Part shown: in pieces, positions 1 to 64,000 of the stretch
Layout: every line of letters starts with the position of its first letter
Numbering within the stretch: the stretch's first letter is position 1
Program-made: the position numbers and the translations under genes
The notes under the pieces: model-generated
Told to the model about the DNA's origin: nothing
Seen by the model: the letters and a program-made list of their open reading frames with translations, nothing else
Database searches by the model: none
From: Octopus bimaculoides
Lineage: Eukaryota
Direction of reading: 5' to 3'
Length of the DNA stretch: 64,000 nucleotides
NCBI RefSeq assembly: GCF_001194135.2
Contig: NC_068984.1
Span: 64,489,245-64,553,244, forward strand

Positions 1-2107
1 CGTGTATATATGAATGTGCACACATACACATATGTGTATGTATGTGTATTTTTTTGTATGCATGTATTTATATATATGCATGTATGTATGTATATTTCAA
101 AGACCTGCGTCCTTTTTCTTTCTTCCAAAAAGAGCAGTCATATTGTATATTTGCGTCTGAAAGATTGCTTGGCAACACAATGCTTGAGAAATAAGCTCTT
201 GCCAGTTTATTGTGTTTTCACCGCATGAAAGTAATAGTAGCTCGAATTTAAATACTGTGAATGTTAAATAGTATCTATCTCTCACTGGATGGAGTACTTT
301 TTATCATGGTCCATCCAATAACAACAACAATTTGCATGTATATATGTATATATTTTTATATGCATATATATATGTGTGTATTTATACATGATCATATATC
401 TGCGTTCAAAAGTATGTAAAAGTTTGTGTTTATATATTCCTGCTGCATATATATAAGTAAATATATTCCTGTATCTATGTTCATATATATGAAGAATAAC
501 TTTTCTTTTATACTTGTTTCATTAAATGCATGACTTTATTCATGATTATCTTTTATATATGTTTTTTTTTTAATAATTTCGTATTAGTTTTTAACAATTG
601 GTTTGGAACAACACAGTTCCTAAATTTATGTAACACGTATCTAGATCTTCACAAGTGTGTAGAACCTTGTGTTACGAACTTTAGTGTATGAAACAATCAG
701 CAAAAATAGCTAATCAGAAATTACAAGCTATTCTGATACAGGATAAAATTTCGTCGTGGTCTTGTATATTTAATGAAACGTGTGTATGTTTGCTTGTGTG
801 TGAGTGTGTATGTGTGTTTAAGGAATGGAAAAAGCAGTTACACACTATATGTATTCCTAAACTACACGAAATTATGAATTGTCAAAACAATTTCATAACG
901 ATGACATACCTGTACATCATGTGATGACTGCCGCTTATAAAATCGTTTGTTGCAATGAATTTTCCAAGAAATACCAGTTTCTGTAAACTGTTTGTCGCAA
1001 TTATCGAAGAAATATGAGGTATTCATTTGCATTTCTGATAATTTCATTCTGAATAGCATGTCATTATATCAGGATTAACTTTAATTTTGGTATGGGACAA
1101 TGCGTATTCGATATATTAATAAATTTTTACTGATAGGAAATCGCTTCCTTTGAATTTTCTATGCAAGCCGTGTATATGCTAGAAGCTAACCAGCTGTTTT
1201 GCCACGATCAACGGGATCATGCTACATTGATGTGTGTGTGTGTGTGTGTGTGTGTGTGTCAATACACAGATTGAAGCACTGACATAATCTTGATGTTCAG
1301 ATGATCTGATGAGCTAGCCTTTATCTTTATTGATTTGTAAATGTGCCATTGTATTGTGCAGTGTCTAGAACGTATATTAGTGTAGAAATTTAAAATTATT
1401 TATTATACATGAAAGCTATTATTTACATTGATGACGGATTCGAAACGGCAGTAATCCTAAGAATAACAAGTGGCTAAATAAATATATTCACCTCTCATAC
1501 CTCCCGATATCTTTGTACGGTTTATATACTCTCTATGAAATAATATCATCGATTGGATCTTCTGGATTAAATCTGCAAATAATTCTGCATTATACTCTTC
1601 TGTGTTGGATTACTATAAGGGATGATAGCCGGGTAGACTACAGGAGTTTTCTGTGACAGCCACATGATTTTATCAATCCATATATCGCATACGCGTATAT
1701 AAATGTATGTGTATACACGTTTATATATTGAGATAGGAACATATATATGCATACGTGAGTGTGTGTGTGTGTGAGAGAGAGAGCGGTACATGTACATAAG
1801 AATGAATGTATCCATGTAAATAGTGTTATTTGCAACCTACTTCAAGACAAATCACAAAAATCTGGTAATGGGAGTTTAGATACTTTGAATAGTTTCAAAA
1901 CTATTAAGGAGTCTCAACAAGTGCAAAAAACCTAGTTATTTTACATACATACATACATACATATATATANNNNNNNNNNATATATATATAGTTATTTCAT
2001 ATACATACATATATATATATATATTTCGTATATATACATTTTACATGCATAAACATACATTTATATATACGTTAATATATATCTGCAACTATATAACAAA
2101 TGTATAT

Positions 2108-2500
2108 ACTCTTTTACTTGTTTCAGTCATGTGACTGTGGCCCATGCTGGAGCACCGCCTTTAGTCGAACAAATCGACCCCCAGGACTTATTCTTTGTAA
2201 GCCTAGTACTTATTCTATCGTTCTCTCTTGTCTAACCGCTAAGTTACGGGGACGTAAGCACACCAGCATCGGTTGTTGAGCGATGTTGAGGGGTGACAAA
2301 CACAGACACACAAACATATACATACACATACATATGTATATACATATATACGACAGCCTTCTTTCAGTTTCCTACCAAATCCACTCACAAGGCTTTGGTC
2401 GGCCCGAGTGTATATTAGAAGACACTTGTCCAAGGTGCTACGCAGTGGAACTGAACCCGGAACCATGTGGTTCGTAAGCAAGCTACTTACCACACAGCCA
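2108..2500 (-). mobile_element. tRNA-headed octopus SINE, family A (OR-like)
   Basis: Reverse complement of head TGGCTGTGTGGTAAG...CCACATGGTTCCGGGTTCAG, central microsatellite, GATAGAATAAGTACTAGG core and GAAACAAGTAAAAGAG tail. Confidence 0.88.
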
Positions 2501-3291
2501 TATATATATTTGTGTATGTGTGTGCGCGAAAGTCTATTTTTTTATGTATACATTTTTATGCATATATAAGTGAATATATATATGCGTATGAAAATCTATG
2601 TACTATGTATGTGTGTGTCTACACTTGTATGTATATATGTATGTATGCATGTATGTATGTATGTATGTAATACAAATAATAAATGAGTATATGCATATAT
2701 ACGTACATGTATGTACATACCTACATCTACATGTATATATAGATGCATATCTGGGTACAGGACGTTGCAAAAAAAGCGTGGACAAAATGATAAACACAGT
2801 ACAGAAAACACACAGGCCACCTAGAGAACAATTCCTTCATCAGCTGCCACCATTCTAAAACTAAGCGTTTCCAAGATTTATGCATGTATGTATTCTTATG
2901 ATCAAAAAGCTGCTTCACGGGTCAACGGTAAATTATTGAAGCAGATTTTCTCAAGTCGAATGCTGTTTCTATTGCTATTTCTTACCTCGTTCTAAGCAAG
3001 CAGCATTATCCCACATTGGGAACATACTTTCATAGAAGATCAATAACACGCAATGCATCCTGTGTATCGATGATGAAGATGATTACTAACACGTTAAATC
3101 ATAAAATATGGACTAAATCACATACACAAGTCTGCATACAACAATAGCAAACGGGCACTATATATACAAATATCTCAACGTACGTTTGCACACATACAGT
3201 ATATAGCCATTTAAATAAATTCAATATGTATATACATTGTACCATTGGATATAGAAATTTATACACATTTGCATATACTACATATGTATAC

Positions 3292-3323
<32 letters not shown>

Positions 3324-3327
<4 letters not shown>

Positions 3328-3541
3328 TTTTATTCTTTTACTTGTTTCAGTCATTTGACAGTGGCCATGATGGAGCACCGCCTTTAATCTAGCAAATTGA
3401 CCCCAGGACTTATTCTTTGTAAGCCTAGTACTTATTCTATCGGTTCCTTGTGCCGAAACGCGAGGTGATGTGGGTCGTAAACACACCAGCATCGGTTGTC
3501 AAGCGATGTTGGGGTGACAAACATATATATATACACACACA

Positions 3542-3582
<41 letters not shown>

Positions 3583-3745
3583 GAAGGGCTTCTTTCAGTT
3601 TCCCTCTACCAAATCCACTCACAAAGCTTTGAGCGGCCCGCAGCTCTAGTAGAAGACACTTGCCCAAGGTCTCACGCAGTTTGACTGAGCCCAGAATCAT
3701 GTGGTTGATAAGCAAGCTACTTACCACACAGCCACTCTTACGCCT
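3324..3745 (-). mobile_element. SINE family A copy
   Basis: Same head, core and tail as 2108-2500. Confidence 0.88.
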
Positions 3746-3952
3746 ATATACATATATATATATATATATATTTGTGATGTCCTGTACCCATGTATGTATG
3801 TATACATATAGATGTTGGTATGAACATATATGTATGGATATATGCATATATTTATATATTATTTATAATATTATATATACGTAGACACACATACACACAC
3901 ATGTACACAGAAGTATGATTGGTGAAAATGCATGTTTATATAGAGATTAATG

Positions 3953-3993
<41 letters not shown>

Positions 3994-4016
3994 ATAGATA
4001 TACACGCATGGACGCC

Positions 4017-4053
<37 letters not shown>

Positions 4054-4170
4054 TGTATAATACATATATGTATATATATATATATATAATGCCATATATA
4101 AAAGTATATATATATACATATACATACGTATATATACATTTATATATATACATATACTTAATATATATAT

Positions 4171-4640
4171 ATCATCATCATCATCATCGTTTAACGTCCG
4201 CTTTCTATGCTAGCATGGGTTGGACGATTTGACTGACGTCTGGCAAGCAAGCCAGAAGGCTGCACCAGGCTCCAATCTGATCCGGCAGAGTTTCTACAGC
4301 TGGATGCCCTTCCTAACGCCAACCACTCCGAGAGTGTAGTGGGTGCTTTTACGTACCACCGGCACGATGGCCAGTCACACGGTACTAGCAACGGCTACGT
4401 TCAAAAAGGTGCTTTTACGTGCCACCTGCACGGGAGCCAGTCCAGCGGCACTGGCAACGACCTCACTCGAATGATTTTCTAACGTGCCACCTGCTCTAGT
4501 GCTAGAAGGCAACGCTGGTAACGATGACGCTCAAATGGTGCTATTTACGGGCCACTAACACGGAAGCCAGACAGCTGCTCTGGCAATGAACATGCTCGAC
4601 AGTGCTTTTAGTGCTCCACTGGCACAGGTGCCAGTCATCG
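4171..4640 (-). mobile_element. RTE LINE 3' UTR copy with an expanded ~65-bp internal repeat
   Basis: (CAT)n-CGTTTAACGTCCGCTTTC start, which is the reverse complement of the RTE tail. Diverged units start at 4342, 4408, 4473, 4537 and 4601. Confidence 0.85.
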
Positions 4641-4730
4641 AGTATGGTTCAATTACGATTTCACTTATATATATACATAATATATATATATATTTATATA
4701 TATATATATATATATAATGCCATATATATA

Positions 4731-4942
4731 ATCTTTTCTACCCTTAGCACAAGGCCCGAATTTGGGGGGAGGGGCCAGTCGATTAGATCAACCGTCTTAC
4801 GCAACTGGTACTTCAGTTATCGACCCTGGAAGGATGAAAGGCAAAGTCGACCTCAGCGAAATTTGAACTCAGATCATAAAGACAAACGAGATAGTACTAA
4901 GCATTTCACATGGTGTGCCAATGTTTCTGCCAGCTTGCTGCC
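4731..4942 (-). mobile_element. tRNA-headed octopus SINE, family B (OK-like)
   Basis: Reverse complement of GGCAGCAAGCTGGCAGAAAC...GAGTTCAAATTTCGCTGAGGTCGACTTTGCCTTTCATCC...GATAACTGAAGTACCAG...GGGCCTTGTGC. Confidence 0.88.
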
Positions 4943-7669
4943 GAGATAGGTTTCTATAACACACCTTGTCTCCAAGCAATCTCCAGGCATGTTATATATA
5001 TTTATATACACATATATGTATATTGATTTTTGTATGTGTGTGTATATATGTGTTTACATATATAAGTATATTTGTTTGTGTCTATATATAAATGATTGTA
5101 TGTGTGTTTCTGCATATGTGTATGTACATATGTGAGTAAGTGCACTGAGGCATATGTAGATACACATAGATATGTACATGTTTATACATATATGTACATG
5201 TGTGTATTCATGCACACTATACTCACCTTTTAGTACATGCCTATAGAATTTTGTACCTATTTACTTTCCATTTGAAAGCTAATCCTGCAAATGCTAATCA
5301 TAATATCGGATGTGATATACTCTAATTGCTGCACATAGTCACACATGATTCAATTTATCCTTGTATTTCACTTGCAATAGTTTTTGCAGCAGTCTTACAC
5401 ACTGAACTATTGAAATATGTGACTAACTATAAATCATCAACTGGCTGTCAATATATTGTTTTATCTCGGTTGCATTATATTACAATATATTTTTGCTCCA
5501 TTTCCTCGCAACTGATACAATTTGAAAATGTATGTTTACTATTTTCAGTATGTTTTAAACAAGTTATCTTTACAGTATAACTGTGGATGTTAACATTATA
5601 TTTATTAGACAGGATTGTATTGTGTGTGCCCTAGCAGGTTTGAAGCTAACCTGAGGAACCTGAAACAACCATCTCCACAGAAATATTTTGTGCACCCTTG
5701 AAAACTTCATGTTTCTTGGCTGCACATTCCTGAAAACTTAAAATTCAATAGATCACTGATACTAGGCAATGAATTATAATTCTTAAAGGGTGTAAATCAG
5801 CTGTTTTCTCAGTGTTTAACAAATAATGTTCACGTAACAATTCTTATCTTTGCAGGCACAAAAAATCTATTGTAACAAAACCGAAATGGTGGATTTTGAT
5901 TTCTTACATATACAAAAGATTGCAGATTAAATAGTAAAACAGAAATAATATTTGTAATATTCATGTCTTGCCTAAGACCATTTCCAACATAAGTGAAGGG
6001 AAATGGTAATAATCTGGAATCATGATGTGGCGTTTTTACTTCCTGAAATTAACATATGTAACACCATAAAAATTTCAGAAATTTAAATATTTATACTGAG
6101 TGAGAAAACCATACTAATGAATTGTAACATTAAGAATGATTCCAAACATAATAGTAATTACCTTAGAACTCCTTAGTAGAGATAATAATGATATTGGTAG
6201 ATAATAATCTAAACTATTGCTTAAACATATTTACTTACTTCTATTAGGTGCAATATTTGCTACAAGATAGCGTAGATTTATAAGCAGAAATCTTTGTCAG
6301 CTTAGTCAGTAACCCTATAGATGAAACATGTGAGAATTTACCAAATGATATTGTGGAAGTGGAAGAGTTAAAGGAGAAAAGTATGAAAAGCTAAATAAAT
6401 TTATTATACAATACAAATGGGAAAAAAAACAGCCAGCAACATATCAAAAGTTTTAGGGATTTTTTCTTTTTTTTTTTTTTTTTCATCTTTATCCACAAAA
6501 TACAATCCAAATTATTGTTATTATTGATAAATTCAGTTTCAGTTGACACATGATTTCACAGTCATTTGCTCATTTTTATCATATTTAGCTGTGAAACTGA
6601 AAAGTCAGTTTAACATACTCATACTCTCATATATATANNNNNNNNNNNNNNNNNNNNNNNNNNNNNNNNNNNNNNNNNNNNNNNNNNNNNNNNNNNNNNN
6701 NNNNNNNNNNNNNNNNNNNNNNNNNNNNNNNNNNNNNNNNNNNNNNNNNNNNNNNNNNNNNNNNNNNNNNNNNNNNNNNNNNNNNNNNNNNNNNNNNNNN
6801 NNNNNNNNNNNNNNNNNNNNNNNNNNNNNNNNNNNNNNNNNNNNNNNNNNNNNNNNNNNNNNNNNNNNNNNNNNNNNNNNNNNNNNNNNNNNNNNNNNNN
6901 NNNNNNNNNNNNNNNNNNNNNNNNNNNNNNNNNNNNNNNNNNNNNNNNNNNNNNNNNNNNNNNNNNNNNNNNNNNNNNNNNNNNNNNNNNNNNNNNNNNN
7001 NNNNNNNNNNNNNNNNNNNNNNNNNNNNNNNNNNNNNNNNNNNNNNNNNNNNNNNNNNNNNNNNNNNNNNNNNNNNNNNNNNNNNNNNNNNNNNNNNNNN
7101 NNNNNNNNNNNNNNNNNNNNNNNNNNNNNNNNNNNNNNNNNNNNNNNNNNNNNNNNNNNNNNNNNNNNNNNNNNNNNNNNNNNNNNNNNNNNNNNNNNNN
7201 NNNNNNNNNNNNNNNNNNNNNNNNNNNNNNNNNNNNNNNNNNNNNNNNNATAATGATAATATCTGTAGATAGAATTAATATCTCTCTTGGATGTAAGGCT
7301 CCTGCTTTGTAAGGGATGTTGGGGGGTGGGATTGGGTGGAATATAATAGATTATTTTTTGTTTTTTTTTAGTTTCAGTAAATTGTTATCATTTGTCTTTG
7401 TATTTTATTTATGCAGCAGGGATGGAAAGAACTGTCTGTGGCTGAGATTTGACCAACCAGAAAAATCTGGTACCAAACTTGATATTGTGAACCATCAAGT
7501 TTAGCCCTATGTAACACCTGCAACAACTTTGAAATCTTAATAAATAATGATGTTTGTAGTTAGTATCACAGTCATAATTTTATCTCTTTCCTGTATACTA
7601 TTTTTGTTTAAATTAATATATTTATAATAACAATAATAATAATGCATTGTTGTCATCACTATTAATGTT

Positions 7670-7830
7670 GAAGGTGGCAAAGTGGCAGATAGAATACCTG
7701 GAAGAATTAGTTCTAGCTCTCTGAGATCATATCCCACTAAGGTCAACTTTACATTTCATCTTTTTGGGGTAGATGAATTAAGTACTAATTTAGAGCAGTA
7801 GATGAGTGGAAGTATTACAACACTAGACAA
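7670..7830 (+). mobile_element. SINE family B copy (old)
   Basis: GGTGGCAAAGTGGCAGA...AAGGTCAACTTTACATTTCATCTTTTTGGGGTAGATGAATTAAGTAC. Confidence 0.6.
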
Positions 7831-10439
7831 CACACTTTGTGATATCTTTTCCACTTCTTTGCATTCTTAATTCAGTTTCCACTTGCCATCACCAGGCCCA
7901 TCAAGGAAAGGTTAAAAGGGATAGGCTTCCAATGTCAAATAGTACTACATCAGTAGGAGCAACATCTTGCTTGCATCAAATATACATGAATACAAAATGT
8001 AGGCCCTGCACTAGAAGGTAGGACAGAAAATAAAATTAATATAAGTGTTGGGTGTGATGGACATAGTTGTCAGAGTCAATCAGTCTTTAAAAACTGACAC
8101 TGTGACCTGGTTTCAATTCCAAATAGTAGCCACATTCTATTACATGAATAACACGGCAGAGTGAGCAGTTTCCTCTACTTCCCCTTACTTCGCAAACCTG
8201 AGGCTTTTTGCCAATATAATACTAAAAAAATTCCTTTACAGTAGAGCTAAACTAATGCAATTTGAGAAAAGTATGAATTAATTCTGCATCTATACACTTC
8301 CTCTTCTTCTAGATGTAGGAAATTATGCCTAATTAAGAAAAGACAATTATTTTAAAATTTATCTTTAATAATGTATCTATTCCTATTGTTTCCTTCTTTA
8401 ATATATTTTCTTTCAAAATTTGCCAATAGTTAAATAACTACAGCTCATAAACTTTAAAAGGGAAATATAAAAAGAAAATTAGCAACATATTTTGGTGATT
8501 AACACAGCCTCTAGTCAGTGATTATTGTTCTAATTGTATTTGCTAGCCAAAGTAGTTTTTCTTTGAATTATATAATGAATCTAAAAGACAACATAATAAA
8601 CTAAATAACTTAAATTTTTTGCAAATGAGGGCTTAATCATGCTTATCTATATAGTATGTCAATGCTTGTAAGGTCTCATATATATTTTATTTTACTAAAA
8701 ATTAGTTTTGTCAAAAGGTTATTTTTTCTGTCTGTGTGCTTGTGTGACTTACATAGTACCTAATAATAATCTAGCTAATGAAGTAGCAATGCAAAAGGGA
8801 TGAAACTCCAAAAGAATCCCTTACTCATCAAAAATTTGTTGTTTTAAATATATATANNNNNNNNNNNNNNNNNNNNNNNNNNNNNNNNNNNNNNNNNNNN
8901 NNNNNNNNNNNNNNNNNNNNNNNNNNNNNNNNNNNNNNNNNNNNNNNNNNNNNNNNNNNNNNNNNNNNNNNNNNNNNNNNNNNNNNNNNNNNNNNNNNNN
9001 NNNNNNNNNNNNNNNNNNNNNNNNNNNNNNNNNNNNNNNNNNNNNNNNNNNNNNNNNNNNNNNNNNNNNNNNNNNNNNNNNNNNNNNNNNNNNNNNNNNN
9101 NNNNNNNNNNNNNNNNNNNNNNNNNNNNNNNNNNNNNNNNNNNNNNNNNNNNNNNNNNNNNNNNNNNNNNNNNNNNNNNNNNNNNNNNNNNNNNNNNNNN
9201 NNNNNNNNNNNNNNNNNNNNNNNNNNNNNNNNNNNNNNNNNNNNNNNNNNNNNNNNNNNNNNNNNNNNNNNNNNNNNNNNNNNNNNNNNNNNNNNNNNCA
9301 AAGGAAGAGTTCTGGAAGGGAAAATTATTTAACTTCTTTTCCCCCAAAATTTTCTGTTTTCTTTTCATTTATTTTTTTTCTTTCTTTATTACTTTGTTAT
9401 TATTTATTTTTTCTTGTTGTTGTTGTTCTTTTTCAAACAGTCACATGATGGGAAAGGGTTTCAGTCCAGATCTGGAATGGAGAAGAGGCGAAGGAAGAGA
9501 AAGAAGAGGAGGAGAATATAGCTGCTTTGGGATTGTTTTGTTGCCATCTCTGCTTTTGTTTGTTTGGTTTTGGTTTCTGTTTTTTTTTTTTTTTTTCAAA
9601 TATATTTCTTTATTTTTTCCAAAGCTCCCAGATAACTCTTTTTTTTTTCTCTCTGGATGACTTAGGGAAATTGGTTCATATATATTTGTTTCATAATTTG
9701 TTTTTTTCCTATATCTCCATATACCCATTTAGAAAATGGCATGTCAACATTTTTGTAATGCTTCTTTTGTTACCTGATATATATATACTTATATATATAT
9801 ATCCAACTGTAATAAGAAGAAGAATGAACAAAACAAATGTTAATTGTGTCTTATTGGGCTATTTTTAAATAACAGGGAGTATGGAAATTTTTTTCCAGTT
9901 TTACACATTCAAATTTTATGGATATTCCTTAACTGAATTGTACTTTCGATAGTAACTTGATTATTTGGTAATTTTTTCTTAAAATTTGAAAACTTATTGA
10001 TATTACATTATTCACTAATCTTATAATTCATTCACATTTTTCTTTAACCTTTTTCTGTCATATAACAGACAATTAGATCAACCCATAGCTTAATTTTCTC
10101 ATAGAGTTTTCAATATATTTAGTCAACTAATATATATTCAATATATTTAGTCAAATAATATATATATTTCAACTACACATTTATCTTATCTTGCATTAAT
10201 GAGAGCAGATCATATTAATATAATAATGATGCAGGATGTAATGAATTTTAAATATATTTTTACAACTTATTAACAAAGTATATATCAATTCAGTCATCAC
10301 AATCAACAACATTGATATTATTATTCATTACAATAACAACTCTGAATTGAATATAAATAGGAGTATTCTAAACAACTATGAATAAATTAGTTTAAATATA
10401 ACCCTTGGCAAATAATATAATTTTAAAATACGTACATAT

Positions 10440-11245
<806 letters not shown>

Positions 11246-14200
11246 TGCATTGTGATGGACAATGGAAAATTGCAATGCCGATGCCTTTTCAGGAATGATA
11301 ACTATTTAAGCATAAGTTGATTATCAATTCAGCTTTTATGACAAAAGCTTGTCACTCGTTTCTGATACCTTACATATTCTCTGAAAAATAGAATACCACT
11401 GACTTATGCCTAATTTAAATTTCTTGTCAAATAATGCTTATTATGAAAGTCAAGATTGACAAGATTGATGACTGGTCAACCATTTTCAAAGTAATTCTTT
11501 ATGCTATTAATCAATAGTTTAATTTTAACAAACATAAACCTAGATCTTTTTTTCTTTTGTTTTGCCATCATGATTCTCTTTTTTTCCATTTTAATTTTTC
11601 AACCTCCTCTCACAATTTCTACTAAGTTTTATCTAGTGTTTCATTAAAATCTTTTCAGCAATTCTCCCTAAAAAAAAAAAAAAGAAAAACCCCAAAATAA
11701 TAACAAGTTTTTGTTCATCTTTTTCATTTGAGGATGCATTTTTTTGTTTGTTTTTGTTTTTTATGAAAATTTGGTAACAATTTTCTGTGTTATGCTTTAC
11801 AGCAGTTCAATCATTTTGACTTCATACTTGATTGTTTATTCATTTTCTTTTTTTTTCTTTTCTTTTTTACCTTTCAAAATTCTGTTTCGATTTGAAGTTT
11901 CTTTTATTTTTCTTCTTGATTTTATTTTGTTGAATATATATATTATTTTTTTTTCTTTTGAAAACATATAAAGCAAGTTGATGAACATTATCACTATTTC
12001 ACATCATATCAGATGCTAGTTTTTGATATAAATTTGTTTTGTTTCTAAATATAAACCCAACCAGCAAATCTACAATGGATCAGGTCAAGTTATGTTGTTT
12101 AAAAAAAAAATATATATATAGATAAAAACAAAATGGGGAAAAAGAAAAAAAAACAACCACTTATTGGTTCATAATACATAACTAAAAATTAAAATAGTAA
12201 AGAAATGAAATCAACACAAGTATCTAGAAAGTAGCCACACTTGAAAACCCTCGAATCTTCCAATTGAGATGTGAAACCATTTGGCTTGCTTTATAAGTTT
12301 TAAACTAATTTAAATAATTTTTCCCCTCTCTCTGTACTTATTAACTTTCTATTGCTCTCTCTGTATATCTGTCTATCTAGCTATCTATATATATATACAC
12401 ATGTACATATATATACTTATATCATTATTTGAATTATGATGTAGAAGATATCCAATAATTTCACAAGTAATGATGTTCAGTCCCAGCAAACAGATAATTT
12501 ATTAAATCTCACTGTTATGAATCACCATCATTTGCATTGTGTTTTTGCTAAGGATTAACTGCTTTATTAATATTTTAATTATTTGATTTTAAGTTTCAAT
12601 CTACTCGATTTAGTTAAATTAAGCATTTAAATTATTAAAGATTATCACTTTTTAATAATTTCTTCCTATTTCACTACATACATCTTAATTTGTTTTTAGA
12701 TTAATAATATTGTTGTTATTATTTCCTTATGAGCACCAGTGTAATTTTTATTTCTTCACTTTCTCATTTTACTACATTTCCTAATATTTAGTATCTCATG
12801 ATTTCTTTAGTTAGTAATCACTTATATTAATTTATTCACGTTTTTTTTTTTTCTCCTTTCAGCTATAAAATAACAATCTAGTATTCTAGATTTCTAGTTT
12901 GAAGCTTAGAACCAAATCTGGTACCTGATGAGAGTTCAGTTGTGATACAGTTCTAATGAATCCCGTGATTGCAGGCATTCGCATGTCTTTGAGCGGAAAT
13001 GCCATTTTGCCTGAAAAACTCACCGCAAAGAAGCATATCTTCCTGCATTTCGGTGATGACCTTTTGGCAAGGTTTTTAATATTTACTTTCCATTTTTTTT
13101 TTCTTTCCTGGATTGTATAAATTATTCTGTTATGATAATGATTCATTTATTGGTTATAGTTGTGGCTTTCCATGTAATATTTGTATTTCTTCTTTATGTG
13201 ATGAAGAATTTGACAAGGATGTGCAGGTAGAACAGAGAAAAAACATATTTTCTCCACCTTTCCTTAAGCAATTATTATTTATTGATTTCTGTGTGTTTTT
13301 TTTTATGTTTTATAAGAAAACAAATTTCCTTAATATTATAAATGTAATGTTTCCACATGCATAGACAAAATATGTATGCAGATCTTCAACAGAAGAATAG
13401 GCTCACCATTTACAACCAGCTACCAAATCAGTGCTAGGCATGCTCCATTAGCTCTTACCTCCTTTCTTAGAGTCAAGAATATCATCTTTTCTTTTATTTT
13501 CTTTCAGCTATACCACACAACTAACTCAGAATCTTCTCCAAAGAGTTCAGAATCGAATATGTTAGTACTTAGTAAATAATTATCATCAATTAAAAACAAA
13601 AAATTGTTTTATATAATATGCTTTATTTTGCAAATTTTATAAAATTAAAAATGCTTTTTCTTGTTAGGTAAGTTTGGTTATTCTAACTTTTCTTGTATTA
13701 AAACTCATGCAAATTAAGATATTTAATCTATATATAATTATTTATCTATTTGTATTTCATTTACCTAATCACAGTAAAAATTAATCTAATATTTTGGTAT
13801 TATTGAAAACAACTTTGTTAATGTCTTCAAGACATTTTTAATATTTTGCTTTCAGTTCTTTTGAAGTTAATATACTTAGGCACTAAGATTCTTCTTAAAA
13901 CATTAAAATACATTATTATTGTTATTGTTTAGGTTCATAGACAAAATTAAGAAAGAAAAAAGGCAACAATTTTCTGTCTTTAAATTCCAGTAATAAAAAT
14001 AGTGAATTTGGATTTAAAGCAGAAAATCAAAAATTAAGTAATAAATTTTGAGGGGCTGGGATAACTTATGCTAAAAACTGAAAAACAAAACACAAGGATA
14101 TATATGTAATATACGTGTATGTATATGTCTGTATATACATGTTTATATACATGCATATATATGTGTATATATATATATGTGTGTGTATATACATGCATGC

Positions 14201-14497
14201 ATATACGTGTATGTGTATATAAATTTTTCCTTTCTTCTGTAAATTAGTATTTCATTTCTATGGATTTGGATAATATATAAGATCATAGAGGAAAACCCCT
14301 AAAAACCTATCTTATTTCTGATGATAGTTGTTGGGTAGGAGATTATAGAGCATGTAAGCCTCTTTGAGGCCTACATATTATTCTGATGGTTGTGGGTAGG
14401 TAATATGGATCAGAACTCTGTGAAGCATGCAGCTGATTAGTTCAATATTTGTATATATTTTTTTCTTTGACATCCAAAGCAGGTGGCATTAAAACGG

Positions 14498-14622
14498 TCA
14501 CAACAGAAAAAATACAAGTAGACATAAGATACTCGTCCATTGTTGGCTGTGTTCATATAAAGAACAGCTATCACCACCAATAGTGTATGTTCTTGGAGCT
14601 TTACTTGTTTTAGGTACATCTG
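14498..14622 (-). CDS. sol-1: Terminal coding exon with a hydrophobic C-terminus
   Basis: Acceptor ctctacctttttttcCAGCAG, phase 1 in. Encodes (P)DVPKTSKAPRTYTIGGDSCSLYEHSQQWTSILCLLVFFLL, then TGA at 14500-14498. Confidence 0.8.
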
Positions 14623-14731
14623 CTGGAAAAAAAGGTAGAGATGGAAAAAAGGAAACTCGGTTAATAGTGTTAAAAATAGAACAGAAACACATATATATAT
14701 ATACACACATTTGTAAGTATATGAATATGAT

Positions 14732-15325
14732 AATGCTTATGGAAACCTGACCCCCAGAGATCACTGCAAATGTGATCTGGCTGCCAGGGCTCATGTACTC
14801 CTTATTGAATCCCCTTTGGTACCACTGCTCTATTTCCTGGAAGATAATACTCCACATCTACAGTGCATTGGCCTTCTCTATTCTCCTGTATGGAGCAGAA
14901 ATGTGGCCCCTCTCAAAGATATTAGCAAAGAGGATTGACAGCTTTGATAGCAAAACCCTGAGAACCAGTGAGAGCATCAGGTGGTACCATCACGTTTCCA
15001 ACAAAGAACTGCATGCATGCATCAGCCCGCAGCCTCCCATCTCATAGCTATCTGTCACATGCACTGGTATGGATATGTCCTCTGTCTCCCACGAGATCAT
15101 CCTACCAGGGATTTACTCTCATCCAACACGTCAGTGCAGGTTGGAAGAGGCCTCATGGCAGGCCCTGCACATGTCTGAATGTATATTGGAGAAGATCTCC
15201 AGAGGCACAATGTCACCTTGAAAGATGCTGAGGGGCTGGGATGTGATTTTCAGCAATGAAGAGCACTGATGGACCTGGCAGGTTCTATGCATGATCAAGC
15301 AAGAGCATGAAGCAAGCAAGCATTA
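14732..15325 (+). mobile_element. Decayed RTE-type LINE 3' end with a (CAAG)-like tail
   Basis: IYSALAFSILLYGAEMWPLSKILAKRIDSFDSKTLR...RWYHHVSNKEL, then W.GYVLCLP...WKRPHGRP. These match the RTE LLYG.ETW and W.RP.GRP motifs. Confidence 0.8.
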
Positions 15326-15469
15326 TAGAAACAGACACCTGAATGTGTAAACATGTCTTGCTTCAAACTAAAGCTGTGTGGACAAAATATTAACCTTATC
15401 ACGAAGTAATTGCATTTCATTTATGAAAATGCTGGAGTGGAGATAAATGATAGCGTACAAGAAGTAAGG

Positions 15470-16450
15470 TAGAAAGGATCCTTAACCAAATTCCTCACAG
15501 GCAAGAGACAGCAATACAAATTCTTCTGGGTTGAGTAATAGTGACAGCAGGGGTGGAGTAGGCATATTGTTAGTTGAAAAAGTGATTCAGACAGTCAGGA
15601 TATTTGAAAGGATAATTCAGACGGGGCTAATTATAGGTAACTTAACCATGATGGTTATCTCTGCATATGCACCACAGGCAAGATTGACAGTGATTTCAAC
15701 AGACATTATTGGCCAATATATTTATCAATAGCCTATGTAGCATAAAAGCTGTGGATGTGGTTCAAAATATGAAGAGGATGTAAGGTTTGTGGAGTTGTGC
15801 AATGCAATCAATCTAACAATTTGCTACACACATTTTAGGAAACCAGCCAATTGCCTCATCACCTACCAATCTGGTGAACACACAAGTCGGATTACATTCT
15901 CACTAGAAAGTGGAACAGAAGAGCTACTGTAAATACCAAAACCTTTTCTGACAAAGAATGCAATACACAACACATATAAGTGGCTAGGCAGGCATAGAAA
16001 TGCAAGGCAAAAAGGAGTAAGATATGTAAACTAAAAGATGCTTTAATTGGGAACAGATTTGCAGAAACTCCAAATGATGCATTAACAGCAATAACTACAT
16101 ACTGAGAGAAACATGTGGCTGGAGCAGAGAAACATGTGGCTGGAGCAGAGAAACATGTGGCTGGAGCAGAGAAACATGTGGCTGGAGCAGAGTCCCAACC
16201 AAGCCAAAAATAACATCACTGAATAATACAGGTCATAGTACAGAAACAGCCAATAGAGAAATTTGGAAAGCCAGGAAGTTAAGTGGTAGTAAGGAGCATT
16301 ATCAAATGGCTAGAAAAGCAGCTATGTGACAGGTATATTTAGTTAAGGGTGAATTAGGAAGGGAGAAATTGGCACATCTGCGATGTGAGGATCAGAGGCA
16401 TGAAATGTTAACGATTAGAAGACAACGTGGAGAGAGAACAGTAACGTATC
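15470..16450 (+). mobile_element. Decayed RTE LINE endonuclease (APE) region
   Basis: GGVGILLVEKV, VISAYAPQ, FVELCNAINLTICYTHFRKP...ITYQSGEHTS and ETCGWSRVPTKPKIT motifs, with stops and frameshifts. Confidence 0.75.
16105..16192 (+). repeat. Perfect 21-bp tandem repeat, 4.2 copies
   Basis: AGAGAAACATGTGGCTGGAGC repeated; CATGTGG recurs at 16112, 16133, 16154 and 16175. Confidence 0.97.
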
Positions 16451-17076
16451 TAAGTACCACAAGTATGTAGTTACCAATATATAGTAGAATTATATATTCC
16501 CAATATGCATTTGTACCAACTTCTAGAAATAATACTTGATTTTATGAAATATAAAAGATTAAGCAATGTATTTATACCATATAACATCTTAATTAAGCAG
16601 CATATTCTATAGAACAATAATTTGGCTGCCTAAAAAAAAAATCACTCTTATTTGCTGTAAAGCTCCTCTGGACCCTAAAAGGAATCATGTGGATAATGCT
16701 TTGTGAAAGATGGTGCAGCTACTTAGTGATTTGATTAACATCCAGTGAAAATGTATGTCACTTATATAAATCCCCAAAGGTAGAATGTACTAATGTTTTA
16801 CAGATGTTTATCTTATCATGAAAATTACATCTAATAAGGTATTTTACTTGGAAATTCAAAATTGCTTAACCATTAGCTTTATTATTTTCATTGTTATTAT
16901 TTTTTTATTTTTTATTTTACCCATTTTGCTCCCTATGTTATGTGCTGGCTATCCATTTACTTCAAGAATGTAGAGCAAACCTGATCCAAATCATGACATA
17001 CTTTATTCTAATTAGATATAAGTATTATTTAAAAGTAATTTATATGGGAAGTTTTCAACTATTTACTTTGGCTTTA

Positions 17077-17117
<41 letters not shown>

Positions 17118-17869
17118 CAAAAATGTTTAAATATTTTCATTAAATCAGACTGATTTGATATCTGATCATCATCAAGTGATACTGGATGTATGCATAGCAC
17201 AAGACTGGATTCAAACTTGGAACCTTTATTTCTAAATGGCAATCAGAGATAAACTTATCAAAACATTTTTCATCTTCAAAGATGAGCTTAAGTCTGATAT
17301 ATAAATTTAACATCTTATCTCAGACATTTAGACATTTCCAAGTTCCAATGAATTAATGTCTTGTATTACACTCTTTTTACTATTTGAAATGTTAAATGGA
17401 TAAAAATTGATCTTACTGTGGGATATTTTCACATTTATTGTATTCAAAATAATGTTCAAGGGCAAAAAATCTCTAAATCAAAGTGATGTATTCAATTTTG
17501 ATATGGTTTTTAAATGTGAAACTGGATATTAATACTTGTTTGCTAAAACAATTAATTTTGAAAGGGAGCAGCAAAACTGGTTTATCTTTTTCAATCTTTA
17601 GATAAATGGTAAAGATTACTGTTACAATACGCTTTAAAGTATATATTTATAGGATAGATTTTTGTGAAATTATATACATTATTTCACAAATATTTTAAGC
17701 TATAAGTTGGCTTTACATGAAGGAATTCAAAATGATCAATGAAAGATGAAGGAACAAAGTTCAAGGGCATTATATTGGCCTTTAGTGACAATGTAATACA
17801 AATAGCATTAAACAATGACATTTAATTTTAGTGGAAAACAGTATATAAATAACATTTTTGGACACTTAC

Positions 17870-18090
17870 GTAACTGTTTATTGTTTGTTTGTACAAATCT
17901 ATATTTTGCCATGAAACCAAGGGCATCATAGATGCCATTAGATTTGAATGTGACTTTGAAAAATTCGCCATCGGACTTGACCGTATTATTCTTCCCCGTT
18001 CTCAAACCACAGAACCGATCCATTTTTCTATCTTGTGTGGTGAAGAAGTTAGAGAAAGAAACATAATCACTTTTATGTTCTTCGTCACAG
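17870..18090 (-). CDS. sol-1: Exon encoding the C-half of the last CUB domain
   Basis: Acceptor ttcatttcctttcctttcttcctttcAG and donor GTAAGT at 17869. 221 nt, phase 2 in and phase 1 out. Encodes (N)CDEEHKSDYVSFSNFFTTQDRKMDRFCGLRTGKNNTVKSDGEFFKVTFKSNGIYDALGFMAKYRFVQTNNKQL. The SDYV.FSNF...DRK..R.CG and SDG.FF.VTF.SN motifs match my recollection of the terminal CUB of SOL-1. Confidence 0.95.
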
Positions 18091-19154
18091 CTGAAAGGAA
18101 GAAAGGAAAGGAAATGAATTAATATTATGAAACTGAAAAATTAAGTTTCTGTAAATATACTGGTACTGCAAAAATAAAAATAATTTTGTAAATGTCCTTG
18201 TTCTGCTTCTACTTTACTATTTGTAGTCTTAAAATGATAAAAATTAAACCCTTACTTTATAACAAGTTCACATTTGTTTAATGCATTTTATACAATGTTC
18301 CTTTATACAAAGAGCCCTTCTTTTACATATGCTCTTGTCATTTTATCCATGTTTGTATATTTTATGTTTTATATGCAACAGTTTCAAATTTGAATAGAGT
18401 AGAATATCATGGAATAGAATTAAAATAATTCTATTATATAATATTCTAATATATTCAAATTGGATGGTAGGAGATAATTATTTTTCTCCTGGACACAACA
18501 ATGGACATTCTCCATATAATATTCAGTAGAGTGACTATTATAGTTAAAATTTCCCACAGCTTTGAAGTAGTTTGTTGAATTATAAGATAATTAAATGATA
18601 ACCCATTTCTAGTTGCCAAATAGTGAGATTAAAGACTTTCTCACATTCCAGTTGTAAAACATCTTAGCTGCTCTTAATTAAAATGGCAAAACCAGGCTAT
18701 CATAAAACCGAATGTTACAGTATTTAGTTGTAGCTCTGTCAAGTTGGCTTTCAAATGCTGCAGAGATCAAATGTACCTCCATCCATCAACGATTGATAAA
18801 ATAAATATCAATAATTCAATTAATTATCCCACCCAAGCCACCAAAAATATTGGATTTGTTTCTACTTAAAATAAATCAATATGTGAATATCACAAAAGGA
18901 AATTTCTTAATTTCCACATATTTAGTACATTTTGTGGGGAGAAATTAGAAATTTTAATTGAATAAAATTTAAGAACTCTTGCCACAAATCCTACAGATTA
19001 ATAGTCCACTTACAGTAACATTACATGGATGATTGTGGATGTAATGTTTTCTAGACATTTTCCGTTCAATATTTGATGTTGTAAGAATGTAAATTCAAGA
19101 AACCATTTTATCTTAACAGCTACTAAAATAAGAAATGAGAGCATTTTTACTTAC

Positions 19155-19326
19155 TTTGGTTTAACACCATCAACTTCAAATTTTGTGAAGTCAATTATTA
19201 CTTTTTCACCTTTCTGACCATAAAACAGATAGTGACATTCCGTTATTCTTGGGTATTTTCCTGGATAATTTGGTGAAGTGAAAAACCCAGAAGATGCTAA
19301 AATACTCTTATAGTTGAACCCACATA
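19155..19326 (-). CDS. sol-1: Exon encoding the N-half of the last CUB domain
   Basis: Acceptor cttgctcttttcAG and donor GTAAGT at 19154. 172 nt, phase 1 in and phase 2 out. Encodes CGFNYKSILASSGFFTSPNYPGKYPRITECHYLFYGQKGEKVIIDFTKFEVDGVKP, with the canonical CUB G.FTSPNYP..YP...C.Y motif. Confidence 0.95.
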
Positions 19327-19964
19327 CTGAAAAGAGCAAGAAATAGAGGTTATTATAAAATTCTTTTGATATATATGTATATATATATATATATATACTT
19401 GGAGTAGACTTATTTTATATTTGTTTCAGATATCTTTTAAGAAAATAGATAAAAGAATAAAACAAATCTAAGTGATAAACTTAAAATGTACATTAAATAA
19501 AAGATGATAAAATTGGGGAAGAACTATTGACTTTGGTTCAAATATAAATATAGCCTAGATGCTTTATAATCTAGAATAAACACTACACAAGTGGGATAAG
19601 CTGCAAAAGTTTTAAAACTGGTATCAGAATTTTCAGGAGAAGCATACACTTTATAGTTGAGTGGTTAGAAGACACTGAATTGTAAGTAATACTTATTTCT
19701 TCTTGTAATGGCTCAGAACTAATGGAAGAATGTGCTTTATAAGTTTGAACTGAATATGTTTGGTGTAACAGGATTATGTTTTAGAAACTCTCTCCCTTAC
19801 TCTCTCTCTCTCTCCTCAGAGTTAAAATGATTGCAGCTTTTTCTAGTCCCAAAGAACTGTTTGCATTGCACAATAATAATCATCATCATTTAACATCTGT
19901 TTTCTATACTACCAAGGGTTGGACATTCTATATGATATTTTACACAATGATCAACGTTCCGTTA

Positions 19965-20290
19965 TCTTTTACTTGCTTCAGTCATTAGACTGTGGCCATG
20001 CTGGGACTCTGCATGATCCACCTCAGGACTTTTTTAAAGCCTGCTACTTATTCTATCAGTCTCTTTTACCAAACTGTTGAGTTACAGGGATGTAAGTACA
20101 CCAACATGTAAGCGAAAAAATATTTATTAGGCTTCTTTCAGATTCCATCTGCCATATCCACTTACAAGGTGTTGGTTAGCCCAAGGTTACAGTAGAAAAC
20201 AGTTGTTCAAGGTGCCACACAGTAGGACTGACCCCAGAACCAAGTGGTTGGGAAGCAAACTGCTCACCACACAGCTACACCTGTGTCTAC
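19965..20290 (-). mobile_element. SINE family A copy (diverged)
   Basis: Same head, core and tail modules. Confidence 0.8.
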
Positions 20291-21513
20291 ATTGGGTACT
20301 TTTCCTTCAATAGATATTCATAACATTATAATTTTTCAGATTATTATATTCATTTGTAATGATTTAATATAAATTAATATCTAAACTAAATTTCAGTTTC
20401 CAATTATTAGTATCAGGTGCTGCCTTAATACTGCATGGAATTGTTTGTATAAGATTCCTATTTTGAATCTAGTCTTGTACTATAGACACATTCAGTAATA
20501 AGGTACCTGATGAGTCAGATAAAAGCAACTAAAACAGAGCAGATGTAAGCATTTAAAGAAAAAAATCTTTCATCTTTCTAGACGAGATTAACAGTTCAAC
20601 TAATTACATATAATCTTATTAACAACTCATCTCAGACATTTAAATTCATGTTTCTTCAGATATCATGGTTTATAGAGTTTCTGACATCTGCAATTTACAC
20701 TCACAGATGGTTGAGATCTGGTGAGAATGAAGTCATAGTGAATCCCAACTCTCCTTATATCATAGCTTCCAAATAACAAATATAATAAAAAACAAAAAGA
20801 AGAAATATCAAATAAGAAGGAACTTATGATGGAAAATAACTTATTCAGTTTCCCTTCATCAACACCACGAAAATAGACCACAGCTGTGAATTACAAACTT
20901 GACTCTAGTGAGACAAACTTGACTCCACAAAATGGAAAGCACCAAATGCTAATTTACTTTTCCCTCACTAGCTTGAACTGGACAAAGACTTATTATTGAG
21001 ATATTATTTTACCTATACTGTTGCTAACACTTACAAGCTTTCCATGTAAGGGATTTTTTTTTATTTCACCTGTCTTTGAAAGGGGAATTCATCAACAAGA
21101 AGGTCAACATAATGTCATTGTTTTGCTCAAATGGCTTCATTCAAAAATGTGGATTGTATACTTTCACACATACCTTTGCACACACTCATATGTACCTCAA
21201 TTTAGTTTCTGTTGACCTATACCAACTCACAGGACATGAAGTTTCATGTACATGAATCATTTACTTAAGAGCACAATGTCTTTTTTGGTCTATGAATTGA
21301 ACCCATCACCTTAAGGTCACGATCTTTATATTTTAATAAATACACTTCGTTATCTCAACTTCTAGGGAGTAAAAAAATGATTCCTAATGAGCTGATAAAT
21401 AACAACAAAATCCCAGTGGTTCAATCCTCATTCTAAACTGTGTCCTGGCTAATATCACAGTGAGACACAGCGATATAAGTCCATACATACATGGATGTAT
21501 GTATGTATTTATT

Positions 21514-21521
21514 TGTGTGTG

Positions 21522-21574
<53 letters not shown>

Positions 21575-21631
21575 TTGTGTGTGTGTGTTTGTGTGTGTGC
21601 TTGTGTGCTTGTGTGTGTGTGTGTGTGTGTA
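21514..21631. repeat. Interrupted (TG)n microsatellite
   Basis: Direct inspection. Confidence 0.95.
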
Positions 21632-21773
21632 GTGCAGTTGTTTATTCAAAACTGGTACAATGGTAGTATTTTAGTTCATGTATACCATTATGATTTGCAT
21701 TGTGTACTACACATATGTGTATAAACATATGAGTGCATGTTGATAAAAATATGCACTCATATATATGTATATA

Positions 21774-23010
21774 CAGGGTGCAGTGAATAAATTGTCTTCT
21801 ACATTAAGCAAAAATGAAAATAACACTGACATCTCATTTTAGCAGATATATTTACCAAAATTACATAAAAATACCTTGAAATACTAAAGAGTAAATGTAT
21901 TCAATAAAATAGCCATTGGCTTCAATCACAGCCTTTAGACGACTTCTGAATTTCCTGCAACTCTTCTGGATGGTTTCCTTGTTTAAGTCAGTGAATGCAG
22001 CCATAATCCTTGCCATCAGTTCATGTTTGGTCTTACAAGGAGTTTTGTGGCTCTCTCACTCAACTGCACCCCACACATGATAATCAAGGGAGTAGCAGTC
22101 TGGGGAGCTAGGTGGTCAGATGTTAGAGGTGATGCGGTCACAGAAATTTCTGAGAGTCATGACCGGGTTCTCCTGCTTGTGTGGCATGGTGCAGAGTCTG
22201 TTGCCAGACATAGGATCTTCCAACAGCCACCCTCTTGATCCAGGACAGCACTACCTCCTCCAGGCCTCCATGTTGAGTCTGGGAAGATGAATGGATGCAT
22301 AACATCACCATCACTCCAAACACCATGATGTTGACTGGATGTTGATTTTTGTCACTCTTGGTACATGTTTTGGGGACATGGCAAGCCAACAGTTGTATGA
22401 GTTCACCATCTGATCCCACCAGAAGCTTTTCTCATCTGAGAAAAACCAAAACATGTCTGGTTGGATGGAATGCTTGAGTTTGTTCAAAGGCTTTGTAGTG
22501 TGGTCTTCCCTCTTGTCCATGATGGCTTGGGATAAAAATTGGCCCTTTCTCCTGTTGTATGAGGAATACCAAATGTCTTCATGCATTACCTGCCTGATAA
22601 GAAACTCAGACACTCCCATGTCTCTGGCAATGGACTTGACTAACTTGGAGGAATCATGGCCTTGATATCATCAACAAATTCAGGAGTTCTTTTCTGATCA
22701 GAACAATCAGAGTGAGTTTTCCAAGCTGCCATACCTTTGAAATCACCATTAGACTAATCCAACTCTTTTTGAATTCTCTGCACTGTCCTCAGATAGACAC
22801 CCAAACACTCTGAAATGTTTGTATTGCCAAGCAGTACAGCATATCATTTCCAAATTTCTGGCAGAGTGAATTCCATCATTGTGCTGTTTTTCTCACAGAT
22901 GGTGCCCAGCTGACCCTACTATATTGTGTAATCAACAAAATCAAAAACAAATGATGCACCTGCATGAAATTAAAGCTATAAAATGGCGACAATTTACCCA
23001 TTACACCCTG
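21774..23010 (-). mobile_element. Near full-length decayed Tc1/mariner transposon, DD37D (maT) type
   Basis: 23-bp imperfect TIRs (CAGGGTGCAGTGAATAAATTGTC versus reverse complement CAGGGTGTAATGGGTAAATTGTC), TA on both sides (21772-73, 23011-12), length 1237 bp, and an internal transposase remnant. Confidence 0.92.
21898..22879 (-). pseudogene. Frameshifted DD37D transposase
   Basis: Motifs WFFSDEK, HPVNIMVFGV, YVWQQ(D)SAPCH, PPSSPDCYSLDYHVWGAVER and EAVIEANG are recovered across frameshifts and stops. There are 37 residues between the second and third catalytic Asp after restoring two 1-nt deletions. Confidence 0.85.
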
Positions 23011-23096
23011 TATATATGTGTGTGTGTATGTATAATATAATGATATAATGGAGAGGCATGAATTCTTAAAAGCTATTAATATGCATACATACATAC

Positions 23097-23139
<43 letters not shown>

Positions 23140-24265
23140 AAATGCAAACAGAACTAATTAAAGAAATCAACTAAAGCATATTTTAAAGACTAATAACAGT
23201 TATGTCTGATGGTAAGTAGTGACCTACAAATAGCTACATTGACAACAAAATACATTAATGCTAAATAATCTGCCAAAACATAATTTGCCTTGTAACTAGC
23301 TTTGAAAATCTGAAAAAAATAAAATCTCAGTATCTGCCAAATAGTGTTCTACTAAAAATACAAAAAGCTTGGCTGATAGATTAAAATGACAGCACTTATG
23401 TGTAAAGCCATAAAAAATTAGAACAATCTTGGAAATGCATTGACTTGTATCAGCTTGCTGTGACATACTTTATGCTATTAAGGAGGATTATTTTGTTTGT
23501 TTGCTTTTTTAGTTTTCATTAATTTCTGCAGATAGCTTATGAAGTTGCCTAGCTAAGTTGGGATAAGTGATTTTTGCATGTTTACAAGTATGTCAAACGG
23601 CATAGAATAACTCTCAGCTTAGTGTAATGCTATATGAAAACCAAAGTAGGGCAGGAGTTTTTGGTTGGGTGTGTATATGTGTGTTTCATAAATTTTTGTC
23701 TATTTTACCATGCTGCACAGGTTAGATGAATGTGTTGAGTGTTATTTTTTTAGAGTTGGATGCCCTTCCTATCACTATCCCATATCTGTTTCTCAAGAAA
23801 GAGTGCTCTTTTCCTAATGGCTTTTACAGCACAGAGCACGTGAGATGTAAATAAACACACGCACAATGCTTCTTTTACAGACTCCATCTATCAAATCTGC
23901 TCACAAGGCTTTGATTGGCTCAGACACTTGCTCAAAGAGGTACTGAAAGCACAGTGAGCTTCTTGACACAGCCATGCCTGTACCTTATATTTATAATGGT
24001 TAACAATGTCCAGAGCCTAGCATTGGATCCTATAACGTTGAACAGATGAAAGATTAACAGGATGTGAATCTATTGCAGATAGCATTTGCTAAAGACTTAT
24101 TTATATCTGTTACAATTATATGAACCAATTCACTTTCAATGACCAATGCAGATATATAATGAGGCATCTGCAATATATGAGCTTTTAGAGCTTGTGGTTC
24201 AACCCTTCATCCACTCAGCAAAGTACACATAAAGTTTATATACACACACACACACACACACACAT

Positions 24266-24317
<52 letters not shown>

Positions 24318-24431
24318 TTCAGTGATTAAATGTAAACATTCCTTTCACAGGCTCTTTTTAATGCTATTCTCATATGTTACTTTTAGTGAGATAGAAAATG
24401 TTTTTCACAATAATAACTGTTGAATACTTAC

Positions 24432-24470
24432 AATATCTAGAATCAGGTTCACCCGTGCTAATGCCAAAAT
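24432..24470 (-). CDS. sol-1: 39-nt microexon encoding the inter-CUB linker (N)FGISTGEPDSRY(L)
   Basis: Strong acceptor ttatcctgtttttttctctctcttttacAG and donor GTAAGT at 24431. Phase 1 in and phase 1 out, matching both neighbours and giving FVR-N-FGISTGEPDSRY-L-CGFNY. An FV-x-[DN]-FGI linker is what I recall from SOL-1-family proteins. Confidence 0.85.
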
Positions 24471-24687
24471 CTGTAAAAGAGAGAGAAAAAAACAGGATAA
24501 AAAAAATATTCCCTTCCATACAAAGAAATGCAATAAATTATACTATAATGAGTTCAAAGTAAAACTATTCTGAGCTGACATCAGGTTCACACAACTACCT
24601 AACCCTTGAGTGCCTCTAGCAGAATCCATTCTGTTGCCTGCAGATTTTTTCCTTTTTGCTTTATTTTCCTTCTTATCATCAACATAA

Positions 24688-24980
24688 CATCTACTTTCCA
24701 TGCTTGCATGAGTTGGATAGAATTCATTGAGGCAGATTTTTTATGGCTGAATGCTCTTCCTGTCACCAACACTTACCTGTTTCCAAGCAGGTTAATATTT
24801 CTGCAAGGCCATATATGTTTACATACACACACACACAGACACACACACATGTACAACAGGCTTCTTCCAAGACTTTAGTCAGCCCAACACTATAGTAAAA
24901 AACATTGCTACACAGTGGAAATAAACCCAAACAATATGGTTATGAAGTAAACTTCTTAATCATAAAAACCATGACTGTGC
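24688..24980 (-). mobile_element. Diverged SINE (family A head, RTE-type tail)
   Basis: ACATCTACTTTCCATGCTTGCATGAGTTGG...GCTCTTCCTGTCACCAAC, and a decayed head at the right end. Confidence 0.55.
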
Positions 24981-25290
24981 TTATGCTCATAAAGGAATTT
25001 TGCGTAATTAAGTTCTTGAAATTATCTCCCCTCTCTTTTTTAAGTGCTGCTAGCAAATGCTACAAAGTCTTCCTTTATGTTTTCCTGCCAAGAAGAAAAT
25101 TAGAGTTAAGGATATCCTGCACGTATTATTTAATATATCACCCCATTACATATTTATAAATCTTCCCTTTAAAATATCTTGACTAGTTTGCTTCAGTAAA
25201 CACTGAAAATAATAGCAAAAATGTTATTGATCCCTACCTCTCAATCCAAAACAAAGATTAAATCTTAAGACAGAAATTATACAAAAATTT

Positions 25291-25503
25291 GGATGGCCCA
25301 GAAGTAGGTTTACAGTTATTCAACTATCCCTTTTGCATTCATATATTAACAGTTTAGATCTTAATTATAAAAAAGTATGAAACCATTACACTATGCTAAT
25401 TTAGTTAATTTTGTCAAGCTCCCTTTTCAGTTTGTAAGATAGAAATTTAAAAACGAAATTTAAAGTGCCTACATGATAACTGTAAAACTACTTTTGGGCC
25501 ACA
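25291..25503. mobile_element. Tc1/mariner-type MITE remnant
   Basis: About 26-bp inverted repeats: TGGCCCAGAAGTAGGTTTACAGTTA and TAACTGTAAAACTACTTTTGGGCCA. The extreme termini and TA TSD are eroded. Confidence 0.6.
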
Positions 25504-25830
25504 CAAGGCTTTGGTCAACATGGAACCATGTGGTTGGGAAGCAAACTTCTCCCCACACAGCCATACCTGCACTTATCTGACAACCAAATGATTCTTTACA
25601 TGTATAAATATGCACATGCACAAATGAACAATACAATTATCAATTATATTGCAATGTTTAAATGAAAACAAAACAAAAAAAAAAAAAATAAAAGTTGAAA
25701 GAGAAAAGTGAATTTTTAAAACGTGTAAAAAGAAAAATAATAAAATATCTATAATGAATTAAAAACATTTCCATTAAAAATGGAGTGCAAGAAATCAGTT
25801 AATTATCTTTTGAACACCAATAGGTAAATA

Positions 25831-25970
25831 ATCATCATCATTTAACATCTGTCTTCCGTGCTGGCATGGGTTGGATTGTTTAGCAGGAACTGGCTAGGCA
25901 GAAGACTGCACCAGGCATGGGTTTCATGGTCGGATGCCCTTCCTAACACCATTCACCCCACAGAGTGAGG
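25831..25970 (-). mobile_element. RTE-type 3' tail fragment
   Basis: CATCATTTAACATCTGTCTTCCGTGCTGGCATGGGTTGG...GGATGCCCTTCCTAACACC. Confidence 0.7.
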
Positions 25971-26204
25971 TATTATATCTATTAATATTAAGCAATGTTG
26001 TTTTCAGCAAAAAAAAACAAAAAAACAGTAGATGCACACACACATGTGTGTGTGTGTGTACAAATGTTTATGTACGAGTGTGCTTGGTTGTATGCAAGCG
26101 TGTAAATATAAAACTGCAATATTTAGAATACATATGTGTGCCTCTTTCTCGTATTCTTTATCTTTGTCAGTAAATGTGTGTGTGTGATTTGTATGTTTTA
26201 TCTT

Positions 26205-26650
26205 TAATCTTTTATTTGTTTCAGTCATTTGACTGCAGCCATGCTGGGGCACCATCTTGAAAGGTGCAAATTGACCCCAGGGCTTATTTCTTTGAAGTCT
26301 AGTACTTATTCTACCAGTATCTTTTGATGAACTGCTAAGTTACGGAAACATAAACAAACCAACACTGGTTGTCAAGTAATGTTGAGGGGACAAACACAGA
26401 CAGAAAGGCAAATACATATAGATACAACAAGCTTCTTTCAGTTTCCGTTGACCAAATCGTGTATATATATATATATATGTATATATATACATACACATAC
26501 AACAGCCTTATTTCAGTTACCATCTACCAAATCTACTCACAAGGCTTTGGTCAACTCAAGGATATAGCAGAAAACAAAGTGCCACACAGTGAGACTGAAC
26601 CAGGAACCATGTGGTTGGGAAGCAAGCTTTTTACCATACACCCACATCTT
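26205..26650 (-). mobile_element. SINE family A copy
   Basis: Same modules, with a duplicated CTTTCAGTT.C...ACCAAATC segment around the central microsatellite. Confidence 0.8.
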
Positions 26651-26799
26651 TCTCTCTATATATATCTATCTCTTTTTCTCCTCTCCCATCTGTTTTTATT
26701 ATTTATCTGTCTACTTATCACTGAAAGAACATTTGTATGTAAATGCATGCATGCCAAATTGCAATATCTTGCATGTATATTAGCTCTTCTGTCTGTCTG

Positions 26800-26831
<32 letters not shown>

Positions 26832-27249
26832 TCTATGTCACTCTCTCTCTCTCTCTCTCTCTCTTTTGATCATTCCATAACTACAAAAGTAATGCATTAA
26901 TATAATGCTTCATAGATGTTTTTTTATTCCTTAGTCTAAACAGCACCCATGAGAGACTGAGAAAGACACTAATAACGCATAACTGTGTGTGTGTTGGGGA
27001 GTGTATATGTGTGTGTTGGGGAGTGCATATGTGTGTGCATAACCAACAAAGATAAATACAAAATGAGTTAAGAAAAAGCCAACCAGAACGCCCATCATTA
27101 AACTATTATCTGTATGAAATCATGTCCACAGAAAAATATATTTCATATTTCCCTAGTTAGTAGGGTGAATGGAAAATGACTATTGCGCATAGACATTCAT
27201 GCAAACATATGTGTTGCATGTCTGTGCGCATGCAAGCATTTATCTATCT

Positions 27250-27470
27250 ATATATTCTTTTATTTGTTTCTGTCATTTGATTATGGCCTGCTGGAGCACA
27301 GCCTTGAAGTGTTTTAGTCAAACAAATTGACACCAGGACCTATTTTTTAAGCCTAGCACTAATTATATCAGTTTGTTTTGCTGAACCACTAAGTTATATG
27401 AATGTAAACACACCTACACAAGTTGTCAAGCAGTGATAGGTGTCAAATACAGACACAAAAACACACACAC
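27250..27470 (-). mobile_element. SINE family A, 3' half
   Basis: Tail and core modules up to the central microsatellite, followed by an N gap. Confidence 0.75.
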
Positions 27471-27472
27471 AC

Positions 27473-27513
<41 letters not shown>

Positions 27514-27889
27514 NNNNNNNNNNNNNNNNNNNNNNNNNNNNNNNNNNNNNNNNNNNNNNNNNNNNNNNNNNNNNNNNNNNNNNNNNNNNNNNNNNNNNNN
27601 NNNNNNNNNNNNNNNNNNNNNNNNNNNNNNNNNNNNNNNNNNNNNNNNNNNNNNNNNNNNNNNNNNNNNNNNNNNNNNNNNNNNNNNNNNNNNNNNNNNN
27701 NNNNNNNNNNNNNNNNNNNNNNNNNNNNNNNNNNNNNNNNNNNNNNNNNNNNNNNNNNNNNNNNNNNNNNNNNNNNNNNNNNNNNNNNNNNNNNNNNNNN
27801 NNNNNNNNNNNNNNNNNNNNNNNNNNNNNNNNNNNNNNNNNNNNNNNNNATCTATATATATATATATATGTGTGTGTGTATGTGTGTGT

Positions 27890-28090
27890 TTGTGTTTGTC
27901 CCCCTAGCATTGCTCGACAACCGATGCTGGTGTGTTTGTGTCCCCATCACCTAGCAGTTCGGCATAAGAGACCGATAGAATAAGTACTAGGCTTACAAAG
28001 AATAGGCCCCGGGGTCGATTTGCTCGACTAAATGCGGTGCTCCAGCATGGCTGCAGTCAAATGACTGAAACAAGTAAAAGAGTAAAAGAG
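27890..28090 (+). mobile_element. SINE family A, 3' half (young)
   Basis: GACAACCGATGCTGGTGTG...GATAGAATAAGTACTAGG...GAAACAAGTAAAAGAGTAAAAGAG. Confidence 0.88.
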
Positions 28091-29759
28091 ATATACACAT
28101 ACACGTATATATATATATAAGTTGTTTTTTATTATTCTATCTTGTTTCCACAACGTTCTCATAGAAGTGGTACTTTAAATACTCTTAAGACTATACAATG
28201 TGACAAGGGGTAAGCCTAAAACAATTCTTCTTAATCTAGAAGTGGTGACAAATTACTGAGTGATATATTATTACATATACAAAAGTGATAACAATTATAT
28301 AAATCATGACGAAAAATAACATCAATATTCTAATGCTGTTTCTTCTTTTTGTCATGAGCTGAATGAATCTGCCACAGAGCAGTGAAAACCAAAGTGGAAC
28401 ATGGAAACTATAAGCATAAAAGGAGAAATTAAACACTGAACACCACTCATCAGCCATAGAGACCAGAAGCTGAGAAGTTGTGACGTAATTAAAGTGTCAA
28501 AACTACCCAGGTTCTGGTCTCTATAGCTGGTATATCGATACACACATATAGTTACATTCATTTACATATGGATATCCTGGTTTTGGAATAACTGTACCTG
28601 GTGCCTGCTACCGATGTTATTTGAGTGATTTTTTCCCTTTTTTTGTGTTAATGCAAACAAACCTTTATGAAGGAAACCTATGACAAAATTCAGATATGTT
28701 GCTATCTGAATTTCATTTCAAAACCTTTTCTTGCTTATAAGTTTTGATTCAACAAAGTTAAACAAAACTAGACACAAATATTGACAATAACAACTGTCTT
28801 GTGTAATCTTTGCACTAGTATTTCTATATTTAATTAAATTCTAATCAGCCATGTGCGTAAAAGACAATTATACTTAGCGTTTAAAGATTCCATGGAAATA
28901 TAGACTAAAAGAAAAAAAAAAGTATTCTAAATTGAACTGGAATCAGCATATTAATAAATTTTATATTTTTACTTTTCTTTCTCAGAAAACAGGGTCTTAT
29001 TTCCCTGTTATTGAATTTAAGTAACTTATAGCAATCTTGGGACATCATAAACTTTGGCAATGCATAAATGCTTTTGCTAATGATTTCTTCCAGTTGATAT
29101 CGATCAGGAATGAATTATTCTAAATAATAAAAGAAAGTAAATAAAAGAATCATAACTGATTAAGCTATCATCTAAATTTAGCATTTGGTATAGATAACAT
29201 TGTAAAAATAGATGATATTGAAGATCTGGTTCTTATGTTATGGACACAGTGGTAATGTATGCACATGCGTGTGTGTGTGTGTGTGTGAACTGTTCTAGTT
29301 CTTGCCAAGGAATGTTCAAACTAATCACGAAGGCAAAAATCATTGATTGCTTTGCTCTCTTCAACTTCTTTTATTGGAAATTCGCTAACCTGAAGACATA
29401 AAAATAATACAAAACAAATAAACAAGAAAGGAAAAATAAAAGAGAAATATATCCTTAGATACTGTCACATTCGGAGATAGATGGATATAAAATTGCTATA
29501 TATCATTCAGTTTCCAGTGATTAATGTCTCTTTTATTTTTTTATTTTTTGTTGTTACATTTCATGCATCTTCTTCAAACAAGAGTTATTTGTAGCCAATG
29601 CTTAAACATAAGTAAACCTTCAATGATTTAATTAAATATCATGTGGAAGTTGTCCAATAAAACGTAATGTCATATTGCCTCTTCCTTTCATCTCTTTATA
29701 TTTCTCAGATATAGTACACTGGCAATCATATCCCGCCTCAAATAATTATATTAATACTG

Positions 29760-31070
29760 ATTTCTAGCATAGGTAAAATGCAACAAAGTTTAAGTGAAGG
29801 AAGCAATTAATTATATTGACTCTAATACTTGACTTCTACTTCATTTTACAGATCCTAGGAACCTGAAGGGCAGACTGACCTTAGTAGGATTTTAAGTCAA
29901 AACTTAAAGGGGCATAAACTAAATGAGCACAACATTTTGCTTAATATTCAACTGATTCTGAAAAACCACTGCACTTTAATAATAATAATTATTCTTTCTA
30001 ATTTTGGCATTTCACCAGAAATTATTGAGGGGAGGGGCAAGTCGATTACATCAAACTCAATACTTGGCTGCTTCTTTATCTCAGTGACCCTGAAAGAATG
30101 AAAAGCAAAACTACCCTGGGCATAATTTGTCCAACATTCTAACAATTAGGCCAGCAATTTTTGGGGAGGGGTTAAGTTAATTACATTGACTCCAGTGCTC
30201 AACAGGTATTTATTTTATCAACCCTGAAAGAATGAAGGGCAAAGTTGACCTCAACAGAATTTGAACCCAGAACATAAAGACCGACAAAATGTCACTAAGC
30301 ATTTTGCTCAGAGTGGTAATAAATCTGCTAGCTTGCCACCTTTACAACAACAACAATAATAATGATGATGATGATGATAATAACAATAATAATAATAGTT
30401 TCTGATTTTGGCACAAGGATAGCAATTTGTGGAGGAGGGGATTAGTCAATACTATTGATTCCAGTACTCTGCTGGTACTTATTTTACTGAATTACGACAA
30501 AGTTACATTGGCAGGTTTTGAACTCAAAATGTGAAAAGGCAGAACAAATACTACAAAGCACTACATATTATCCAAAATTCCAACAATTCTGTCAATAATA
30601 ATAATAATAATAATATAATGCAGCAAGACAAAAGAGATGTATTTGTCATTAAGGTAGGCCTTAATGCCAATGACTGTGACAAATAGTGTCTTTTGAAGTG
30701 ACTTCAACACACTGAAACTGGCACACAGTTTATCAACCCCAGAAAGGTGAAAGGTGAACTCAGATCATTAATGGCACTACCTAAATACACCTTGTCCAGT
30801 AACAGTTAGGATTTCTGCTATTCCATAGGCTTGCTATAATGATAAAAATGACAATGATTTCAAAGATAGGCCAAATGCCACAGATATTTGAGCAGAAGTA
30901 TGTTCAATGAAATTAAAACCAACATTTGGTGAGTACTTATTTTATGTATTCTCAAAAAATGGAAAGCAAAATTGACCCAATTTAGAATTAAACTTAAAAT
31001 CTAAAGGGACATAACTAAATAGCACAAGACACTATTATATCCAACACTGTGGATTCTGCTACACTTAGAG
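29760..31070 (-). mobile_element. Cluster of about 5-6 co-oriented, decayed family B SINE copies
   Basis: The core motif (TACTTATTTTA..ACCC.GAAAG.ATGAA.GCAAAGT) recurs near 29830, 30090, 30210, 30470, 30730 and 30930. Confidence 0.7.
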
Positions 31071-32334
31071 TTATAACAATATATGAGATTCTTGATTATT
31101 CTTTTATTTTAGCAATGGTGTATAAAATAATTTAAGATAAAAATGTAAATAGAGTTCTGTGCTTTGTTCAGATACAAAATACATCTGCTGTTAGACAAGA
31201 CTCATGACAATAATAATGAATGTATTATTATGTGGTTTCACAAGGTAATGTTCTAATTTGCTTCAATTGGTAGCAGTATATTGGTGCCTTTTGTCTAAAT
31301 ACAAAATCTTACATTTTGTGAGATACAGAGGCAGGATACTGCAACTCTCACAGCTTTCATCAGGACATTAGTTAACATTAGATAAGTGAAATAATTTTGA
31401 CCAAAACTTGAATCTGCATCTCAGTTTGCTTGTGCATTATCTTATTTCATGTTGTATGAGATTTGTTGCATTTAAAATACTGGAAGAAACTAGTAGGTAA
31501 ATAGCATTTACTAGAAGCCCTACATTGTCAAAGGCTATGTTAAATGTTTGACAAGACTATTGTGCCAGTAACTTTTATGAACAAGTGGAAGTTTAAGGTT
31601 GCTCAAATACCCAGAATACTTATGAGATCCTAGACACTTTAAATTAAACAAATTACAATAATCAAATTAAATGCCAATGGTAAATAGGCAGGCTAATACC
31701 TAGACTTGTCACTCAACTTCTCTATTCCAATGCACTAAACTCATCAAAAATAATTGAGCTTAATTGTTCTTTAATAAATAAGATTGGGTGAATAAATCTG
31801 ATTATTACTTGATATACTATAGCACCTAATGCTAACCATACCCACTAAATTAAATTGGTATTTTTAAGTATGTAAGAAACAGTTTACTGTGAACAGTTTC
31901 TAATTTAACCTAATGCATTAAGTAAAGCTGTAGTAAAGATAAGTTTAAATTAATAGTGACATGTTCAATATCATATTATGTAAGAGTTGCGTATCAGGAG
32001 TGATTATTTAACTTGTGTATTTTCTTTGCTCAAGTAACAAACCTACACATTAGTGAATTCATGTAATGTAGCATTTAAGCTTTGCTTTGGGGTTTGGTTT
32101 TTAAAAGAGTTCAGAATCTATGAGGGAAAGGCCTACCTATTCAAAATTACCTCATAATTCATTACATGTAAATTGTTGCTGTTGGGAGGGAGATTAGCTT
32201 CTAAATGCTTCAAAAATATCACTTACTAATATTGAGCTTTAGGTAAAATAATAAATACTTGACCTGTTGTATTCATTCCGATTACCTAACCACTCCATCT
32301 CCACTGTAGCCCAACTCAGTGAAAGGACATCTGA

Positions 32335-32551
32335 GTCACTTGAGTTGTTTAACAACCTCACTAGTGTTGGTGCCATGAAAAAAGCATCCAGTACACTCTG
32401 TAAATTGATTGATATAAGGATGAGCATCTAGCTGTAGAAACCATGCCAAGGCAGATATTGGAGTATGATGTAGTCCTTGAACCCACTGGATCTTGTTGAG
32501 CTGTCCAACCCATGCCAGCATGCATGGAAGATGAACATTAAAATATGATGA
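32335..32551 (+). mobile_element. RTE-type 3' tail fragment
   Basis: ACCTCACTAGTGTTGGTGCCATGAAAAAAGCATCC...CCAACCCATGCCAGCATG...ACATTAAAATATGATG. Confidence 0.7.
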
Positions 32552-33045
32552 CAAACTAGCTAGGTTTTTAATTCATAATCCTTTTTTAAAATTTAGGGGC
32601 ACTTTATAACATATGGTTAATCCAGCACAGTAGTTGAATCCAATATATTACTTTGATTCATAATGTATTTTATATTAGGAACTAGACATTGAATCAGACA
32701 TATATTGCAATTTTTCTTATCTTGGCTATCTTTGCTATTATATTCACAATATGATGCATCTCGCAAAGGCAGAAGTACAATCAATTACATCAGTCTCACA
32801 ATATTACTGATATATATTTATCAATATAGTTATATAATTAAGAGGCTCACTTTGCAATCAGAGTGAGTTCAATCTCATTCACTATTGCAGTTCCTTGGGT
32901 ATGTGTCTTTTACCAGAGCTGTAACTAAACCCTAAGCCTTTAGAGTAAATTTGGATAGACAGTAACTGTAAAGGGGACTGTCTTAGGTGGTAGGCTTAAG
33001 CTGTTGTCTGGCTCACTGCCATCACTTGCTCTTGGATGACTTTAA

Positions 33046-33257
33046 CCCTTTCATTATTGTATTTTTTTTTTAGATGCTGTGTGTTTCTTTCAGTTACTTT
33101 AAATATATCAAAGAATTTAGTAAAATAACTTTCAGCTAGTGTTAGGAACATAAATTGTGACTAAGATTAGGTGGAAGATTTTAATTCAAAACTTATGAAA
33201 ACAAGACATTTGTACTCAGAGCCGGAGGTAGTCTCAGTTGGGTTGGTAACGAAAGGG
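33046..33257. mobile_element. 212-bp piggyBac-type MITE
   Basis: TTAA at 33042-45 and 33258-61. Termini are CCCTTTCATTA and TAACGAAAGGG. Confidence 0.8.
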
Positions 33258-34399
33258 TTAAGAGAGTTCGTTCTGTTGCATTTGGATCAGATATGCAATC
33301 TAAGTGAGAAGAACTAGATATCAAATTGTCCAGTTTCATACTGCAGTAACACATGAATTGTATTGTTTCTTTCTTCTTTTCCTCTTCCAGTAATGAAGAC
33401 CCTGTTAAAAGTTATGGGCATTTCTCTTTCTCTTCTGACTTATCTTTAAAACATAGACACACATTCACATTAGAAGATTAAATGATTGACTATTAAATCA
33501 ACCCTGGAAAGATATGAGCTCAACTTTTGTAAAGCATCAATTAATATGCCATAAAAATGAATAGCTTTATACGACTGTTAACTCTTATTTGTTATATTCA
33601 ATAATGATTTTCTTGCACTAGGTCAATCATAGGCAACATTTTACAAGAAGTGAGTCACATGAGACATGCATGGCTCATCACCAGACAGGCCACACTACTA
33701 AAAGAGTCAAGGTAATTTTTTTTATTTGGCATGCCATTCAGAAAGTCTATGTCTTCACTAGGTACTTAAGCCAAATAATTTTCAGGAGAGGAGTATATTG
33801 AATAGATGCTTTCTCTAATCCAACCAATATATTACTGTAACTATATATTATTGACTCAATGGAATTTTACAGTATGAGAATATTCACTTCTGACAAAAAT
33901 TGAATTCTGGACTGTTGAAATACCAAAAGACTTGTCTAGCTTTCTATCAGGTAGGTCATTTCCAGTAACCCACGAAGTCAAAAAAAAGAAAAGAAAAGAA
34001 GTTGCAATAACAACTGCCGGAAATACCAATCTATAATGAAACGCTGCCCAAACACTAAACAGGAAATACTCATATTTCATTACATAATGTATTTATACTA
34101 ACACAAGATATTGCTTAATGTGATATAAAAAAAATGGAATTAATAAATATATATAAATATGTATATATAAAATAAAAATTAAATATGTGGTTAAGAAGAT
34201 CAAACATCTACTTTAGAATTTGATATATCAAAAGTGATTACAAATCATATTTTATGAAAATATAAACTTACAAACAACAGAGGAAGGAAGAAGTACTCAT
34301 GCACAGAGAAACATACACAAATAACAAATACATATATACTACCCATATACATATACACACACACACACACGCACACACACACACGCACACACACACACG

Positions 34400-34446
<47 letters not shown>

Positions 34447-34556
34447 NNNNNNNNNNTTATACATACTCATTTACATATATAGACATATATCTACACACAC
34501 ATACATATATACACACATAGACATAATATGTGCATATGTGTATACAAATACCTATC

Positions 34557-34631
<75 letters not shown>

Positions 34632-34721
34632 ACACACAATACATTACATACAGTAATTTATCTTTCTCTCTCTCTCTTTATTTATCTATCTATCTATCTA
34701 TTCATCTATCTATCTCTCTCA

Positions 34722-34754
<33 letters not shown>

Positions 34755-36109
34755 CATACACACACACATGCACACTCACAAAGAAGGAGAGAGTGAGAAA
34801 GAAAGAGAATAAAGAGAGTAAAAAAATGTTGCTAAGTGTGATTAATTGCACAGAAACGTATTTATATATGTGTATCTCAAAAGTGATTCAATCAAAAATA
34901 GATTATATTCTTTGATAAATACAAGTAATTAATTTGATTTACTTCATTTCTCCCAGGCATTTTGATTTAGCAGTGAGTGGAAAAAAAAAAAGAAAACTTA
35001 AATATACTACAATATTTTTTTCCACTTTGCTGCGCTTAACTACCATATAGGATTGGCATGTAAAACAATATTTAGAAATCTAACATAAACAAAAATAATT
35101 TTAAACAAATATAGATGTTAATCAAGCATTTTATGATTGCACTTGGCATTTCATAGTGATAAGCTACACCATCTACAATTCTGTTTACAGTTATAGATGG
35201 TATAAACGACAACACCCAAACACTAATGTCCAAACATTAAAGCAGTCAGGAAGCTGATATGATGAATTTGAAGTGGCATCTATTATCATATCATCCAAGA
35301 GTTACTTAATGTAAAGAATAGCCCAGTACAACATTAGTCTTGTTTTTGATTTTATGAAAATAAAAGGAAAATAAAATTAAAAACCAGAATTTTAGAGGAA
35401 TACTGATGGTATGCATTGGAAAATGTTAGTTTAGTTCAATAAAGCTTAAAAATGGATTATGCAGGTGAGATGAGAAAAAAAATATTTCTAATGATGCGGA
35501 AAATTTTCTTTCAGAAAATGACCCGAAATATCAGAATGTATTTTCTTATTTGTTATTTTTTTCTTGGTTTTTTAACAGTTCAGGCAAAGGAGAAAGGGCA
35601 GTGCCCATTAACTTTTTACAGAATCATTGAGACTTGCTAATGAAACAGAAGAAAGAAAAGAAAACCTACAGATTATTCTCAGATTGTAGATTTAGTCCAC
35701 ATGTTTGCAAGAGAGTGAATTCTGTTAAAGGCACCATGGGGCTAAATTGTTCTTCTCCTTTTTTACCTTTACTATTACTTTTTTACCTTTACTATTACTG
35801 TTATATATCTTATACCTAGTACAGACTTTCTAGATATTGTTTATCATGGATTATGAATGCATCTCACTAACCGGCCAGAAAATGTTTCTTTATTATTAGA
35901 TATCTGCATAATTCAACAAGTCATATGATTGCTCCAAAGCCAAAAGTTGAACACACTCAAACTGTTTAAACACATTTTTAACTAGTAATTATATCATCCA
36001 TTAATGTTAGACTAAATTCCATCATTGGCATCAACATTTTGATAAACCTTTTATTATGCTGGTAGAAGAAATCTATTTTATAGTATATCACTACCCATCT
36101 CAGTTATAT

Positions 36110-36480
36110 ACTATCTCATCTGTGGAGCTCAACATCATGAGATCTAAATTCACCACTTCTTCCAATGTCTTCTTTGGTATTTTTCTATAAACACATGGCT
36201 TTTTAACTTTTGGCACTCAGTATCCATTTCCTTCAAATTTTATACCAATGTAGCTGTCTCTCATACACATATTCTCTCAACCCTATAATATGCAGTGGTT
36301 TCCTTAGTCCTATATCTCATATAAATTAACATTACATATCCCTAATGATACTCATTTTTCTTCAATCTATGCACATTTTCCCAAATTTAATATACATGTT
36401 TCACAACCATGCATCATTACTCTTCCAAAACAAGCTTCACACAGCCTGCACAAAGTGGGAAAAACCTTTTGATTCCTGCA
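36110..36480 (-). mobile_element. Old RTE LINE RT C-terminal remnant
   Basis: Minus-strand peptide fragments VMMHGCET and RQLHWY match RTE MLHG.ETW and RLRWYGH. Confidence 0.45.
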
Positions 36481-37584
36481 GTGGTAGCAATACTTAACTT
36501 TTTCTTTACCACTTTATTTCTGATGTCACATCAATTTCTAAGCATTAACAAATCATTCTACAACACTCAAACACAACGAACTTCCAAAATATCTGTAATA
36601 TTTAGGCTCTTTTCTATGTACAATAATTTGAAGTTACTGGAGTATATAATCTACAGCAATATAAGCTTCAATGTATGATTTTTATTCCTTGATCACAAGG
36701 AGTTTAGTATGATTTCTGACAGTTAAGATACCATGAAACCATGAAAGACAGATGAAATCCTTTATTTCCTAGTATACTTAATAAAACCTTAAAATTCTAT
36801 TTCAGATGAATGATATTCATATAACCCCAAGTTACAAACTGAAAGGAGCAAAGTTGATTAAGTTATATATATAAAGCCTGGAAGAATAAGGACCAAAGTC
36901 AACTTCTATGGGATTTGAACAGAAAATATAACACTGCAGCATATTGTTTGTTCAATATGCTACTGATTCTACTTATATAGGAAAATCTCTACACAGCACA
37001 TGAAAGGACAGGAAAAAAAGATCTAATGAGATATGACAGATAAAACATCTGATATCATTTCATGCAAGCCGCTCTACTCTTTCTATTCTAAATTAATAAC
37101 TTTATCCAACATATCAGTTTCAAATGCAGACTACAAACTTATAACTCTAATAAAATGGAGTCTAACAAAGTTACTTTTTATAGCATACATTAGAATGTTG
37201 TAAAGCTAACTTTAATAGATGACTTGATGTCTATTATATTTCCAGATAAACTGAGGCAAATGGAAATAAATGTATCGCCCCAAGACACAATAGGATGAAA
37301 TGAACTGATAATCCAACAACTGAAAGTTTACTGTTTTATTTAATGGATATTTCTTTATATGTGTGTATCATACTGAAGACATGATAATATTGTCTAATTT
37401 TGAACAAAACAAGATGATATACAACTAATTTAATTTTGATGCATTGTTGAACTAAGTAGCGAATATAATATATTCACTCCTTTTATGCATGGAGTATTTT
37501 CATTTATTTTTAAACACAAATGCTCCCTGATTCACACACATACAAACACCATCATTATTTTCATCATGATCGTTTTTTACCTGT

Positions 37585-37980
37585 ACACCTGCTTTTCCAT
37601 GCTTGCCTGTGACAGTGTATTGCTATTTGTCATATCTTTTGTGAAATTCAACTTATTGAGATCGGCTTCAACCACTTTTTCTTATATCTTCCTTGGCCAT
37701 ATGCTTCAACAAGTTCCTTTTGCTTGTATTGCTTGGCACTTTGAAATCCAACTTCCATCTTCAGTATGTATCATGTTTGTATCACAAGCTCTCAATCTTC
37801 CATGCTATATGTGATTCTTCATATATCCAATTTTCTGTCATCATTTGTGTGCTGACATTCATGCACATTAACATTACACATTTAGCTTACTTAATTTTGT
37901 TTCTAGCCTTCATGCATCCTGTGCCTACATTACTCATGTTTGATTACTGTGTAAAATCATGCTTTGTGTACAAGAATCAT
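37585..37980 (-). mobile_element. Old RTE LINE 3' remnant
   Basis: The minus strand shows decayed equivalents of MCNVSVH and the GRPRKTW.EVV..DL..L..TK.MT region. Confidence 0.55.
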
Positions 37981-38069
37981 ATAATCTGCCCTTTGCTAAA
38001 AGAGAAAAATCCTCAAGTTTCCAGCAGAAATAATAGCTCTGAATTTTACACCTTGTTCTTACTCTAGTT

Positions 38070-38460
38070 GTGGAGGCACAATGGCCCAGTGGTTAGGGCA
38101 GCGGACTCGCGGTCATAGGATCGCGGTTTTGATTCCCAGACCGGGCGTTGTGAGTGTTTATTGTGCAAAAACACCTAAAGCTCCACGAGGCTCCGGCAGG
38201 GGATGGTGGCGAACCCTGCTGTACTCTTTCACCACAACTTTCTCTCACTCTTACTTCCTGTTTCTGTTGTGCCTGTAATTCAAAGGGTCAGCCTTGTCAC
38301 ACTGTGTCACGCTGAATATCCCCGAGAACTACGTTAAGGGTACACGTGTCTGTGGAGTGCTAAGCCATTTGCACGTTAATTTCATGAGCAGGCTGTTCCG
38401 TTGATCGGATCAACTGGAACCCTCAACGTCGTAAGCAACGGAGTGCCAACAAAACAAATA
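38070..38460 (+). mobile_element. Full-length, apparently young tRNA-derived SINE with an 11-bp TSD
   Basis: Perfect A-box TGGCCCAGTGG, B-box-like GGTTTTGATTCC, CpG-rich body, and (CAA)-type tail. TTACTCTAGTT occurs at 38059-38069 and 38461-38471. Confidence 0.9.
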
Positions 38461-39692
38461 TTACTCTAGTTACCATATATTTGGTACCCTCTCTTGTGCT
38501 ACTTATTAGATCACCTAGCATTCAGGAGCTATCAATTATTTCTAGGAAACCTGAAGATTTCAAATTATTTCATGAGTGCTTTGATAAACTAACTACTAAG
38601 CATCTGCACAAGAAATACCTTTTTCTCTGTCAACCTGATTGAAGGGTTAACGTCTTTTGTGCTCTCATACTTTGCATAATTTGGTACAGAGTTACTACCT
38701 GATTAGTATTCTGCATATTATGGTCACTGTCTTAATGGTAGTAAGATTCTGTCTTCTTCCCTTCTAAATGTTTTGCTATTGCCTGATTTAATTAAAAACA
38801 CTTCAATTCTTTGCTTTGTTTCTATGCTCAAAATTCTTCTCAAATTCTGTAACAGATTCAGCAATGAGAATTAAAACCATCACTGTACAAGAGTGTCCAC
38901 AGAAAGCCGTATTGTAATCTCACCTGTTATGGCTTGAATAACTATGACAAAGAGGTGGAAGCTGAGAGTTAAATCCTGGTGGACATCTAGATGCATTCTA
39001 AATTCCTCAATGTTAACTCTTGCATTGCTAACAATGCCTTTTTGTCTGAGTTGCACATCTCTCAAAAGACATTTATCTACACCCGGTTTTCTTGGTAATC
39101 ACTGCACTACAGGACAGAAAACCTTGTGAAAGAGCTTTTCCAAGCCAACAAATGCTAGATATAACAGTTTGCTCTTAGCTAAAAATTACTTTGATAACTG
39201 GCTCACTAAGAAAAGGAATTGATGATACATCATCCAGACACAATGCATTTTGTTTAATTTGATTGCCTTTCAAATTAATTATGAAATAAACCTCTTTCAC
39301 GCTTATAATTTGGTTCAACAGTTTCATATCTCCATAGCTGCTTCTTTCGAGATGCTTTCAGTCATTGAAGTAATATAAACATATTGGTGTTACATATGCA
39401 CACGTGCGCACACATGTATACATAATACATTGCACTAAAATCATTTCAACCATTGGTCATCTTTGAGTACCTGAAGATGATCAGTGGTATAATGTAATGC
39501 AAATTATTAAGTAAAAGAATATGGAACTCTACACCTGTATTTTGTAATGAGCACAAAGAGGGGAGTTCCATATTCACTAAGTATGAGCAAGGAGCCACTA
39601 AACACAACAGAATGAAAGGAGAAATAAATAACACTAATACTACTTACATTATCTACATTTGACGGATATTTGCCCTCATCTTGTTTGCTGTT

Positions 39693-39738
39693 AACACAAC
39701 GTTTTGGCTGATATACCCACCAGCCTTCATCAGGTATC
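39693..39738 (-). ncRNA. Minimal type I hammerhead ribozyme motif, G12A copy
   Basis: Minus strand reads GATAC-CTGATGA-A-GGCTG-gtgggtatat-CAGCC-AAAA-CGTT-GTGTT. Stems I and II and the palindromic ACGT stem III are intact. GAAA is mutated to AAAA. Confidence 0.75.
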
Positions 39739-39971
39739 TTGGGGAAATTTCAAATCTGGGTTCTCATTCCTAAGATATTTTTCGATGTTATTACTACTAT
39801 TATTATTATTCAGGTCACTGCTTGGAATCAAACTTGGAATCTTAGCATTAGTAGCCTGAGCTCTTAACCACTATGCCATATACCTGTAGTGGTTAAGAGC
39901 GTGGGCTACTAATCCCAAGATTCAGAGTTCAATTCCAAGCAGTGATCTGAATAATAATAATAATAATAATG

Positions 39972-40017
<46 letters not shown>

Positions 40018-40058
40018 CAACATCGCAAAATGAGAACCCAGGTTCAAAATTTCTCCAA

Positions 40059-40104
40059 GACACCTGATGAAGGCTGGAGGGTATATCAGCTGAAATGTTG
40101 TTTT
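40059..40104 (+). ncRNA. Minimal type I hammerhead ribozyme motif, degenerate copy
   Basis: GACAC-CTGATGA-A-GGCTG-gagggtatat-CAGCT-GAAA-TGTT-GTTTT. Intact CUGAUGA and GAAA core boxes and a 5-bp stem II. Stem III is altered (ACGT to ATGT) and stem I has one mismatch. Confidence 0.75.
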
Positions 40105-40369
40105 AACAACAAACAAGATGAGGACAAATATCCATCAAATGTAAATAATGTACATAATTCCTCATCTCTTTAATATAGAACTGTACTAATACTACTATTA
40201 ATAAATATACGTCAGCCACATTTTCGTTGAATGTATTAACTGCTATATGCTTTTAAATTTTCAAATAAAAATATAACTTCAGATTCCTCAAGAGGTAATT
40301 CATTCCATTATAAACATTATAACATAGAAGTTCTCAAAAATCAAAATTGTTTCAGTATATGATACTTAC

Positions 40370-40560
40370 TTCTGACAAATGCATAATCTGCCTGGAACCC
40401 CGTGACTGTGTGTGAATATGTTAGACTTCTAAACACAACTGTCATTCTGTGTTCATTGGACATGTACATTGGTGGCAATTCTCTTCCACATTTTGTATCT
40501 AAATCTGTAGGCTCACCATTTATATATATTGTTATGGTAACTGAATCTGCTGCCTGGCAA
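40370..40560 (-). CDS. sol-1: Exon 1 of 5 visible in a SOL-1-like multi-CUB gene (second half of a CUB domain); gene is 5'-partial
   Basis: Minus-strand acceptor cttctttttttatatttcAG and donor GTAAGT at 40369. 191 nt, phase 2 in and phase 1 out. Encodes CQAADSVTITIYINGEPTDLDTKCGRELPPMYMSNEHRMTVVFRSLTYSHTVTGFQADYAFVR, with CUB C-half hallmarks (CG, S..RMTVVFRS, GF.A.Y.F). The gene symbol is by family resemblance only. Confidence 0.9.
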
Positions 40561-40709
40561 CTGAAATATAAAAAAAAGAAGATATGATAACAAACCGCAT
40601 ATCTTATGTGTGTGAGCACACATGCGTGTGTATATATACACACACACACGTGTTTACATATGTTTGGATAGATGGATGCATGAATACATATATATATTGC
40701 ACATATACA

Positions 40710-40748
<39 letters not shown>

Positions 40749-42642
40749 CACGCACACATGCGCACACACACATATATATATAAGGATATACTCATGTATA
40801 TATAGATGCAACAATATATGTGCATATAACACTTTGCAAAATCGAACACCTGCACATCATTTCCTAGACAAAATATCTATAGTAGCTTATATTCTATACA
40901 ATTTCATACCTCAAAGGGAAGAGAAGGAAATTTATTTGCTATAAAAAGTATACACTAAATAATTTTTTTTTTTTAATCTTGCAGTGTTAGATGCTGAGAA
41001 AATAGTTGTAAAGGATATAAAGTATAAAACATAATAGGTATCAATAGTATGTACCAAACTTTAACGTTTACCAAAATGTCAGTTGTTCTGGAACTAGTGA
41101 CAGGGTTGGTGGGCATTGCTGAATCACTAATAAAAATTTCATACAATTTTCTACAGAAACGCCATGACTGTATTTTCATATTGATTTTTTTTTTCTAAAA
41201 AATATTTATTTCATACATACATGCATCTACACACACATGCACACACACAAATATCCTGATACTAATATATTCAACGTTTTGTATTGTGAAAGTTATTTTC
41301 AATGAAAATTTTAAAAGGTGCACAGAAATGCTTTTATCAATTTGTTGTTGTTGTTGATATTTGCTTTTTTAAAAATCAATTCAATTGCTTTGCTACCTAT
41401 GCATCTGTATGATGGCTCTAAATTGAATATTTACTGCATTAATGGCATAACACAATACTTCAAATGTTTTCTAATAATAAATAGTTTTGTCTTATGCTTA
41501 AATACAGCTCAGTTATTTCATATTTGAATAAAAACAGCAAATGACTGTGATGATAAATTACTAAAATTACATAGTGATTAGTTGTACATTTGTTTTAATG
41601 AGTGGGTGTGCATGTATACATGCACTTATTGTTGTTTAATTCCAGGTCAGCCCTCGGTATATCTATGATCAAAGAACACTCTAGCCATGGTTGTCCTATC
41701 TTTTATTCGGACATAATGTATCTAGGAATAAATTATCCTATGTCTTCCCTTTCAGAAGTCAGTTGCCTGTGATTTGAAAAGGGATATGGTTACTATTTGT
41801 AGCAGGTCAAGCAAAAATGTTAAGGTTTCTTTATTGAACCATAAAGTAATTAATTGTTTGTTCATAGTTGCTGGAGTACCTGTGTGTGTATGTAAGTGTT
41901 TAAGTGTGTGCGCACAGGTCCGTGTTTGCATATCTGTATACATATGTGTGTCTTCACACAGTCACATTCAAGTTTGTTTCTTCTTTCCTTTCACTCTCTT
42001 CTTTCCACTTTCTATAATAAAATGGTCTCAAATTCACCAAGGTCCCTGCTCTATTATGCATTTATTCTAAAAATATATTCCTTGCCATTTCTTATTGCTC
42101 CCTAAGGTAGTGAACTCAAATAACATTCATAATCTTTTCATTCAATAACAAATATCACTCTAGCACCCATTTCCCTGAACAATTAAAAAGAAATATTAAC
42201 TGAGTTAATTTAATTTGGTATGGAGTAGGAAGACAATGAAGTGAAACTACAAATCATAAATTTAGAGCAGCATGCAATTCTTCATATCTGATTCTCTGTG
42301 GAACAAAAATATAATGCATGCTACTCAGAATTGTAATGTTATTATAATGTGTAAACTCTTTCTTGAAATATCTTTATATTTATATCAGTAAAAAAAAAAA
42401 AGAATAAATAAGTAAAACCTGTTGAAATAACATTTAATTTTCATAGTTCAAAATGTCACTCATAAAGCAAATTTGTAGGGGAAGATATCAAAGTATTACT
42501 GAAACATAATAACCTTCTTCAATAGATAAAAGGCAAAGACAAAACTTCTACTAAAGAGCTAGGTTGACAGTGTCAAGAAAACCCTTTAATCCACTGCTAT
42601 ACCATTTCTGACAAAACACTCTCTAGTTTCTATTACATTTAT

Positions 42643-42850
42643 GGTTTCTAATATTGGAACAAGGTCATAAATTTGGAGAGGAAGAAACGATCAATGAGAA
42701 CAATACTAGTACCTGATTGGATATTATTTTATTGAATCCAGAAGGATGAAAAGCGAAACTGATTTAGGTGGAATTCAAATACAGAATGTAAGGGAAAGGT
42801 AATTAAACACCACAAAGCATTTTGATCAGTACTAATTCATTCCTACCATA
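42643..42850 (-). mobile_element. SINE family B copy (old)
   Basis: Decayed core ATTATTTTATTGAATCCAGAAGGATGAAAAGCGAAACTG. Confidence 0.55.
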
Positions 42851-44756
42851 GAGCTAAATTTCAGCTAAATAAATATAATAGTTCTATATCTTTTCTTTTA
42901 TACTAGTAAATGTTGGTGAAGACAGACTTCTAAGGAGTTTATAGTTCACTTGATGTAGAAAAAAAGGTTGCAGAGAAGGGAGTGTCATATATTTCTTGTA
43001 TTTATTTTGAAACACATCACACAGTTACCTTGTGTAAATTACTTTGTTTGTTAAACTGTTGCTCTTCCATGTTAAATATGCGAAACACCACTGATGCCTG
43101 GACACTTTTAGATTTATATGGAATATGCTTGACATTGAATTTTGAATCTTTTTGCACAAGAATTGAACACTGTTCTATATGTATTGATTAGTGATTATAA
43201 TGGTATATTTCAATATATTTGCAAAATACAAAGGTGACTATGATTAGTTCTGGAGACTATAGAGTGTTAGAAACATCCCTGCATATGATGATTTAAGTGA
43301 ACCATTGTGGTGACCTCTGTGAAGTCACTTGAACTTCTATAATTGACAACTAAATCTTCCTTTTAAGTACAACCTCAAGCTAATAACACATTTAATAATA
43401 CAGTTCTGGATAAACAAAGCTTGAAAAAAGACAGACTAGCAACTGCTTAGAATGCCTTTGACCCTTGGTCTGCTGGATCAGCATACAATTAATGTATACT
43501 AGCTATAGCACATAAGCTCTGATTAAATGGCAATAATAATTCAAGGAAGGAATACACCAGAGTAATATCCTGTTGCTTTGATCAAGGCTAACAATGAGAG
43601 CAACTAAAACATTTGTCAACTTCACAATACTGTTATTGCTGTATATACTACACTGCATTATCTACTTATAGTTAGATGAAATCAACTATTGAAAGTTGAA
43701 TCTCCCGATTGCAGACACATCAATGTATTAGTAACAGTATATGACCTCCACACCATATATCTGACAGATAATCTAATGGAGTAAAATCTAGAATCTGTGA
43801 AAACTGGTGAGCATTGTCTAATAACCTATTACATGTGTCTGCTATGTTCAGACCAAAATATAAAAATCTCTAAAATTTAAAATGTAATTGATAATCATAA
43901 TGCAATTTGAAGAAACAGAGAAACTATGATAGATTAGGTCTATTGTGAAATAGTCCCTCTCATGTTAACCTGTCTAAACATGCCTCTTCTTTCATTTCAG
44001 AGATCTTACAAAACATTAGCAGTAACATGCCATCCGTTGTAGCAACCTATTGGCTAGATTGCACTGATACAATAGGAATCATAAATTGAAACTGTTTGGA
44101 TATAATGTAATTTTTCTTTCTATTAGTATATGTGTGGGTAGGGGCATATAGCAAACTTCTTATGTTCCAGAAAAGAAGATTAGCAAGTTATGACTCTTAC
44201 AAAAGATAATTACTATTTGCCTATTTTGCTAAGCTTATTTACTTGAGGGCAAATAAGAGAAAGTGTTAGTTGTGGAAAAGACAGAACTCCTTGCTGTTGT
44301 TGTTGTTTTCCCAATAACTTATTGATCTTCCTATTAATGGCAAGTGCAAACATTGAATATAAATCAATCTAACCAACAAGCAACAAAAGATTTGGTTTTA
44401 CACAGAAAATACAGCAAGAAAAAAAAGAAAAAAATTAGGCTTAATTGATCGAAAGAGCACACAAATCAGATTCTTGGACACTTTGAAATAAATCTAAATT
44501 TAGAATGTAAAGATAAATAAACTCTTGTTATAAACAAGAAAATTGGTAATTTAATTGATTACAATACTTTAGTCATATATATATATTTTTTTTTTTTTCT
44601 ACTTTTGCTTTTAGTTTAAAATCTTAATTCAATAAAATGAGGTATTTACTGAAGTCCATGATTCTCAAAAGCATTGCTAGTGAGAAACAAAAGAAAGATT
44701 AGGATCTGAAAGCAATCTTAAAACTGAATAGGTTTTAAATACAAAATTACCACGTA

Positions 44757-44872
<116 letters not shown>

Positions 44873-45342
44873 ATATATGCATATGCATGTGACATATTGA
44901 AAGCCAAAAAGGAATTGGAGTTATTAGAAAGAATTTTTGAGTGACATTCAATAGTATTATTTCTAAGATTTCCCCCTTCAATCATGTTATAAAAACTTCA
45001 TCATATATATATATATATATATAGATAGATAGATAGATAGATAGATGGATGGATGGATGCATGCATGCATTCTATGTAGGTTCACGGGAATTGGATTTAG
45101 ATTTATAAGAAGTTGGTTACCTTCTTAAATACCATACTTGTAGTTTTCTCTTAATAAATAAATAAACAAACCAGCAAATGATTATAATAACCCCTACAAA
45201 TGCTGTTGCTGTTCAGTAGAAGTCCAAGTTACATCATCAAAATGAAAATGAAATAAATTAATAAACTTGAAAATTCTCTCATATTTGGAAGCACTTTTAG
45301 AATCATTTTCCTACTGACTAGAGTTGAATATATTACTCATAT

Positions 45343-45743
45343 GGCTGAGGTGGTGAGGCAAGACCTTCGAACATTGGGCCTCACCGAGGCGATGACTACT
45401 GACCAAGACCTTTGGAAATGTGCTGTGCGTGAGAAGACCTGGCAAGCCAAGTGAGATCGTTGCCAGTGCCCCTGGACTGGCTCTTGTGCGGGTGGCACAT
45501 AAGATNNNNNNNNNNNNNNNNNNNNNNNNNNNNNNNNNNNNNNNNNNNNNNNNNNNNNNNNNNNNNNNNNNNNNNNNNNNNNNNNNNNNNNNNNNNNNNN
45601 NNGGCATCCAGCTGTAGAAACTCTGCCAAATTAGATTGGAGCCTGGTGTTGCCATCCGGTTTCACCAGTCCTCAATCAAATCGTCCAACCCATGCTAGCA
45701 TGGAAAGCGGACGTTAAACGATGATGATGATGATGATGATGAT
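45343..45743 (+). mobile_element. 5'-truncated RTE LINE of the same young family, with an internal N gap
   Basis: The first ~160 bp differ from 55053-55210 at only about 3 positions. Same (GAT)n tail. Possible 7-bp TSD ATATGGC (45339-45, 45742-48). Confidence 0.88.
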
Positions 45744-47358
45744 ATGGCAGTTTAACTTTTTTAACACTGAGTATTAGAATGAGTGTATGTGTCTGTGTGT
45801 GGGGGGGGTAATTGAAGGATGTAGGAATAAATATAAATCACATTGATAGATAGAGCATTAGCATACAGAAAAGGATTCAAAGTTTGCAACTAGTGCTTTG
45901 CAGAAAAACCACATATTGTCAGCCATTTCAATTCAATCCTAAAGAAAAGACTTGCACTCACTGCAACTTATGGCCATTTACTAAAATTTTTGTTAACTGA
46001 CTTCAAAGCAGACCCATTCCTGCTTGGATTACTGATGTTTAAAAATGGATACCATTAAAACATTAAAAATATAACCAGGTATATTGCCTTTCAGATGTTC
46101 AAACATGTTACACACCCAATCTTACAATCAACCTGAAAGTAGAACCAACAGTTGATGCCTGTCAAAAACAGTGGACATCATTCATCACCAACATTACAAA
46201 CTATGTGATTTACTCTTAAATGGAACTGCTTCCTAATAACTAAAACAAAAAAGATTATTGATCCCAACTACATGACCAGACCAATCAGCCAATTAAGTGA
46301 TCAAGTTAACATTCAATTAAAAAGAATTCAATACCACATAAACACACTAAACAACCATTTCATTATCTCAGACTCACTGAATCTACTGAACAACAAAAGA
46401 AAAACACATAAACCTTTGGACTACCAACTCATAATTATGTATAAAATAAATGAATAATAATAATAAGTGAATATGAATGGAATCAATTATTCAGTTATGA
46501 TATGTATGTTTCCATAGAATGGTTATTTGCTTACTAATGTTTTACATAAGACAACAAAATAAGCAGATCACTTTATCAGACATCATTGCATAATTGATAC
46601 ACACATTGATCTGTGAGAAACTAAATTCCACATTCCGACTGCCTGAATCATAAAGACCTTTACAACTAAGACACACACATATATATACACTTAGTATAAC
46701 NNNNNNNNNNNNNNCCCCCCCCCCCATCCACTACACACCATACTTGAATCACTATGCAAAACTGCTATTGTCAGAAGACTTTCTTAATAATTTTGTTTGC
46801 AACTCTCAAAAACTACTCTACCCACTTTGGTTATCAGATAATTCTTGCCCACACAGGACATTGCCACTACTGCTGGGTATTTGCCATTGTACAGATTGTC
46901 TTCCTCATACCTAACTACTGAACCTCTCCTTCCCTCTAACCTTTACGTTATCTATGTCATCTCTATACCAGTTAGTCTCTATCCTTATGCATTCATGACT
47001 CTATATGGACAACTCCCTTGTTTACATCATAGCCTTTATTCCAACAACTCTGTAGTAACAAGACTACAATTATGTCTGAATTAAAAATTCCATACTTTAA
47101 AGTTATACTATATGTTTTCCTGTTAATTCTTTCTTCCTAATATATATATNNNNNNNNNNNNNNNNNNNNNNNNNNNNNNNNNNNNNNNNNNNNNNNNNNN
47201 NNNNNNNNNNNNNNNNNNNNNNNNNNNNNNNNNNNNNNNNNNNNNNNNNNNNNNNNNNNNNNNNNNNNNNNNNNNNNNNNNNNNNNNNNNNNNNNNNNNN
47301 NNNNNNNNNNNNNNNNNNNNNNNNNNNNNNNNNNNNNNNNNNNNNNNNNNNNNNNNNN

Positions 47359-47359
<1 letters not shown>

Positions 47360-47422
<63 letters not shown>
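47360..47422. repeat. (AGAT)n microsatellite abutting a gap
   Basis: Direct inspection. Confidence 0.95.
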
Positions 47423-47423
<1 letters not shown>

Positions 47424-47659
47424 TCAGGTGAATATGGTACTTAAGTTTAGGCACCAGAATTAAGTATGGTATTATCCATACAGTTTCAAAATAAGGTGAT
47501 TAGAGTCAAAATAAGCAACAAGGATATCCAAAGTTAATGCAGTACAGTCGTTTCATGCAACTCTATTTAATTAACCAATGTAAGCATTACAACAAATATA
47601 AAATGCAGAGCAATCCTCAGTTGCACAAAGATATATCTTTGTGTAAAACCAAATATCAA

Positions 47660-47825
47660 GGTAGCAGGCTGGGCAAAATGCCTAGCAGAATTTCATTCAT
47701 GTTTACATTCTGAGTTCAAATTCCGGCAAGGTCAGCTTTGACTTTCATCCTTTCAGGATTGATAAAATAAGTACCAGTTGAACCTCTCCCAGTATTACTA
47801 TCCTTATGCCAAAATTTGAAATTAA
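47660..47825 (+). mobile_element. SINE family B copy
   Basis: TCTGAGTTCAAATTCCGGCAAGGTCAGCTTTGACTTTCATCCTTTCAGGATTGATAAAATAAGTACCAG. Confidence 0.8.
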
Positions 47826-48407
47826 TATATACTGTAAAATTCGAGTTGGCTGGAACTTGAAACTTTGCAAAACAGTTTGCTTCAACTTAAAGGGGATGAA
47901 CTTTAAAGCAAAACTTAAGGTCTCAGTCAACATATATTTTACAGAAACTTTGAATATACTCAGTACTGAGCCCTCCTATACATATATACTTCATGTTATT
48001 CTTAAACTTGTTTTGAAATAACAACCTTAGTTTAGCACACACACATTGAATTTGTATGTAACAAACAACAGAAAAACAGAAAAGAAAAGAGGATACTCAG
48101 AACATGATATAGAGTACAATTTTTCTGCCAAAATCTCATGTCACTACTCAAGTTTTATGTTCATATGCTCATTCTGATAATAATTTGATATATATTGTAA
48201 TACACTGCACTTAAGAGTCATTTGAACAAGCAAGTAATGACATCAAACAAAAACTGAACCAAAACACACAAACATAAATATATATGTATGTGTGTGTGTG
48301 TGTGTGTGCGCACACATATGTATCTACATTTATATTTAACGTGTTTGATATGGCAGTGGTGTTTGTTCTATTACTCTATTGCTTAAAGTTCATGGCTTTA
48401 AAGTACT

Positions 48408-48968
48408 GGCGTGGTTTAGTGGTTCAAAAGTTTGCCTCCGAACCACAGGGTTTCAAGTTCAGTCCCACAGCATGACACCTTGGGCAAGTGTTTCTACTAT
48501 ATCCCTGGGCTAACCAAAGCCTTGCATGTGGATTTGATAGTTAGAAATTGAAAGAAGGTTGTCATGTTCAATGTATTTATTTGTTCTGATATAGCTTGAT
48601 TTTTGTAAATGGCATTCATATCCAATATTCTGTATAAACATGTATAAACATTTCCTTACTTGGAAGCATATAAGAGTTGGAAACAAGAAGTGTCAGAAAA
48701 TTTGCCTCAATAAACTCCACTTGACCCATGCAGGCATGGAAAAGTGAGCATTAAAACCAGGACTGTGGAGTCGGAGTTGGGGCCATGGAGTCAGAGTCGA
48801 AAACAATTAAGGGGTAGCTGGAGTTGGAGTCAGTAAAATAGACCACAATCATTTAATTACATAGAGAAGTTGAAGGTGCCAATAGTAGAGGAGTCAGAGT
48901 CGAAGTCTTTGTTTCAGCTCCACAGCCCTGATTAAAACAGTGATAATGATGAGGAAGAAGAGGATGAG
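48408..48968 (+). mobile_element. SINE with a family A head and an RTE-type tail, interrupted by the hAT MITE
   Basis: Head GGCGTGGTTTAGTGG...CCTTGGGCAAGTG. Tail ACCCATGCAGGCATGGAAAAGTGAGCATTAAAAC[MITE]AGTGATAATGATG. Confidence 0.75.
48758..48930. mobile_element. 173-bp hAT-type MITE nested in a SINE tail
   Basis: TIRs CAGGACTGTGGAG and CTCCACAGCCCTG, perfect 8-bp TSD ATTAAAAC (48750-57, 48931-38), and internal GGAGTC(G/A)GAGTC repeats. Confidence 0.9.
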
Positions 48969-49630
48969 GGTGTATCTTATATTCTACTTCTCAACTCATG
49001 CTGAAGATTACAACAGATTTGACAACTATTTAAATTAGAATTCCTGACTAGTCTCATGACAGAATAATTTATGTACATGAATTCTGTCTGCAATTGGCAT
49101 TAAAAGAATATTAGTATTATTTAAATGGATGCTATTTTATGGTGAACTGATGTAAAATAAAAAATATTGCATTGAATTTCATAGAAATTTTATCAATGAT
49201 CATTTATTCCCATAAAAAAGGAATTTTCATCCTTTTATAACCAATATAACAAACAACATTATTGCATATTTCCAAAATCATAATATATAAGTACAGTTGA
49301 TGCAATACAGGTTAGAAGAAAAAAATTAAACAATAACTCTCTGCTCAAGATTAAAAGCCTAAACTTAGTAACAAGGAATAGATTGTTTGTTCAGTAGGTA
49401 TAATTTACCAATGAATCCTTCATTAAGTATCAACAATAAAGAAAGAGAATGCTCATGACATTGTAAAGATGTATGTATTGAAAGTAAAACTGTAACAGCC
49501 GGAAATCAGAATAATTATAGTACCTTTTCCTATTAAACATAACAGCCAGATATTACACCCCACTCGAAAAAGACAAAAAATCAAATGTAAATAGAAATTT
49601 AAAAGTGGGACACATTGGACGACAGAATAA

Positions 49631-50575
49631 TCTATATCTATAAAAGAGAGTTTGTATGTGTGTGAGTGTGTGTGTATTCCTTATGCATTCCAAAACTGAG
49701 TCGCTGATTTTGACATATGGGGTATCAAAAGATTCAGTAAGATTTGCTGCCAACTAAACTATATTTTCATTCACATATTTGCGTTACAAAAATCTAACAT
49801 TATCATTTTTCTTTTAGTCACCTATCGTAAACGACATCTTTTATCACCACAACGACGATGACATCACCTTTTTTATATGAGTGTGTTTGCGCGTTTGTTA
49901 TGTACGTTAGGCCGATGACTGACAAGCATATGTGTGTGACAGTGTATGTATCTGTCAGTATACATACATTTTTGTGACGATTGACATACACACACACGGA
50001 CAGAAATAGGCTTGAGGTGTGCCTTAATGCATGCCTGTGTGTGTGTGTCTTAGTATATGTATGTGATTTTATCCCCCACCCCAACAGTGAAACACTGATA
50101 TTCAAAGTTACAACGACCAAATTTCATTAGAAAGTGAAAATAGTTTCACACTTTCAATTTGAACTAAAATTACAGTGCTGGATTACGAGACTAACTTTGT
50201 GTGTAGAATGAAAGTAATTTTTCCCTGAATTATTCACATCAATATTATAATAAAGAAAGTTGCTTAGGTAATCTTTTGTTTTGACTTGTAGAGCTGTCAT
50301 CTGCGTTCATTAATTTCCGTAAAAGTTTTATTTACTTTTGTTTCAAAGTGAAAGTGAGGAGAAAGTGAAAGATGTATGTACGTGCATATGAAATGGATAT
50401 GTGTGTAAGAGAGAGAGGAAAGGAGAAAGAGAGAGAGAGAGTGACTGAAGGGGTGTGTTGTCATGTATACATACATCAATACATATGTATACATCTTCTT
50501 TGTATGTACATGTGCATGTGTGTGAGAGAGAGTGAGAGTGAGTGAACATGCATGTTCTCATGTATGTTTAAGTGG

Positions 50576-50632
<57 letters not shown>

Positions 50633-52877
50633 ACACACACACGTCCATTTCATATACACATTCATATATCTTTCACTTTCTCCTATCCTTCACTTTAAAT
50701 CAAAAGTAAATAAATAAAAATAGTTTACAGAAATTAACGAACAAAACAGCTGACCCGGATGACAGTTCGTTGACAACTTAGAGAGTTATAACGAAACATA
50801 GTCGCTGCTTATTATCTATTTACCAAATAAACTATGTTTTTCATTCAACAACTCTTTTCTTACAACTAAAATAACCTCAGCAACTACGTTGAGTACACGA
50901 TTTTGAGGTCATTTTCGGACAATATTTCGATTTGTTCCTTATGTTTCACTTTTGTCCGATGTTTCACACAAGACAAACATTTACGAACATGTAGACATAA
51001 ATATTGTATTAAAATAAGCCATAACCAAAGAAATGGCATTAAAGACATCCATTTCTCTATATGTTATGAGAAAATACAGTCACTCTCTCTGTGTCTCTCA
51101 CGTACAAAAAAAGATGTAGGCATATGTATTTATAGGCGAAGGTAAAGAATGTGCACACTTGATGTTTAGGGCTAGGGTTACGCCGAAAACGGGTGGTGTA
51201 TATATTCTTTACCTCTGCCTATTTATGTATGTGTATATGAAAGATGATGTGTGTGTATGGGCGAGAAAGAGAGAGAGAGAGAGCAAGTGAGTCCCACTTA
51301 CACATACACGCAAAAAAATTCATACATCACAACACACACCTTCACTCACTCACTCAATCATTCTTTCTCTTACACACACACACATGTGCATTTCATATAC
51401 ATGTACATCTTTCAATTTCTCCTCTCTTTTACTCTCTCCTCCCACTTCAAAGCAAATGTCACCTTTTCACTTTATCCTCTCTTTCAATTTCTTCTCTCTT
51501 CAAAGCATAAAGAAATTTTGAAATTTTTATGGAAATTAATGAACAATCATATGATCCCATATATGTCAAGTTGACAACTTTGGTTCTTCAAACAAAAGAA
51601 TGCCATAAAATAACTTCCTTTCACACATACATGCACAAACAGACACACACTTTAGCTAAAACTTCTGTATGAATTGTTATTTCTTGCAGTGTGCAGGTGC
51701 ACATTTAATTGAAATTAATCCAATTGAAATGATCTTTTTCTATTGTGTAATTTGTGTTTGTGATGAGAGTATTTAAAAACCTGATCTTTGATATAAGCTT
51801 AAAAGAAAGTTTTCCTAGAAATCCTGTCCTTTACCTCTTCTTTCTAGCATGTTTGAGGTGACATTTCTGCTCCTCCGCCTTATTTTTTCTTAAATTTCTT
51901 CTAATTCCTATGTTTGCAATACAGGAGATTATGAATTCACCCACAAAACACGTTGTCAGCATTTTAATTTTCTCCCTTTCCACACCAAATTCATTTTTTA
52001 ATTTTTTCAAATATTTTTTCTTGGTAATCCATGGAGAAAAAATAGACAGTACAAATCTTTAAGAATTTTACTCATCACCTCACCNNNNNNNNNNNNNNNN
52101 NNNNNNNNNNNNNNNNNNNNNNNNNNNNNNNNNNNNNNNNNNNNNNNNNNNNNNNNNNNNNNNNNNNNNNNNNNNNNNNNNNNNNNNNNNNNNNNNNNNN
52201 NNNNNNNNNNNNNNNNNNNNNNNNNNNNNNNNNNNNNNNNNNNNNNNNNNNNNNNNNNNNNNNNNNNNNNNNNNNNNNNNNNNNNNNNNNNNNNNNNNNN
52301 NNNNNNNNNNNNNNNNNNNNNNNNNNNNNNNNNNNNNNNNNNNNNNNNNNNNNNNNNNNNNNNNNNNNNNNNNNNNNNNNNNNNNNNNNNNNNNNNNNNN
52401 NNNNNNNNNNNNNNNNNNNNNNNNNNNNTGAAAGCAGGTAGGTGATGGGTGCATGAGGTGGGGGAAGGGGAATAGATTCCTTCTTTAAGAAAAATTAAAC
52501 TATAAAAATATATGTATTTCCCAGATTTGTAATCTCAGAATTAAAAAAAAAAAAAACGTAAAAGTTACAAATTAAGAAATTGTGGGGGGAATGGGGGGGA
52601 AATTAAAATTTTGAAAATCAGATTTCTGAACAAAATCGTATTAACCCCCTTTTATACGATGAAACAATACATAGTTTGTGATCCTTCTTCAGAACAGAAA
52701 GCACCTTCATACAAACCCATGCAAATTGTACCGTCCCCCGTTCACTTTTAAACAAACAATAACTTCCATTATGGCATTAACTATATATCTGTGCCGATTC
52801 TGCCCATAAGAAAGGAGCAAATAATACAATGTGCCTGTAGGTCATAACATCCGGGCAATGCCGGGATGCATTGCTAG
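49631..52877 (+). mobile_element. Probable non-autonomous Helitron
   Basis: 5' A|TCTATATCTATAAAA. The 3' end has a GC hairpin CCGGGCAATGCCGG (52851-64) followed by CTAG|T, fitting an A/T insertion site without TSD. A gap at 52085-52428 lies inside, so the pairing of the two ends is inferred. Confidence 0.55.
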
Positions 52878-53202
52878 TCATAAATAAAAGATCTTTGTTT
52901 TGATGGGTCAGCCAAGCAAGAGCTGATTGGAAGATAAAATAACAACAGCAATAAGGCCACTGACTTCAATTGCATACTACAATTTCAAGAGCTGAGAATT
53001 ATTTCAGGCATGACAGTTAGTTAAGAAATTTACTTCACATCATCGTCCCAGGTTTGATTTCAGTGCATGCCAAGTGTCTTTTTCTAAGGCCTCATTTTGA
53101 CCAAATCCTTATGAAAGAAATTTGGTAGAGAGGAACTGTGGGCAAAACCCCATCAATTTGTATGTTTGTATTTATGTATGTATGCATGTATCTGTGCATG
53201 TA

Positions 53203-53385
53203 TCATCATCATCGTTTAACGTCCGCTTTCCATGCTAGCATGGGTTGGACGATTTGACTGAGGACTGGTGAAACCAGATGGCTACACCAGGCTACAATCT
53301 GATTTGGCAGAGTTTCTACAGCTGGATGCCCTTCCTAATAACGCCAACCACTCAGAGAGTGTAGTGGGTGTTTTTACGTGATATG
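53203..53385 (-). mobile_element. RTE LINE 3' tail fragment
   Basis: CATCATCGTTTAACGTCCGCTTTCCATGCTAGCATGGGTTGGACG is a near-exact reverse complement of the 55300-55360 tail. Confidence 0.88.
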
Positions 53386-53701
53386 TGTGCATGTATGTGT
53401 GTTTATGTTTGAACTGATCTAAAAAGTACAACTAATTGTCCAAGTTATGCCCCTATTATGTCCAGTAACTTAGCAGTTTGATAAATAGATTCCAATAAAA
53501 TAGGCACCAAATCAAAATAAGCACTGAAGACAATATGATCAACTAAAATGCTAATGGGTGATGCCCCCAGCATGGCAACAGTCCAGTGACTAGAACCAGT
53601 TAGAGTTCACAATGTAAAATTTTATTTTTTTAAATTTAGTTTCCTAAACTCTATAAAATAATTAATATCATCACTTCTAACATTCATAAAGTACCTTACA
53701 G

Positions 53702-53763
53702 CAGTGGCCCCTAATCTTTTTGCACCATAGACTACTTTCTTGCAAGACAATTTTTCCACAGAC
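53702..53763 (+). mobile_element. Solo hAT (Charlie-like) terminal fragment
   Basis: CAGTGGCCCCTAATCTTTTTGCACCATAGACTACTTTCTTGCAAGACAATTTTTCCACAGAC has the form of a Charlie-group hAT end. No partner TIR is seen. Confidence 0.5.
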
Positions 53764-53837
53764 CAGAGCATTACATGCATAACAAAACAATAAGATGCAT
53801 GTATATATATATGTATATATATATGTAATTATCACAT

Positions 53838-54252
53838 ACTTTTATTTGTTTCATTCATTTGACTGTGATCATGCTGGAGCACTGTCTTTAGTCAAACAAA
53901 CTGACCCCAGGACTTATTCTTTATAAGCCTAGTACTTATTCTATTGGTCTCTTTTGCCAAACTATTAAGTTACAGGGACATAAACACAGCAACATCAGTT
54001 GTCAAGCAATGGTGTTGGTGGGGACAAACACAGACACACATACACAAACATATACACAAACACACACACACATACATATATATACTTATACATACGATGG
54101 GCTTCTTTCAATTTCTGTCTACCAAACCCACTCTCATGGCTCAAGCTGGCCCAAGGCTATAGTAGAAGACACTTGCCGAAGGTGCCATGCAATGGGACTG
54201 AACCTGGAACTATGTGGTTAGTAGCAAGCTACTTACCACACAGCCACTCTTG
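53838..54252 (-). mobile_element. SINE family A copy
   Basis: Same modules. Confidence 0.85.
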
Positions 54253-54907
54253 TACATATATATTATATATATAATGCAAAAACACTCCACAGACTGCATG
54301 AGTCAATAAAATAGAAATGAAAAAAAAAGGCATGAGAGGGGTGATGTATACCCTGTGTGCAGATAAAATGTTTCACAAATTAGTGTGGCTTACAATGTGT
54401 TGCTTACCCATACTTTTTAATTGAACTGAATTAAGTTTTGTAAGTATTTGACTAAAAGAGGATTATTGCATAGAATTTGAGAAGTGTTTTCAATGTCTTT
54501 CAATGATGGCAGGGGAATCAAACATGCTGTAGTTCGTTGTTGGATATAAATAATATGACCACTTGCTTATTGGGAAATTTGTAAGTTCTATTATTTTTTA
54601 ATCATTATAGGTATTTATACACCAGTGAAATTAAGAAATCAACTCGTAAATAAACGAAACCCTTGAATCCATCACTGTGCACGCACACTCACACACAGAG
54701 TTGCATATCTATGTATATTTGAAGATAATTGAACCAAATTTTCATAATTTTGAGTCGCTCATCCAATGAGTATTTCTGCCAAATGTGGTGAAAATCTGTT
54801 CAGCTGTTTTCTAGTAATTTTGAAAACACACAGACAAACAGACGAAGATGAGCGATTACAATGCCCTGCTTTTACTTACATGTTTTTAAATTTATTCTTC
54901 CGAACAT

Positions 54908-55372
54908 AAGAAGCGTCAATAGTGGTGTGCAAGAGAGACGATTGCGCTGGTTTGGACATGTGGTGAGAATGAATGAGGATAGCTGCATGAAAAAGTGCCA
55001 CTCCCTAACAGTTGAGTGAACCCGTGGAAGAGGTAGGCCCAGGAAGACCTAGGCTGAGGTGGTGAGGCAAGACCTTCGTACATTGGGCCTCACCGAGGCG
55101 ATGACTACTGACCGAGACCTTTGGAAATGTGCTGTGCGTGAGAAGACCCGGCAAGCCAAGTGAGATCGTTGCCAGTGCCCCTGGACTGGCTCTTGTGCGG
55201 GTGGCACATAAAAGACACCATTTCGAGCGTGGCTGTTTTCGTGCGGGTGAAAATCTGCCAAATTAGATTGTTGCCTGGTGTAGCCATCCGGTTGCACCAG
55301 TCCTCAGTCAAATCGTCCAACCCATGCTAGCATGGAAAGCGGACGTTAAACGATGATGATGATGATGATGAT
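54908..55372 (+). mobile_element. 5'-truncated RTE-clade LINE (end of ORF, 3' UTR, (GAT)n tail)
   Basis: Translates VQERRLRWFGHVVRMNEDSC...RGRGRPRKT*AEVVRQDLRTLGLTEAMTTDRDLW, the typical RTE C-terminus. Ends CATGGAAAGCGGACGTTAAAC(GAT)n. Confidence 0.9.
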
Positions 55373-57231
55373 GTGCAACCTTGTACTGGTTCACAGCCCA
55401 ATGGTTGGGAGCTCTATCTTAGAGAATAAGGCAAATATCTAACTTTAATGTAACACTTTGAAGAAGAACAAGCTTTCTTTACTAGAATCACTGAAATATT
55501 GTTCTTGTAATGTTTTGCATAAACTTAGTACTCAAAGTTAACAGTCCAGTTCTTCAACTTGTGTCAAAGATTAAAACAATCTTAACAACTATCTAAGTTA
55601 GAATTCTTGACTTGTTTCATGACAAGCTAATTAATCTACATGAATTCTCTGTTGCAACCAGAGGTCAAGTGGTATCAGCTGTGCTTATATAAATGCTATT
55701 ACCAATGATTTCCCATGAAATCTAGGAAATATTAAAGATTACAATACATGTAATTAATCACCAGTCACTTTTAATCTTGCATAATAGAAAAGTTAAGAAT
55801 TTTTTTTTTTTTCTCAACCATATCTATTTTACTAAATTATTCAAATGAAAGCAATTAACAAACTAATTTTTGAACATGCTGTATAATCATTTAAAATTGG
55901 AAACATCATCATTGGCATACATCAACTATTTATTGCCAAGACAATTCAATATGCAAATTTTCTACAAGAAAATATAGAAAATTTTTTAGAAATGTTTGTG
56001 TCCAATACTTTGTTTTCTTATTTTATACACTTTCAGTCTTCTTATCTGTTTTAACTCACAAATAAATAAATTGATAATTGCAAAGGTCATGCCATAACCA
56101 TTATAAATGGTGTCAGCAACTCTTACTCATTAACAACATGATTTACTCAATGTTTTATTATTTATTGCAAAAGCCGCAAGCTCCTACTAATGAAAGTTAA
56201 GTGATTAATTATAGCTATTTTTAAAACTGTTTTCTTTTACGGAAAGTAACTATTTTAAGAATTGCAGAAATTTATGATTATGAAGGCTGTAGATCACCGA
56301 TAATATATATGCATATATATATATTATCATTATTATTATTATAATAAGAAAATTAATCTGACAGAGGGAGTGAATTCAGAAAGGTTAGAATGATTATAAA
56401 AGGTGGTGAATACTTAATATGAAATAGATATCCAGTTTGAGACTAAAAATCATTACAGACTTCAAATTGCATTTTTATTCAAAATCCGCTGACAGCTAAG
56501 TTCCTCCACCGAAATCACTACGATATATTTATTTTTAACAACTAACATTCAGATTATTTGAAAACAGAAGAGAAAAAACAAAAAAGAGAACAAAAACAAA
56601 TAAATAAAAGACTAGAGTTATTGGTATTATAGATTTGTTGTTTGTGTTTTGTTTTGTTTTCCTTTTTTTCTGATGTAGCATATATAAAGACATGAATATT
56701 CAGGAAGCTTAATAGATATCTCATCAAGGTCAGAATTGATTGATTAAGAATAATAACGAAACTCAGCAGTGTAAATAAAATCTCTGTTCATATTAGATCA
56801 TTTGAAATATATAGAACATTTTATTTATCTAGTGAATGACTGCCAATAATAAAGGCTTCAGGGGGTTTTACTTTTTTTTATTTTTTTTTATTTGGTCTTT
56901 TGCTAAATTATAGTTGATGGGAATTGACCTCCTGAATCAGAATTAATGAATAATAAAAACCATCGAAGTATAAAGACAGAAGACGAAAATCAAATGAAAC
57001 AAAGAAATACAACTTAATGAAACTTCAAAGTACATTTTCATTGTTCCCTTAAAATGTTACTACTGTTATACTGTAATATTGATGTGTTTATAATACTGTG
57101 ATCAAAACCCCAATAGTTAGAGACGGAAAGTTTGTTCATAAATCTGACAAACATTTCGCTGGCAAACCTTCCAATATTATTAGAAAGGTCATCATATGAA
57201 TTATTGATGCAAAGTCAGATTCCACATATAG

Positions 57232-57267
57232 GTATTGGGCATTCAAGCAATTAATCAATTTATTGGT

Positions 57268-57305
<38 letters not shown>

Positions 57306-57389
57306 CAGATACAAATAAGAGAGGGAGAGAATGTGTGTGTGTGTGTGTGTATGACCAGCAAATTGATTAATGGCTTGCCTGCTTGGTGC
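57232..57389. repeat. Imperfect foldback of ~158 bp built around CA/TG microsatellites
   Basis: CAAGCAATTAATCAATTTATTGGTTATACACACAC versus the reverse complement of GTGTGTGTATGACCAGCAAATTGATTAATGGCTTG: 4 mismatches over about 35 bp. Confidence 0.8.
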
Positions 57390-58140
57390 TGTGTAGATAA
57401 AAGGCAACCAAGAATATAAGTATGATGAATGTCATGCCATAAATGAAAAGGTTTCTTTTATTTTGTGTGGCTTTTTTTTTTTTTTTCCTTTTGGCTCCTT
57501 TTTACTTGGTATATCATAATTTCATATAGAACTTATGAAATTCTAGTTCTCTGCAAATTCCAGAGGAAGAAAATGGTAATACTTCACTAAAATCATTTTT
57601 CCAAGTAAATGAAAACTTTCAATGTTGAGTGTCATAGACAGAGTCCAAAAGTTGTATTCCTGTACTTGGCTATATTTTTACTCAGAAATTCTTACCTAAT
57701 GTTGGTTAACTTAATCATGATTATGAAAGGAACAGTTCTCTAAGAGGGCAATTCAAAGGGTTTCTGAAGTTGAGAATGATAACATCTAAAAGATGCTTCT
57801 CTTTTATTCACTTTTGGTGAATGTAGCCTTGACCAAAAAGCGCAGATATTATCAGACTGGCTCCAAAGATCAATGGCTTGTTTCAACTCTGAACTATAGC
57901 ATTCTCCTGCTGGTAGATTGGCAGTGAGTCACTGTCTATTTCCTCATGGCTTTCAGCTTAGCTCAGATAGTGGAGTGAATGGGGTGGGGGATAGCTTAGG
58001 TTTTAATGTGAGATCTGGAAAAAGATGCTGCCTAGACAAGAGTAACTCAGATCACATCATTGATGTGGAAAAGTTATATTTATGGTTAACAAATGAGACC
58101 TTAATTGTTTCTGATTTAGGTACAAGGCTAGTGATTTAAA

Positions 58141-58264
58141 AAGTAAAGGGGGTGTAATTGAAGGTGTTAACCCTTGTACTCAACTGGCACTTTACTTTAT
58201 GACCCCTGAAAGGATGAAAGGCAAACTCGATGCTCCAATGATTCTTGCTGCCAGCTTGCTACTT
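58141..58264 (-). mobile_element. SINE family B fragment
   Basis: CAACTGGCACTTTACTTTATGACCCCTGAAAGGATGAAAGGCAAACTCGA...GCCAGCTTGC. Confidence 0.65.
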
Positions 58265-59312
58265 TGAGACAAGATCTGAATAAAAACAAAGTTTTTGGTT
58301 GTATTGGTGATTTTGTCCATGATGAGTGGTGAGCTCAACCATATTATTTTTCTCTTCCTGACTCAGCTTTGGGGAGAGTCTCCTCTTTATACCTATTTCT
58401 CGCTAAATGATGTACTATCTTGATACATCATTCTAATGCAGAGTCAATCCACTTGAAAATGTCTCTGTCAGAGTATTGCACAGAATGTTGAGCAGTATTT
58501 GTCTCTGGCACTTTATCTTTTAAGTTCAAATTTTATCAAGCTTTCTAGTAACATCTATGTCAATTAATATACACAGTATTTTAGTATGAATCAGTAGTTA
58601 CACACTGTGGAAACACAATAATTTTGCAGATTTATATATCATGCCTTGTGCCTCCAAGCAATCCTTCATAACTGGCTTTATTTGAAAAAAAAAGGATGCT
58701 GGTCTATGAGAAAACACAAAAGAAAAACGAAAAGGTAGATGCAAAAGAGGTAGAATGAAAAAACAAAAAGTAAATGAAAACAGATAAAGAAAGAAAAGAA
58801 AACTGAGAACTGCATCCCCTTTGTCCGTCGGAATCATAAAAGATATAGATATAGATGCATATATATATATTTTCAAACTACATCAAGAAATGCATTACAA
58901 AGGATAAGCCTTTGAGCAAACTCAATAAACTAATGTTTACAGCCTTTATATTGTGTAGACAAATTGAATTAAACAGTTTGAGGTGTAAATATATCAAAAT
59001 AAATATGGATATTGTAGGACATGCCATGCTTATCGGTTGGCATTATTCAATTCCTTCATTGCTACTAGTTGTTTTCTGACACCAAAGCTGATACATGAAG
59101 GGCATTTAATAATGCAGAATATGTTTTTGAATCTGTACATTCAGGATTCACATAAGGATTTTGATTTGCTAGCAGGAAGAATATAACAGTTGAGGTGAAT
59201 ATAAGACATCATAACAAATGTTGCCTATGGCTGCAAAACTCTATATGCTGAACATATCTAAACTACGTTGACTGTTGATATAGGTACATTAATGCAAAGT
59301 TATTATATTAAA

Positions 59313-59354
<42 letters not shown>

Positions 59355-59648
59355 AATACACACACAGAGATAGATAGATAGATATATATATATATACACA
59401 TACACACTATTTATGTATGAATGAATAAATGAAAGGATGAATGACTGAATGAATAAATGTATTATTTGACTCTCTGTCTGATCTGAAAAATTTGTAATAG
59501 AAAATTTCTTACATGTTTCTCCAGCATGTACAACTTGGTGGTTTCTATTAGCAAATGAAACATGTGTAATGGTGAATAAGTAAATACAAAAAGAATTTTC
59601 CAGCTTCCTGTTTTGCTATATATCATCATCTCGATGATAATGATAATA

Positions 59649-59838
59649 ATCATCCTTTAATGTCCATTTTCCATGGGTTGGATGGTTTGACAGGAGCTGG
59701 AAAAACTGGGGGCACACCAGGCTCCATCCATTGTCTGCTCTGGCATGGTTTTTTTTTCATAGCAAACTGCCCTTCCTAAAGCCCCTCACTTTACAGAGCG
59801 TACTGAATGTTTTTTACATGGCACTAGCACCAGTGCTT
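59649..59838 (-). mobile_element. RTE-type 3' tail fragment
   Basis: CATCCTTTAATGTCCATTTTCCATGGGTTGGATGG...CCCTTCCTAAAGCC. Confidence 0.65.
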
Positions 59839-59934
59839 TAATATAGACACGCATACACATATATCATTATTATTTTAATGTCCACTTTTTCATGCATGTT
59901 AAGGTAGATTTTTTATGATGGATGTGTTTTCAAG

Positions 59935-60035
59935 ATCAATAAAATAAGTACCAGTTGAGCGATGGGGTCAATGTAATCGATTTATCTACGTCCTCAAAAT
60001 TGCTGGCCTTGTGCCAAAATCTGAAACCACTACTG
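59935..60035 (+). mobile_element. SINE family B, 3' half
   Basis: AAAATAAGTACCAGTTGAGCGATGGGGTCAATGTAATCGA...GGCCTTGTGCCAAAATCTGAAACC. Confidence 0.75.
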
Positions 60036-63000
60036 TGAGTTAAGTAACAGAAATGCATACTCAAGGCAAAGTTGAAACAGTCTCCATGTCTGCTTCTATC
60101 ATTAAATATATAATCAATAGGGAGCATCTATTTCACCAATTATCTTTTAAAAGTTTGTAAACTAAGAATGCTGTAAACTGATGTGATCTACTAATTACAT
60201 ATCATGCCACATTTGATTAATTACAAGGACAATTACCATATTTGGTTAATTACAACAAGGACGATTTCAAACATTGTTTAATATTTTTGCTTTCTGTTTC
60301 ATAACTAGTTCTCAAGCCCTAATATTATGTGACATATGAATGTCTTATACATAACATTAAGTACCTGCATTGTAGGGCTTGTCTGTTAATTCAAATTCAA
60401 ATCTTGCAATGCTTCATGCAAATTTTCCCACTACAAATTATATATGTATGATTTTTGTTATATGAATGATAAAAGTGAAATATTATTATCTATCAGACAT
60501 ATCTCTAGGGCAATGATGCCTTGTTTTTGTTTATGTTCTTCTTTTAGTTGTGTAAAGCAAATTTTCCACACATGAACTAACTTTTAAGAGGTAAGAAATT
60601 ACAACCTATTTCAAACATTAAGTTTGTTAGACTAACTAAATGAAATGTGATGACAGAAGTGGAGCTGAGTGGAAGAACTATGGAAGTACGCTATAAAAAG
60701 ACTGATGGCTACTGTGTGAAGTATTTGCAATGAAATTGTTTAGTGAAGCAGAAAAATGAAATGAAAGTGATAGATTAAGAGAGATAGTTTTAGTAGAAAA
60801 TGATGAGACAACGTAGATGATAGTTTGGGAAAGACAGACAGAGAATGAAGACAATTTGTTCATTGTAGACATATATGTTGAAACGACATACTACTCTCCA
60901 TTTGTTCACTTATTGATAGAATTTTCCACAAAATGACAGTTTTATATTCCTTCAAAGTAAGCCATTAATAGAGTCCTTCCATCAATTCTTAATACATGCT
61001 AAAATCAATCAGTTTTAGCTGAATTTTTATAGGCAAGGCAAAATATCAATTTCTTTCACTTGGACCATTCCAGTTTAGTTTAGAAATAATTTTTTAAAAA
61101 AAGTTTCTTTGTATTTGATTTTCTTTTATATCATTTATTTGGTTATATTTCTACCCCACACCCTGAAAAGTTATATGATCAAGAAAATTTTATAACATTA
61201 AGAATAAATGCATATAAAAATTTAAATAAAATAAAATATCACTTTTATCTTAAGATAATATTTTTCTTTTAATTGCTTCTAAAAAAATTAAAAAAGGAAA
61301 TAAATCTTTACTTGTTCCACATATTTATTATAACTAATTGAATATTTAATCTCTTGCTTAATAATTTTTTTTGTATTATTTGCTTCTATTTCTTTATAGT
61401 TTTTGATGTATTTTTTCCTAATCATTGTTTTATATAATGTTTGTCTTTTTTCTTTCTATTGAAATTGGTTACATGAAAAAGATAAAAAAATTAAAAAGAA
61501 AAATATAATGAAGAAAAATAAGAGATAACAGAAAAAAAAATCTCCCCCATCTGTTGGTAGTCAAGGCAACTTCTTTGTCAATCTACGTTAACAACTTGTT
61601 TTCACACATTCCACAGACAGTAGATCTTCAGATGAGACATCACATTTTGAAAATGGTTTGATATAAAATCAATAAATTCCATTATTTTTCAATTTACTCC
61701 AACTTTTAGGTGGTAGTGGATAGGAGTGAACATTTTTAAAAGTGCCAACAGCTTATAGAATATACATGATCTGAGGGCAGATGTGTATAAGTGTATCTAT
61801 TTATGTGTTGTAAATATGAATGTATGCATCTGTGTTTTATACCAATAGCTAAGTGACTAGGTGTATGTACATATTTATGAGAGGGAGAGATTACTGTGTA
61901 TGCATCTGAGTGTATTTTTCACAAAAATATGTTTCCATATATGCATGTAAAGTAATATGCATGTATTCAAAAAATCATGCAAGCACACTTGAATATATTT
62001 ATCTGTTTACACATACATATACATAGTAATTTCTTCAGCTCCAGGTGATTCCTAATAGAACCGACCTATTATCAAAATTATTCCAACCATAACTAGACAG
62101 TCTTTATTACATACAATAAATCTAGAACTAAATTATTGTGTGATGATTTGAGGGAGATTTAACAGCTATTTCTTGAGGGGCTAATAGTTGTGCTGCTCAT
62201 TTATTTCAATGTGTACATAGAAGCATTTAGAATTTCATAACTAGGTGAATCAATAAAACCACATGATCAATCAGCCTAAGGGCTCAACAGAATATACTTT
62301 ATGTCTGGTGCTATGTTTCTCAATAATTCACTTAATATACAGATGACATAGGCCATCAGGTTGTAGATAGAGGATATGCAAAGTCACAGCTCACCACGTT
62401 AAGCAAACTGATACTGTATTTTATTTTTTATGTCAACCATAATCCTCCCTCAGGATAGTATGAAGAATTATGGGCTTCATTGCTCTTAGATATATTACAT
62501 TAGGTTTAGTACTCAGTGACACAGCAATAAGATGATTTGAGAATACACAAAATATAAATAAGTAGTTGTTCATGCACCTACAGTTTTACATGTGTATAGC
62601 TACCTTGTGTACCTCTCTAACCACCATCTCTGCCACTATTCATCTAACTCTTCCTCCACTCTCACATCTTGCACATCATCTCCATACTTTCTGATCTTTC
62701 TACAGATTTATAATAATACTGCTCTCCACACTTCATGTGACACTGCTTGTCACTTCCACCTTCTATTTCTTTCATCTTCTCATTCCACACTGATATTTAC
62801 CATCAACCACACCATAACATGTGTTCATCACTCACTACAACCACCACCAGCTTCATCTCAACCTACCTGTTAATCTCCTCTCATACTCCTATTAAACTAC
62901 CCATCTTTTCCTTCCACTGCCCAATCCATGGTCTCTATTCTCCCTAATACTTATCTTCTTGTATCTTGAGAATAAACTCTTACACCCTATCACCACCACC

Positions 63001-63199
63001 TTTATTTCTCATATAGTTACTGTCACCTGCTCACATATAATGTGGAGTAGCTATGAATTTCTTTTATAGCAAAACACCTGTGCTTGTCCTTCTATAATAC
63101 TTTAGCCTTTAACATCTAGCATAACTCCACATCCTCCTTCTCAAATGTACTGCCACTCAGTCGAAAAAAACTTTTCCATTTCCTTCTTTTTGTCTTGCA

Positions 63200-63393
63200 A
63201 GTTACTTGGCAACCTCACTAGTGCTGGTGTCAAAAGCAAATTCACACTACAAAATGGTTGATGTTAAGAAGGGGATCTAGCTGTAGAAACTATGCCAAAG
63301 CTGACATTGGGTCCTGACATAGTTCTGTAGTTCAATGGATCCTGTCAATCAGTCTAACCTATGCCAGCATGGAATACAGACATTAACTGATGG

Positions 63394-63426
<33 letters not shown>
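63200..63426 (+). mobile_element. RTE-type 3' tail with (GAT)n
   Basis: ACCTCACTAGTGCTGGTG...CTAACCTATGCCAGCATGGAATACAGACATTAAC(TGA)n. Confidence 0.7.
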
Positions 63427-63429
<3 letters not shown>

Positions 63430-64000
63430 ATGAATGGCTTCATGTATGATAACAGGTTGGCTTGTACTTATTTATAAATTGTTGCTTAATGCTCATTAAT
63501 GAAAATCGTTAGGTAACGATATAATGCTTATAAACATATACATATATGCATTATATGCATATTCTAAAACTTTTGAAGCATGAAATTACATTTACATGTG
63601 TTAATATGCCTAAATTCTGTCATATATATATATATACATATATAATTATGTGTATTTCTTCTATCTTAATGAATAAAAATTCTTCTGATAGAATAAATGG
63701 GTTAATAGAAACCAATGTAGCAAAGAACACAAAATAACTGTGGTTTAGTTCCTGTTTTTAAGGCAGGGACTCCTTGAAATTTTGGGTATTTGAGTATATT
63801 TAAGAATTTAAGGAATGGAGAAAACGCATGTTATAATTGCATACTTTATTCCTACATATGTTTCAAAGGATTACAACCTGTGTGATCCATAGGGATCTTT
63901 GATATTAAAATTGTAACCTTCTCATCAGGGAAAGCATGGGAATTATCTTAAACGTAAGACATTATGACCGATTATGAAAACAATAGATGGATAAGGTTAT

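What the first reader, a model, noticed from the sequence alone, without database searches (positions are those of the whole stretch)
39693..40104. tRNA-headed SINE-like unit carrying a Penelope-type minimal hammerhead ribozyme
Seen: each arm of the 39645-40184 element runs tRNA-like head (A/B boxes; CTAC..A....AAGATTC..GTTC.ATTCC resembles tRNA-Arg), then (AAT)n, then a hammerhead motif. Combining the two copies gives GACAC-CUGAUGA-A-GGCUG-(10-nt loop)-CAGCC-GAAA-CGUU-GUGUU. That is stem I of 5 bp, both conserved core boxes, stem II of 5 bp, and a loop-less palindromic ACGU stem III with predicted cleavage after GUU. Established: minimal type I hammerheads with a palindromic stem III that works as a dimer occur in the terminal repeats of Penelope-like elements (PLEs) and in retrozymes. 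Classical SINEs take their 3' ends from LINEs and do not normally carry a hammerhead. Inference: this may be a non-autonomous Pol III-driven retroelement that borrowed a PLE terminal repeat, using self-cleavage to define its RNA end and PLE RT/GIY-YIG endonuclease for mobility. I do not know of such a family being described in cephalopods, but I cannot search the literature.
Basis: partly seen in the sequence, partly recalled or inferred. Interest (0 to 1): 0.9.

Follow-up and report, generated by a model that had tools for sequence, protein, structure and literature searches.

The report
Hammerhead-bearing tRNA-like retroelement, inverted pair
An intron here holds one decayed insertion made of two head-to-head copies of a short tRNA-like mobile element that carries a minimal hammerhead ribozyme motif, and the shape of the insertion suggests it was copied in by Penelope-type retrotransposon enzymes; this is an interesting but not unprecedented kind of genomic parasite.

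Summary
39645-40184 is one insertion flanked by a 12-nt target duplication. It consists of two inverted copies of a roughly 275-nt unit: a tRNA-like head, (AAT)n, then a 3' module with a minimal type-I hammerhead motif. A descriptor I wrote finds this motif only in these two arms of the 64-kb window, and found none in 300 random windows. Neither copy is intact. The left copy begins one base before tRNA position 1, has a perfect A box and has canonical A-to-B box spacing, so the unit looks like a Pol III SINE. The head-to-head pair, the 32-nt extension at one end only, the variable-type TSD and the microsatellite-like target match the published anatomy of Penelope-like element insertions. The copy ends do not coincide with the predicted cleavage site, so the idea that self-cleavage defines the RNA end is not supported. 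I could retrieve no other family copies and no PLE partner, and I could not identify the organism. tRNA-like SINE-like elements with hammerheads (schistosome Sm-alpha) and PLE-dependent retrozymes are already known. I rate this a probable new member of a known kind, resting on a single decayed locus.

The parts
39633..39644 (.). Left target-site duplication, ACTAATACTACT
   Evidence: It is identical to the 12-mer at 40185-40196. In the real window, a 12-mer recurs at this offset in 0.3% of random trials.
39645..39886 (-). Left copy, 242 nt, read on the minus strand. It is complete at its 5' end but lacks the last 32 nt of the unit.
   Evidence: The reverse complement of 39860-39886 is CAGGTATATGGCATAGTGGTTAAGAGC. 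The sense strand has no run of four or more T.
39868..39878 (-). Pol III A box, TGGCATAGTGG, a perfect match to TRGCNNAGTGG. It is present only in the left copy.
   Evidence: 3 matches in the window against 0.38 expected. It aligns with the heads of another tRNA-SINE family in the window.
39824..39834 (-). B box of the left copy, AGTTTGATTCC. The CpG-restored ancestor is AGTTCGATTCC.
   Evidence: a TG versus CA double difference against the right copy. It starts 44 nt after the A box starts, as in a tRNA.
39693..39738 (-). Hammerhead motif of the left copy. All helices can pair, but G12 is mutated to A. Predicted cleavage lies between 39698 and 39697.
   Evidence: (descriptor hit with one core mismatch).
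39887..40184 (+). Right copy, 298 nt. It is 5'-truncated by about 13 nt, which removes the first half of the A box, and it carries the full 3' end.
39926..39936 (+). B box of the right copy, AGTTCAATTCC
39950..40014 (+). Internal (AAT)n microsatellite of the right copy, 21.7 units. The left copy has about 7 units at 39790-39810.
40059..40104 (+). Hammerhead motif of the right copy. Both core boxes are intact. C11.1 and C15.2 are each changed to U, and stem I has one mismatch. Predicted cleavage lies between 40099 and 40100.
   Evidence: the only strict descriptor hit in the window; 0 hits in 300 random windows.
40153..40184 (+). 32-nt extension ('tail') present at one end only, CATAATTCCTCATCTCTTTAATATAGAACTGT
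   Evidence: It is absent from the left copy. It has no similarity to the flanks or to the rest of the element beyond what shuffled tails give.
40185..40196 (.). Right target-site duplication, ACTAATACTACT

Best explanation
This is one old, dead insertion of a short non-autonomous retroelement of about 275 nt. The unit has three parts: a tRNA-derived Pol III head about 76 nt long, an internal (AAT)n tract, and a 3' module of about 165 nt that contains a Penelope-type minimal type-I hammerhead with no helix III loop. Such a hammerhead can be active only as a dimer.

Shown:
- The anatomy, the single TSD, the inverted pair, the one-sided 32-nt end, the intact A box and the tRNA-like spacing.
- The hammerhead motif is significant within the window, and the sites where the two copies disagree are explained by CpG decay.

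Inferred:
- The unit was transcribed from its own A and B boxes as an uncleaved monomer. A lone minimal hammerhead cannot form helix III.
- It was copied into a degenerate AAT/ACT microsatellite by the RT and GIY-YIG nickase of a Penelope-like element acting in trans.
- Both nicked target strands primed cDNA synthesis. One cDNA reached the RNA 5' end but was primed 32 nt inside the 3' end. The other started at the true 3' end and stopped 13 nt short of the 5' end. Joining them gave the head-to-head pair.
- The 3' module, including the hammerhead, is the part taken from a PLE terminal repeat and serves as the handle recognised by the PLE enzyme. Cleavage would matter only for tandem or multimeric transcripts.

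Since insertion both copies have drifted about 6-7% each, and both ribozymes are now damaged.
For: - Inverted arms and alignment.
- 12-nt TSD around the whole composite, with no TSD around either copy alone.
- Left copy starts one base before tRNA position 1. It has a perfect A box, a B box 44 nt downstream, and (AAT)n starting at tRNA position 76.
- No T4 terminator inside the left copy.
- The hammerhead descriptor hits only the two arms. There were 0 strict hits in 300 random windows, and the relaxed scan adds nothing.
- The extra base after A9, G10.1-C11.1, the palindromic C15.2-G16.2 and the 5-bp helix I match the published PLE min-HHR traits. Pairs of min-HHRs 100-700 bp apart on opposite strands were reported in Schistosoma.
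- PLE insertions are described as having an inverted 5'-truncated copy at the 5' end, a 30-40-bp tail at one end only, variable TSDs and a microsatellite bias.
- The 3' end has no poly(A) or simple-repeat tail.
- TG/CA double differences show that CpG decay explains the broken core and the broken B box.
Against: - Only two copies exist, and they descend from one event, so there is no family consensus and no covariation. The helix changes are ordinary transitions to wobble pairs.
- Rfam finds no hammerhead and no tRNA even at E<=10, and ARAGORN finds no tRNA.
- The acceptor and T stems of the head cannot pair.
- Nearest-neighbour folding prefers other dimer folds (-29.2 kcal/mol) over the double hammerhead (-20.7 kcal/mol).
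- No PLE RT/GIY-YIG sequence was seen in the window, though that check was by eye only. No PLE terminal repeat could be compared.
- A strict-descriptor hit rate below about 1 per 37 Mb still allows chance hits across a genome of several gigabases.
- Published min-HHRs cleave poorly in vitro.
Confidence: 0.55

Rival explanations
1. It is an ordinary LINE-dependent tRNA-SINE, and the hammerhead resemblance is a coincidence. The inverted pair arose by LINE-type twin priming or by a later DNA-level palindrome.
For: - Rfam finds no hammerhead.
- There is no covariation and only two related copies.
- The window is full of other tRNA-SINEs and holds RTE-like fragments.
- Folding does not favour the hammerhead dimer.
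Against: - The descriptor statistics argue against chance within the window.
- Four traits specific to PLE min-HHRs, which were not needed to find the core, are all present.
- There is no poly(A) or microsatellite 3' tail.
- Classical twin priming inverts part of a single copy and does not give two overlapping copies.
- A DNA-level copy of the right arm could not supply the 13 nt (first half of the A box) that only the left arm has.
Confidence: 0.2
2. The arms are 5'-truncated 3' ends of a longer element, either an autonomous PLE or a long non-autonomous derivative. Its terminal repeat happens to contain a tRNA-like stretch, so there is no SINE and no Pol III transcription.
For: PLE insertions are typically strongly 5'-truncated and often paired head-to-head. 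Dispersed solo and paired min-HHRs have been interpreted as truncated PLEs.
Against: - The left copy ends exactly one base before tRNA position 1, with a perfect A box. That would be a coincidence for random truncation of an element several kilobases long.
- The tRNA-length head, the tRNA-like box spacing and the lack of internal T4 runs fit a Pol III unit.
Confidence: 0.15
3. It is a foldback or MITE-type DNA transposon with terminal inverted repeats of about 240 bp.
For: It has long inverted arms, a flanking direct repeat and a very stable hairpin.
Against: - The ends are asymmetric: 32 nt lie between the right arm and the TSD.
- A 12-bp TSD is not typical of DNA transposon superfamilies (my own knowledge, not tested here).
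- The Pol III head lies at the centre of the element and points outward.
- No other copy is present in the window.
Confidence: 0.05

Closest known systems
Sm-alpha / Sj-alpha SINE-like retroposons of Schistosoma
   Same: They are short non-autonomous elements with a tRNA-like Pol III promoter (thousands are called as tRNA-Gln pseudogenes), followed by a type-I hammerhead whose weak helix III favours action in multimers.
   Different: Sm-alpha carries a canonical hammerhead that Rfam-type searches detect, and it is often tandemly repeated. The motif here has no helix III loop at all and is missed by Rfam. The unit has an internal (AAT)n tract, the locus is an inverted pair rather than a tandem, and the host is a different lophotrochozoan lineage.
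[quoted passage not shown] 2017)
   Same: The motif architecture matches: CUGAUGA, an extra base, a helix II starting with G-C, GAAA, palindromic 15.2/16.2, no loop 3 and a short helix I. Such motifs often occur dispersed or as nearby pairs on opposite strands.
   Different: Those motifs are described in PLE terminal repeats or as presumed truncated PLEs, not downstream of a tRNA-type Pol III head. Helix II here is 5-6 bp, against 6-8 bp in the described families.
Animal non-LTR retrozymes
   Same: They are non-coding elements of about 170-400 nt that bear a hammerhead and are proposed to depend on PLE enzymes. Their sequences are related to PLE pLTRs.
   Different: Retrozymes are tandem repeats with classical type-I hammerheads, are expressed as circular RNAs and have no tRNA-like promoter. 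Here the copy ends lie at a tRNA-type start and well past the cleavage site, which does not fit units that run from one cleavage site to the next.
tRNA-derived SINEs of octopus (OK, OR1, OR2; tRNA-Core and tRNA-Deu families)
   Same: They share a tRNA-derived head with A and B boxes. The window holds several such families.
   Different: This unit shows no CORE or Deu domain. Its 3' end has no LINE-type tail. No described octopus SINE is reported with a hammerhead in the papers I could search.

Membership tests
Hammerhead ribozyme, minimal type I (PLE type) | Conserved core C3-U4-G5-A6-N7-G8-A9 and G12-A13-A14 | tested here: met
   The right copy has both boxes intact. The left copy has G12A, explained as CpG decay. 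It is met for one copy and for the inferred ancestor, not for both copies.
Hammerhead ribozyme, minimal type I (PLE type) | Helices I and II flank the core; A15.1-U16.1 and a non-G base at position 17 | tested here: met
   Helix II is 5 bp in both copies. Helix I pairs 5/5 in the left copy and 4/5 in the right. Both read A...U then U17.
Hammerhead ribozyme, minimal type I (PLE type) | PLE-type traits: an unpaired base between A9 and 10.1, G10.1-C11.1, palindromic 15.2-16.2, and no loop 3 | tested here: met
   The motif reads CUGAUGA-A-G...C-GAAA-CG-U in the left copy and in the ancestor. The traits are as listed in PMC4209133.
Hammerhead ribozyme, minimal type I (PLE type) | Covariation or compensatory changes across a family | tested here: inconclusive
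   Only two related copies exist. The changes are C-G to U.G transitions. No further copies could be retrieved.
Hammerhead ribozyme, minimal type I (PLE type) | Self-cleavage, as a dimer | not testable with these tools
   This needs in vitro transcription. The thermodynamic model does not favour the double hammerhead, but that result is not decisive.
Rfam hammerhead families (e.g. Hammerhead_1) | A covariance-model score at or near the gathering threshold | tested here: not met
   There was no hit at gathering score or at E<=10. That is expected for a motif without a helix III hairpin.
tRNA-derived SINE (Pol III) | Internal A and B boxes at tRNA-like spacing near the 5' end | tested here: met
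   The A box is TGGCATAGTGG at unit positions 9-19. The B box is at 53-63, a 10/11 match after CpG restoration. Only the left copy has the full A box.
tRNA-derived SINE (Pol III) | Recognisable tRNA cloverleaf or assignable parent tRNA | tested here: not met
   ARAGORN finds none and there is no Rfam tRNA hit at E<=10. By inspection, the acceptor and T stems do not pair. The tRNA-Arg assignment is unverified.
tRNA-derived SINE (Pol III) | Many dispersed copies, each with its own TSD | not testable with these tools
   This is the only locus in the window. No host genome is available.
PLE-mobilised (non-autonomous Penelope-like) element | Insertion anatomy: an inverted 5'-truncated copy at the 5' end, a 30-40-bp tail at one end, a TSD of variable length, and a microsatellite target | tested here: met
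   compared with the description in PMC8557442. This is a single locus.
PLE-mobilised (non-autonomous Penelope-like) element | 3' end shared with an autonomous PLE (RT plus GIY-YIG) in the same genome | not testable with these tools
   No PLE coding sequence was noticed in the window (by eye). No host genome or PLE library could be reached.

The most novel reading that the evidence does not exclude
This locus may be a fossil of a true Pol III-transcribed SINE family that depends on Penelope-like RT/GIY-YIG enzymes rather than on a LINE. The family would have formed when a PLE terminal fragment with its minimal hammerhead landed in the (AAT)n tract behind a tRNA-like gene. In this reading the hammerhead module acts as the recognition handle for the PLE enzyme, and the family leaves PLE-style head-to-head insertions. 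This would be the first SINE-PLE partnership with a defined anatomy, and the first in a mollusc.
Probability: 0.35. Interest if true: 0.65.

Novelty: new member of a known kind. Interest (0 to 1): 0.5.

Why it matters
Penelope-like elements are the least understood class of retrotransposons. How they transpose, why they leave tandem and inverted copies, and what their hammerheads do are all open questions.

A short Pol III-driven passenger that PLE enzymes copy would be a compact natural reporter for that mechanism. Its ends, truncation points and head-to-head junctions can be read at thousands of loci, and a 275-nt unit is easy to rebuild for retrotransposition or cleavage assays.

It would also extend the SINE-LINE partnership rule to a third retroelement class. 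It would link the schistosome Sm-alpha elements, the animal retrozymes and the dispersed min-HHRs into one picture.

For this particular locus the practical consequence is small. It is a dead intronic insertion that can form a long RNA hairpin next to an exon.

Tried and rejected
Attempts to collect more family copies all failed.
- Translating the conserved antisense frame of the element and searching the protein collection gave nothing.
- Searching a neighbouring CUB exon gave nothing.
- Looking up a window ORF gave nothing on record.
- Searching TE proteins from the window gave only eight relatives at or below 49% identity, none from the host.
- Exact DNA pattern scans of metagenome contigs (twice), viral contigs (twice) and genome contigs (twice) found nothing. 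The one exception was seven matches of a 19-mer in bacterial MAGs. That is the number expected by chance, and none of them carries the hammerhead.

Searching paper text for the element's own sequence strings found nothing relevant. Supplements with PLE or hammerhead sequences are not held, and two key papers are not held.

Readings I rejected:
- An assembly palindrome artefact, because the arms differ by 12%.
- The Rfam 'miRNA' hits, which are just the hairpin formed by the two heads.
- Two independent insertions, because neither copy has its own TSD.
- The 32-nt tail as copied flank, because it shows no similarity above shuffled controls.

Folding of the monomer and dimer was uninformative. 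The organism could not be identified. It is compatible with the SINE-rich, CORE-SINE-bearing window.

Full report
WHAT IS THERE. The region 39645-40184 is a long imperfect palindrome. The arms 39645-39768 and 40029-40152 are 89% complementary, and 39761-39873 and 39887-39999 are 77% complementary. A gapped alignment of the right arm (+ strand) with the reverse complement of the left arm gives 191/218 identical columns (87.6%). It shows 27 substitutions, 21 of them transitions. The only large gaps are a length difference in an (AAT)n tract, an 11-nt indel, and 32 nt present only at the outer end of the right arm. The arms differ by 12%, so this is not an assembly artefact. Read in its own sense, each arm runs tRNA-like head, (AAT)n, about 55 nt, a hammerhead-like motif, then 48 nt. 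No other copy of any part other than AAT repeats exists in the 64-kb window, by blastn, pattern search or nhmmer.

THE HAMMERHEAD MOTIF. The right copy (40059-40104) reads GACAC-CUGAUGA-A-GGCUG-GAGGGUAUAU-CAGCU-GAAA-UGUU-GUUUU. The left copy (39738-39693, minus strand) reads GAUAC-CUGAUGA-A-GGCUG-GUGGGUAUAU-CAGCC-AAAA-CGUU-GUGUU. Neither is a complete hammerhead. The right copy has both core boxes but a G.U at 10.1-11.1, U at 15.2 and one stem-I mismatch. The left copy has every helix (stem I with two G.U pairs) but G12 changed to A.

At 40091/92 the copies read TG versus CA, and at 40096 T versus C. These are the two possible deamination products of a single ancestral CpG. The same TG/CA signature occurs in the B box (39930/31, restoring GTTCGATTCC) and at 40045/46.

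I wrote a descriptor for this motif: helix I at least 4 of 5 bp, CUGANGA, 0-1 extra base, helix II at least 4 bp, GAAA, a complementary 15.2/16.2 pair, U16.1, H17, then helix I. It hits only these two places on either strand of the window. The right arm is a strict hit and the left arm a hit with one core mismatch. In 300 first-order Markov windows of the same composition there was no strict hit, and 0.077 hits per window with one mismatch. A relaxed version allowing the U3-A8 core and 1-3-bp helix III hairpins adds nothing, against 0.09 hits expected per window. Within this window the motif is therefore not a chance find, although a genome of several gigabases could hold some chance hits.

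The motif also shows the traits that Cervera and de la Pena list as emerging from PLE minimal hammerheads without being searched for. These are a base between A9 and 10.1, G10.1-C11.1, palindromic 15.2/16.2, a short helix I and no loop 3. They also report pairs of such motifs 100-700 bp apart on opposite strands in Schistosoma (PMC4209133).

Against it, Rfam gives no hammerhead hit even at E<=10, which is expected without a helix III hairpin. Two related copies give no covariation. ViennaRNA prefers other dimer folds (-29.2 kcal/mol) to the double hammerhead (-20.7 kcal/mol).

THE HEAD. The '13-nt spacer' between the arms is not a spacer. The reverse complement of 39860-39886 is CAGGTATATGGCATAGTGGTTAAGAGC. 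It contains TGGCATAGTGG, a perfect match to the Pol III A box TRGCNNAGTGG, which has three matches in the window against 0.38 expected. This stretch aligns with the 5' ends of another tRNA-SINE family in the window. The right copy starts at TAGTGG and lacks the first half of the A box.

In the left copy the A box starts at unit position 9 and the B box (AGTTTGATTCC; ancestral AGTTCGATTCC) at position 53. That 44-nt offset equals tRNA positions 8 and 52. The copy therefore starts one base before tRNA position 1, and (AAT)n begins at position 76, where a tRNA ends. The left copy has no T4 run in the sense strand.

The head is not a foldable tRNA. ARAGORN finds none, Rfam tRNA gives no hit at E<=10, and the acceptor and T stems do not pair. 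The tRNA-Arg assignment is not verified.

THE INSERTION. An identical 12-mer, ACTAATACTACT, lies at 39633-39644 and 40185-40196. In the real window a 12-mer recurs at that offset in 0.3% of trials. It brackets the whole composite, and neither copy has a duplication of its own. The target reads as a degenerate AAT/ACT microsatellite. Between the right arm and the right TSD lie 32 nt (40153-40184) that the left copy lacks and that resemble nothing nearby. There is no poly(A) or simple-repeat 3' tail.

Craig et al. describe PLE insertions as strongly 5'-truncated and often with an inverted 5'-truncated copy directly adjacent at the 5' end. They also describe a 30-40-bp extension present at only one end, TSDs of variable length, and a bias towards microsatellites (PMC8557442). 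The locus matches each of these points. This evidence is independent of the ribozyme motif.

A simple model fits all the coordinates, but it is an inference. Both nicked target strands primed cDNA on the element's RNA. One cDNA was primed 32 nt inside the 3' end and ran to the RNA 5' end. The other was primed at the true 3' end and stopped 13 nt short. The full unit would then be about 275 nt.

WHAT THE ENDS SAY ABOUT THE RIBOZYME. Predicted cleavage lies between 40099 and 40100 in the right copy and between 39698 and 39697 in the left. Both copies run straight through it and end 85 and 53 nt beyond it, and the left copy begins at the tRNA-type start. The template was therefore an uncleaved transcript. 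That fits a hammerhead that cannot act as a monomer. The more likely role of the 3' module is as the part recognised by the PLE enzyme, with cleavage relevant only to multimeric transcripts, or with the ribozyme as a passenger. Craig et al. raise that last possibility for PLE hammerheads in general.

WHAT COULD NOT BE DONE. No other family member, no PLE partner and no host genome could be reached. The organism is not identified. The element lies on the sense side of an intron of a minus-strand CUB-domain gene, and the best match of one of that gene's exons is an annelid protein. The window is rich in tRNA-SINEs, including CORE-type ones, as reported for octopus. If the two copies were identical at insertion, each has drifted about 0.068 substitutions per site (Jukes-Cantor, my calculation).

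COMPARISON AND VERDICT. Schistosome Sm-alpha and Sj-alpha elements are tRNA-like, Pol III, SINE-like retroposons with hammerheads. Animal retrozymes are argued to be non-autonomous PLE derivatives. Dispersed PLE min-HHRs are known in many metazoans. I found no paper describing a hammerhead-bearing SINE in cephalopods or other molluscs, within a library that lacks most subscription journals.

The best reading is a tRNA-headed, PLE-mobilised, hammerhead-bearing non-autonomous element. That makes it a new member of a known kind. Confidence is about 0.55 because everything rests on one decayed locus.

Noticed in passing
window 39645-40184, minus strand (sense of the host gene): In a pre-mRNA the element would fold into a hairpin of about 250 bp (-304 kcal/mol, z = -31). 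It lies about 200 nt downstream of a CUB exon's donor site. That makes it a plausible long-dsRNA substrate for ADAR or RNAi. The weak Rfam 'miRNA' hits at 39821-39941 are this hairpin.
   Followed up: partly
window 40383-40560, 19154-19300, 17850-18090 (minus strand): These are exons encoding CUB-domain halves of one minus-strand gene. The closest representative protein is an annelid (Paralvinella palmiformis) CUB-domain protein, KAK2141303.1. No same-species protein was found in the collection.
   Followed up: partly
window 38070-38440 (+): A different tRNA-derived SINE with an intact A box (TGGCCCAGTGG at 38082-38092). It retains many CpGs, so it looks much younger than the hammerhead element.
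   Followed up: no
window 48417-48480 (+), 54184-54241 (-), 2435-2495 (-), about 3655-3680 (+): Several copies of another tRNA-SINE family. Their bodies carry the CORE-like motif ACTTGCCCAAGGTC, and their heads align weakly with the head of the hammerhead element.
   Followed up: partly
window 40041-40051 (+) and 39756-39746 (-): After CpG restoration the 3' module contains GGTTCGAAATT. This is a second B-box or T-arm-like motif just upstream of the hammerhead. The module may itself descend from a truncated tRNA-related element.
   Followed up: no
window 39860-39873 (-) and 39887-39900 (+): The D-arm string TAGTGGTTAAGAGC also occurs in a 94-nt human ncRNA, CBL-2 (PMC1904266). From memory I recognise that RNA as resembling the head of MIR/CORE-type SINEs. 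This is a lead to the head's origin, not a test.
   Followed up: partly
window 21864-22667 (-) and 14751-15728 (+): A decayed, frameshifted Tc1/mariner-type transposase, and RTE-like RT and endonuclease fragments. The closest database proteins are 49% identical or less.
   Followed up: partly
window 6600-7250, 8850-9300, 27500-27900 and other sites: The window contains 2074 N in several gaps and many (TA)n, (CA)n and (AT)n tracts. These are typical of a short-read draft assembly of a repeat-rich genome with 31% GC.
   Followed up: no
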